A stretch of 64,000 nucleotides of DNA. It comes from Octopus vulgaris. Taxonomy: Eukaryota. The notes under the pieces are model-generated. The model ran no database searches, was not told where the DNA came from, and worked only from the letters and a program-made list of their open reading frames with translations. Shown here one piece after another: positions 1-64,000 of this stretch. The stretch lies in contig OX597839.1 of assembly GCA_951406725.2 (NCBI GenBank), positions 7,626,001-7,690,000 of the forward strand. Reading direction: 5' to 3'. Numbering within the stretch: position 1 is the first letter of the stretch; each line of letters begins with the position of its first letter. The translations under genes and the position numbers were made by a program.

Positions 1-637
1 TCTCTTTACCTCAGTGAGGCTAGATGATACGGAGATATCGCCATGTTGGACGAAGTTCTCCGTCACCGTTCTGTATATAAGTTTGAGTGAATGTATACAG
101 TACCATACACACTCACTCACTCACACACACAGAAACACACACACACACACACACACACGAGCATATACACTCAGATATATCTATACGTATATTATATCTG
201 TGTGTGTGTTCGTGTGTGAGAGAGTATATGCATATCGCACTCAAGCACACTTATACATATATATACAATAGACATGTAATTATGTATGTATAAATGCCTA
301 TATATATTTTATAGATACACACACACATATATATTTATACATACACATACATATATATACATTTATATATACGTACATATATATATAAATATATACATAT
401 ATATATGTATATATATACTTATATATATCCTTGTGCATACATACACACATATGTATATATATACATATATATGTATAAATAAACTTATATATATACTTGT
501 GTATGCATACACACACACACACATATGTATATATATATATATATATATAATTACATATCCATATATATACCTACTTATTTATATATTTATATATATAAAC
601 CTGTATATATAGTTATATATATGTGAATGCGTACACA

Positions 638-673
<36 letters not shown>

Positions 674-1237
674 ATATTGTCCTGTTCTAAATCGTTCGTT
701 GTAGCCATCATGCCAGTCGTCTGCTTATCGTTGTCATTTTAGTAATATGGACATGGAACGATGTGCCAGTTCTTATTACTGTTTCTACGTTTCACCCAAA
801 TTCTGTGTGTGAGATTAAAATCTCTTCTGCTTTCAATATATCCCTGCTGCCATACAGACGATAGATGATTATTAGTGAAATATTCTATTAAACTCCTATC
901 CTGAATTTAGCGGAATAGCTATGCGTTTTCGTCAACTACTTGACAAAGGAATTTATCGCTAAGTTCCTATAACTAGTATGACCCTTAATGGACGTAATGA
1001 AAATCTAGACTGAATCCTCTTTTTATTTTTGAAAGCTGCATAAACCATGAAGTTTTTATTTATTTACCTTTTGTCTCTGGCCTGTTATTTCCTATTTGTT
1101 TCTATCTAGAAATCAAAGAAAATGTCTGCTATTGCCTTCAACCTTTGCTTTTCTCACCTGTGTTGAAACTGCCATGTTTTTACATTACGTTTCAGACAGA
1201 TCTACGGCTGAGGTGCTGGATTTCAGAAATATTGTTC

Positions 1238-1703
<466 letters not shown>

Positions 1704-2181
1704 AAATATAACAAAAGCAAATTTCGAATGTAATATTAGACAACTTCCATAATTCCTAGGGGAAAACAGATAGGAAATAACAGTTGCAACCCAAGGACAA
1801 AAATCATGTTACAGAGTATATTATTAGTGTCGTGAAGTTGCTGACATTTGAAGCTGGAGAGGTGCTTCTGAAATGTTCAACATCTGCTGTCGTTATTCTC
1901 ATAAAGTTTGGAGAATATTTTATGGTTTATATGGCTTATATCAAGTGTACTTTGAGGAACTTTTCAGCATTCAGTTCAGGAATGCTTTATAATATATCTG
2001 CATGCATGAACAGTTTAGAATACATCACAGTTCTCTTGTTACTGCATGCTAAATTCTGTTGGCGTTAGATCTTTTATTACATGTTTTATAATGATGACAT
2101 TGTTGGCGCCAGTCTTTTGTGTAAATTCTCGGCAATGAACATCTCGGTTATCTGCTGTATTGTCATCTTTTTATCGTCCAT

Positions 2182-2413
2182 CTTTTACTTGTTTCAGTCA
2201 TTGGACTCGGCCATGCTGGAGCACCGCTTTAAAGTGACTTTGGTCAAACAAATCGACCCCCGATATTTTTTTTTTTAACTTCGAGTCTGCTATTTATTCT
2301 CTCAGCCTCTTTGTAGAACCGCTAAATTACGGGGATGTCAACAAACCGATACAGGTTTTCAAGTGGTAGGTTGTGGTGATGACAAACAGATTTCAAAACA
2401 CTCACACAGACAT

Positions 2414-2482
<69 letters not shown>

Positions 2483-2717
2483 TATACACATATATACACA
2501 CATATACTCTTTACTCTTTTACTTGTTTCAGTCATTTGACTACGGTCATGCTGGAGCACCACATTTAGTCGAGCAAATCAACCCCAGGACTTATTCTTTG
2601 TAAGCCTAGTACTTATTCTATCGGTCTCTTTTGCCGAACCGCTAAGTTACGGGGACGTAAACACACCACCATCGGTTGCCAAGCGATGCTGGAGGGACAA
2701 ACACAGACACATAAACT

Positions 2718-2769
<52 letters not shown>

Positions 2770-3176
2770 TACAAATACATTCTATTCTTTTACTTTACAG
2801 TCATTTGACTGTGGCCATGCTGGTGCACCGCCTTGAATTTTCAGCCGAATGAATCGACCCTTGTACGTAGTTTTTCAAGCCTGGTACTTACTTTATCGGT
2901 TTCTTTGGTCGGATCGCTAAGTTATGTGGAGGCAAACACGCTGACACCAGTTGTCAAGCAGTGGTGAGGAACAAACAGACACAATGACGCACACACATAG
3001 ATATACATACTTTTATACGATGGGCTTCTTTCAGTTTCCATCTACAAAATACACTCCAAAGGTTTTGGTCCGCCTGAGGCTATAGTAGACGACTCAAGCC
3101 CAAGGTGCCACGCAGTAGCACTGAACTCGGAACAATGTGGCTGGAAAATAAACTTCTTACCACTTAGCCACACTCC

Positions 3177-3181
<5 letters not shown>
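2182..3181 (-). mobile_element. Cluster of three SINE-A copies (two 3' halves and one diverged near full-length copy at 2785-3181)
   Basis: Repeated ttttacttgtttcagtcatt..gccatgctggagcacc tail; the head reverse complement (cccaaggtgccacgcagt..ttaccac..ccacactcctg) is at 3099-3180. Confidence 0.8.
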
Positions 3182-3237
<56 letters not shown>

Positions 3238-3238
3238 G

Positions 3239-3442
<204 letters not shown>

Positions 3443-4124
3443 TACGACGGTCTTGCACACAGTTTTCGTCGACCAAATTGACTCGATCCGGAGCTATAGC
3501 AGAAGAGACTCAACCAAGTTGACTTACAATGCGTGTCTCTTAACTACAGTCATACCTGTAGCACATTTACAGAACTTTTAAACGTTTGGTGAATTACTTC
3601 CCTCAAAATTTCACAGAAAACTTCAAGGTTTGCATTAACTAAACCAAGTTAATAATATAAATACCAGCTGAGCACTGCGGATCGATATGATTGCTGGCCT
3701 TGTGCTAATATTTGAAAGTAATATTTAGACCAGGCGTGGTCTAGGTTTCTCGAGCAGCGGGCTGCATGAGGCATGGGACATACTCAGATATGCTTCACTA
3801 CAACAAGATTTCAAGGTAATTTTTCGTTTAGACGTGCCGTTCGGAAAGTTTCTCACCCCACACTTTGCCCTCGAATGATTTAAATCTCATTCAGATGACT
3901 ACAGTGCTAGAAATTGCAGCGAAATGTTTCTCAAGTTATAGTTTACCATTTAAAGTTAAAATGTAATTTGAGGACACGACACACTGGAGAATGTAGTTTT
4001 AGATTCAGTGAGCGTAAATTGAAATGAGGACGAGTTGGTCACAGCTGGAAAGACTTTGTTCGCATACCTACTAAATTTAGCCCTTAGCTACAGCTAAACA
4101 CAAAATACCAACACCAACCACAAT

Positions 4125-4345
<221 letters not shown>

Positions 4346-4771
4346 TTCAATGACAAAAATAATGTACATTCTACTGAAAATACAATGAACTGCTTACTCT
4401 ATATGTCGTTCACTGTACATGCGGAGACGAACAGACATCATTTAAGTATACTTACATCTACTAGTATAAGGCACATATACACACGCGCACACACACACAC
4501 ACATACAGGCACACACCCACACATGCACAAAAGAAAATCAGACAGCTGTAGATCAAATATGCACCCACACTTAGATGCGCTGCATTCTTATATCTACCCA
4601 TATGTATGTCATTATTCAGTTGTATTTCAAGCTTTCTTGCCAACAGAGAAAGTGCCGGTTTCTAGCATAGATCCAAGGCTCCTTCATTGGAATTCCAACG
4701 ACATCAACTGGGTATTTGTGAATATTTGTGTGCATATGCGCAGTATTTGCAGTCAGTGCATATGCAGATAA

Positions 4772-5408
4772 GGCGGCGAGCTGACAGAAACGTTAGCACG
4801 CTGGGCGAAATGCTTAGCGGTATTTCGTCTGGTTAAGAAATTAGCTTTCCACCTACGAAGGTCTTTTGTTAGCGGTATTTCGAATGCTGCTACGTTCTGA
4901 GTTCAAATTCCGCCGAGGTCGACTTTGCCTTTCATCCTTTCGGGGTCGATTAAATAAGTACCAGTTACGCACTGGGGTCGATATAATCGACTTAATCCCT
5001 TTGTCTGTCCTTGTTTGTCCCCTATGTGTTTAGTCCCTTGTGGGTAGTAAAGAAATAGGTATTTCGAATGCCGTTACGTTCTGAGTTAAAATTCCGCCGA
5101 GGTCGACTTTGCCTTTCATCCTTTCCGGGTCGATTATATAAGTACCAGTTACGCATTGGGGTCTATATAATCGACTTAATCCCTTTGTCTGTCCCTCTAT
5201 ATTTAGCCCCTTGTGGGTAATAAAGAAATAGGGTTTTTTTTTCTGCCGCTACGTTCTGAGTTAAAATTCCGCCGAGGTCGACTTTGCCTTTCATCCTTTC
5301 GTGGTCGATTATATAAGTACCAGTTACGCACTGGGGTCTATATAATCGACTTAATCCCTTTGTCTGTCCCCTCTATGTTTAGCCCCTTGTGGGCAATAAA
5401 GAAATAAG
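4772..5408 (+). mobile_element. Tandem multimer of tRNA-derived SINE-B (Meta-domain-like core)
   Basis: Head ggcggcgagctgacagaaacg with B-box-like gagttcaaattcc; core gactttgcctttcatcctttcggggtcgat..aagtaccag resembles the MetaSINE central domain; three units of about 170-184 bp; agtgcatatgca duplicated on both sides. Confidence 0.85.
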
Positions 5409-5467
5409 TGCATATGCAAATTTGTATGTCTTGTTTTAGGTATGGATATCTAAATATGCTCATATAT

Positions 5468-5695
5468 ACTCTTTTACTCTTTTACTTGTTTCAATCATTT
5501 GACTGCGGCCATGCTGGAGCACCGCCTTTAATCGAGCAACTCGACCCCGGGACTTATTCTTTTGTAAGCCCAGTACTTATTCTATCGGTCTCTTTTGCCG
5601 AACCGCTAAGTAACGGGGACATAAACACACCAGCATCGGTTGTCAAGCAATGCAAGGGGGATAAATACAGACACACAAACGTACAGACACACGTA

Positions 5696-5767
<72 letters not shown>

Positions 5768-5928
5768 TACGACGGACTTCTTTCAGTTTCCGTCTACCAA
5801 ATCCACTCACAAGGCATTGGTCGGCCCGAGGCTATAGTGGAAGACACTTGCCCAAGGTGACACGCAGTGGGACTGAACCCGGAACCATGCGGTTGGTAAA
5901 CAAGCTACTTACCACACAGCCACTCCTG
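5468..5928 (-). mobile_element. SINE-A, full length (tRNA-derived, probably the octopus OK-type family)
   Basis: Reverse complement of caggagtggctgtgtggtaagtagc..ggttcagtcccactgcgtg..cttgggcaagtgtc head, internal (TA)n, and ctccagcatggccgcagtcaaatga..aacaagtaaaagag tail. The family name is from recall, not from a search. Confidence 0.9.
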
Positions 5929-6276
5929 TATACTTATATATATTCGTTTGTGCAGCGAGAAACAGTCCTTCCGTTTCGGCTTTTAGGCCAGAGCTTTTGA
6001 GCCATTGTTAGATTTTTCTTAGGCTCACTTCCTCTCTGTCAAGCCTTGCAGGGTAATGGCTATGAAGTGATTTTTCTCTCCATTTCTTCGTCGGTTTTCT
6101 GTCTTTCTGACTACTTCTATGTTGTCATTCGAGATCAGTGTATCAGTGTAATTTCTTTCTCTTTTCTATTTTGTCCCCTCCTTGGTTAGAAAGAGAGGCG
6201 CTTTATTTTATTCGTATTGCTTTACTACATGCAGTAGTCTTCCACTCTTTATTTCTAAGTTATTATTATAAATTCT

Positions 6277-6479
6277 GCGAGATGGCAGAATTATTAGCAC
6301 GCCGGGCGAAATGCGTAACGCCATTTTGCTCGCCTTAAAGATCTGAGTTCAAACTGCGCCGAGGTCGTGCCTTTCATCGTTTCGGGGTCGATAAAATTGA
6401 TACCAGTTGAGTAATGGTGTCGATGTAATCGACTTAAACCCGTCCCCCAAAATTCAGGCCTTGTGCCTATAGCAGTAAA

Positions 6480-6480
<1 letters not shown>
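6277..6480 (+). mobile_element. SINE-B, diverged single copy
   Basis: ttagcacgccgggcgaaatgc..gagttcaaa..gcctttcatcgtttcggggtcgataaa. Confidence 0.8.
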
Positions 6481-6575
<95 letters not shown>

Positions 6576-6576
6576 T

Positions 6577-6640
<64 letters not shown>

Positions 6641-6645
<5 letters not shown>

Positions 6646-7228
6646 TAGTTTTATTTTTATAGCGTGCTTTCACTTCACTACCGAGCGTAGCTCTGTGTGC
6701 CTTGGGTATGTACTGTGATTTGTTGTGATGCTCTTATGGTTACTGTATTGAAAGTGTTCTGTGTAGGTTGTATGCAGTGCCCATTAATGCAATTTTCTCT
6801 ATGTTATATATATTTGTAAGTCCTGGTGTTGTTGTCATATATTTGTCTTCTCTTGTTTTTTTTTCTTTTTTTAGTTTCAGCTCAGAGCTGCGGCCATGCT
6901 GATGCACCGCCGTTTTGTGCTACACTGTTATTACTAAGAGCCTCCTCTGAATATTTTTTATCATACCTAATGCACCTACTATGATAGGAATTGTTTCTGT
7001 TTTTAGATTCCACATTCGAGTAACTTCTATTTCCAGGTCTTTGTATTTTGAAAGTTTCTCCATTTCTCTTAGAGAAACGTTGTCAACTGCTGCTATTGAT
7101 ACATCAATTAGAAAGCATTTTTTCTTCATGATCTCTGACAACTATATCTGGTCTATTGGCCTTAATTTCTTTATCTGTGTGTATTGGCATATCCCAAAGT
7201 ATGGTTGCTTTCTCGTTTTCTGTGACCT
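6641..7228 (-). mobile_element. 5'-truncated R4/Dong-type non-LTR retrotransposon (restriction-like endonuclease region + 3' UTR) in (TAA)n
   Basis: Frameshifted translation ILWDMPIHTDKEIKANRPDIVV..CFLIDVSI..KLSKYKDLEIEVTRMW..IPIIVGALG contains the RPD..D..K-Y REL motifs; both flanks are (TAA)n; short insertion at about 6855-6945. Confidence 0.85.
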
Positions 7229-7236
7229 CATTATTA

Positions 7237-7319
<83 letters not shown>

Positions 7320-7496
7320 TTTCATTTTGATATTTATAATTTCAAATGGCAGAATGTTAGTGCTGTCAAAAATTGTGGTAGCGACAGCAATTTCATTTAT
7401 TTATTTTTTTTCATTATTACAAGATTTTTATTATATATTTATTACACCGCAAATATACCTTTGTGTATGTGTGCATAACATATGGAAAGACAGATT

Positions 7497-7575
<79 letters not shown>

Positions 7576-7904
7576 GGATAGATATATTGATAGATGCACA
7601 TACACACATATATGTAAATATACCTGCACGCGGGAGTGTGCACGTGTATAGTAAAGATGTTGCTGTCACATGCAATTATACACCCAAAACTTCTTATGCA
7701 GACAAACGAATATACACACAAGTACTCTCTCTCACTCTCTCTTTGTCTCTTTCTGTCTCTCACATATATGTATATGTGTGTGTGTGCGCGCGCGTATGTG
7801 TGTCTGTGTTTGTATGTGAGCGAACATTTATACCATATATTATATTATACGAAGAAATTATACCTACATACGCATTATATTCATGTGTGTTTGTGTGTAT
7901 AACA

Positions 7905-7936
<32 letters not shown>

Positions 7937-7974
7937 ATATATACATATACATATATATATGCATATATATATGC

Positions 7975-8049
<75 letters not shown>

Positions 8050-8152
8050 TATGTGCATATATACATATATATATACATATATATACATATACATATATAT
8101 ATATACATATATACATATATATATATATACATATATATACATATGTTTATAT

Positions 8153-8196
<44 letters not shown>

Positions 8197-8226
8197 AGAG
8201 ACATACATATAGAAAGAGAGACAGAC

Positions 8227-8277
<51 letters not shown>

Positions 8278-9143
8278 AAAGAGAGAGAGAGAACGAGAGA
8301 GAATGCTCGAAAGTGAATCAAAGAAAAAAAATATGGAGAGTATTGAGCGTGTAAGTATAAATTACGGTTTTTTTTAATGAATTTTTGTGTTGAGTCGACA
8401 CCAGCTACGTTCTTATCAGTCATTTAATATAAATATATAGAAAGAAAAAACACAACAGTTTGATATTGAAGATGGCCGATTTTTTTTGTTCATAGATCCA
8501 AGATATAATCTCACTGAGCAAGATAAATGGCGCTCACTTTTAGTTGGGTGGTATACCATCATATTATATCTCTGTGTCACTGTGGCTCCCAGTATTTTTG
8601 ACTGTCTGTGTGTCTTTGTCCCTTACTGTCACAGATTATCTCTTTATCTCTTTTTCTGAAAGTTAACAGATAACTATATTTTATCGAATTATCTGTCTAT
8701 CTACTCGAACATATATACATGTATGTATGTATATATGTATGTATTATGTATGTATGTATGCATGTATGTATGTATGTATGTATGCATGTATGTATGTATG
8801 TATGTATGCATGTATGTATGTATGTATGCATGTATGTATGTATGCATGTATGTATGCATGTGTGTATGTATGTATATATGTATGTACGTGTGTATAAATG
8901 AATTTATGTATGTATGTATGAATGAATGGATGTATGTATGTATGAATGTATTTATACATATATGTATGTTTGTAGTACGTATGCATGCACGATATATATG
9001 ATATATATATTATATATGCATGTATATATACATGTAGATGTCGGTACGTACATATATGTTTGTATGTATGCATATATTTTATTTATTACATTATATATAT
9101 ATATATAGATATATATATATATATATATATATGATTTTTGTAT

Positions 9144-9178
<35 letters not shown>

Positions 9179-9752
9179 ATATATATAATATATTATTTAT
9201 ATATATATTATGTTTGTATGTGTATATTTGTATATACATATGGATATTTGTGTAAAAGTATATATACGTGTATCTTGAATATTTATGTCCTTGCAAAAAA
9301 TGTATGGATGTGCATACGTACATATCTATGTATGAGTCCGTTTAATGTATGTGCGTGATGTATATACATATAAATATGTGTGTTTGATATCTATGAAAGT
9401 ATGACAGGGTAGATGTATAACAGTTTTATCAACCTTTGTTAACTATAAACCTTTATATGACATTATCAACGTACTCATTGCATATGTATGCGTATGCACT
9501 GGTCCAGGCGGTCTGTATGGTACGAAGCTTCCCTTCCTGTCATGTGGTTCCAGGTTCATTTCAACTAAGCAAACTTGGCAAGTGTCTTCTGCAATAGTTC
9601 CGTGCTGACCAAAGCACTGGGAGTGGTTGGTATCCCTATGTATATACCCTAAATTATAATTTTAAATAATTATTACCTTTGAAGGTTTTTATTCCCTTGC
9701 TGGCTACCTGATAAGATCGGTGTTTAAATATCGATATTATCCTTATATATAT

Positions 9753-10161
9753 ACTCTTTTACTCTCTTACTCTTTTACTTGTTTCAGTCATTTTGACTGC
9801 GGCCATGCTGGAGCACCGCCTTTAATCGAGCAATTCGACCCCGGGTCTTATTCTTTTGTAAGCCCAGTACTTATTCTATCTGTCTCTTTTGCCGAACCGC
9901 TAAGTAACGGGGACATAAACACACCAGCATCGGTTGTCAAGCAATGCTAGGGGAACAAACATAGACACACAAACAAACACACACACATATGTATACATAT
10001 ATACGGCAGGCTTCTTTCAGTTTCCGTCTACCAAATCCACTCACAAGGCATTGGTCGGCCCGATGCTATAGAAGACACTTGCCCAAGGTGCCACGCAGTG
10101 GGACTGAACCCGGAACCATGTGGTTGGTAAACAAGCTACTTACCACACAGCTACTCCTGCG

Positions 10162-10163
<2 letters not shown>
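9753..10163 (-). mobile_element. SINE-A, full length
   Basis: Same head and tail as 5468-5928. Confidence 0.9.
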
Positions 10164-10250
<87 letters not shown>

Positions 10251-10255
<5 letters not shown>

Positions 10256-10508
10256 TACAAACTGGGACAAGAACGCAAAACATTTAGAAGACGATACAAA
10301 AAACACGGACGGGACATTCGAAGCCTTCAATCTTCAGTCAAGAACCGGATCATCCTCGCAATTTCGGCTGATTAATCTTGAGATTGCCCCAATCTGGCCA
10401 GCCCCGAGGAAAATCTAAGCTAAGAGCATTAGATTCCTTGGAAGAAAGCTTCGAATGTATACAAAACAAAGATGGAAAAACGGACGATGTCACACGAACA
10501 TGAACACA
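10251..10508. mobile_element. Short, highly self-complementary unclassified element between microsatellites
   Basis: Nested inverted repeats acattcgaagc/gcttcgaatgt, tcctcg/cgagga, ggctg/cagcc, agattg/caatct, aatcta/tagatt; flanked by (TG)n and (TA)n. Confidence 0.5.
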
Positions 10509-10629
10509 ATTATATATATATATATAGAACAGCATATACAGGATAAAATCCTTACAGAGAAGATGCCGTTCTATCAGTACTTATGCGTTGAAAAATATCT
10601 TTCTACTTGTAATATATATATATTATATA

Positions 10630-10832
10630 TCTATTATATAAAATCCGTTCTGTCTGTGTGTGTGTGTATGTGTCTTCTAGGATCTCGGGCTTCCTTCATC
10701 CGATTGTGCTCAAATTTGATATGTAGATACCGACGTTACCAGGGCGTGTACAAGTCTTGAAAAAATTACCAGAATCGATTCTAGGTGAGAATGCGATCGA
10801 TAAAGCCCTGGGAACGGGGGGCGTTTTGCTCG
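10630..10832 (+). mobile_element. Non-autonomous Helitron-like element
   Basis: 5' TCTATTATATAAAA start after an A; GC-rich subterminal hairpin gccctgggaacggggggc; 3' CTCG (a CTAG variant) followed by T; no TSD. Confidence 0.6.
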
Positions 10833-10869
10833 TATATATATATATATATGTTGTATGCATATATCTATG

Positions 10870-11082
10870 TGTGTGTCTTTATGCCTGTCTTTGTCCCGTA
10901 TCACCGCTAGACAACCGGTGTTGGTGTGTTTATATACCCATTGCTTAGCGGTTCGTTAAAAGAGACCGACAGAATAGGTACTAGGTTTAAGAAGTATGTC
11001 ATGGAGTCGATTTGTTCGAATAACGTTCTCCAAGGTGGAACTCCAGTATGGCCGCAGTCAAATGACTGAAACAAGTAAAAGA
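10870..11082 (+). mobile_element. SINE-A 3' half, diverged
   Basis: ttagcggttcg..agagaccga..ctccagtatggccgcagtcaaatgactgaaacaagtaaaaga. Confidence 0.8.
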
Positions 11083-11115
11083 TAATAGATACTAAGAATT
11101 ACGTACAGGTAGTTG

Positions 11116-11310
11116 TTGGTTTGTGGTTGCGATTGTGGCGGTTTAACTGTGGTGAGGGTATGGTTGTGGTAGTGGTGCTAGTTGTGGTGGTGGTGGTGGT
11201 GGTGGTGTTATTGGTTGTGTGGTTGTTAGGTTGGCAATGGATTGGGGATTGGTTGTGGCGGTTTAACTGTGGTGAGGGTATGGTTGTAGTAGTGGTGCTA
11301 GTTGTGGTGG
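11116..11310. repeat. 120-bp tandem duplication in GGT-rich low-complexity DNA
   Basis: ttgtggcggtttaactgtggtgagggtatggttgt occurs at 11133 and 11253. Confidence 0.8.
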
Positions 11311-11322
11311 TATTGTGCTTGT

Positions 11323-11550
11323 GGCGAGCTGGCAGAAACGTTAGCACGCCGGGCGAAATGCTTAGCGGTATTTCGTCTGCGTTACATTGTGAGTTCAAAT
11401 TCCGTCGAGGTCGACTTTGCCTTTCATCCTTTCGGGGTCGATAAATTAAGTACCAGTTACGCACTGGGGTCGATGTAATCGACTTAATACCTATGTCTGT
11501 CCTTGTTTGTCCCCTCTGTGTTTAGCCCCTTGTGGGTAATAAAGAAATAG
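11323..11550 (+). mobile_element. SINE-B, single copy
   Basis: ggcgagctggcagaaacgttagcacg head through aataaagaaatag tail; ggtattgtg repeated at both flanks. Confidence 0.9.
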
Positions 11551-12092
11551 GTATTGTGGTGGTGGTGGTGGTGGTGGTGGTGGTGGTGATGGTGGTGTTG
11601 TTGGGTGTGTAGTTGCTAGGTTGGCACTGGATTGGGGATTGGTTGTAGTTGTCATGACGGTGGTAACATTATTGTAGTGGGATGGTTGTGGTACTGGGGG
11701 TAATGAGATCGGGATGCTTGTCCTAGGGTGGTTGTGGAACTGCAAATTGTTGTTGTGCTGGTATTAGTGTGGTTTTACAGGTGGTTTGGTTGTGGTAATA
11801 TTTTTTTGGTAGTGATGTTTGTTTTAAGCGATGTGGTTGCGGTGGCGGTGCTGGTGTGATGGTTGTAGCTTGATTGTGGTGGTGATGTATTTTTGGTAGT
11901 GATGACACAGTTGTGATGATGGTTTGGCTATGGTATGGCCTGGCAGGGTGATGGTAGTGGTTGTGATGATGGTTGTGCTGGAGGTGATTGTGGTGGTGAT
12001 GGGTGTGGTAGTGGCGGTTGTGGTATTGATGATGGTGGAGATGGTAGTAGTGGTTGTGGTGGTGGTGGTTGTCGTAGAGATGATGTTGTTGC

Positions 12093-12141
<49 letters not shown>

Positions 12142-12229
12142 GGTGGTGGTGGTGGTGGTGGTGGTGGTGGTGATGGTGCTGTAGGTTTGATGGTGGATGT
12201 AAACTACGAAAAAATTCGAGCAATTAATA

Positions 12230-12283
<54 letters not shown>

Positions 12284-13239
12284 TGGATTCTCCAAGAAGT
12301 AAAGAAATATCTAACAAAAGATGTCACAAAAAAAATTATTTAAAAGAAATTCCAACGGGAAAAAAATAACAACACACACACACATGCACACACATATACA
12401 CACATACACACACACATAACATCAATAAATTGGCAGCAGCAGCAATGACATCGACAACAACAACAACAACAACAACAACAACCAAACAACACAGAAATAG
12501 CAGCAACAATTACATCGAAACAAAACTATTAGAGTTACAAAACTATTCAAAACCGAAATAGTCGGTTTTCGCAAATATAACAAAAAGCAAGAATTCGTTG
12601 GTTCTCTTTTAGCATCTAAGCCACCGCTAATTTGCTATTTAAAGGAGGTGGGCCTACGTCTGACACACTATTTACTCTTAAACAACATTCTACCGCCCTT
12701 CCCTTCTTTACTCCACTCTATTTGTTTATTAGGGATCGGGAACGGGCAAGTTGTAGTCTAAATGGAAGAATAGAAGAATGATATTTCCGGTCCAACGATA
12801 AGTTGAATTTTTTTTGTATGTAATTCCATCTGCTCCTTCTTTCCATTCTTTTCTAATTCTTGTTCTATTTATTCGTTCTCTTGCAGCATTCTTTGCAGTT
12901 ATTTTTGTTATTCTTGTTGTTGTTATTATTATTTGTGTTGTTTGTTGTTTATTCTTCCCCTTCCTCCTCTCTTCCGATTCGTTTTGTATATTTTTGTTTC
13001 ACACACACACACATATATTTCTTTGGGTTTTTCTTTTACCATTCTCCAATCTCAAATTTCATGTATAAAACGTGTGAATATGTGATACATGTGTGCGTAT
13101 ATTTCAGCATGTATATGGGTGTGAGTGAATGCAGGTTTCCATATGTGTTTGTGTGTGTTCATAGTATCACTATGTGTATAAGAATCTACCATGTGTCTTA
13201 TAAGTAAAACTCGTCTCTAGATGTTTATTGACGTGTAAG

Positions 13240-13265
13240 AATCTGACTTACGAACGCGTCGTTTG

Positions 13266-13346
<81 letters not shown>

Positions 13347-13369
13347 ACGACGCGTTCGTAAGACAGATT
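13240..13369. repeat. Palindrome: about 24-bp inverted arms around (TA)n
   Basis: aatctgacttacgaacgcgtcgtt .. (TA)n .. aacgacgcgttcgtaagacagatt, one mismatch. Confidence 0.85.
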
Positions 13370-13521
13370 TATTATATATACATATATATATATATTTATT
13401 ATATATACATATATATATATATTTTATATATATATATATGTAAATACGTTTTCAGGTATAAATTTATTTTATACACATTTACGTTTATTTACATATAAAC
13501 AAGCTCATACAGATGTGCGTG

Positions 13522-13585
<64 letters not shown>

Positions 13586-13777
13586 TGTGTGTGTGTGTGT
13601 GTGAATATACGTAATTCTGTCTCTGTTTTACATGCCTAAAATGGTTCTACAATGATGTTATTGTTTCAGCTTTAACAGACCTTCTCAGATAAAGTTACTG
13701 GCTTACGTGTAAGTATATAATCAAATTTCCCTTTTTTTTCTGGAAAAAATATAAACACATAATGCTCATAAGTATAT

Positions 13778-13817
<40 letters not shown>

Positions 13818-13854
13818 TTACTTATTTATGTATATTATACCCCGACTCAACCCT

Positions 13855-13918
<64 letters not shown>

Positions 13919-14326
13919 GTATAAATATACATACGTACTGAATCTTATTTTTTTCCCAAAAGTATGTTTTCAAAAAATTGATTAAACTACAATGTAATTT
14001 CGCCAGACAAGTTCATAGAGTGACTCCCTTTTCTGAGATTTCAAAGTCGAATGCAATGATAAGTTAACAGAAATAAATAAAATAAAATAAAATAAAATAA
14101 AATAAAATAAAATAAAATAAAATAAATGCATAACTATAGGGGATTTCGAGAATTCCCAGGGAAGCCAGAACTGAAATGAAAATCATGAGCTTGAAATAGA
14201 CGTTGTAATACGCATCGCTTGCACGGTTTTTCGAAAGCATTAAAATATTTTTTTTTGTCGTTAGCTTTCGTAAAAAAAAAAAAAGCTCAAAATTTAGGCG
14301 CAAGCGTAACTGTCTGGTGAGAAGCT

Positions 14327-14748
14327 GAATCCTTTCGGTTTGAACGGCAGTTTTTAAAAATAATTTCCACGTAACTAAACACTTTTAAACTTCGTATACT
14401 GGTAGAATGTGTTTATAAAACATCTTTTTCTCTTGGCTTTATTGAGAAAATTCTATAATTTGTAAGATATTTGTTGTCTTTTTTCTTCAATTTCTGAAAT
14501 TTCAACCAATCAATGACGTCTATTGAGGTGAAAACATTCTGTGCCGTATGAATATGTCCCTCGTTTAAGAAACAGATTGGGTTTATTTACATTTGTGAAG
14601 AAAAAAAGATACCCTTCACCCCACTCCTAACCCTAACCCTAACCCTAAAACACATTGAAATGCAATAGATCGATACTAGGGTCATAATTATGGGTGACAA
14701 TTTCATATGACACCGCTAGAAAAACTGCCGTTCAAACCGAAAAGATTC
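14327..14748. mobile_element. MITE with about 29-bp TIRs and 8-bp TSD (Merlin-like ends)
   Basis: TIRs gaatcctttcggtttgaacggcagttttt / aaaaactgccgttcaaaccgaaaagattc; TSD gagaagct at 14319-14326 and 14749-14756. Confidence 0.9.
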
Positions 14749-14927
14749 GAGAAGCTTCATTCCCAAATTACATTGTTCTGGGTTCAGTCCCACTATGTGG
14801 CGCCTTGGGCAAGTGTCTTGTACTTGCTAGACGGAAACTAAAAGAAGCCCGTCGAATATATGTATATGTATGTATCTATGCGTATGTCTTTGGATCTGTC
14901 TTTGTCCCCCACCCACCACCACCACTG

Positions 14928-15237
14928 TGGAGGCACATGGCCTAGTGGTTAGAGCAGTGGACTCGCGGTCGAGGGATCACAGGTTCGAATCTCAGACCGG
15001 GCGATGTGTGTGTTTATGAACGAAAACACCTAAGCTCCACGCGGCTCCGCCAGAAGGTAATGGCGAACTTCTGCTGACTCTTTCGCCACAACTTTCTCTC
15101 ACTCTTTCCTCCTGCATCTTGCAGCTCACCTGCGACGGACCGGCGTCCCGTCCAGGTGGGGAACCTATACGCTAAGAAACCGGGAAACCGGCCCTTAGGA
15201 GCCAGGCATGGCTCGAGAAGGAACAAACAAAAAAAAA
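14928..15237 (+). mobile_element. SINE-C type 2 (tRNA-Arg-like head; resembles octopus OR1/OR2)
   Basis: ggaggcacatggcctagtggttagagcagtggactcgcggtc..ggttcgaatctc contains A/B boxes; A-rich tail; TSD caccaccactg. Confidence 0.85.
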
Positions 15238-15926
15238 CACCACCACTGCTTCACAATTGATGCTGGTGTGTTTACGTCCCTGTTACTTAGCCGTTCGGCA
15301 AAGAGAAGCCGATACAATAAATGCCAGACTTAAAAATAAATCCTGGGGTAGATTTGTTCGACTACAACCCTTCAGGGTGGTGCCTCGGCATATTCGCAAC
15401 TAAATGACTGAAACAAGTAAAAGATATGTTTCTTTATTAGCCACACAGGGCTGCACACAGACAGAACAAATTACAAGGTAGAGCTTTTCTTTTGGGGGGT
15501 AAAAAAAAGGGGGTTGGTTTTCGATCAAAAGGGATCGTAAAAGGAAAGAAAGAGGACAAAAGAAAGAGGAGGATTTTTTAAAAAAAGTGGGGGGAGAAAA
15601 GGGGAGAGGAAAAAAAAAAGTTGATCAATATAAAAAGTATCCTCAGAAATCAGGCATTTTTGAGAAAACAGGTTCTGATTATCAGCAGAAAGAATGGAAA
15701 CATGAACCTCAGAGTACTGAGAAGTTAATGTTTATCTGTTAAAATACGCAATGAGCATTGCAATGTACGAGTATCACTCCTTGCATACTCAACAGAAAGT
15801 AATAAATCTCCCTTTGTAAAAATCGAACGCTTCATGAAGAAATACAAATATGGCTGATAACACTGTGTAACGTGATTTTTGTCCTTGAGTAGCAACTGCT
15901 CTTTGTTATTTGTTTATACAAAGAAA

Positions 15927-16344
15927 GGATCTTTTCGGTTTGAACGGCAGTTTTTTCTAGCGGTGTCATATGAAATTGTCGCCCATAATTATGACCCTAG
16001 TATCGATCTATTGCATTTCAATCTGTTTTAGGGCTAGAGTTAGGGGTGGAGGGAAGGTATCGTTTTTTCTTCAGAAATATAAATAAACCCTTTCTGTTTC
16101 TTAAACGAGGGACATATTCATACGGCACAGAATGTTTACCCCTCAATAGACGATCATTGATTGGTTGAAATTGCAGAAATTGAAGAAAAAAAACAACAAA
16201 TATCTTACAAACTATAGAATTTTCTCAATAAAGCCAAGAGAAAAAGATGTTTTATAAACACATTGTGCCAGTATACGATATTTAAAAGTGTTTAGTTACG
16301 TGGAAACTTATTTTAAAAAACCGCCGGTCAAACCGAAAAGATCC
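15927..16344. mobile_element. Second copy of the same MITE, opposite orientation
   Basis: TIR ggatcttttcggtttgaacggcagttttt .. tcaaaccgaaaagatcc; own TSD caaagaaa at 15919-15926 and 16345-16352. Confidence 0.9.
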
Positions 16345-16479
16345 CAAAGAAAGTATGACAAATGGTTATTATTTTCTTTAAACTTTGCTTTTGTTACGAT
16401 ATTTATTCAAGCCACAAAGAATCGCAAGATAAGAAGACCAAGGAAGATGAGCAGAAGGAGGGTGTTGTTGTTGTTGTTG

Positions 16480-16513
<34 letters not shown>

Positions 16514-16574
16514 CGTGATAAGGGGACAATGATGATGCTGAAGAAAAAGAAGAGTGAGGTGGCAGAGAAAAATA

Positions 16575-16613
<39 letters not shown>

Positions 16614-16641
16614 CAGCAGCAGCAGCAGCAGCAGTAGTAAC

Positions 16642-16686
<45 letters not shown>

Positions 16687-16732
16687 GGTGGTGGTGGTTA
16701 TAGTGGCGGTGGTGGTTATAGTGGCGGTGGTG

Positions 16733-16799
<67 letters not shown>

Positions 16800-17279
16800 A
16801 AAAATGAGTGGAAAAAATACCGGAAAGGATGAAGAAAGATAAAAAGGAAAATAAAAATCATCGAAAGAAATGGAAGTAAAGATAGAAAATAGCTCTTCCA
16901 CCCGCTCCCTACACGACCTCCACTCGCAAAAATGAGAAGCAATGCCGGAATGCGAACTAACTACAACGATGTTGTCTGCGATTAAAACGAAAGGCTATAA
17001 TTTTGCTTTGTTTTTCGTTTTGGCTATTCCTTTCGTTCTTCGTTCCAAAGAGTTTTTTTTTTTTTTGTTCTTTTGGAGCCAGACATATTTATGAGTGATT
17101 CGTTTGCTCACCAGGTGGCATAGTCTACAATCTAAGCATCAATACATTTTTTTTTTACTACTAATACTATCGCCACCACCATCAACACCACCACCCCTAC
17201 CACTACAGCTACCACCACCATCACTATTAAAACCACCATCAGCATCACCAACACCAGCACCACCATTACTACTACTACA

Positions 17280-17336
<57 letters not shown>

Positions 17337-17431
17337 GCAACTATTACTACTACTTCTACTAATAGTAATACTACTACTACTTCTGCTAATATTACTACTT
17401 CTACTAATAGTACTACTACTACTGATGGTGG

Positions 17432-17479
<48 letters not shown>

Positions 17480-17643
17480 GGAGGAGGAGGAGGAGGAGGA
17501 GGAGGAGGAGAGGAGGAGAACGATGATGCTACAGCTGCTGATGCCGATACTGATGATGAGGATGATGATGATGAATTTGATGCTACTTTTTCTTCTACTA
17601 CAGCTGCTACTAAGAGTCCCAAAACGATTACAAGTACATCACT

Positions 17644-17700
<57 letters not shown>

Positions 17701-18440
17701 CACTACTACTACTTTGCTCTCCATCCTCTGTCGCCATATTTTAAGTAGTAGCACAGAAAATATCAGAGCCTCAGCGGGGAATCTTTAGTGAGTTAGAAAT
17801 GTTGGGGGCGGTTTTTTTTACTCTTAAGAATTATGAAAACAGTTGGATACTCATTTCTCTTTTAGACCTACTACTACTACTACTACTACTGTTGTATCTA
17901 ACAATAGCTTTCATCAGTTGCCATATTATCAGGAGCGCCAAAAATTATCAAGAACCCAGCGGGGTTTCTTTACCCAAACGAGTTGGGTACACTTCTTTTC
18001 TTCTTTTTGTTTCTATTAAACAAGAATGCAAAACAGAATCTACTACTACTACTACTACTACTACTACAGCTGCTGCTGTTATTGTTGTTGTTGTTGTTGT
18101 TAAGCAACAAGACGGGTAAGGGTGATTAAGGTGATGGTCTAGGGCGTAGGGGCGGGAGACCCCAGACCATGGAAAGAAAAAAAAACTTTGGTCGTCTTAT
18201 TGTAGTCGAGGGCTCTTCGTTGACGCCCGACACCACTGGGAGGTAGCCCTCGAAGTCGCTGGAAATGGAGATCTCCAGGTCTAAATTCTTGAACGGCTGC
18301 TGCTGCTGATGATCCTACAACTAGCACTGGAAGTCCTATGTGGTTATTCGATGTGCAAGGAATAGCAGCTAAATAACCCTGAAAGCACATACTTGTCTTT
18401 TAAGAAATGTAAGGACTCATTGGAGGACGTAGCTCAAAAT

Positions 18441-18850
18441 ATACTGCGGCCTCGAAGAATTTTAGTCAAACGATTCGACACCAATACTTCATGTTTTTTA
18501 ATCATTGTTTTAAGACTGGTACTTATCCTGTCGGTCTCTTAGGCCAAACCGCTTTGTTACGTGGACGTAAACACACCAACACCGGTCCTCAAGTGGTGGT
18601 GGGGGATAAAAATATACGCACGATCATACGCGCACTCACAGGCGCGCATGCACACTCTCACACGCACGCACACGCATGTATGTATATACGATATACGATG
18701 GGCTTCTTTCAGCTTCCGCCCTCCATATTCACCCTCAAGGTTTTGTTCGGTCCAAGATTATAGTAGAACACACTTACCTAAGGTGCCACACAGTGGGACT
18801 GAACTCGGAACCATGTGGTTGGGTAGCAAGTCTCTTACCACACAACCACA
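18441..18850 (-). mobile_element. SINE-A, diverged
   Basis: aaggtgccacacagtgggactgaactcggaaccatgtggtt head reverse complement plus a degraded tail. Confidence 0.75.
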
Positions 18851-19361
18851 CCATAATAGAATTAAAAAATAATGAGCTGTCCCGTGTGCTAAACAACATT
18901 AAAAAAGACAGATAATAAAATGTAGTCCTAGGTAAACGTGTACAGTTGCAAAATTTTAATCTACTTTATAGTTTTCTGATTGTTATATATCATTTTTGTT
19001 TTATTTCAGTCATCGGACTTGGCCATGATGGAGCTCCGCTATGAAGGGCTTCAATAGAACAAATCGAAATTTTTGAGTCTGTCACTTACTCTATCCATCT
19101 CACTTCCCGAACTGTTAAGTTACAAGGGCGTAAACAAACCAACACTGGTTGTCAAGTGGTGTGGTGGGAGGAAAAAAACAGTCACAAGACACAAAGATAT
19201 ATATGGCTGAGGTGGCAACAAGTTTGCTTCCCAAGCACATGACTCTGGTTTCAGTCCCAAGGAGTCCATGGTGCCATGCACCTCAGGCAAGTGTCTTCTA
19301 CTATAGCCCTGAGCTGACCAAAGCATTGTGAGTTCATTTCGTAGATGGAAACTAATGAAGC

Positions 19362-19649
<288 letters not shown>

Positions 19650-19844
19650 CTTTGCCATTCATCAATCGGAGTCGATAAAATAAGTACAGGTTGAGCACGC
19701 ACCCACCCACCCCGAAATCGCTGACCTTGTACTAAAACCTTGCCACAAATATCACTCATCTATTAGCTTCTTCTATTGAATAACACCGTGTCATGCTGAG
19801 AAGTGGGGGTTTTTTGTGTTTATTTTTTTTTTATTTAAAGCAGA

Positions 19845-19935
19845 GCTACATAGAACATTCCTTTCGATATGTTTGTTTTTACATTCCTCGTGTACGGCAG
19901 GTTAAACGCTATTAGATTTCTCGTTTTCTTCTCCT
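19845..19935 (-). pseudogene. Decayed Penelope-like element ORF fragment
   Basis: Translates KKTRNLIAFNLPYTRNVKTNISKGMF, resembling the R-N-I-I-W-F-N-P-P-Y-x2-N-V-K-T-N-I motif I recall from the post-RT region of PLEs. Confidence 0.5.
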
Positions 19936-20144
19936 GGGCATAAGTTTTTGGTTCGGCAGGAACTTGATATCTTCATTTTAGCGACGTCTTCGTTGTACAT
20001 GTGTGTTGAACGGACGGATGTTCCATCTTCATCAGTTTTCTCACACGTTCCTTTACCAATGTTCGTAACCGACATTTATATACTCTTTTACTGTTTTACT
20101 TGATTCAGTCATTTGACTGCGGCCATGCTGGAGCACTGCCTTTT

Positions 20145-20240
20145 AGCCTCCTGGTTTCTCAGACCTAGTCGAACTGTCCAACCCATGCTAGGATCGAAAA
20201 TGGATGTTAAACGATGATGATGATGATGATGATGATGATG
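20145..20240 (+). mobile_element. RTE-type 3' tail ending in (GAT)n
   Basis: tgtccaacccatgctag..aaaatggatgttaaacgatgatgat. Confidence 0.5.
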
Positions 20241-20305
20241 AATGAATATAATAAAAGATTACAGTTTTTTCAATCTTACATTTATTTTGTAAACAAATGA
20301 TACAA

Positions 20306-20715
20306 TACTCTTTACTCTCTTTTACTCTTTTACTTGTTTCAGTTATTTGACTGTGGCCATACTGGAGCACCACCTTTATTCGAGCAAATTGATCCCGGAA
20401 CTTATTCCTTGTAAGCCCAGTACTTATTCAATCGGTCTCTTATGACGAACCGCTAAGTTACGGGGACGTAAACACACCAGCATCGATTGTCAAGCGATGT
20501 TCGGGGGACAAACACAGACACACAAACATACATATATACATAAACATATATACGACAGGCTTCTTTCAGTTTCCGTCTACCAAATCAACTCACAAGGCTT
20601 TGGTCGGCCTGAGACTATAGTAGAAGACACTTGCCCAAGATGCCACGCGGTGGGACTGAACCCGGAACATTTTGGTTGGTAAACAAGCTACTTACCACAC
20701 AGCCACTCCTGCGCC
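20306..20715 (-). mobile_element. SINE-A, full length
   Basis: Same head and tail as the other copies. Confidence 0.9.
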
Positions 20716-20721
20716 TATATA

Positions 20722-21079
20722 TTCTGTTCAATTCTAGGCACAAGGCCCGAAATTTTGTAGGGGAAGGGGGACAGACGATTAGATCTATCCTAATACGCAA
20801 CCTGATACTAAATTTATCGACCTCGAAATGATGAATTTGAACTCAGAACGTAACGCCAGACGAAATACCTATTTCTTTACTACCCACAATGGGCTAAACA
20901 CAGAGAGGACAAACAAGAACAGACAAACGGATTAAGTCGATTATATCGACCCCAGTGTGTAACTGGTACTTAATTTATCGACCCCAAAAGGATGAAAGAC
21001 AAAGTCGGCCTCGGCGGGATTTGAACTCAGAACGTAAGCATATCGCCCGGTGTGCTAACGTTTCTACCAGCTTGCCGTC
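20722..21079 (-). mobile_element. SINE-B tandem dimer
   Basis: Two ttgaactcagaacgtaa units; reverse-complement head gtgctaacgtttctaccagcttgccgtc. Confidence 0.8.
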
Positions 21080-21564
21080 TTCAACTTCCGCTAAATCAAA
21101 GCCACACAAGTTTTTCAATGTTTCAATATATTAAGGGGTTTGTGAATTAAGGCGTCGAGGTCAAGCTGGCTGGCCTTTCTACTATTCGTTTATATGTCTT
21201 TTACAATATGTTTTTCCCATTTTCAAGCATTTTAGACGGGCGGTGACTGGTGTGGTCTTGATGAAGATACCGTCCGATTATCCCAGGGAGTTAATGGGTG
21301 AATGGAACCACTTAGGAGGTCAGATATATTTCCTTTGATAGGCTTGGATTACCAAAGAATCATCTTTCTTTAAGACGGGGTGCCTTCCTTAAAACCGAAA
21401 CGAAAACCCTCAGAAAAAACACTGCACAAATGTCATATACCCACATATGTAAATATCATATGTTTATAGATACCTGAAGGCGTTCATTAAACGCACATCT
21501 TTCCATCTGTCCATCCATCCATATTTATATACACACATATGTACAATCATGTATACAATTTCAT

Positions 21565-21940
21565 GTAAATATACATACATTTATATACATACACATATGT
21601 AAATATACATACATTTATATACATACACATATGTATATATACATACATTTATATACATACACACATATATACATACATTTATATACATACACATATGTAT
21701 ATATACATACATTTATATACATACACACATATATACATACATTTATATACATACACATATGTATATATACATACATTTATATACATACACACATATATAC
21801 ATACATTTATATACATACACATATGTATATATACATACATTTATATACATACACACATATATACATACATTTATATACATGCACATATGTATATACACAT
21901 ACATTTATATACATACACACATATATACATACATTTATGT
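21565..21940. repeat. Minisatellite, 64-bp period (two related subunits of about 30 bp)
   Basis: Identical ORF starts at 21631, 21695 and 21759; the unit is built from atacatacatttatatacatacac. Confidence 0.85.
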
Positions 21941-22149
21941 ATAACATACTTACATTCTTGCATATAAACGTACACTCACACACATATATACATACACACA
22001 CAATACACAGAAACACACACGCATAAAAACTCCCACATAAACATATGCATACATAATTACACACATGCATACACATGCATATATACGTTCATATTTACAT
22101 ATTTGTATACGTACATGCACATACATTCATGCATCTTTCCCTCTTTCCT

Positions 22150-22229
22150 TCCATACGTACATACATACATACATACAAACATACATACATACATACATAC
22201 AAACATACATACATACATACATACATACA

Positions 22230-22260
<31 letters not shown>

Positions 22261-22736
22261 CTATACATTACATATACATACTCATGTAGTTACATAGATA
22301 CTCAGGCATAGATACATACATGTACATATGCAAGCACATGCAAACATACATACATACATACATACATACATACATACATACATACATGGATACATATATA
22401 CATACATACATACGTACATACATACATACATGGATACACATATACATACATACATACAAACATACATACATGGATACATATATACATACATACATATATA
22501 TACATGCATGCATGCATACATACATACATACACACACACATACATGGATACATGCATGGATACATATATACATACATACATACATGGAAACATACATACA
22601 TATATACATACATACATACATGGATACATACATACATACATGCATGCATATATACATATATGCATACATACATACGTACATACATACATATATACATACA
22701 TACATACATCCATCCATCCATCCATACATACATACA

Positions 22737-22772
<36 letters not shown>

Positions 22773-22795
22773 TACATATATGCATGCATACATAC
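22150..22795. repeat. (TACA)n compound microsatellite
   Basis: Direct inspection. Confidence 0.9.
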
Positions 22796-23289
22796 GAAAC
22801 AAGAGCAAGTATTGAAATTACATTTTCTGGTATCATTTAAATGTCATTGGAGAGTGAGAACCCTCAGAGGAACATAAAATAAACAGAGAGAATGATTAAG
22901 GAAGACAGAATCAAACCATCTGTTGTAAGACTGTTGTTATTTCGAAGTCTTTGAGGTGTAGTGAAGAGGTGTGGGAGGAATTATTCTACACTGTGTTGGG
23001 AATGGAGCGAGGCCTTTGCAGTGAACTGGATCGCGAATGTAGACCTAACACAGCGATTGGGTTAACAACTGCAGAATACAGAAAACAACAACATCAACAA
23101 CCACAACAACGACGTACTGACACCATCAATACCACTACTGCCAAAATCTTTACATCTTTCACCACCACCACTACCACTATTACCACCACCACTACCACTA
23201 TTACCGCCATCATCAACATTTTACATATATGATATATGATATAGATATAGACGCACGCATATTATATGTATACATATACATGTGTGTGT

Positions 23290-23678
23290 GGAGGCGCAAT
23301 GGCCCAGTGGTTACGGCAGCGGACCCGCGGTCATAGGATCGCGGTTTCGATTCCCAGACCGGGCGCTGTGAGTGTTTATTGAGCGAAAACACCTAAAGCT
23401 CCACGACGCTCCGGCAGGGGATGGTGGTGATCCCTGCTGTACTCTTTCACCACAACTTTCTCTCACTCTTACTTCCTGTTTCTGTTGTACCTGTATTTCA
23501 AAGGGCCGGCCTTGTCACTCTCTGTGTCACGCTGAATATCCCCGAGAACTACGTTAAGGGTGCACGTGTCTGTGGTGTGCTCAGCCACTTACACGTTAAT
23601 TTCACGAGCAGGCTGTTGATTCGGATCAACCGGAACCATCCTCGTCGTAACCGACGGAGTGCTTCCAAAAAAAAAAAA
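23290..23678 (+). mobile_element. SINE-C type 1 (tRNA-Arg-like; resembles OR1/OR2)
   Basis: ggaggcgcaatggcccagtggtta..ggtttcgattccc head; poly-A tail; near-identical to 31581-31967. Confidence 0.9.
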
Positions 23679-23684
23679 CATACT

Positions 23685-23720
<36 letters not shown>

Positions 23721-23756
23721 CTCTTTTACTCATTGTTATATATATATATATATATA

Positions 23757-24040
23757 CTCTTTTACTCATGTTTCAGTCATTTGACTGTGGCCATGCTGGA
23801 GCACCGCCTTTACACGAACAAATCGACTCCAGGACTTATTCTTTGTAAGCCTAGTACTTATTCTATCGATCTGTTTTGCCGAACCGCTGAGTGAGTGGAA
23901 CGTAAACACACCAGCATCGGTTGTCAAGCTAGGTTGGTGGGACAAACACAGACACACAAACACACACACACACACACATATAATATAAATATATATATAT
24001 ACATATATACGACGGAATTCTTTCAGTTTCTGTCTACCAA
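23757..24040 (-). mobile_element. SINE-A, head truncated
   Basis: Tail and middle are present; runs into (TAA)n. Confidence 0.8.
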
Positions 24041-24149
24041 ATAATAATAACAACAACGACGACGACGACGACGACGACGATGATGATGATGATGATGATG
24101 ATGATGATAATAATAATAATGATAATAATAATAATAATAATAATAATAA

Positions 24150-24211
<62 letters not shown>

Positions 24212-24249
24212 TGATGATGATGATGATGATAATAATAATAATAATAATG

Positions 24250-24280
<31 letters not shown>

Positions 24281-24875
24281 CAATGATAATAAGACTACTA
24301 CTGCAAGTGTTGCAAGTACCAGAAATATTGACCTGCATGCTGTGTCGACTTGCTACAAGTAGCAGCGAAACCTCCTTTAATGTCATATCCTGTTGCTTTA
24401 ATGGAGAAAACATTGCTGTGGTCTTATAATATAATACATCTAAAAGAATAGAGCAGGATGGTCACGGTCGGAATATCATTGACCATAAATCTCTTCAGTT
24501 TGACTGAAACAGTTACAACAACAAAATTAAACAAAATTGTCCTTTTTACTGAAATCTCTACGGGAGCGCAAATGCGACCGGAAGTTTGTAAAACAGTTTT
24601 TCAACTAGCCATGTCAATGGACAGATATGTACACAAGGAGGCCACACACATACACCACACATAAACATACGTGTGTGTGTGTGTGTGTGTGTAAATTATA
24701 TGTATACATGTGTGAGTGTGTATGTATACATATATATATATATATACAGACATATGTGTGTACTATAAATATGTACATTTATGTATATGTCTGTCTTAGT
24801 ACTTATCCATATTGGTTTGTCTATCTAGTTAATTTTCTCCTTTTTCTCTCGCCTTTTCTGTCTCTGTCTCTCTCT

Positions 24876-24953
<78 letters not shown>

Positions 24954-24963
24954 ATAATAGTAG

Positions 24964-25043
<80 letters not shown>

Positions 25044-25070
25044 TAATAATAATAATAATAATAATAATAA

Positions 25071-25572
25071 TGGAATAACAACAGAAAAAAGATGGTATAG
25101 GCACACACCAGAAAAGGTCACAGAAAACGAGAAATCAACCATACTCTGGGATATGCCGATACACACAGATAGAGAAATTAAGGCCAACAGACCAGATATA
25201 GTTGTCAGAGATCATGAAGAAAAAAATGCTTTCTAATTGATGTATCAATACCGACAGATGACAACGTGCCTCTAAAAGAAATGGAGAAACTTTCAAAATA
25301 CAAAGACCTGGAAATAGAGGTAACCAGAATGTGGAATCTAAAAACAGAAACAATTCCTATCATAGTAGGTGCATTAGGCATGATAAAAAAATATTCAGAC
25401 AAATACATAACAAAAACACCAGGACTTACAAACACATATAACATACAGAAAATTGCACTACTAGGCACTGCACACATCCTACGCAGAACACTTTCCAGGA
25501 CACATACCTAAGGCACACAGAGCTGCGCTCGGTAGTGAAGTGAAAGCACGCTATAAAAATAAAACTACTGAA
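25071..25572 (+). mobile_element. 5'-truncated R4/Dong-type retrotransposon 3' end in (TAA)n
   Basis: RWYRHTPEKVTENEKSTILWDMPIHTDREIKANRPDIVV..KYKDLEIEVTRMW..IQKIALLGTAHILRRTL; the 3' end aaaactactgaa joins (TAA)n. Confidence 0.88.
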
Positions 25573-25587
25573 TAATAATAATAATAA

Positions 25588-25900
25588 ATACCCTGATACA
25601 GTATCAGACAGTGGCTCTCATGGCTTCTGGTCTTAACTGATTGGAAGTGTTATTATGTACATTGTTTTGTCTTGGTATAAAAGATGGGCTAAAGCAAATA
25701 TTCTGCTCAATACCACAGATTTGCTTGTCAGTTGTTTGACCTTAACCAGTTGAGCACGTCCCTTAGTGGCTGACGATATGTGCATCTCTGATCACGAGCA
25801 GAAGTAGTGGGGGAGCATCATGGCCGTGTGTTGAAAGGGGTTGTTGGAGGTTTGGATATTTCGCCTTTGGGATCATGGGTGTTTCGTTCAACACCCTTAA
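25588..25900. mobile_element. Unclassified interspersed repeat (same family as 1238-1703)
   Basis: Shared sequence with 1238-1320 and 1621-1703. Confidence 0.6.
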
Positions 25901-26161
25901 ACTATAGCTTCATCGGAGCCTTGAATATGAAGTGTGATGCCATCCCAGTTTCTTCTTATGCTTCGTTCTGACATATACGTATATTGAGTTCTACACCAGA
26001 TTATTAATCTTACACTGTGTAAGCGAATTATAAATATTTATAGTCAATGCGAGGCTACTTTATCCTCATAGGGGATTATTATATCCGAAATTTCACTGGA
26101 TTAATCACCAACGCCGTTGAGGAATATCAACGATATATATATGGGATTATTTTAAGGATAA

Positions 26162-26738
26162 ATATGATTAAAGAAGAATGGAGAGTTGGTAAATATATAA
26201 AATTAATTTATAAATATATTGCCTCCAAAAATGTCCTACGTACGTTTCATTTCAGTCCAATATATAATTTGCAATTATATATTGAGTGGTTGTATAATGT
26301 CAACATAACGTGAAAATCCCGTAAAGGGAATTACCCCACCGCTATATAGCCCTAGAAAGCATCGACGCTTCCTGTCGGCTTTGACACATTTCCTGTGCCC
26401 TTATATTTGCAAAGGGGAGGCAAGCATCCCCACCAGCTAGGACTAGCAACCTGAAGACATGCATGTTTCTGGGTCTTGCCCGTCATCAGTCCAGGGTAGC
26501 GAGCCCTGCTAGATGGGATGCCTGCCAAGCCTCTGCAAATATATATATTTACAGTGAAATCTTGTCACTCTATCGGTCCACCACCGCTCATGTCCTTTTG
26601 AGACGTTTAGAAATTCAATATTTCTAATTATATATTGGACTGAATTAAAATGTACGTAGGCCATTTTTTTTGGCAGTATGTTAATAAATTAAATTTATAT
26701 CCTTACCAATTATCCATTCTTCTACTTTAATCATATAT
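26162..26738 (-). mobile_element. Hammerhead-bearing non-autonomous element (family H1) with about 120-bp imperfect inverted outer arms
   Basis: 26162-26284 is an imperfect inverted copy of 26617-26738; the interior is homologous to 52272-52949 (caccgcta/gtatagccctag.aagcatcga..ggctttgacacattt). Confidence 0.8.
26450..26495 (-). ncRNA. Type I hammerhead ribozyme
   Basis: Sense CCUGGA-CUGAUGA-cGGG caaga CCCa-GAAA-CAUGCAUG-UC-UUCAGG: canonical core, 6-bp stem I, palindromic stem III (ACAUGCAUGU), GUC site; C-A mismatch at the base of stem II. Confidence 0.8.
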
Positions 26739-26747
26739 ATACATATA

Positions 26748-27167
26748 GGCGCAGGAGTGGCTGTGTGGTAAGTAGCTTGCTAACCAGCCACATGGTTCCG
26801 GGTTCAGTCCCACTGCGTGGCATCTTGGGCAAGTGTCTTCTGCTATAGCCTCGGGCCGACCAATGCCTCGTGAGTGGATTTGGTAGACGGAAACTGAAAG
26901 AAGCCTGTCGTATATATGTATATATATATATGTATGTGTGTTTGTTTGTGTGTCTGTGTTTGTCCCCCTAGCATTGCTTGACAACCAATGCTGGTGTGTT
27001 TACGTCCCCGTCAATTAGCGGTTCGGCAAAAAGAGACCGATAGAATAAGTACTGGGCTTACAAAAAAAAGACTAAGTCCTGGGGTCGAGTTGCTCGACTA
27101 AAGGCGGTGCTCCAGCATGGCCGCAGTCAAATGACTGAAACAAGTAAAAGAGTAAAGAGTAAAGAGT
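26748..27167 (+). mobile_element. SINE-A, full length
   Basis: ggcgcaggagtggctgtgtggtaagtagc .. caagtaaaagagtaaagag. Confidence 0.92.
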
Positions 27168-27725
27168 ATATGTATATGTTATATATATGTGCAAATGTAC
27201 ATATATTTATGAGCACATACAGGTATACACAATTTTATTTTCCATCGAAACTTGCTCATTCTTTTAGAGAGTATCTTGTGGTTTGAAAGACATACAGCTG
27301 ATATGTCTAGCTAATCCATCGACCACATTAGTTGCATCTTCCATTAAAGTATTCATTCACTATATGCAACAGTGTGTGAGCCAATGCCAGCTACACCAAC
27401 CCAACCCGGACCATCCCCGCCCAACACAAGCGAAATCAAGGCATAGCAAGGTAGAACAGCTCAGCAAAGCTCAACACAGACGCGAGAACAGGTTGCCCAA
27501 CCCAATCCAGCCTCGCTCCGTTCACCCTCTCCACTAATAGATAAAGTCTTAAGGACATATGTGACAGCCATTTTGCTCTATTACAAAGCCACGGCCGTGT
27601 CACTTGAACATTTCATTGTCTCCGAAAATCTTATCAAACGCTGTTTTCGTCTTTTTAATTTCCGTTCGTGTCAGATATTTAGATGTAGATCAAATCATCA
27701 GCAGCATCACTATCACCACCACCAT

Positions 27726-27766
<41 letters not shown>

Positions 27767-27809
27767 ATAAAGTAGACACAACATATAAACCTTTGCTATC
27801 TAAAAGCAA

Positions 27810-28080
27810 ACACACACACACACACACATACATATATATATATCCACAGACACTCACACACACACACACACATATATATCTACAGACACTCACACACACA
27901 CACACACACATATATATCTAGACACTCACACACACATACACATATATATACCTACAGATACTCACACACACACACATATATATACAGACACTCACACACA
28001 CACACACATATATCTAGACACACACGCATACACATATATATACCTACATATACTCACACACACACATATCTACAGACACT

Positions 28081-28113
<33 letters not shown>

Positions 28114-28227
28114 TTACAGACACTCACACATACATATATACATATATCTACAGACACTACACACACACACACACATATCTACAGATACTCACACACACAC
28201 ACACACACGCATATATCTACAGACACT

Positions 28228-28260
<33 letters not shown>

Positions 28261-28460
28261 CTACAGACACACACACGCACACACATATATATCTACAGAC
28301 ACTTACACATACACACACACGCATATATCTACAGACACTCACACTCACACACACACACACACACTCATATATATATCTACAGACACTCACACGCACACAC
28401 ATATATATACATATATATATATATCTACAGACACTCATTCAGACACACACACACACATAT
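27810..28460. repeat. Irregular minisatellite (ctacagacactc(ac)n(at)n units)
   Basis: Direct inspection. Confidence 0.85.
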
Positions 28461-28480
28461 ATGTATATATCAATAAATAC

Positions 28481-28544
<64 letters not shown>

Positions 28545-28850
28545 TAAAAATGCATATATGTCTGTATACACACACGCATATGTATATACATACATGCACA
28601 CATGCGCATACTTTCTCACTGTCCATTTGATCCGTTCCTCATCTGTTCGACTGTTCATCTGTTAGTCAATCCGGCGATCTCTCTGTCTGCCTGTCTGTCT
28701 GTCTGTCTGTGTGTCTGAATGTACCTGTATCTGTTTGGCTGTCAAGCTTTTAGTTTGACTGTCAGTCTGTTTAGTTCCAATGTCCAGCTCTTCCTCTCTC
28801 TCTCTCCCTCTCTCTCTCACTCTCTCTCTCAGTCACTCTCTCTCTCTCAG

Positions 28851-28887
<37 letters not shown>

Positions 28888-29048
28888 CTGGTTATTATTT
28901 TTGTGTGTATGTGAGCGTATGTGTGTGTGTATTTATCGCGTTGTCTCTCTCCCCCAGTTGTCTCTCTCCCTCTTCATATATATATATACACACACACACA
29001 CACATATATATATAGAGAGAGAAAACACACACACACTCAGTATGTATG

Positions 29049-29141
<93 letters not shown>

Positions 29142-29256
29142 CATATACACACTCATGTATGCGTATATATGTGCATGTGTATATGTATATATATTATATA
29201 TATGCATATATATATATATGTATGTCTGTATATGTATGTATATAAATGCATTTACT

Positions 29257-29287
<31 letters not shown>

Positions 29288-29699
29288 TTGTATGTATGTA
29301 TGCATGTATGTATGTATGTATATATACATACGTATGCATATATTTGTACGTATGCCTATATAATTGACGCCTACACATCTCCAACGGTGTGTAATACAAA
29401 ATGTGCATTTGTCTGACTGTATGCGTTCATATGTGTCTATGTATGCGTGTGTGTGTGTGTGTATGTGTGTGTGTGTGTGTGTGTATGTATGTGTGTGAGT
29501 GTGTGTGTGGTTTTATCTGGTTTTCACATTCTGACACAATCGACAGCCATGTTTATATTGAGTTAATTCAAATCCTCCCCGCATCCCGTCCCATCTCATC
29601 CCGTGTCCTCTCACTTCTCTGCGCCATCTATTATCACCTCCTCCATCGCTCTACAGCCATGAACACTTCACTCCCATCTCACCTCCCGACTCCTTAACT

Positions 29700-29721
29700 G
29701 TTATTGCTCATGTCTATCACT

Positions 29722-29778
<57 letters not shown>

Positions 29779-31170
29779 TTGATGATGAAGGTGATGTTGA
29801 CCATAACGATGACGATGACAACGATGATGATGATGATAATGATGACGACGATGATGCTGATGATGATGATGATATTGGCCATGGTGATAATAACGGTGGT
29901 GATGTTGGCGATACTGATACTGGGGGCGGTGGTGACGGTGATGATGGTTAGCAAGATGGGGGAGACGAGGTTGAAGTGTATAAGGAGAAAGAAAAGGTAT
30001 AAGAACGTAGTGGTGACTATGTGGTGGGTGAAGTGGTGGTGGGGGAAGTGGTGGTGGAGCAGTGGTGGTGGAGGCAGTAGTGGTGGGGGCAGTTGTGGTG
30101 GTGGCAGTTTTTGTGGTGGTGTTCGTAGTGCTGGTGGTGGTGGCAGTGGTGGTGGGGGCAGTGATGGTGGGGGTAGTAGTGGGGATGTTCGTAGAGCTGG
30201 TGGTGTAGTGGTGTGGTGGTGGGGCAGTGGTGGTGGAGCAGTGATGGTGGGGGTAGTAGTGGTGATGTTCGTAGTGCTGGTGGTGTAGTGGTGTGGTGGT
30301 GGGGGCAGTGGTGATGGGGGCAGTAGTGGTGATGTTCGTAGTGCTGGTGGTGTAGTGGTGTGGTGGTGGAGCAGTGGTGGTGGGGGCAGTGGTGGTGGAG
30401 ACAGTGGTGGTGGGGGCAGTGGTGGTGGGGGCAGTAGTGGTGGTGGCAGTTTATGTGGTGGTGTTCGTGGTGGTGGTGGTGGTGGTGGTGGTGGTGGTGG
30501 TGTAGTGGTGTGGTGGTGGTCGTGGTGGTCGTGGTGGTGGTCGTGGTGGTAGTGGCGTTGATGATGATGATCGTGATCATCATGATCTTCATCGTAATGA
30601 AAATGGTAATGACGATAACTGATTATGATGGCGACGTTAATAACGTTGATAATGATTATGATGACGACGACGACGACGACGATGATGATGATGGTGACGA
30701 TGATAATAATGATGATGGAGATGACCGTGTTGTTGATGACGATTATGATGACAGTAATGATGATGATGATGATATTGATGGGTCACTTGTTGCTGCAATA
30801 GATGCTGTTTTCACTGATCTTATCATCACTTCCATTTCCTTTCGTCATCGGTGTTCTTGTTGTTGCTGTCGTTATTTTTATTCTTCTTCTTCCTGTCATT
30901 GTTGCTGTTTGTGTCCTTGTTGTTGCTGTTGTTGCTGATGCTGCTACTGCTGTTCTTGTTGTTGTTGTTATTTTCGTTGTTGTGATTCCGGTCTGTAATT
31001 TTTGTCGTACTCGTCGTTACTATTTTCATTCATGTTGTTGTTGTTGTTGTTGTTGTTGTCGCTGCTGCTGCTACTTTTGTGGTTCTTGTTATTGTTGTTG
31101 TTGTTGTTGCTGCTACTATTTTTGTGGTTCTTCTTATTGCTGTTGTTGTTACACAGTTTTTGTGATCACA
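29700..31170. repeat. Compound GAT/GGT/GTT low-complexity tract with an internal GGT-rich minisatellite
   Basis: gtgatgttcgtagtgctggtggtgtagtggtg recurs several times in 30110-30520. Confidence 0.85.
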
Positions 31171-31250
31171 TGATGTTCGAGACATCTAATGGTGTCGTAG
31201 ACGTTGTTTCTGTTGTTGTAGCTGTTGCCGTTGCTGGTCGCATTCTATGG

Positions 31251-31469
31251 CAGTGGTTTTCAACCAAGGTTCCGCAGAACCTCAGGGTTCCGCCAGTACA
31301 GTCCAGGGGTTCCGCAAGAAGTTACAAAACTACTAAAATCGGCAGTAATTTTTAATTCTCCTGTGCAGATATGTGTGCATAAGACTATTAAATTATTGCA
31401 CAGGGGTTCCTCGAGCCAGTGGAATGTTTCCTTGGGGTTCCGCTCCAGCAAAAAGTTTGAAAAGCACTG
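31251..31469. mobile_element. hAT (Charlie-like) MITE
   Basis: TIRs cagtggttttcaac / tttgaaaagcactg; perfect 8-bp TSD ttctatgg at 31243-31250 and 31470-31477; internal gggttcc repeats. Confidence 0.9.
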
Positions 31470-31580
31470 TTCTATGGTAACACACATTTAACCAAGGTGA
31501 GGCACAGTGGGATCGAACCTGGAATCACATGCTTACAAAACAAAAATTTCAGTGACACATCCATGCTCTTATGCATTTAC

Positions 31581-31967
31581 TGGAAGCACTCCGTCGGTTA
31601 CGACGATGAGGGTTCCGGTTGATCCGAATCAACGGAACAGCCTGTTCATGAAATTAACGTGTAAGTGGCTGAGCACTCCACAGACATGTGCACCCTTAAC
31701 GTAGTTCTCGGGGATATTCAGCGTGACACAGAGAGTGACAAGGCCGGCCCTTTGAAATACAGGTACAACAGAAACAGGAAGTAAGAGTGAGAGAAAGTTG
31801 TGGTGAAAGAGTACAGCAGGGATCACCACCATCCCCTGCCGGAGCCTCGTGGAGCTTTTAGGTGTTTTCGCTCAATAAACACTCACAACGGCCGGTCTGG
31901 GAATCGAAACCGCGATCCTATGACCGCGAGTCCGTTGCCCTAACCACTGGGCCATTGCGCCTCCACA
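31581..31967 (-). mobile_element. SINE-C type 1
   Basis: Reverse complement of the 23290-23666 copy; TSD tatgcatttac. Confidence 0.9.
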
Positions 31968-32296
31968 TATGCATTTACTACCGTTGTTGTCATTGTTCTT
32001 GCTGTTGTGGTCGTTATTTTAGTTGCTATTGTTGCTCCTCATGCGGAAATTTCTCGCAAGTGTTATTGTTGTTATTGTTGCCAATATGGTATTAGCTGAT
32101 GTTGCTACTGCTGTTGATCTCTCTGTTAGTGTTATTTTTGTTATTATTATTATTATTGCCGGTACGGTATTTGCTGACGTTGTTGCTGCTGCTGTTGATC
32201 TCCCTTTTAGAGTTCTTGCTGATGTTCTTGTTATTGTTACCGATATGATATTTCTTGATGTTGTTGCTGCTGCTGTTGATCTCTCTGTTAGTGTTA

Positions 32297-32379
<83 letters not shown>

Positions 32380-32890
32380 GCCGGTACGGTATTTGCTGAC
32401 GTTGTTGCTGCTGCTGTTGGTCTCTCTTTTAGTGTTATTATTGATGCCGTTGTTCTTCTTCCCATTATCACTGTAGTTGCCGCTCTTCTTTCGTTGCTTT
32501 TGTAGTTGTTATTGTCGTTAGAGCTTTTAGCGTTGTTTTTGTTGTTGCTGTTGTTGCTTCCGGTTTTGTTCGTTATTCCTCATATCACTCTCTTTCTTCT
32601 TGTTGCTAATCCCCTTCACCTTGTTGTTGTTGTTGTTATTGTATTTCATCCTCCTTGCTCTTTTTATGGTTAATTTTGATCTCATATTTGTTGTTCTTGT
32701 TCTTGCTGTTGTCATTCTTGTTTCATTTGCTCTTGTTGTTTATTCTGGATTTCATGTTTGCAGTTTTTTTATTCAAACTCTTTCTAATGTTGTTGTTGTT
32801 GTTGTTGTTTTTATTGTTAATCTGGATCTCTTATATCTTGTTTTTTATTGTTGTTTATTTTCTCTTTGTTGCTCTCTTTGTGTGCAGTGT

Positions 32891-32928
<38 letters not shown>

Positions 32929-33194
32929 GCTGTTGTTGTTGCTGTTGTTGTTGCGCTGAATTTTTGTCTCACAGCAATCGCTGACACACAGTACTGTTGC
33001 AGTTATTTTGATCTTCTTAATATTAATGTTGTTGTTGTTGTTGTTGTTGTTGTTACTGTTTTGACTGTACACCTGTTATTAACGACACAGTCGCCATTTT
33101 TATTGCTGTCGTCGTTGTTGTTGTTGTTGTTGTTGTTGTTGTCGTGGTTCTTCTTGTGTTGCTTTTTTTTCTTTGCTTCCACTCAACGAAAAGC

Positions 33195-33520
33195 TGACGT
33201 TGCTGATGTTGCTGCTGTTGCTATCACTGTTGCCATCGCTGCTGCTACTGCTGCTGATGATGATGATGATGATAAAGATGATATTGAAGAGGATGATGAC
33301 GACGCCGACGGTGGTGCTACTGCCGGTGGAAGTGACAGCGACGAACATGACAATCGGGTGGTGCTGACGTTGCTGCTGTTGCTGCAGTTGCTATCACTGT
33401 TGCCATCGCTGTTGCTGCTGCTGCTGCTGTTGATGATGATGATAATGATGAGAATGATGACGACGCCGACGGTGGAGCTGGTGCCGGTTGAAGAGAGGGC
33501 GACAAACATGACAGTGGGGT
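33195..33520. repeat. About 170-bp tandem duplication in low-complexity DNA
   Basis: tgacgttgctg..gttgctatcactgttgccatcgctg..gacgccgacggtgg occurs twice. Confidence 0.75.
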
Positions 33521-34276
33521 TGGTGGTAGTGATGGTGGTGGTGGTGGTGAGGATGATGGTGATGGTGATGGAGTGTGGTGATGTTGGTGGTGGTGGCGTT
33601 GGCGAGTATGAAGACGATAGTAGTGATGATGATGATGACGATGATGGTGATGGTGATGATGACGATGATGATGATGATGATGATGATGATGAAGATGATG
33701 ATGATGATGATGATGATGATGTGGACGAGGACGGTGAACTGGCTGATGAGGATGATGAGCGTGGTGATGATAATGACAATGATGATTAGCATGATGATGA
33801 TGTTTACGATGATGATGCTGCCGATGATGATGATGATCATGATCATCATGATATTAATGTTGCTTGTCATTCTCCATAACTTCATCCATCCTATCTATAA
33901 TGACATCAACTGATTGGTTTCCATGATAAACCTGTCCCACCCTCCTTCTCTCTCTCTCGAGTTATTTCCATATATTGACTGGAACATCGCCAGCAACAAG
34001 TCATCAGAGTTCTTGTAGAATGCACTGCCAGAACCCTGATCATCACCACCACCACCACCACCACCACCACCACCACCACCCTGTGACTACTAGCTCCAAG
34101 AACTTTCTCCTGTAAACATCTCCAGCATCGCCACCATCACGAGTTCTATGACTGACAGTACAATCACCAATGCTGTCGCCACCTTTACCACCACCACCAT
34201 CACCACCACCAACACCACCACCAAAACCACCACTTCTACCATCACCATCACCACCACCACCTCTACCAACCACATT

Positions 34277-34645
34277 TTTTTCACAATACGCACGCTACTC
34301 AAAAAAGGTCGACAGAAATGTGTCTCAAATGGGCTGGAGTATTTCTATTTTGGATGTATTTGGGGTACTTAATTGTGCTCATGACTTAGTGTTTGCTTCT
34401 TCCATGGGTATGAGTAAGTATCTCATTTATTTCTTTGCCACATTTATCACTGACGAAGGGAGGGTTCTTATGAACTAACCCTGAAATCGGTCCGATATGG
34501 TAATAATGGAATTTTTTAGAAATTTCTGTCCACCTTTTTCGAGTAGCGTGCGTATTGTGAAAAATTATATGCTTATGGACAATATGTCCAATTTCGGCAT
34601 ATTTGGCATTAGGAATTTTTTCGTTTGCCCTTATTTATAAGTTAC
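34277..34645 (+). mobile_element. Hammerhead-bearing short element (family H2) with a 5' inverted duplication
   Basis: 34277-34319 is an inverted copy of 34522-34564 (43 bp, 2 mismatches); the HHR motif lies between the arms; ends in (TA)n. Confidence 0.7.
34445..34497 (+). ncRNA. Type I hammerhead motif, slightly decayed
   Basis: UAUCa-CUGACGA-AGGG agg GUUC uuau GAAC uaa CCCU-GAAA-UCGG-UC-cGAUA; the core is intact and stem III is one change from the palindrome ACCGGU. Confidence 0.65.
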
Positions 34646-34850
34646 ATATATATATATATATATATATAGATAAGAAAGTTTGTTTGGTAAAGCACGTGGG
34701 TGAATATATAAGAAAATAGTAAAGTGTGAAAAAACGACAGAAGGCTTAAATGTTAAAAAATATATATATTTGTGTCAAAATGTCTGGAGAATATTGGAAA
34801 AATTTTTTTTTTTTTCCTTTCCTTAAAATGACATAATTTTAAAATTTTTA

Positions 34851-34890
34851 AAGAAATTACCGGTTTCGCGTGTAGCTTTTCAAATTTCTT
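34851..34890 (-). ncRNA. PLE 3' UTR minimal hammerhead, U3-A8 core variant
   Basis: Reverse complement of 37706-37745. Confidence 0.72.
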
Positions 34891-35050
34891 GTGACGTTAT
34901 GTTTATATTGCATGGAGTTATCGTTGTTTTTATTTCCAGGAGATTTCTAAATAAGGGGAGGTAGTGAGTGATTTCTTCCGGTGTAGGGGAGATAATCGCT
35001 TAAAAATTTTTTTTGTTTTTTTTTTTGTTTTTTTTTTTCCCTTTTCCTTG

Positions 35051-36301
35051 TTAATTTCTCTGTGTCAGTATGTTCGGATGGTTGAGTCTGGGTTTGTACT
35101 TTTCAATGAAGAATGTTTCCTTGTTCAGTCTCATTTGTGTTGATGATCCGAAAGCACATTGGTAAAATGGGAAGATTAAAAATTGTGGCAGTAGTTGTTT
35201 TGCGCATTTCTCAATGTGCTCACTAAAAGGTATCATTCTATATTCTGGGAATGCAATCTGTTGTCGATGCAGTGTGCATCTACGCCTGAGTGATAGTCCC
35301 GTGGAACCCACGTAGTCTTGGTGGCAGCCCGAGCATTTAATAACATAAATTATGTTTTCAGAGGCACAAGTAAAGTTAGATTTGATCTTAAATTTCTGTC
35401 CCTCTTTAAAGAAGAATTCTGATCCTTCCAATAGGTTAGGACATGTTGCACAGTTCGATCTACCACATTTTTTTACTTTTGCATCCGTAATTTTAGAAGA
35501 CAATTTTGCCTTTGTGAGAATCTTTTTAAGAGATTTAGGCTGTTTGTAGCTTTTAATGATTTGGTGTATGTTTAGAATTTCCTTTAATTTTGGGTTTTTA
35601 TGAAGTATTGGTAAATTCTGGGTGATGATGGTGAAGGCTTCTTTGTTTCTGGGGTTGTATGTAGATATGTAAGGTAGTATTTTCGGGGAAGGTGTGTTGT
35701 TGTGTTGAACTTTTCTTAAAGTTTCTATGTTGATTTCTGTTGCACGTCTGATCCCATCCTCTATGAGTTGAGCTGGGTAATGTCTATCAATTAGGGTGTT
35801 TTTGAGTTCTTGCAGTCTAAAGTTCCTGGTATTTTGTTCTGACACTATTGTGCATATCCTTCTTGCAAGGTTGAAGGGGATGTTTGTTTTAGTGTGTCTT
35901 GGGTGGCATGAATTAAAAAGAAGGTATTGTTTGGCGTCTGTGGCTTTGTAAAAAATGTCTGTTTCTATTTTAAGGTTAATTTTTTTAATTAGTATATCCA
36001 AGAACGGGAGCTCCTTTTGGTTGTATTCCATTGTGCACTGTATATTTGGGTTTATGCTGTTCAATAGGTTTTTAAATTTTAGGAGTTTATCTATGTTTTC
36101 ATTCCAGAGAATGAAACAATCGTCTAGGAATCGTTTCCAATTCTCTTTTATGTATTGAGAGAGGGAGTTTCCAAAGATTGATAGAGATTCCTGGTAAATG
36201 ATTATTTCCATGTATCCCATTGTTAAGTTCGCAATGACTGGTGCTGCCCTTGTACCCATAGCAATTCCGGATTTTTGACGGTAAAATGTATTGTCAAACA
36301 T
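35051..36301 (-). CDS. PLE polyprotein C-terminal part: reverse transcriptase + GIY-YIG endonuclease
   Basis: YRQKSGIAMG, WKRFLDDCFILW, LPFLDI, SCHP, Cys linker CGRSNCATC, NIIYVIKCSGCHQDYVGST..R..H; 416 open codons. Confidence 0.92.
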   Translation of the reverse strand: MFDNTFYRQKSGIAMGTRAAPVIANLTMGYMEIIIYQESLSIFGNSLSQYIKENWKRFLDDCFILWNENIDKLLKFKNLLNSINPNIQCTMEYNQKELPFLDILIKKINLKIETDIFYKATDAKQYLLFNSCHPRHTKTNIPFNLARRICTIVSEQNTRNFRLQELKNTLIDRHYPAQLIEDGIRRATEINIETLRKVQHNNTPSPKILPYISTYNPRNKEAFTIITQNLPILHKNPKLKEILNIHQIIKSYKQPKSLKKILTKAKLSSKITDAKVKKCGRSNCATCPNLLEGSEFFFKEGQKFKIKSNFTCASENIIYVIKCSGCHQDYVGSTGLSLRRRCTLHRQQIAFPEYRMIPFSEHIEKCAKQLLPQFLIFPFYQCAFGSSTQMRLNKETFFIEKYKPRLNHPNILTQRN

Positions 36302-36601
36302 GAAGTGGTTATTGTGTAGGATGAATTCAATTGATTTAGTAATGAATTCCTTACTGATCCTTTTTGGTATTTCTTCCGGAAATTGGTACTAACCAGAATT
36401 GTATTGCCTCCAGTCCATAATTATGAGGTATACTGGTATACAAGTTGACTACATCAAATGAAACCAGGATTGTTTCTTCCTTGGTTTTTTTTGGAAGGTG
36501 GTCCCTTAACATATCTAAGTCATCTCTGATATGGGAAACGATTATCGATTGTTTGTTCTCTGGAAGAAAACATAGATTTCAAGAGGATGTCCATAAGTAG
36601 A

Positions 36602-37569
36602 CAAAAGGAGCTCCCGTTCTTGGATATACTAATTAAAAAAATTAACCTTAAAATAGAAACAGACATTTTTTACAAAGCCACAGACGCCAAACAATACCTT
36701 CTTTTTAATTCATGCCACCCAAGACACACTAAAACAAACATCCCCTTCAACCTTGCAAGAAGGATATGCACAATAGTGTCAGAACAAAATACCAGGAACT
36801 TTAGACTGCAAGAACTCAAAAACACCCTAATTGACAGACATTACCCAGCTCAACTCATAGAGGATGGGATCAGACGTGCAACAGAAATCAACATAGAAAC
36901 TTTAAGAAAAGTTCAACACAACAACACACCTTCCCCGAAAATACTACCTTACATATCTACATACAACCCCAGAAACAAAGAAGCCTTCACCATCATCACC
37001 CAGAATTTACCAATACTTCATAAAAACCCAAAATTAAAGGAAATTCTAAACATACACCAAATCATTAAAAGCTACAAACAGCCTAAATCTCTTAAAAGAT
37101 TCTCACAAAGGCAAAATTGTCTTCTAAAATTACGGATGCAAAAGTAAAAAAATGTGGTAGATCGAACTGTGCAACATGTCCTAACCTATTGGAAGGATCA
37201 GAATTCTTCTTTAAAGAGGGACAGAAATTTAAGATCAAATCTAACTTTACTTGTGCCTCTGAAAACATAATTTATGTTATTAAATGCTCGGGCTGCCACC
37301 AAGACTACGTGGGTTCCACGGGACTATCACTCAGGCGTAGATGCACACTGCATCGACAACAGATTGCATTCCCAGAATATAGAATGATACCTTTTAGTGA
37401 GCACATTGAGAAATGCGCAAAACAACTACTGCCACAATTTTTAATCTTCCCATTTTACCAATGTGCTTTCGGATCATCAACACAAATGAGACTGAACAAG
37501 GAAACATTCTTCATTGAAAAGTACAAACCCAGACTCAACCATCCGAACATACTGACACAGAGAAATTAA
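36602..37569 (+). pseudogene. PLE RT thumb + GIY-YIG, one frameshift near 37097
   Basis: ORFs 36587-37147 and 37117-37569 match the left-arm protein; one A is missing in a homopolymer. Confidence 0.88.
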
Positions 37570-37705
37570 CAAGGAAAAGGGAAAAAAAATTTTTAAGCGA
37601 TTATCTCCCCTACACCGGAAGAAATCACTCACTACCTCCCCTTATTTAGAAATCTCCTGGAAATAAAAACAACGATAACTCCATGCAATATAAACATAAC
37701 GTCAC

Positions 37706-37745
37706 AAGAAATTTGAAAAGCTACACGCGAAACCGGTAATTTCTT
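37706..37745 (+). ncRNA. PLE 3' UTR minimal hammerhead, U3-A8 core variant
   Basis: AAGAAAU-UUGAAAA-GC uacac GC-GAAA-CCGG-UA-AUUUCUU: perfect 7-bp stem I, palindromic ACCGGU stem III, GUA site. Confidence 0.72.
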
Positions 37746-37883
37746 TAAAAATTTTAAAATTATGTCATTTTAAGGAAAGGAAAAAAAAAAATTTTTGCAA
37801 TATTCTCCAGACATTTTGACACAAATATATATATTTTTTAACATTTAAGCCTTCTGTCGTTTTTTCACACTTTACTATTTTTT

Positions 37884-37921
<38 letters not shown>

Positions 37922-38559
37922 ATTCATATAATCTAACGTACATGTCATATGTATATCTTAAATGAATATAGTCTCTCATATGAATTAAATATGTCCAATA
38001 AATTTGTGAATTGCTTGTAGCTTGGTTTACTAATATATCTCCATACATTCTGTGTTAGTAGTGTTGTATTCATTTCGTTCTGTGTCTAGCATTGTGCGTT
38101 CTATCGCTGGTGGGTGCAAATCTGAATGCTGTTCTAAGAAGAGATCTCGCCGATGACATTTAGTGTCTGCTCTCTACAAACTTCCATCTCCGTGTAAGTA
38201 GATGCATTTATTAGTGTCATTAACAAGAAATTCTCTTGATATAATCTGTAAATTTTTATCTCAGTGTTTATATTTCTGCGTCGTTAGCATTTGCCTTTAG
38301 TCTATTATGGTTATTGTATTTTTAGAACACGATTTTTTCCCTTAGTGATCCTTTAATCTGCTGACATTTCCCGATGCGTCCATTACGACAAACACCGCGC
38401 CAAAATAGCTGCAAGCGTGGGTGCTAATGGAGTATCCATAGTTAATCCATTTCCTAGCTCTAATATGTATACACATACACATATTTGCACACAGTCATAT
38501 GTATATGCATAGATGAATATCTTTACACATACACATTCTCACACGCATACGCATATTCT

Positions 38560-38700
38560 TTAATTCTTTTACATGTTTCCGTCATTTGACTGCGGCCAGG
38601 CTGGAGCACCGCCTTTAGTCGAACAAATCTACCCCAGGACTTATTCTTTGAAAGCTTAGTACTTATTATATCGGTCTCTTTTGCCGGACCGTTAAGTTAC
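38560..38700 (-). mobile_element. SINE-A 3' fragment
   Basis: gtcatttgactgcggcc..ggagcaccgcctttagtcg. Confidence 0.8.
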
Positions 38701-39070
38701 CATAAAACTCGTTAAAACACGTTAAAACACTGCTATGGAGTTCGTTTTTGCTCAATGAGGGTACATGTCCAATGGAATTTTATCTGTTTCTAACCGAAGA
38801 CCATTTCCATAAGCCATACCAATTGCAATGAGATCTACACTTATTTAGCAATAACGAGCGCTAATTGAAAATACGCTCGGAAGCGTCCAATGTTTCCGTA
38901 GGGAGCTACATAAGGTACGAGGTAATGATGGATACTTGAGTAGGGCTTTACAGTAACGACGGACTAATAATAACCAAAAGCCGATTCGACGTACATCAGA
39001 TACAATCAGAGAAAGTCGTACAAAAACAACACACATACGCAAACACATACACACACGCGCGCACACAAGT

Positions 39071-39456
39071 ATCTTTTACCTTTTATTTGTTGTAGTCATT
39101 AGACTGCGGCCATGCTGGGGCCTCACCTTGAATTCTTTTTTTAGTCGAATGAATCGACCCCAAGAGTTATTTTATAAAATGCCTGATACTTTTTTTCTAT
39201 TGTTCTCTTTTGCCGAACAGCTAAGTGCCGGGGATGTAAACAAACCAACACTGGTTGTCAAGCAACCGTGGGAGACAAACAGAGACACAAAGGCAGACAC
39301 ATACACACACACATACACACACACAGAGTTTTTGTCTAATGTCTGATACTTTTTTTCAATTGTTCTCTTTTGCCGAACAGCTAAGTGCCGGGGATGTAAA
39401 CAAGCCAGCACCGGTTGTCAAGCAACCGTGGGAGACAAAGAGAGACACAAAGGCAG

Positions 39457-39490
<34 letters not shown>

Positions 39491-39631
39491 TGTCTACTAA
39501 ATCCACTAGTAAGGCTTTGATCGGTTCGAGTCTATAGTAGAAGACATTTGCCCAAGGTGCCATGCAATGAGACTGAAGTCAGACCCATGTGATTAGCAAT
39601 CAAACTTTTTTACCACAGTGCCACGCCTGTA
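39071..39631 (-). mobile_element. SINE-A, diverged, with an internal tandem duplication of about 160 bp
   Basis: ctgatactttt..tgccgaacagctaagtgccggggatgtaaac occurs at about 39183 and 39343. Confidence 0.8.
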
Positions 39632-40210
39632 CCTACATTACATTGTAAAAATCAAGAAAATTCATCTAGAATGTTCAAAATGACATCCTGCTGGTGTTAG
39701 ATCAAACAATACTGCGATATTAACAAAATCACTGTCTCAGATAAGTCGTCACAAATTATAGAATATCAAAAGCTGTACAATGTCGGTCTTATAGATTCAT
39801 CATCTTTGCATCAGGTCTCTCTCCTCTCTCATATATTTTATCTTTTCCTTACCCCAACCCCGACACTAGCTCCTGCTCCTTCACTCTCTTTCTCTCTCAA
39901 TCTGTTAGTCTTCCTCCCCCTCTCTCTCTCTCTCGTTCACGTTCTCTCTCAATATGTTTGTCTTCCTCCCCTCTCTCTCTCGTTCACGTTCTCTCTCCCG
40001 CCTTCTCTGTCTGTCTCTGTCTCTCTCTCTCCTTGTCCCCCCTCTCTCTACTCTACTCTTTTGCTTACTTTTTTCCATTATATCTTTCCATCTTTCTCCT
40101 TTCCACTCCTTGACGTTCTCACGTCTGAATCGACTTCTCGTATTCCAGCAATTTTTTCTCTTCCTGTCGTTATTTACATTTTTATATGGGAAAAAAATCC
40201 TCACCAACAT

Positions 40211-40630
<420 letters not shown>

Positions 40631-41442
40631 TTCTTGTTTTTCTTTTTTTATGGTTTTTTTGTTATTAATAGCGAAACGGAAATTAATCCTTGTTAATTTT
40701 CTCTATTTCTTGCCGTCTCTGCCCACTCTCAATCCCACTCTCTGTGTCTTCTTTGTCTCTCACTCTCTCTTATTCTCTTCCCATAATTCCCATAATTATA
40801 TATATATATACATATGCGCGCGCTTGTGTGTATGTCTATGCGTATTACACACGCGCGCTCACATACACATACATACACACACAAACATACACAAATACAT
40901 AATTATATATACAAACGCATATTTGTAAATGTAGACATTTTCTATGAAAAATCTCTTGCTAGTTTTTTTTTTCCTTGTTACTCTTCAGCCAGGCAAGCAG
41001 AGTTCTAAGCCTAAATTGAACCGCTGACAGAATTTCCAGCCAATAGTGTGTCATTATAGGATTACATTATATCTTATTTTATTATTTTTGTTTCATTTCT
41101 GTATATCAAATATACACAAGAATAGGCCCCTGTTGATCATTCAAACCCTGAAATGTGTTTGACATCAAAGTGATTAGCCGATAAGACTTCGGGTACATAA
41201 AGACACCATTTTTTATAAAAGAAACATTCATCATCGGTAATGTTGTTATCTAGGCCAAGACAAAGTATCTGGCAATTTAACAGTAGGATCTCAAGAAACT
41301 AGCCAGGACCAACGTCTTCAATTAAGTCAACTGGGAAGTCATACCGCAGCATAAGCTTTCCTGTCAGGGTTATAATCAGAAATTATCTGCGATTTGTGCT
41401 AACAATATTTTTAATCTTCTACCTACTTTAGAATGAACAGTT

Positions 41443-41555
41443 AGGCGGCGAGTTGGCAGAAACTTTAGAACGCCAGGCGAAATGCGTAGCTGTGTTTCGT
41501 CTGCCGTTACGTTCTGAGTTCAAATTCCGCCGAGGTTGACTTTGCCTTTCATCCT
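41443..41555 (+). mobile_element. SINE-B head, truncated
   Basis: ggcggcgagttggcagaaac..gcctttcatcct. Confidence 0.8.
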
Positions 41556-41905
41556 AGTGTGATGCTCGGGAAAGTGAGAAAGTCTTTTACGTTTCGAGCC
41601 TATGCTCTTCAACAGGAAGGAATATGAAGAATTAAAGAGAGAGAGAATAAAAAACTTGCGAATTTAGCGATCAATTAACTATATATATATATATATATAT
41701 AGTATGTGACCTCGTCTGTATCACTAGCGATTTTTTTCCTCTGTCTTCCCTTCTCGGGATCTTTCCTTCTCCTATGTTTCCGCCAAAGAGCTCCGCTAGA
41801 AACGTCAAACACTCCTTCTTCCCTTCTTTCCTGAGCGTCCAATAATACTTTATTTGTTCCACGTCCTTGCGTTGTTGTCTTTTTGTTTTCTTGTTTGGAT
41901 TAACT
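41556..41905. mobile_element. Two divergently oriented H3-type pLTR-like elements around (TA)n
   Basis: Minus-strand motif 41584-41619 (CUUC-CUGUUGAA-GAGC auag GCUC-GAAA-CG-UA-AAAG); decayed plus-strand motif 41776-41810 (GUUU-ccgccaaa-GAGC ucc GCUa-GAAA-CG-UC-AAAC). Confidence 0.65.
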
Positions 41906-42008
41906 ATATATATATATATATATAAATACACACACACATACACACACACGCACATGTTGATTCGTTATATATATATATATATATATATACATAAATACAC
42001 ACTCACGC

Positions 42009-42050
<42 letters not shown>

Positions 42051-42052
<2 letters not shown>

Positions 42053-42112
42053 GGCGGTGCACCCAGCATGGCCACAGCTCATGAGCTGAAACTGGAAAAA
42101 TCAAAATCAAAT
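42051..42112 (+). mobile_element. Short LINE/SINE 3' tail element
   Basis: ggcggtgc.cccagcatggccacagctcatgagctgaaactggaaaaatcaaaatc; also at 46850-46916 and inverted at about 6872-6912. Confidence 0.65.
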
Positions 42113-42810
42113 CATATATATATATATATACGACGGGCTTCTTTCAGTTTCCGTCTACAAGAGCCACACACAAGGCTTTGGTCGGACCTGCCCAAGATGC
42201 CATATAATGGGACTGAAGCCTGAACCATGTGGTTCGGAAGCAAGCTTCTTACCCCACATCCTCTCCTATATAAAAGACGAGAAACAAAATGGAGAGCAGG
42301 AAGTTAATAGTTGTTTGTTATTAACAGATAATTAATCATCATTCCCTGTATGTATGTATGTATGTATGTATGTATATATGTATGTATGTATGTATGTACG
42401 TATGTATGTATGTAAATGACTGCGCATGTGAATATTTAGATAGTTTCAAGTATGTACGTGTAAGTTTACGTGCGTATTTATGATTTACTTTCTGTGTTTG
42501 TATGTGTGCATGTATGTGTGAATATGTATGTGTGTGTGCGGTTGACAGATGACAGCAAGATGGTTATTCTGTTAAGGCGGTAAATCTAAATACTAGCCGA
42601 GTAGTAACCTTTACAAACTTCTGGCGGGGTTAAAAGGTTGAAGGGAGGCAATATGAAGATATAGATAAAATAAACAAAGCTACAAACGAGGGAGTGGGGC
42701 CGCAACGGCGGCGGGGTGACTGCTGAATGAAGTGGCCTCTGACTTCTTTTTCTACAGCTGTCATATTCATTCAGGACACATCTTTAATAATTGGTCTTAC
42801 ATACATACAT

Positions 42811-42865
<55 letters not shown>

Positions 42866-43138
42866 TAGATAGATAGATAGATAGATATATATATAGATAT
42901 ATATATAGATATATAACCTTTGCACTTGATTTTTTAATGTTTTTTCCCCCATACCTTTGTGAGTTGGTTTGAGCAAACACTATCTGAGAGAGATCTTCTT
43001 TAAGTATTAGAAATAGCTGAAGAAATTTCTTTAGCTGCTATTTCTAATGAGTTCAGTATGTGGCAAAATAATTTATTTTACTAAGCCTTATATATAATAT
43101 ATATAGATATATATATATAGACATATATGTATATACAT

Positions 43139-43170
<32 letters not shown>

Positions 43171-43193
43171 CACAGGTATATATAAATATATGA

Positions 43194-43243
<50 letters not shown>

Positions 43244-43411
43244 ATAGATATACATATATATATATTATATATATATATATATATATATTATAATATATAT
43301 ATATATATACATATATATACATACTCGCACATGCATACACACTTGTACAGATAATCTCCCACAGAGATACACCCACACATACTTACTTACGTATACATAA
43401 CTATATATGGA

Positions 43412-43477
<66 letters not shown>

Positions 43478-43497
43478 GACGTTGGCATTCCTGTTAA

Positions 43498-44236
43498 ACT
43501 GGTGTTCCCCAGGGAGTTTTTCTGGGGTGACTACTGTTCATAGTAGCCCTCTTAGGCATACCCTCGGTTATTTGGACAGCCAATGTCACTAGCTATGTCG
43601 ATGATACAAAGTTTTCACATGCAGTGAACAAACAAGATGATATCACAAGCTTAGAGCTGGACCTGAATTCGATACATAATTTGGGCGAAATAAACAACAT
43701 GCAGTTTAATGCTGGAAAATTTCAAGCACTGCACTATCACTTCACGAATGCACTAAAGCCTGCATATGCAGGATCCACAGGCATTACAACCAGCCAGTGA
43801 AAGTCCTGGGGTTCAATATTTGCAATGACACATCATTTTGTACGCATATTAGCCAGATGGCAGCAAAGTGCAAACAACTGGCAGGATGGATACTGAGGTC
43901 ATTCAAGACAAGGAAACAAGAAACTATGTTGACCCCTGTAGAGAACCTTTGTTCTCAGCCGCCTAGACTACTGCTCCCAGTTATGGTCACCACATAGTGC
44001 TAAGTTAACAGCGGAAGTTCAGGCAGTGCAACCCCGCTATACTAAAATGCTTGAAGCAGTGCAGCGGATGGGCTACAAAGATAGGCTGAGAAAACTGCAA
44101 ATTTCCTCTCTGGAGCGAAGGCGTGAGAGATATGCAATAATGTACATATGGAAAACTCTAGATGGCCTAGTACCTAATTTCAAATGCCAGAACTGGCTGC
44201 CATTGTATAGTAACAAAGGTATCATCCACTCCATCT
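43498..44236 (+). pseudogene. Decayed CR1/L2-group LINE reverse transcriptase 3' fragment
   Basis: GVPQG, YVDDTK, NNMQFNAGKFQALH, GWILRSFKTR, PRLDYCSQLWSPH and SLERRRERY across several frameshifts. Confidence 0.85.
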
Positions 44237-44292
44237 AAATCCAAGAACAGGGAATCAGGACCACAGCCGCATGACTGAAACGAGTAAATATA

Positions 44293-44508
44293 TACTCTTT
44301 TACTCTCTTTACTCTCTTTTACTTGTTTCAGTCATTCGACTGCGGCCATTCTGGAGCACCGCCTTTAGTCGAGCAAATCGACCCCCGGACTTATTCTTTT
44401 GTAAGCCCCAGTACTTACTCTGTCTTTTTGCCGAACCGCTAAGTGACGGGGACGTAAACACACCAGCATCGGTTGTCAAGCAATGCTAGGGGGACAAACA
44501 CAGACACA

Positions 44509-44570
<62 letters not shown>

Positions 44571-44730
44571 CACGACAGGCTTCTTTCAGTTTCCGTCTTA
44601 CAAATCCACTCACAAGGCATTGGTCGGCCCGGGGCTATAGCAGAAGACACTTGCCCAAAATGCCACGCAGTGGGACTGAACCCGGAACCATGTGGTTGGT
44701 TAGCAAGCTACTTACCATACAGCCACTCCT
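44293..44730 (-). mobile_element. SINE-A, full length
   Basis: Same head and tail as the other copies. Confidence 0.9.
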
Positions 44731-44827
44731 TTTATATATATATATAAAATTCGAAACAATGTGTAGTAAATAAATATACGAACATATACTAAATACACAG
44801 GCGGATGGAAGACACAGAAGGTCACTA

Positions 44828-44920
44828 AGTTCCATCCAACCGCCTCTCAAGCTTCTTTGATAACGTCCAGGTTTCTGAGCCATATAGTAGAATTGGTTCG
44901 ACTGTGGCTTTGAAGATTTG
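44828..44920 (-). pseudogene. RTE-type LINE fragment
   Basis: Translates IFKATVEPILLYGSETWTLSKKLERRLDG (LLYGxETW motif). Confidence 0.75.
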
Positions 44921-44934
44921 AAGATTTTAGTACA

Positions 44935-45126
44935 GGGAGAACAATTTCGGGGGAGAAATTAAGTCTATTACATCAACCCCAGTGATCAACTGGTACATAT
45001 GTTATCGACCCCGAAAGGATGAAAAGTAAAGTCGACCTTGATAGAATTTGAACCCATGGTAAAGACGGACGAAATACTGCTACAGATTTCGACCCGTACG
45101 ATTACGATTCTGCCAGCTCATCGCCT
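44935..45126 (-). mobile_element. SINE-B, diverged
   Basis: atcgaccccgaaaggatgaaa.gtaaagtcgacc..ttctgccagctca. Confidence 0.75.
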
Positions 45127-45429
45127 CTTGCTTGCTTAACATTAGATGCGGAGTATTATACAAAGGTTGAGATATTGAATGTCAAAACGTAGTATGCGAT
45201 ACGGAATACCAGACGTGCAGTTATTAACAATAGATATATTACTGCATACTGGTTCATGGTAACATAAACTGATCTGAAACCCTAGACAACGTTTAAGATG
45301 TTAAATAATGTAAAGCAATTAATTAGTCCGATGTTGCTAACGAAAAGTTTTTCGTCTGACATGGCGACTTACTTATACATGTGTATATGTGTGTGTGTGT
45401 CTGTAGATACATGTGTGCATAAATATGTA

Positions 45430-45467
<38 letters not shown>

Positions 45468-45558
45468 CAAACATATACATATACTTATATATATATATAT
45501 ATATATATACATAAATATGTATAAATATATATGTATATATATATATACATACACACAT

Positions 45559-45597
<39 letters not shown>

Positions 45598-45756
45598 TAT
45601 ACATATAAATTATAATATATATATATTTATATTATATATACATCTATATATATGTATACGAAGCATACATGGATACACACATACATGTATATATATATTC
45701 ATATACACGAATAGACACGCATATACACACATGCACACAAACACAAGCTCGCAGAC

Positions 45757-45795
<39 letters not shown>

Positions 45796-46206
45796 TACAT
45801 ATTGATTATTTTAATTAATTGGTTGAGTGATTGAAGACACAAGTGATGACTTCTTTCTAACGAACTCCCATTTCTCATACTTATGTAGTTTGTTGTATAT
45901 TTAGTTTTGAAAAACGAGCCTTATGCATAGATAAGCCAAAATAAATTATTTCCTTCTTTTTAATTAGTTGTTTTTTTTTGTTTGTTTTTTGTTGGGTTTT
46001 TTTTGTTGTTGTTGTTGTTGTTTTGTGAGGTGTTTGTTTGTATGTTTGTTTTGTATAAACAATTGCTCTCGACGAGAACTCTGAACTTTGTTACCATAAA
46101 TTCTAAAGAGAAATGAAATTTATTCATTAAAGAACGAAAATGAGTAAGAATAAAGGGAAAGCAGATGAGAGAAAAAAACATGGTAAATAACAACAACAAC
46201 AACAAC

Positions 46207-46262
<56 letters not shown>

Positions 46263-46309
46263 TAATAATAATGATAATAATAATAATAATAATAATGATG
46301 ATGATGATG

Positions 46310-46349
<40 letters not shown>

Positions 46350-46369
46350 TGATGATAATGATAATAATA

Positions 46370-46433
<64 letters not shown>

Positions 46434-46533
46434 ATATGAGGCGAAATGTCAAGAAACATCCCTTCACACACGCACATGTACATTACACATGTATATAGAT
46501 ACATATACATACACATACACACACACACACACT

Positions 46534-46589
<56 letters not shown>

Positions 46590-47708
46590 TACTTTTATAT
46601 ACATACATGAATGCACATCTGTACTAACAAAACTTCGTAAAAGGGCTCATATACAGGCAGATGCAAAAAGATATCAACATACACAAGCGAAGATATACAG
46701 GCTGACATATAGAAAATCTCATAGACACAGCTGTTCATTATGTATATATGTATGTGTTTATGTATATATTTATGTATGTATGCATGTGTGCATGTATGTA
46801 AATTTATATGCATGTATGTGTATATATATATGTGTGAATATATGTATATGGCGGTGCCCCAGCATGGCCACAGCTCATTAGCTGAAACTGGAAAAATCAA
46901 AATCAAAATCAAAATCATATGTGTGTGTATGTATGTATATATGTGTATGTATGAATGTATGCATATATGTATGTATTTGTGTATGTATGTGCGTGTATGT
47001 ATGTTTATGTGTGCATGTATTTATGTATGTATGTATATGTATATATGCTTGTATGTGTATGTATGCATGTATGCGTGTGCGTATATATGCCTGCGTGTAT
47101 TTATGCATGTATGTATGAATGTATGTATGCATGTATGTACATGCATAATATACACACACACGTATATAAATATGTAGCTAGCTAGACAGACTGACAGACA
47201 GATAGATAGCAAGATTGATACATACATACATACATACATACATACATACATACATACATACATACATACATACATACATAGTGAGACAAACAGACAGACA
47301 GTCAGATAGACTGATAGAATGATAGATATATATGTATATGCATGTATATACACACACTCACACTCACACCCACATATATAATGACATAGCCAAAACACAC
47401 GTCCACACAAGTGAAGCGACATACACAAGACCTTGTTATATGTTCACATGCAAACAGACTTATAGAAATACAAGCAAACACAAACAACGACCCGTACACT
47501 AAAGCACACATGGTTCGTGGTTCAAAATGGCGCATTAATACACGGAAGTATTCTGTCACAACGATGCGTAACACAGACTTATAAATTCTCATACAAACAA
47601 GCCTGTACAAACAGTGAAATACAAACAAACGAACTAATATCATACACACACACACACACGCACACACACACACACACGCGCACACACACACACACACACA
47701 TGAATATA

Positions 47709-48128
47709 GGCGCAGGAGTGGCTATAGGCGCAGGAGTGGCTGTGTGGTAAGTAGCTTGCTAACCAGCCACATGGTTCCGAGTTCAGTCCCACTGCGTGGC
47801 ATCTTGGGCAAGTGTCTTCTGCTATTGCCCCGGCCGACCAATGCCTTGTGAGTGGATTTGGTAGACGGAAACTGAAAGAAGCCTGTCGTATATATGTATA
47901 TATATATATGTGTGTGCGTGTATGTTTGGCCCCCCTAGCATTGCTTAACAATCGATGCTGGTGTGTTTACGTCCCCGTCACTTAGCGGTTCGGCAAAAGA
48001 GACCGATAGAATAAGTACTGGGCTTACAAGGAATAAGTCCCGGGTTCGAGTTGCTCGATTAAAGGCGGTGCTCCAGCATGGCCGCAGTCAAATGACTGAA
48101 ACAAGGAAAAGAGTAAAAGGAAAAGAGT
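47709..48128 (+). mobile_element. SINE-A, full length, first 18 nt duplicated
   Basis: tataggcgcaggagtggc occurs twice, followed by the complete body. Confidence 0.92.
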
Positions 48129-49143
48129 ATACATATAAATCCACAAACTATAATTATGAGTAAACGAAAAACGAAGACTTTTTAAAAGAAAGAGCGTCGA
48201 GAAAGATAGAGATTCGGAAGGATAGAGAGGGGCGGAGAGAAGGACGAGAAGTGCTGAGAGAGGTTGGAGTAGAGAAGAAGGGAAAGAGAGAGAGAGAGGG
48301 AGAGAGAGAGAGATGAGGGAAAGGGAGGGAATAGGAGGAGGTAAGAAAGAGAGAGAGTGACAGAGAGAATGTAGGAGAGATGATATTTTAAATTTCATAT
48401 AGAATTGATAAAAGGAACGAAAGCAAATTGTAAAAAAATTTGAAAAGGAAGATAGGAAAAGGGAAAAGAGGATGGAAGAGAGAGAGAGAGACAGAGAGAC
48501 AGACAGACAGACGGACAGACAGACTGACAGACAGAGAGACAGAGATAGCGTAAGGAAGAGGCTGTGAAGGAAAGAGAATAAATTAACGAAATAGGTACAA
48601 GTCAAAGAAATGAAACAAAGAATGCAGGGAAGAAGGTGATAACAGATGAATAAAATGAAAAGTATACGAGAAAGACGCAATGAATGGGTGAAGGAAATTC
48701 AAGTAGAGAAGGAAAGATATGATATGGGAAAAAAATGAATGATGAAGTGAATGAAAGAAATGAAGGCAAACGGGAAGAAAAGGAAAAAGAAAATAGGAAA
48801 CGTGGCTGGAATTTAGAAAGTTACAAGCGAAAGAAAGAAAAGGAAGGAAGGAAGGAAGGAAGAAAGGAAAGGGAAAAAAGCAACAAAAAGTAAAAGTATA
48901 AAAGAAAGGAAAGAACATAGAGAGCAAATAAGTAAACAAATATATATAAGTAGGACATCTGCAATGTTAAGAAAGTGTGATTATTTGATTCTAATGGAGT
49001 TATCTCCCTTGTTTTTTTTGCTTTTTTTTGTTTTTAGATTGATAAAAGCGGTAAGATGACAAAAGAAAGAAAGAAACCTCGATGTTATGTAAATAGAGGA
49101 ATGCATCTGTAAATGCAATAAGTGACAATTATTCGGTAGCCAA

Positions 49144-49204
49144 GATAAAACTCCGAGTTTCGGATGCCGGGGTGGAAATCCACGCCACCATCTCTTCAGT
49201 TATC
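49144..49204 (-). ncRNA. Type I hammerhead ribozyme (family H4)
   Basis: Sense GAUAA-CUGAAGA-GAUG..GUGG auuu CCAC..CAUCc-GAAA-CUCGGAG-UU-UUAUC: canonical core, 5-bp stem I, long stem II, near-palindromic stem III, GUU site. Confidence 0.75.
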
Positions 49205-49385
49205 CTCCCGAGAAGAAGAAGAGAAGACGAGAAGTTTTAGGGAATCGACAATTTACGTCTCTCAAACATTGAATCATTATATAACAGTTACAAAATACAC
49301 GTTTGTAAGCTGTTCTCTCAGTGTTTGTCACATTTGCGCATCCATATTTTTCCACCTGTCCGTCTTCTACTGCGTGGCTTCATAT

Positions 49386-49623
49386 ACTCTTTACTCTTTA
49401 CTCCTTACTCTTTACTCTTTTACTCTTTTACTTGTTTCAGTCATTTAACTGCGGCCATGCTGGAGCACCGCCTTTAGTCGAGCAAATCGACCCTGGGACT
49501 TATTCTTTGTAAGCCCAGTACTTATTCTATCGGTCTCTTTTGCCGAACCGCTAAGTAACGGGGACATAAACACACCAGCATCGGTTGCCAAGCAATGCTA
49601 GGGAGACAAACAAACACGTACGC

Positions 49624-49686
<63 letters not shown>

Positions 49687-49843
49687 TACGACAGGCTTCT
49701 TTCAGTTTCCGTTTACCAAATCCACTCACAAGGCTTTGGTCGGCCCAGGGCTATAGCAGAAGACACTCGCCCAAGATGCCACGCTGTGGGACTGAACCCG
49801 GAACCACGTAGTTGGTTAGCAAGCTACTTACCACACAGCCACA
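49386..49843 (-). mobile_element. SINE-A, full length
   Basis: Same head and tail as the other copies. Confidence 0.9.
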
Positions 49844-49907
49844 CCTATATATATATACATAAGGCGCAGGAGTGCCTGTGTAGTAAGTAGCTTGCTAACA
49901 CACATGC

Positions 49908-49948
49908 GCAGTTAGTCAGTTGCTTCCTGTTGAGCCAGAGTGGACGTG
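49908..49948 (+). promoter_or_regulatory. Putative internal Pol II promoter (Inr + DPE-like)
   Basis: gcagttagtcagtt initiator-like motifs at the element 5' end and GGACGTG about 28 nt downstream (49942-49948), as in Inr/DPE promoters of invertebrate LINEs. Confidence 0.45.
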
Positions 49949-50522
49949 AGTAACCAGCTCCGTCCAATTATAGAAAAAAGACCAAAAACGGAAAGTTGTC
50001 GAGGTGAGTGATTTTGTTTATTGTGAGTTGGGCATAATTTATTACAACCCAATTATTATTTCAGTAAGTTGTGTCCAACTCTGAGACAATTTCGCCTGCT
50101 CTCGGCGGCTGCCGTTTTTGTGTTTATTGAAAAAAAAAAACAGTGGAGGGGCGTATCCGTCTTCGATAAATTGAGTGAATATTTTTTTTCACGTAATTGT
50201 GAGAATTGTATTGTGCTGTAAAGAACTTTTTGTGAAAACTGCTATATAGGGGAGTATTTTGCCTCCGAAGTTTGAACAAGTTTTACCAATTTTACACCAA
50301 TTTTTGTGGAAGTTGTGCGTTCCTGCTTCAATTTAGGCCGGGAGTACCAAATGGCCAGAAGGTTTTTGCTGTGTTATTGACTTTCTTTTTAACTTTATTT
50401 GACTTTCTTTTTAACTTTATTTGACTCTCTCCTTTTTTCACTGTGACTTTCTTCGGATTTCCTTTTCTTCTCGTTTTTTAGTTTTATTCTGAATACATTT
50501 AAAAAAAAACAAAAAAAAAAAC

Positions 50523-51761
50523 ATGGCAACGAAAAATAACAAACTTTTGGAATGGGAGATCATACCGCCTAAAAAGTGGTTAAAAGACCGTGAAGATAGG
50601 ACGGTGGTGTTGAGAACCTACTCCAAGGCACTCGACACCATCGCCCTATTCGAAAAGACGGCAATTGAAAAGGAGTTGGAAGAGTATTTGCCAACAATTA
50701 AATTCATTTCCAGGGGTGTCAAATATGCAACGGTGTGGTTGCTATTTGACACCCCTGAAGAGGCTTGCAAATTTGCTAGCAAACCCCTGGAGGGTAAGGA
50801 AATCTTATTCCTGCCCACGTACAAAAAAAAGATATTGATGAAAGCTTGGATTTGCGGCCTGCCACCCGACATAGAACCCGAGTGGATAGAGGAGACTATC
50901 CGCCGGGGTCTGGGTGGCAGCGAAACTAAGCTCCTTAATGTAAAAGTTCTTCCTGCGGCTGCTTGGGTTGGGTCAAAAGCAATTTTGACCCTGTGGACCC
51001 AATCAGCCAATCTGGTTCTTCCAGATTTTTTAAATGGCCGGGTGCAGGTACCCGGTGATGCTTGAGGGTCGCCCCCCTAAGTGTCATCGGTGCTTGGAGT
51101 CCGGCCACATAAAGAAGAACTGTCCCCGGGAACAAAATAGGATCCCTGAACAGTTAAGTAAAACCCCTCTAGAAGAGGGAATGATAACGGCCGAGAAAGC
51201 AGAGGACTCTTCAAACAGAGGCCGAAAGAGGAAGGTGAGCAACAATGGGTGCTCACCAAAGGATAATAGGGATGAGGAGAGGAAGGCGAATCTTCCGGCC
51301 ACGGAGGAGACGCACCCTCCCTCAGTTGAAAAGGGAAAAAAAGAAAAAGAGGAAAGAAAAACGGGACATTGCCGGCTGTCAGTGACATAGCACCGGAATG
51401 TCCCGGAACTACGTCGGTTGGGGTTGTGCCACCGACAAGAGAAGGAATACCGTTCGCGGGAACTGTGCCGCCAACGAAAGAACTGAACGGATTGGTCCTC
51501 TTCTATAGAGGAGGTGAAATTGAAAAGGTGATGGAAGAGCACCACAAGGGAGGACCTTTAGCCTTCACACAGGACCCCGAATGGCCTCCGCAGGTAGCTG
51601 TGGAGGCCGTGGCGTTCGACGTGACGCTTGGGCTAAAGGAGCTCAATGAAGATTATAACTTGGTCCCGGGCGACGCAAACTCGGAACTTGATTACGTTCT
51701 GAGGGAGGCGTGGTTGATGGTGGAGGGCGCGGGCACAAGCTATTTCGAGGACGATATGTAA
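50523..51761 (+). pseudogene. Gag/ORF1-like protein with CCHC zinc knuckle (about 410 aa, two compensating frameshifts)
   Basis: Three overlapping ORFs (50523-51065, 51034-51390, 51369-51761); EGRPPKCHRCLESGHIKKNC fits CX2CX4HX4C, preceded by RRM-like segments (WICGLPPDI); the shifts lie at T and A homopolymers. Confidence 0.75.
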
Positions 51762-52237
51762 TTATTGAACTGTTATTATCAGTAATGGACTGCTAAGTCC
51801 AAAAATTGGAAAAATTGTAAGAGGTTTAATACCTCGTTTTGTGTTTATCTTTAAAAAGAACAATGTTTTAGAGAAGCGAAAGTCGGCGGGCGCTTTTTGT
51901 CTTCTCCCATCCTTATCATCTTTCTTTCATTATCATTCACTTCATTAATGTCCTCGTCCAGCCCGCAAAGCTAACTTAATCTGTGTACTGCCTTTATGGC
52001 AAATGTTTTGAAATAAAGTAGCTTGCTAACCAACCACATGGTTCCGGGTTCAGTCCCACTGCGTGGAATCTTGGGCAAGTGTCTCCTGCTATAGCCCCGG
52101 GCCGACCAATGCCTTGTGAGTGGATTTGGTAGACGGAAACTGAAAGAAGCCTGTCGTATATATGTATGTGTATGTGTGTATGTGTGTGTGTATGTGTGTG
52201 TGTATGTGTGTGTGTATGTGTGTATGTATGTGTATAT

Positions 52238-52269
<32 letters not shown>

Positions 52270-52400
52270 CGAGGGTACACCACCGCTGTATAGCCCTAGG
52301 AAGCATCGAACGCCTCCTGATGGCTTTGACACATTTTTCCCTGTGTCCTTATATACATATACGAAGGGGAGACAAACACCCCCCGGCTGCCGAAACTGCA

Positions 52401-52445
52401 TCTAGGGACACGTGTTTCAGGATCGTTGTCCTTCATCGGCCTAGA
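52401..52445 (-). ncRNA. Type I hammerhead ribozyme (U4C core variant)
   Basis: Sense UCUAGG-CCGAUGA-AGGA caacga UCCU-GAAA-CACGUG-UC-CCUAGA; all three stems are perfect. Confidence 0.82.
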
Positions 52446-52732
52446 GTAGCAGACACCGGTCAACCGGTGATATTTGTCTCGACTTCGTAATTGTATATAT
52501 CTATACTCAGTGAAGTCTATTCACTGATTATCAAAATAAGAAATATTGTCACGTTCTTGTTAGATTGACAGTATACAACCATTCTATCGCCCCACCACCG
52601 TACATGTCTCTTCGAGAGATTTAGAAATTCAATATTTCTTATTTTGATAATCAGTGAATAGACTTCACTGAGTATAGATATATACAATTACGAAGTCGAG
52701 ACAAATATCACCGGTTGACCGGTGTCTGCTAC

Positions 52733-52777
52733 TCTAGGCCGATGAAGGACAACGATCTTGAAACACGTGTCCCTAGA
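52733..52777 (+). ncRNA. Type I hammerhead ribozyme (U4C core variant)
   Basis: UCUAGG-CCGAUGA-AGGA caacga UCUU-GAAA-CACGUG-UC-CCUAGA; differs from the other copy by a G-C to G-U change; predicted cut after 52771. Confidence 0.82.
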
Positions 52778-52941
52778 TGCAGTTTCGGCAGCCGGGGGTG
52801 TTTGTCTCCCCTTCGTATATGTATTTAAAGACACAGGGGAAATGTGTCAAAGCCATCAGGAGGCGTTCGATGCTTCCTAGGGCTATACAGCGGTGATGTA
52901 ACCCCTACTGTCACGTTCTTGTTAGATTGACAGTATATAAC

Positions 52942-52993
<52 letters not shown>

Positions 52994-53280
52994 GTATATA
53001 TATATATATTAAAATTAACAGAATGAGATAAAAATCCAAGGCTGTGAAAGATTTCAGAACATATATGTATATGTATATTGTATAAACGCATATATATATC
53101 TATACAAGTATATCTGAATGAGTGTATGTTTGTATGTTCTTACGCATTTGTAATTATATATGTGTGTGCATTTGTATATGTATGTGTGTGTGTGTCTGTG
53201 TACGTATGTATATAAATATGTATATATACATATATACATACATATATATTATATATACATACATGTGTGTGTATATATGT

Positions 53281-53361
<81 letters not shown>

Positions 53362-53559
53362 TACTTATACATACATAACCAGCATACATATGTATATTGA
53401 TACATACGTATGTATGCATGTATGTATGTAGGTATATGTGAATGGACGTACGTACATACTAAACAAGTTATTTGAAAATTAATATTGCTTCTTTCTGTTA
53501 TTACAGAGAAATCTTTTCGATGATATTTGCGCTTTTACTTTATTAAACATCTTCATAAT

Positions 53560-54490
53560 ATTTGTCCACCTTTTCCCCCTTCTTTTCCTTTTTTCTCATC
53601 CCTCTCCTTACTGATCTTCTTCATTTCTCTTTCTTTTTCTTCGTTTCAAATAATTTTGTCTTCTTTTCTTTGTGTCACTTCTTATCTCACTTTGTTCGTG
53701 AGTTGTTTTTGTTTGTCCTTTTCTTTCTTTTTAATATATCTACTTCTCGGTCTCCTTTGTTTCTTCCTCTCTTTCTTTCTTTCTTTCTTTTTTTATGGCT
53801 TTCTTTCTTCTTTCTTTCTTCCTTTCTTTCTATCTTTCTTTCCTTCTTTGATTTAGGTGTACTTTCTTTCCTAATTTATTTACCCCCGCTTTCTAGCTTT
53901 CTATTTTCTCTCCCACATTCTGTCCCCCACTCCACTATCGCTCACTCACTCCCCTCTCTATCTCTGTTCTTCGCTCTCTCTCTCTCTCTCTCTCATCATC
54001 TGTCTGTCTCTCGCTCCCTCCCTTTGTCCTTCTCTCTGTCTCTCTCATGCTCTCTCTCCTACCTCTCCTTCTTTGTCACTGCCTCTCTCTCTTTCTCTCT
54101 CTATCTCTCTCTCTCTCTTTCGCTCTATCTCTATCTCTCACTCTTTGCCTCTTTCTCTATCTGCCTTTCTTTGTCTCACCCTCTGTTTCTTTCTAGCTCT
54201 CTCTCTCTCTCTCTCTCTCTCTTTGTTTGTCTCTCTGTCTTTCCATCCATGTCTCTCTCACCTTCTATCTACACCCCCTCTCTCTCTCGCTTTCTCTCTC
54301 ACTTTCTCTCAATCTTTCTCTCACTCCGTCACTCATTGTCTTTCTCATATTTCATTTCTATTATTTCTTCATTCAACTTTCTTTCCCTCTCCTTTTTCTT
54401 TCCCCCTCTTTCTCCTTTTCCTTTCTAAACCATCATTGCTTTCAACATTTCTTCCTTTCTTCGTCTGCCTCTTTTCTTCTCGTATTCATT
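53560..54490. repeat. Long CT-rich (polypyrimidine) low-complexity tract
   Basis: Direct inspection; a purine-rich counterpart lies at about 48160-48940. Confidence 0.85.
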
Positions 54491-55052
54491 CCCCTTTGTT
54501 ACCAAGCTTACGTGTGTCGTCTGCATCCGTCAATGGAGACATCTTGTTTGAAGAAGAGGCCCACTTCAGAATTCAATAAAACTGGTTTTAATAACAGAAG
54601 GCAGTGAACAGAATTACAGAACCAAATAAATTAGTAATACTTAATGCTTTCTCCGCCAGCTTCAACATCGAAATTTCCAGTTCGAGACACTGAGCTACCC
54701 ATTTATTGAATTATAAGGTTAAGTAGTTGCGTATTCCACATACCCACTTGTACGTTTAATATAATAGTGAAACAGAGGGTGGTCTTTTGAATTACGGGTA
54801 GCGTTCATCCTACACAGTAAACCGATAAGTATTTCGTATATACAGTTGTGCGCCGTTCAATTGATCCTTAAGGCAGAATGAGCGTGACACTTCGTGTGAC
54901 AAAACTGGTTGCGTGAATTACAGGAATCTTTTACGATTCATTTGCTTCTGTCATTGGATAGCGGCCACGCTGGAGCACCGCCTTGAAGAGGTTTGTCGAA
55001 CAAATGGACAGCACGACTCATTTTTAAAACCTGGTAATATTCTTTGGAGTTA

Positions 55053-55330
55053 TACTCTTTTACTCTTTCACTATTTTACTTGCTTCAGTCATTTGACTGT
55101 GGCCATGCTGGAGCACCGCTTTTAGTCGAGCAAATCGACCCCGGGACTTATTCTTTGTAAGCCTAGTACTTATTCTATCGCATCTCTTTTGCCCAACCGC
55201 TAAGTGACGGGGACGTAAACACACCAGCATCGGTTGTCAAATGATGTTGGGTAGACAAACACAAACACACACACAAACACACACACATACACACACACAC
55301 ACACAACACACACACACACACACACACACA

Positions 55331-55374
<44 letters not shown>

Positions 55375-55547
55375 TATATACGACGGGCTCCTTTCAGTTT
55401 CCGTCTACCAAATCCACTCACAAGGCTTTGGTCGGTCCGAGGCTATAGTAGAAGATACTTGCCCAAGGTGTCACGCAGTGGGACTAAATCCAGAACTCAG
55501 AACCATGTGGTTGGTAAGCAAGCTACTCACCACACAGCCACTCCTGC
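55053..55547 (-). mobile_element. SINE-A, full length
   Basis: Same head and tail as the other copies. Confidence 0.9.
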
Positions 55548-55939
55548 TTATAATTTAATTTTTTTTATATATTCTTTTTTGCCGAAATAACAATGTTATG
55601 GGGATGTATACAAACCAACTGTGGCTCTTAAGAGGTTGGTTGATAATGAACAAATACAAGGTAACATACACACACATGTATCAACAGATATACTTTACGA
55701 TGGGCTTCTATCCAGTTTCCGTATTACATATTCGCTCAAGTAATTGGTCCAGGGTTTATAGCAGAAGACTACCCAAGGTTAAATCCGCCTTTTTTCTCTC
55801 ATTTCCTGAGCGTCCAATAACACTATACTTGTTACATGCGCATTGGAATAGGATGATGTTGAAGATGATGATGATGATGATGATGACGACGATAAGGATG
55901 GCGATGATGATGATGAGGAGGAGGAGGGGGAGAAGGATA

Positions 55940-55971
<32 letters not shown>

Positions 55972-56306
55972 AACGATAAAGATGGCGATAATTACGAGGT
56001 TGACAATGACGATGGAGGGGATGATGATGATGGTGATGATGATGGTTGTCATGAGGAAATGATGACGTTGGTGGTGACGATGATGATGATGACGGTGAGT
56101 GAGTGTGTATGTGCGTGTGTGTGACAATGATGATGATGATGATGTGTGTGTGTGTGTGTGTGTGTAACAGCTGTACTGTCCCAGATAAAGTGTCAACAGA
56201 ATTCCATTTTTTAGCTTTTAATTAAATTTTGCATAGGCAGCAGATGATCGAAGATTAAGTTCTTCCTGATAGAAAAAAAAAATACAGAACACACTAACCA
56301 AACATA

Positions 56307-57321
56307 GCGCATGCGTGATTGAGTGGTAAGAAGTAAGAAGTGGTGAGCTGCCAGAAACGTTAGCACGCCGGACGAAATGCTTAGCAGGTATTTCGGCTAC
56401 CGTTACGTTCTGAGTTCAAAACCGCCGAGGTTGACTTTGTCTTTCATCCTTTCGGGGTCGTTTAAATAAGTACCAGTTACGCACTGGGGTCGATATAATC
56501 GACTTAACCCCTTTGTCTGTCCTTGTTTGTCCCCTCTGTGCTTAGCCCCTTGTGGGTAGTAAAGAAATAGGTAATTCGTCTGCCGTTACGTTCTGAGTTC
56601 AAATTCCGCCGAGGTCGACTTTGCCTTTCATGCTTTCGGGGTCGATTAAATAAGTACCAGTTACGCACTGAGGTCGATGTAATCGACTTAACCCCTTTGT
56701 CTGTCCTTGTTTGTCCCCTCTGTGCTTAGCCCCTTGTGGGTAGTAAAGAAATAGGTAAATCGTCTGCCGCTACGTTCTGAGTTCAAATTCCGCCGAGGTC
56801 GACTTTGCCTTTCATGCTTTCGGGGTCGATTAAATAAGTACCAGTTACGCACTAGGGTCGATATAATCGACTTAACCCCTTTGTCTGTCCTTGTTTGTCC
56901 CCTCTGTGCTTAGCCCCTTGTGGGCAATAAAGACATAAGAAGTAAGAAGCTTGCTTCCCAACCACATGGTATCGGGTTTCAGTCACACAGTGTGGCACCT
57001 GGGGCAAATGTCTTCTACTATAGCCTCGGACCAACCAAAGCCCTGTCAATGGATTGGTAACCGAAAACTGAAAGAAGTTCAACGTTAACGTTTGTGTGTG
57101 TGTGTGTGTGTGTGTGTGCCTGTGTGCATTTTATTCCCGTCATCGCTTGACAACAAGCGTACGTGCGTTTACGTAGCCGTAACATAACAGTTCAGCAAAA
57201 GCGACCGATAGAATAAGTACCGTTCTTAAAAAAGGTAAAATGAGTGCTGATATCGATTTATACGACTGAAAGTTCCTCAGGACGGTGCTCCAGCATGGCT
57301 GCAGTCTAATCAATGAAACAT
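56307..57321 (+). mobile_element. Old SINE-A interrupted by a SINE-B trimer
   Basis: Head gcgcatgcgtgattgagtggtaagaag resumes at about 56943 with aagaagcttgcttcccaaccacatgg. Confidence 0.75.
56341..56935 (+). mobile_element. SINE-B tandem trimer
   Basis: One head plus three units of about 184 bp; flanked by the duplicated taagaagtaagaag (56327-56340 and 56936-56949). Confidence 0.9.
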
Positions 57322-57695
57322 GTTTAGGAAGGAAGATAGAGATAGCCTAATAGCTGCACACGTAACGAAAGCAATGGAGGAACATTGCGCTTTTAGAAGA
57401 AGAATATTTATTGTTTTTAGAAACTACAAATACGTTGTATGTAACAACTGAATTGATATTGTAGCATTTGTAAAGAAATGCCCAGAGAAATTAAACTATA
57501 ACCCCGACCCCTAAGAGTGCAACAGACAGTCGGAACAGAGAAAATGAGGCTATCATTTGGGGTAGTAGGGTTGAAGAGAGAAAGAGATACTATACTCGTT
57601 TGTACCCGACAGTAAACCTATTAATTAGTTTATATATGTATATATGTTTATGTATATGTGTGTGTACGTGTGTTTGTGTCTGTGTATGTATGTGA

Positions 57696-57734
<39 letters not shown>

Positions 57735-57838
57735 TACAATGTATACATATATATGTGCACACTCATTTATATATATATATACACAAATGCATATATATAT
57801 GAGTGTGTATACATGTGTTTGTACATATGTTTATATGA

Positions 57839-57873
<35 letters not shown>

Positions 57874-57994
57874 TGTGTGTGCTTGTGTGCTTGTGTGTGC
57901 ATGTATGTATGTATGAACATAGATATTGAAATCCACCAGAATCAATATTAGAGATTTTGGAGTGTGTGGTAGGTACAGTTACAAGCGATAGAAA

Positions 57995-58620
57995 CACCAA
58001 TATCACCACAACCACCACTACCACTACCACCACCACCACCATCAGCATCACCACCACCACTACTACAACCATCCAACACCACCATCACATCACCACCACA
58101 ACCACAACCACCACGACCACCACTATTACCACTACAACCACCACAACCACCACCACCACAACCACCACGACCATCACCATCACCACCACAACCACAACCA
58201 CCAATACCACCATCACCACCACAACCACTATCACCACAACCACCACCACCACCAATACCAACACCACCACCACCAACCACCACCACCACCTCCACCACCA
58301 CCACAACCACAAGCACAACCACCACAACCACCACCACCACCACCAGGACCACAACCACAACCACCATCACCACCACAACCACAATCACCACAACCACCAC
58401 CACCAATACCAACACCAACACCACCACCACCAGGACCACAACCACAACCACCAATACCACCACAACCACAACCACCAATACCACCACTACCACCAGGACC
58501 ACAACCACAGCCACCATCACCACCACAACCGCAATCACCACAACCACCACCACCACCACCAACACCACCACATCCACCACCATCACCATCACCATCATCA
58601 TCATCATCATCATCATCACA
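57995..58620. repeat. (ACC)-rich compound repeat
   Basis: Direct inspection. Confidence 0.9.
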
Positions 58621-59227
58621 CAATCATTTAAAAGAAAACGAAAGAAAAAGCAAAATAAAAACAAAAACGAAACAAAGAATAGCCCTTATGAATGAAGTAC
58701 AATTCAAAAACGAAGCAATATATTTTTTTAAAAATACAAGCAAAATACAACAAGAGTAACGACAGCAACCACAATCTCCCCCACCCCCTTTGACCCCCAC
58801 CCTCCCCCCCCCAAAAAAAGAAACATATTTCGGCAAACTGGTGCCATCCATTGTCTGCAGGAACATATGGTATTCACGACCAAGCATTTGGATATCAAAT
58901 TATTAGCTCACATTGATTTATGATATCATTCAAAGAACTACATTGCCCGCTCATTCGTATCCAATAACAACAGGAAAGGAATTAAAAATAAATAGATAAA
59001 TTTAAAAAACAAAAAAACAATCGCAAAAATGAATAACAGCCAGTTAAGTATATGCAGGAAAAAAAGGAGAAGAATTTCATGGCAGACCTGCAGCAGAAAT
59101 TACTTCAGTCAGTTTCTTCGTTTTTTTTTACAGATGCACCTTAATATTGATGTGTATACGAGTGTGTGTAGATGTGAATGTGTGTGTAAACTCAGAGTAA
59201 CAGGTTTTGTTGAATTTTCTGCTGCTT

Positions 59228-59259
<32 letters not shown>

Positions 59260-59263
<4 letters not shown>

Positions 59264-59433
59264 GGGAGAATTCAAACACACAAAAAAAAACAACAAAAGA
59301 CAGGTGGTGTAGACAACAAACAGACGTATTAGAGTAACGCTCGGGAAGTGAAAAAGTCTTTAACGTTTCGAGCCTACGCTCTTTCACAGAAAGGAAACAG
59401 AAAGAAACAAGGAGAGAAAAGAATGTGTAGGGG

Positions 59434-59434
<1 letters not shown>
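59260..59434 (-). mobile_element. H3-type pLTR-like element in (TA)n with an HHR-like motif at 59358-59393
   Basis: Homologous to 19399-19548; sense CUUU-CUGUGAAA-GAGC guag GCUC-GAAA-CG-UU-AAAG; (TA)n on both sides. Confidence 0.7.
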
Positions 59435-59494
<60 letters not shown>

Positions 59495-59496
<2 letters not shown>

Positions 59497-59641
59497 AGCG
59501 CGTAACTGGTACTTAATATACCGATCCCGAAAGGATGAAAGGCAAAGTCGACCCCGGCGGAATTTGAACACAGAACGAAACGGCAGACGAAATACCGCTA
59601 AGCATTTCGCCCGGTGTGCTAACGATTCTGCCAGCTCACCA
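59495..59641 (-). mobile_element. SINE-B 5' part
   Basis: aaaggatgaaaggcaaagtcgacc..ttctgccagctcacc. Confidence 0.85.
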
Positions 59642-60410
59642 CTTCTGATAATGATGTTATTTTTGTTGTTGCTGTTGTTGTTGTTGGCGTCGTTGCCCCT
59701 ATATTTGTGCGTAGGTGAATCTGAAAGAATATTAAGTGTAGCCCTTTATGTTTTAAAAGATTCAAATAGCCTTAACATAGATTTAAAAAACAAAGGATTA
59801 AAAATCTGTCAGTAAACCATACCTCACGAATACACACATACACATATACACGCACACATAACTGACACACCTCACACACACACACATACGCACATACGCT
59901 CATACACACCACAGACATACCACACACACTCACAAACTGACGCACACATGTACACACACACATACACACAGGTGCATTTGTGCGTGTGCGCATAATATAT
60001 TTATGAGTGTGTACATAGTCACACCTGGATATATACATATACATATATATATTATATATATATATATACAAGATGTATGTATGTATATATATATATATAT
60101 ATATATGCATGTATACACCTGTAGATTATATATATATATATATATATGCATATATCAAGATGTTTGTATATATATATATGTATATATATATATGTGTGTA
60201 TATGTGTATGTATAATATCTACATGTGTATATATATTATATATATATATACACTAGTTATGTGTGTGTAAGTATGGATGATGTAAAAATGTGCGTGCGGC
60301 TGTGTGTTTGTGAATGTGTGCGCGTGTGTGTGTTGAATATTCTGAATACTGGCTATACATTTTCTAGCTTATGTATACACGCGCACACACACACACAAGC
60401 ACACAAACAC

Positions 60411-60483
<73 letters not shown>

Positions 60484-60602
60484 TATACAGAAGCACATAA
60501 GCACATACACACATATGTGAGTTTATGAGTTTATGAGTTTTTGCGTATGAGCAGAGATTTGTGTATATGTCTGTATAAGTCTATGTGTATTTGTCGTGTG
60601 TT

Positions 60603-60642
<40 letters not shown>

Positions 60643-61349
60643 TGTGTGTCTGTGTGTCTGTGTCTGTGTGTGTTTTGAATGGCTGTACATGTGTGTACAT
60701 GTTTTAAAAGCGTTATTTACCTTATCTTTAAATATTATATTGTAAATATTTTCATTTCGAATTCGTGTCACGTTTCAAGTTGAACATTAAAATAAAATAT
60801 GGAGAGGGAATATTCAAGCGACAAAGCCTTATAGAATATGAGCAAATGAAGAAAATATATGTCCATATGTATGCTTGTGTCTGTATGGGTGGGTGTGTAT
60901 GTGTGAAAGAGAGAGTGTGTGTGTGGGTGTGTGTTTGGGTGTGGGGGTGTGTAGGTGTGTGTGTGTGTGTTTGCTGTGTATTCTTGGTTTGTCGATGATC
61001 TATTGTCTTGTTGTTGTTGGTCTTGTTCGTGTGGTGATGGTGGTGGTGCTTGTGGTGGTGGCGGTGTTGTTGTTGTTGTTGTTGCGGGCGGTGGTGGTGG
61101 TGGTGGTGGTGGTGGTGGTGATGGCGGATAATATTCTTCATATGGTGTATAAATTGTTTATGCTTGTTTTGAAAGGGCTAGCATTTGTATTTGAGATGAT
61201 GCCAATGATGATGATGATGATGATGACCAAGGTGATGATGATGGCAATGATGATGATGATGATGTTGTCGAAGATGATGATGACGACGATGACGATGATA
61301 ATGACGATGACGACGACAATGATGGTGACGATGCTGCTGATAATGATGT

Positions 61350-61395
<46 letters not shown>

Positions 61396-61904
61396 GATGA
61401 TGAAGAGCTCGAAGCAATACAGAAAAACAAAATACAAAGAAACGGTTAAAACGGATCGTTTACAATGGCGCGTGGGCTGGTTTAACAGAGAAAGATACAC
61501 AAACGTTAAAAGATGTTATACAATATAGAAACAGACAATTTCAAATTTATAATGCAAAATTCTACAGAAAACAATAAAAAAAATATGTATTATAACTTAC
61601 TCTATAATTCACAGATACCTTTTCCTTTTTATCTTTTACTTGTTCCATTCAGTGAGCTGCTGCCATACTGGGGCATCGCCTTCTGGCTTTAGTCTCGTGT
61701 TTGTCAGCCATTTTTCTTTTTTACCTGTAGATCGATTTGATTCTTATTTTACGCAACTCATTCGACGTAGCTGATACATATTTTTAAAAATCGTATTGTA
61801 TTTAAATCATTTGAAAATTTTTAAGAATTGTATAAAGATAAATGTTAAATTCTCTTGTGTATTGTAAAAGAATAACCAATTTCTTGCGCATAAATTTTAA
61901 CAAT

Positions 61905-62135
61905 GGAGGCACATGGCCTAGTGGTCAGAGCAGTGGACACGCAGTCGAGTGATCGCGGGTTCGAATCTCAGACCGGCTCCGGCAGAAGGTAATGGCGAAC
62001 TTCTGCTGACTCTTTCGCCACAATTTTCCCTCACTCTTTCCTCCTGCATCTTGCAGCTCACCTGCGACGGTCCGGCATCCCATCCAGGTGGGGAACCTAT
62101 ACGCCAAGGAAACCGGGAAACCGGCTCATTATGAC
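61905..62135 (+). mobile_element. SINE-C type 2 with an internal deletion
   Basis: Matches 14928-15200 but lacks about 45 nt after ctcagaccgg. Confidence 0.85.
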
Positions 62136-62447
62136 CCAGCAATAGAACCTTATTTCGAACCCTTAAGATTGGTATGGATCCCAGTTGAGAACCACTGGTA
62201 TAGTCGAACAAGTAGTCGAACAAACAGGACATTAACAATACACACAAACACACACACACATATATATGTATATATACATTTCTATAAATATAAAAAATAT
62301 ACCTATACATATACGAATGCGTAAATACGTACGTACGTAAATATTTGTACATGTTTGAAAGGCATAGAATGAAAGATTTTCCTACTTAAATCCTGTTTTG
62401 TCTGTATATGACTACCTATGCTTGTGCATATAAGTGTGAGTGTGAAA

Positions 62448-62886
62448 GGCGACGAGCTGGCAGAAACGTTAGCACGCCTGGCGAAATGCGTAGCCGTATT
62501 TCGTCTGCCGTTACGTTCTGAGTTCAAATTCCGCCGAGGTCGATTTTGCCTTTCGTCCTTTCGGAGTCGATTAATTAAGTACCAGTTACGCACTGGGGTC
62601 GATATAATCGACTTAATCCGTTTGTCTGTCCCTGCTTGTCCCCTCTGTGTTTAGCCCCTTGTGGGCAGTAAAGAAATAGACGCCGGGCGAAATGCGTAGC
62701 CGTATTTCGTCTGCTGTTACGTTCTGAGTTCAAATTCCGCGGAGGTCGACTTTTGCCTTTCATCCTTTCGGGGTCGATTAAATAAGTACCAGTTACGCAC
62801 TGGGGTCGATATAATCGACTTAATCCGTTTGTCTGTCCTTGTCTGTCTCCTCTGTGCTTAGCCCCTTATGGGTAGTAAAGAAATAG
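62448..62886 (+). mobile_element. SINE-B tandem dimer
   Basis: Head ggcgacgagctggcagaaacg and two core units; ataagtgtg on both flanks. Confidence 0.9.
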
Positions 62887-63369
62887 ATAAGTGTGTGTGT
62901 GTGTGTGAGTGTGCGTATATGTGTACATGTGCGTGTGTGTGTATATGTGTGTCTGTGTGTGTGTGTGTGCGTCTGTGCGTGCGTGTGTGTACGTGTGCCT
63001 ATATGTATTCCGCTGCGTTTGTATTTGTAATTGCGTTTGTATTTGTAATTGTGTACCATTTCTCCGTCAACGATTTGGATTACTGACAGTAAAATGGCGA
63101 ATATTCACTTGAATGCTGTCAGGTTCTGTTGTCTTCGTTGGAAATGGTTTTGCTGTTTAGTTAGAACTGAACTTCATTCGACAAATTCTATAAAAATAGA
63201 AATTCCATTACTGATGTGACCATCCCAACTTTTGTTCAGCGACATTCTATCCACAACCGCCTCAGCCAATGTGTCCTCCATATTTTCTTTTAAAGACTGT
63301 AATTGGCAGCTAATTTTAAATCGAACAGGTAGCAGCGTTCTGGTTAATTCCTCTAACACCAGCAACAAA

Positions 63370-63496
63370 AGCACAGCAGTAGCAGTAGCAATAGTAGTAG
63401 TAGTAGTAGTATTAGTAGTAGCAGCAGCAGTAGTAGTAGTAGAAGTAGTAGTAACGATTGTGTTGTTGGTGGTGGTGGTGATATTATGGCTGTTAC

Positions 63497-63540
<44 letters not shown>

Positions 63541-63541
63541 C

Positions 63542-63585
<44 letters not shown>

Positions 63586-63600
63586 CAGCAGTAGTAGTAA

Positions 63601-63650
<50 letters not shown>

Positions 63651-63703
63651 ATAGTAACGATTGTGTTGGTGGTGCTGGTGATCTTATGGCTCTTACAGCA
63701 GCA

Positions 63704-63758
<55 letters not shown>

Positions 63759-63849
63759 TAGTAGTAACGGTTGTCTTAGTGGTGGTGGCGCTCTTATGGC
63801 TGTTACAGTATTATTATTATTATTATTAGTAGTAGTAGTAGTAGTAGTA

Positions 63850-63880
<31 letters not shown>

Positions 63881-63925
63881 TCGGGGGTGACGGTGGTGGT
63901 GGTGGTGGTGGTGGTGGTGGTTGTG
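63370..63925. repeat. Compound (GTA)/(GCA)/(GTT)/(GGT) tract with a thrice-repeated spacer
   Basis: gtaacgattgtgttg..ttatggctgttacag recurs at about 63449, 63653 and 63763. Confidence 0.85.
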
Positions 63926-64000
63926 TGTTTAGTGATGGTGGTTTTGTTACTACCAGATCCACGGTGATTGAACAGACTTATAGTCAAAGGCCCTCCAGCC

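Follow-up and report, generated by a model that had tools for sequence, protein, structure and literature searches.

The window analyzed here is a 64,000-nt stretch of Octopus vulgaris DNA. It carries a type I hammerhead motif on the minus strand at positions 26450–26495, recognized by its helices and core letters. Read on the minus strand from 26495 to 26450, the order is helix I strand, CUGAUGA, C-GGG-CAAGA-CCC-A, GAAA, CAUGCAUG, UC, and the other helix I strand. In helix I, 26490–26495 pairs with 26450–26455. The CUGAUGA box is located at 26483–26489, helix II at 26470–26482 with a C opposite an A at its base, and the GAAA box at 26466–26469. Helix III (26457–26466) is a 10-nt palindrome, which could pair within one unit or between two. 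At the GUC triplet, cleavage is predicted between 26456 and 26455. The core of type I hammerheads, namely CUGANGA, GAAA and UH around three helices with helix I open, was present in this copy. Next to it, GCUAC (26496–26500, minus strand) provides two extra helix I pairs and a UAC bulge. Helix I is prolonged by a covarying rod of inner, middle and outer helices (26402–26543, minus strand), about 45 bp long and tipped by the hammerhead. The 171-nt fold had a z score of -5.9, and 0 of 200 shuffles were as stable. The motif with its cut position and the imperfect helix extending stem I had been proposed in an earlier note made from the letters, and both were confirmed. The sequences it quoted for stems I, II and III, for GCUAC and for loop II (CAAGA or CAACGA) were also correct for both insertions in the window, at 26 and 52 kb.

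The word "canonical" in that note did not fit this hammerhead. Besides the C opposite A at the helix II base, forming the core costs 4.4 kcal/mol relative to the free (unconstrained) fold, which skips the ribozyme core. Rfam returned no hammerhead match for the 26-kb motif at the gathering score or at E values up to 10. A scan of the window found the hammerhead on one polarity only. Because it has a single hammerhead, the 26-kb copy is unable to release a unit RNA alone.

The element spans 26284–26625 and is made up of roughly 0.8 of a unit and an inverted tail arm of 60 nt. The main arm (26284–26569, minus strand) covers approximately unit positions 10–296 of a 355-nt monomer and ends at the short 3′ site. 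The inverted 5′ arm (26566–26625, plus strand) comes from the ~55-nt tail, at unit positions ~291–350, and the two arms overlap by 4 nt at the inversion joint. An 11-bp target-site duplication flanks the element (26273–26283 on the left and 26626–26636 on the right). Beyond it lies the insertion target, an older repeat with a long arm at 26042–26272 (~80–85% identity among copies) and an inverted short arm at 26637–26740. It had 65 candidates in the genome, with about 75–88% identity in most matches, and it makes inverted pairs on its own. The 11-mer that flanks the element twice occurs uninterrupted, and once, in other copies of this repeat. The 120-bp outer arms that had been added to the rod are indeed inverted and 83% identical, but they are not the element's own and were absent from 29 of 29 other family loci. 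Because of this absence, their being a repeat in their own right, and the single 11-mer elsewhere, the outer arms are placed outside the element. They are a separate, older repeat hosting the insertion, and the 26-kb element landed close to the tip of a palindrome that was already there. The older repeat (26042–26272 and 26637–26740; L062–L070) has a fixed end at TA tracts and is frequently found in inverted pairs. Other copies of it contain a CTGATGAG box without a complete core and are perhaps a decayed retrozyme or pseudo-LTR. An abundant SINE-like repeat adjoins the retrozyme at 26748–26900 of the window and also occurs in about 12 other places.

The 52-kb "copies" of the earlier note are in fact the two arms of one inverted subfamily E insertion (52273–52949), with a minus-strand arm at 52273–52538 and a plus-strand arm of ~1.1 units at 52544–52949. 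Both of its hammerheads carry the core variant CCGAUGA. Two open frames lie nearby (50493–51065 and 51330–51761), the first with no Pfam match, and they are possibly a remnant of an ORF1-like retroelement.

The family was searched for in the 2.8-Gb genome, which is rich in microsatellites. First-look searches gave 2,025 and 2,511 family candidates. The motif from GCUAC to GAAAC gave 1,598 exact matches, decayed copies being left out, versus 1 for the reversed control. The repeat unit is 355 nt in subfamily D, which includes the 26-kb copy, and 365 nt in E, the youngest subfamily, which includes the 52-kb insertion; units are arranged head to tail. It is non-coding, contains no ORF, has one hammerhead per unit and has a G+C content of 44–47%. 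Five subfamilies (A–E) accommodated 178 of the 184 distinct segments; the other six were left out before subfamily counts, being three minor clusters whose flanks were foreign or whose match was due to chance. GCUAC, which the motif search had demanded, is conserved in the consensus of each subfamily. In a 35-row tree, A, D and E were each set apart by a strongly supported branch, with E nested in C and B in an intermediate position. Subfamilies A and B had the longest terminal branches and E the shortest; the tree is midpoint-rooted, and the age order of subfamilies depends on these branch lengths. Sampling was biased, with D collected by BLAST score or an exact 26-mer and A–C by an intact motif. 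Two tandem hammerheads, the most observed in the fetched loci, were present in 7 of 250 loci (overlapping loci counted). Circular folds of four monomers gave z scores of -5.5 to -9.2 in all cases, and the fold was branched outside the rod. The 26-kb copy differed from its subfamily consensus at 8 positions, none of them in the core or helices I–III. It is one ordinary decaying insertion of a large dispersed family. No run recorded as RNA was listed as containing the stretch. Contigs from runs guessed to be RNA mapped on subfamilies D and E. Their depth profile tracked that of one very deep run of unspecified kind, they included no piece covering the whole stretch and no listed pile-up of ends, and they count neither for nor against expression.

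Covariation was analyzed in 40 real copies. Because MAFFT placed subfamily D out of register in two regions, helix I and the inner helix, the test was limited to 26 in-register pairs. These were 95.4% paired, versus 87.8% in shuffles (0 of 500 as high) and 33–51% in slid structures; the sequences are related, the structure was derived from the same sequences, and the shuffle counts are not probabilities. Double-changed cells numbered 118 versus 40.8 in shuffles. Double changes occurred in 11 pairs, within the shuffle range (60 of 500 had as many). In the five consensus sequences, 37 pairs were counted with the inner helix excluded: 16 were invariant, 14 compensatory, 3 one-sided, and 4 broken in some subfamily. 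Outside the helix II base, all 17 double changes remained paired. Compensatory changes fell in helix I, the 3-bp helix II and the rod, and the bulges and core were fixed. Helix III remained palindromic with differing letters (ACUAGU, ACAUGU, ACAUGCAUGU, ACACGUGU), and 106 of 152 parsed copies had exact palindromes. Covariation supports the helices in real copies and in consensus sequences, through counts on related sequences rather than R-scape.

The counted helices outside the helix II base contained 17 G-U cells and no A-C cell, and some G-U pairs were invariant across the five subfamilies. This bias points to RNA of the ribozyme strand. As an alternative, the covariation might have arisen in DNA, through hairpin repair or through conversion of one inverted arm by the other; in its favor, the rod is an inverted repeat and the tested structure was derived from the sequences used to test it. 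This explanation is largely refuted by the bias toward G-U on the ribozyme strand, the compensations in helix I and in a helix II of only 3 bp, and the fixed bulges and core, and we give it hardly any credence.

Mutations were then sorted by how many copies carried them. Private mutations were close to expectation in subfamily E (core, 5 versus 3.7; stems, 9 versus 8.2) and in all D copies (core, 5 versus 5.9; stems, 10 versus 9.8). In one D subset, private core changes were fewer than expected (2 versus 6.4, P = 0.047). Variants common to at least three E copies fell in 1 of 41 ribozyme positions versus 28 of 115 elsewhere. Those shared by at least three D copies fell in 8 of 46 ribozyme positions versus 20 of 120, so that in D the ribozyme was not avoided. 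The shared D core change was GUC to GUA, and GUA is a permitted cleavage triplet. Three loci (L075, L087 and L092) represent a D sub-lineage in which the cut triplet became GUA and a helix I G-U pair became A-U. Because private mutations were neutral and shared E variants avoided the ribozyme, constraint acted on the source RNAs, with the inserted copies, including the 26-kb one, decaying neutrally. The earlier claim of selection on RNA structure therefore stands at the family level, given compensatory changes in five subfamilies, and is not supported for the 26-kb copy or for the 577-nt rod. Selection on catalysis is something we only infer.

A host-selected structured RNA would require that selection maintain this very locus, with its whole 577-nt rod. 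The strong fold (z = -11.2), the absence of all eight consensus differences from the core and helices I–III, and the D subset with fewer private core changes are compatible with it. The outer arms, however, are target DNA, and in the larger sets (E and all D) private changes are about as frequent as neutrality predicts. We regard host selection as very unlikely.

The core of the octopus hammerhead deviates from the standard in several respects. A G10.1-C11.1 pair directly after A9 was found in only 3 of the 1,598 matches. At the helix II base, C/A was the state of 30 of 34 copies in subfamily D and 22 of 29 in B; A copies had U/U or A/U, and all 73 E copies had A/U. The C-A mismatch, which the earlier note had treated as something to repair, is thus the usual state of subfamily D and no lesion. 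The G-C pair next above the base was conserved, and CUGANGA was followed by A, C or U and hardly ever by G. The helix II base can equally well be read as an additional base on either side of that conserved G-C pair. In the available text on Penelope hammerheads, the sequence is likewise CUGANGAH-G (PMC4209133), to which the octopus motif adds one more base before GAAA. The U4C variant CCGAUGA accounted for 637 of the 1,598 matches (40%), in subfamilies C and E, and the youngest lineage has fixed it. According to the accessible part of PMC3088659, U4C lowers activity in vitro and leaves enough for a viroid.

In every subfamily, a unit on its own is expected to cut less well because of one or more of three traits: helix III is a palindrome of 2 bp, the helix II base is not G-C, or U4C is present. 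Axolotl retrozymes whose helix III is weak, or whose helix II carries a U-U, nonetheless have good dimer cleavage, as the available sections of PMC7229834 describe. Among four natural dimers, a double-hammerhead fold was favored over two single ones in three and not in the fourth, and all double-hammerhead folds were above the free minimum. It is an even bet whether the weakened features would let multimers cut while circles persist. We infer a ribozyme that may be tuned for cleavage in multimers.

The ends of the insertions were highly regular. All 30 subfamily D loci ended at unit position 294–301 (19 loci) or 353–355 (11 loci). Among 63 E/C insertions, 94 of 105 arms ended at ~313 (39) or 365 (55); these insertions were picked by a 3′ 30-mer reaching 3–4 nt into the tail, which favors tailed or tandem copies. 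The two fixed 3′ ends are spaced by ~52 nt, and the tail is 52–55 nt long. Inverted insertions made up 38 of the 63. Of the 50 two-arm inverted insertions, every one an E locus, 42 showed one end of each kind. A TA repeat was touched by 37 of the 63, and 19 of the remaining 26 carried a duplication of at least 7 nt. The copies are dispersed with target duplications longer than 4 bp, as in non-LTR retrozymes. They also bear the marks of Penelope-type insertion, namely two fixed 3′ ends, a tail at one end, 5′ inversion and an AT/TA target. As set out in the available part of Craig et al. 2021 (10.1101/2021.04.23.441226), the Penelope footprint comprises partial tandems, a 5′-truncated inverted arm, an optional tail, and AT/TA targets. 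In the element studied in PMC11167929, reverse transcription starts at two internal sites in AC-rich RNA, the tail corresponds to what lies between them, and cutting and extension take place on both DNA strands. The earlier note named neither the element class nor its mode of movement. Judged from genomic sequence, the family is a non-LTR retrozyme type with a Penelope-type insertion footprint, and Penelope-type retrotransposon enzymes are likely to copy it into the genome.

The arms also bear on the template. The cut site was crossed by 45 of 105 arms, and 5′ ends within 5 nt of it showed no excess (3 versus 2.5 expected among the 105 arms). Twenty arms were longer than one unit, and copying rarely stopped at the unit junction. 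A single haplotype ran through the units of each insertion: units within an insertion agreed at 265 of 286 polymorphic sites in tandem copies and 561 of 585 in inverted copies, versus 58% between insertions. Because copying passed the cut site and each insertion had one haplotype, the template was a circle or an uncut homogeneous multimer rather than the cut linear monomer.

The best explanation starts with source arrays of the 355–365-nt non-coding repeat, which are likely transcribed. The multimeric RNA is predicted to self-cleave into unit-length RNAs, which would then be circularized. A Penelope-like RT-endonuclease likely copies the circles into AT-rich DNA, and the two fixed ends would be internal RT start sites used from both cut DNA strands, as observed in vitro with another Penelope-like element. 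We assign a probability of roughly 0.6 to such a cleaved, circularized and Penelope-copied retrozyme. Against it, the observed arrays are short, hammerhead mutants left insertion in vitro unchanged (PMC11167929), and only one of nine tested frog elements cleaved (10.64898/2026.07.22.740005).

Alternatively, a Penelope-type enzyme may use a linear, uncut multimeric transcript, derived from a detached pseudo-LTR, with a hammerhead that trims or is weak and with no circle formed. The genomic footprints fit a circle and a homogeneous multimer equally well. Uncut RNA was the main substrate in the study of PMC11167929. The H after CUGANGA is also that of Penelope hammerheads in the available text of PMC4209133, and the youngest lineage fixed U4C (637 of 1,598), which lowers activity according to the part of PMC3088659 at hand. 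Against a linear template, at most two tandem hammerheads were found in the fetched loci, yet 20 of 105 arms are longer than a single unit. The core, palindrome and loop-bulge letters were preserved over five subfamilies, and the related coral, mussel and axolotl retrozymes are circles in the accessible sections of PMC7229834. We consider the linear template doubtful, though it deserves serious attention.

The size, rod, hammerhead and ladder-like succession of variants would also suit a viroid-like circle that replicates from RNA to RNA and is rarely written into the genome. Such a circle has very little probability: the window scan found one polarity only, the fold is branched outside the rod, and thousands of genomic copies and natural dimers are available as DNA sources.

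Candidate enzymes were examined in the same genome. The window contains a very young Penelope element in an inverted pair (34670–37885), with an RT to GIY-YIG frame at 35051–36388 (minus strand). We take it to be Neptune-type from its RT, CxxxxCxxC linker and GIY-YIG-like motifs, identified by eye, and from features of the clade; Pfam gave no name to the Penelope protein. The family of young Neptune-type elements showed the two-end pattern, with 21 of 36 ends carrying a tail and 15 of 36 without one. Its open frames are 811 aa long, and 101 of 150 scored copies were identical to the window protein. The 3′ region of the 34670–37885 element has a minimal hammerhead-like motif with U3/A8 replacing C3/G8. 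Back to back with this element lies a second, unrelated hammerhead repeat (34280–34645; motif 34438–34509, plus strand), which has a 5′ inverted piece and ends in a TA tract. A second, GC-rich Neptune-type family had 958 candidates and copies 99% identical. In it, the 5′ end of one truncated copy (L312) is fused to where a related element has its 3′ end, with no TA at the joint, possibly by a template jump between Penelope RNAs.

The retrozyme unit had no sequence likeness to the 3′ regions of the two young Neptune families. Penelope protein matches occurred in 11 of 250 loci, none of which, by coordinates (five read by eye), has the unit directly behind the ORF end. Because of these two results, a Penelope partner is not established. 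Penelope fragments near L007, L011, L187 and L075 were considered as a parent and rejected, being separate neighbors.

At one locus (L113/L296, G000:C1:50314.7–50317.9 kb), between two TA tracts, an inverted E pair is fused at position 365 to a 5′-truncated copy from the young, GC-rich Neptune-type family. The joint has a 1-nt overlap, no TA and no duplication. Between the two retrozyme arms, 3 of 107 nt are different, and the Neptune copy is ~1% from most of its relatives. Two targeted pattern searches for further retrozyme-Neptune fusions gave 4 matches, none fused, and 1 match, the known case. The simplest reading, for which the chances are balanced, is that the fusion was a single event, in which the RT would have switched from element mRNA to retrozyme RNA at the start site. 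The single event is in doubt because there is no second case, both elements prefer TA tracts, and the retrozyme arms seem somewhat older than the Neptune copy; this last point leans slightly toward two events. A scenario combining a slowed hammerhead that spares circles, a young Neptune enzyme copying the circle from two start sites, and a template switch recorded at L296 is tentative and, on genomic data, rather unlikely to be right in every part. The GC-rich Neptune-type family of L296 is rich in pyrimidines in its 3′ region, shows the same single 3′ end in 19 of 19 retrieved ends, and has a minimal hammerhead-like motif starting with UUGAAGA.

The octopus family resembles the metazoan non-LTR retrozymes as presented in the available text of Cervera and de la Pena 2020 (PMC7229834). 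Both have units of 150–450 bp (350–390 bp in mussel and 330/350 bp in axolotl) with G+C under 50%, each containing a single type I hammerhead and no ORF. Both also show long target duplications and a highly paired fold with an exposed ribozyme. The weak palindromic helix III of axolotl HHR_Amex1 and the U-U at the helix II base of HHR_Amex2 are weakenings like those in octopus. A difference is that octopus copies are mostly dispersed 0.3–2-mers, inverted and with two fixed ends, rather than long arrays. Also unlike the metazoan retrozymes of those sections, the octopus helix II base is G-C in only 3 of 1,598 matches, and U4C occurs in 40% of the motif matches. They are described there as circles, whereas the octopus family is known from genomic DNA.

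With Penelope-like EN+ clades, the octopus family shares the insertion footprint, as far as the available parts of 10.1101/2021.04.23.441226 and Frangieh et al. 2024 (PMC11167929) describe it. With Penelope-like hammerheads, in the available text of PMC4209133, it shares the H after A9 and the palindromic helix III. Unlike the Penelope-like elements of these excerpts, the octopus unit has no RT or endonuclease, and its tail is 52–55 nt instead of 30–40. It also has a full-size, tertiary-stabilized predicted ribozyme on a long rod, and no parent was found. Vertebrate retrozymes from Penelope pseudo-LTRs (Li, Clavereau and Pollet 2026, 10.64898/2026.07.22.740005) are likewise dispersed monomers co-occurring with Neptune. 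Their case rests on co-occurrence and sequence likeness, whereas the octopus evidence is the insertion footprint, and neither tested Neptune family resembles the octopus unit.

In a literature search, mostly of openly readable papers, we found no account of an octopus hammerhead family, a cephalopod Penelope ribozyme or a retrozyme-Penelope fusion. The discussion section of PMC7229834, in its available part, raised as questions which enzyme moves animal retrozymes and how their circles avoid cutting themselves. The octopus family makes both questions testable, with exact predicted RT starts, candidate Neptune enzymes that have open frames, and five natural ribozyme variants whose cores are non-standard.
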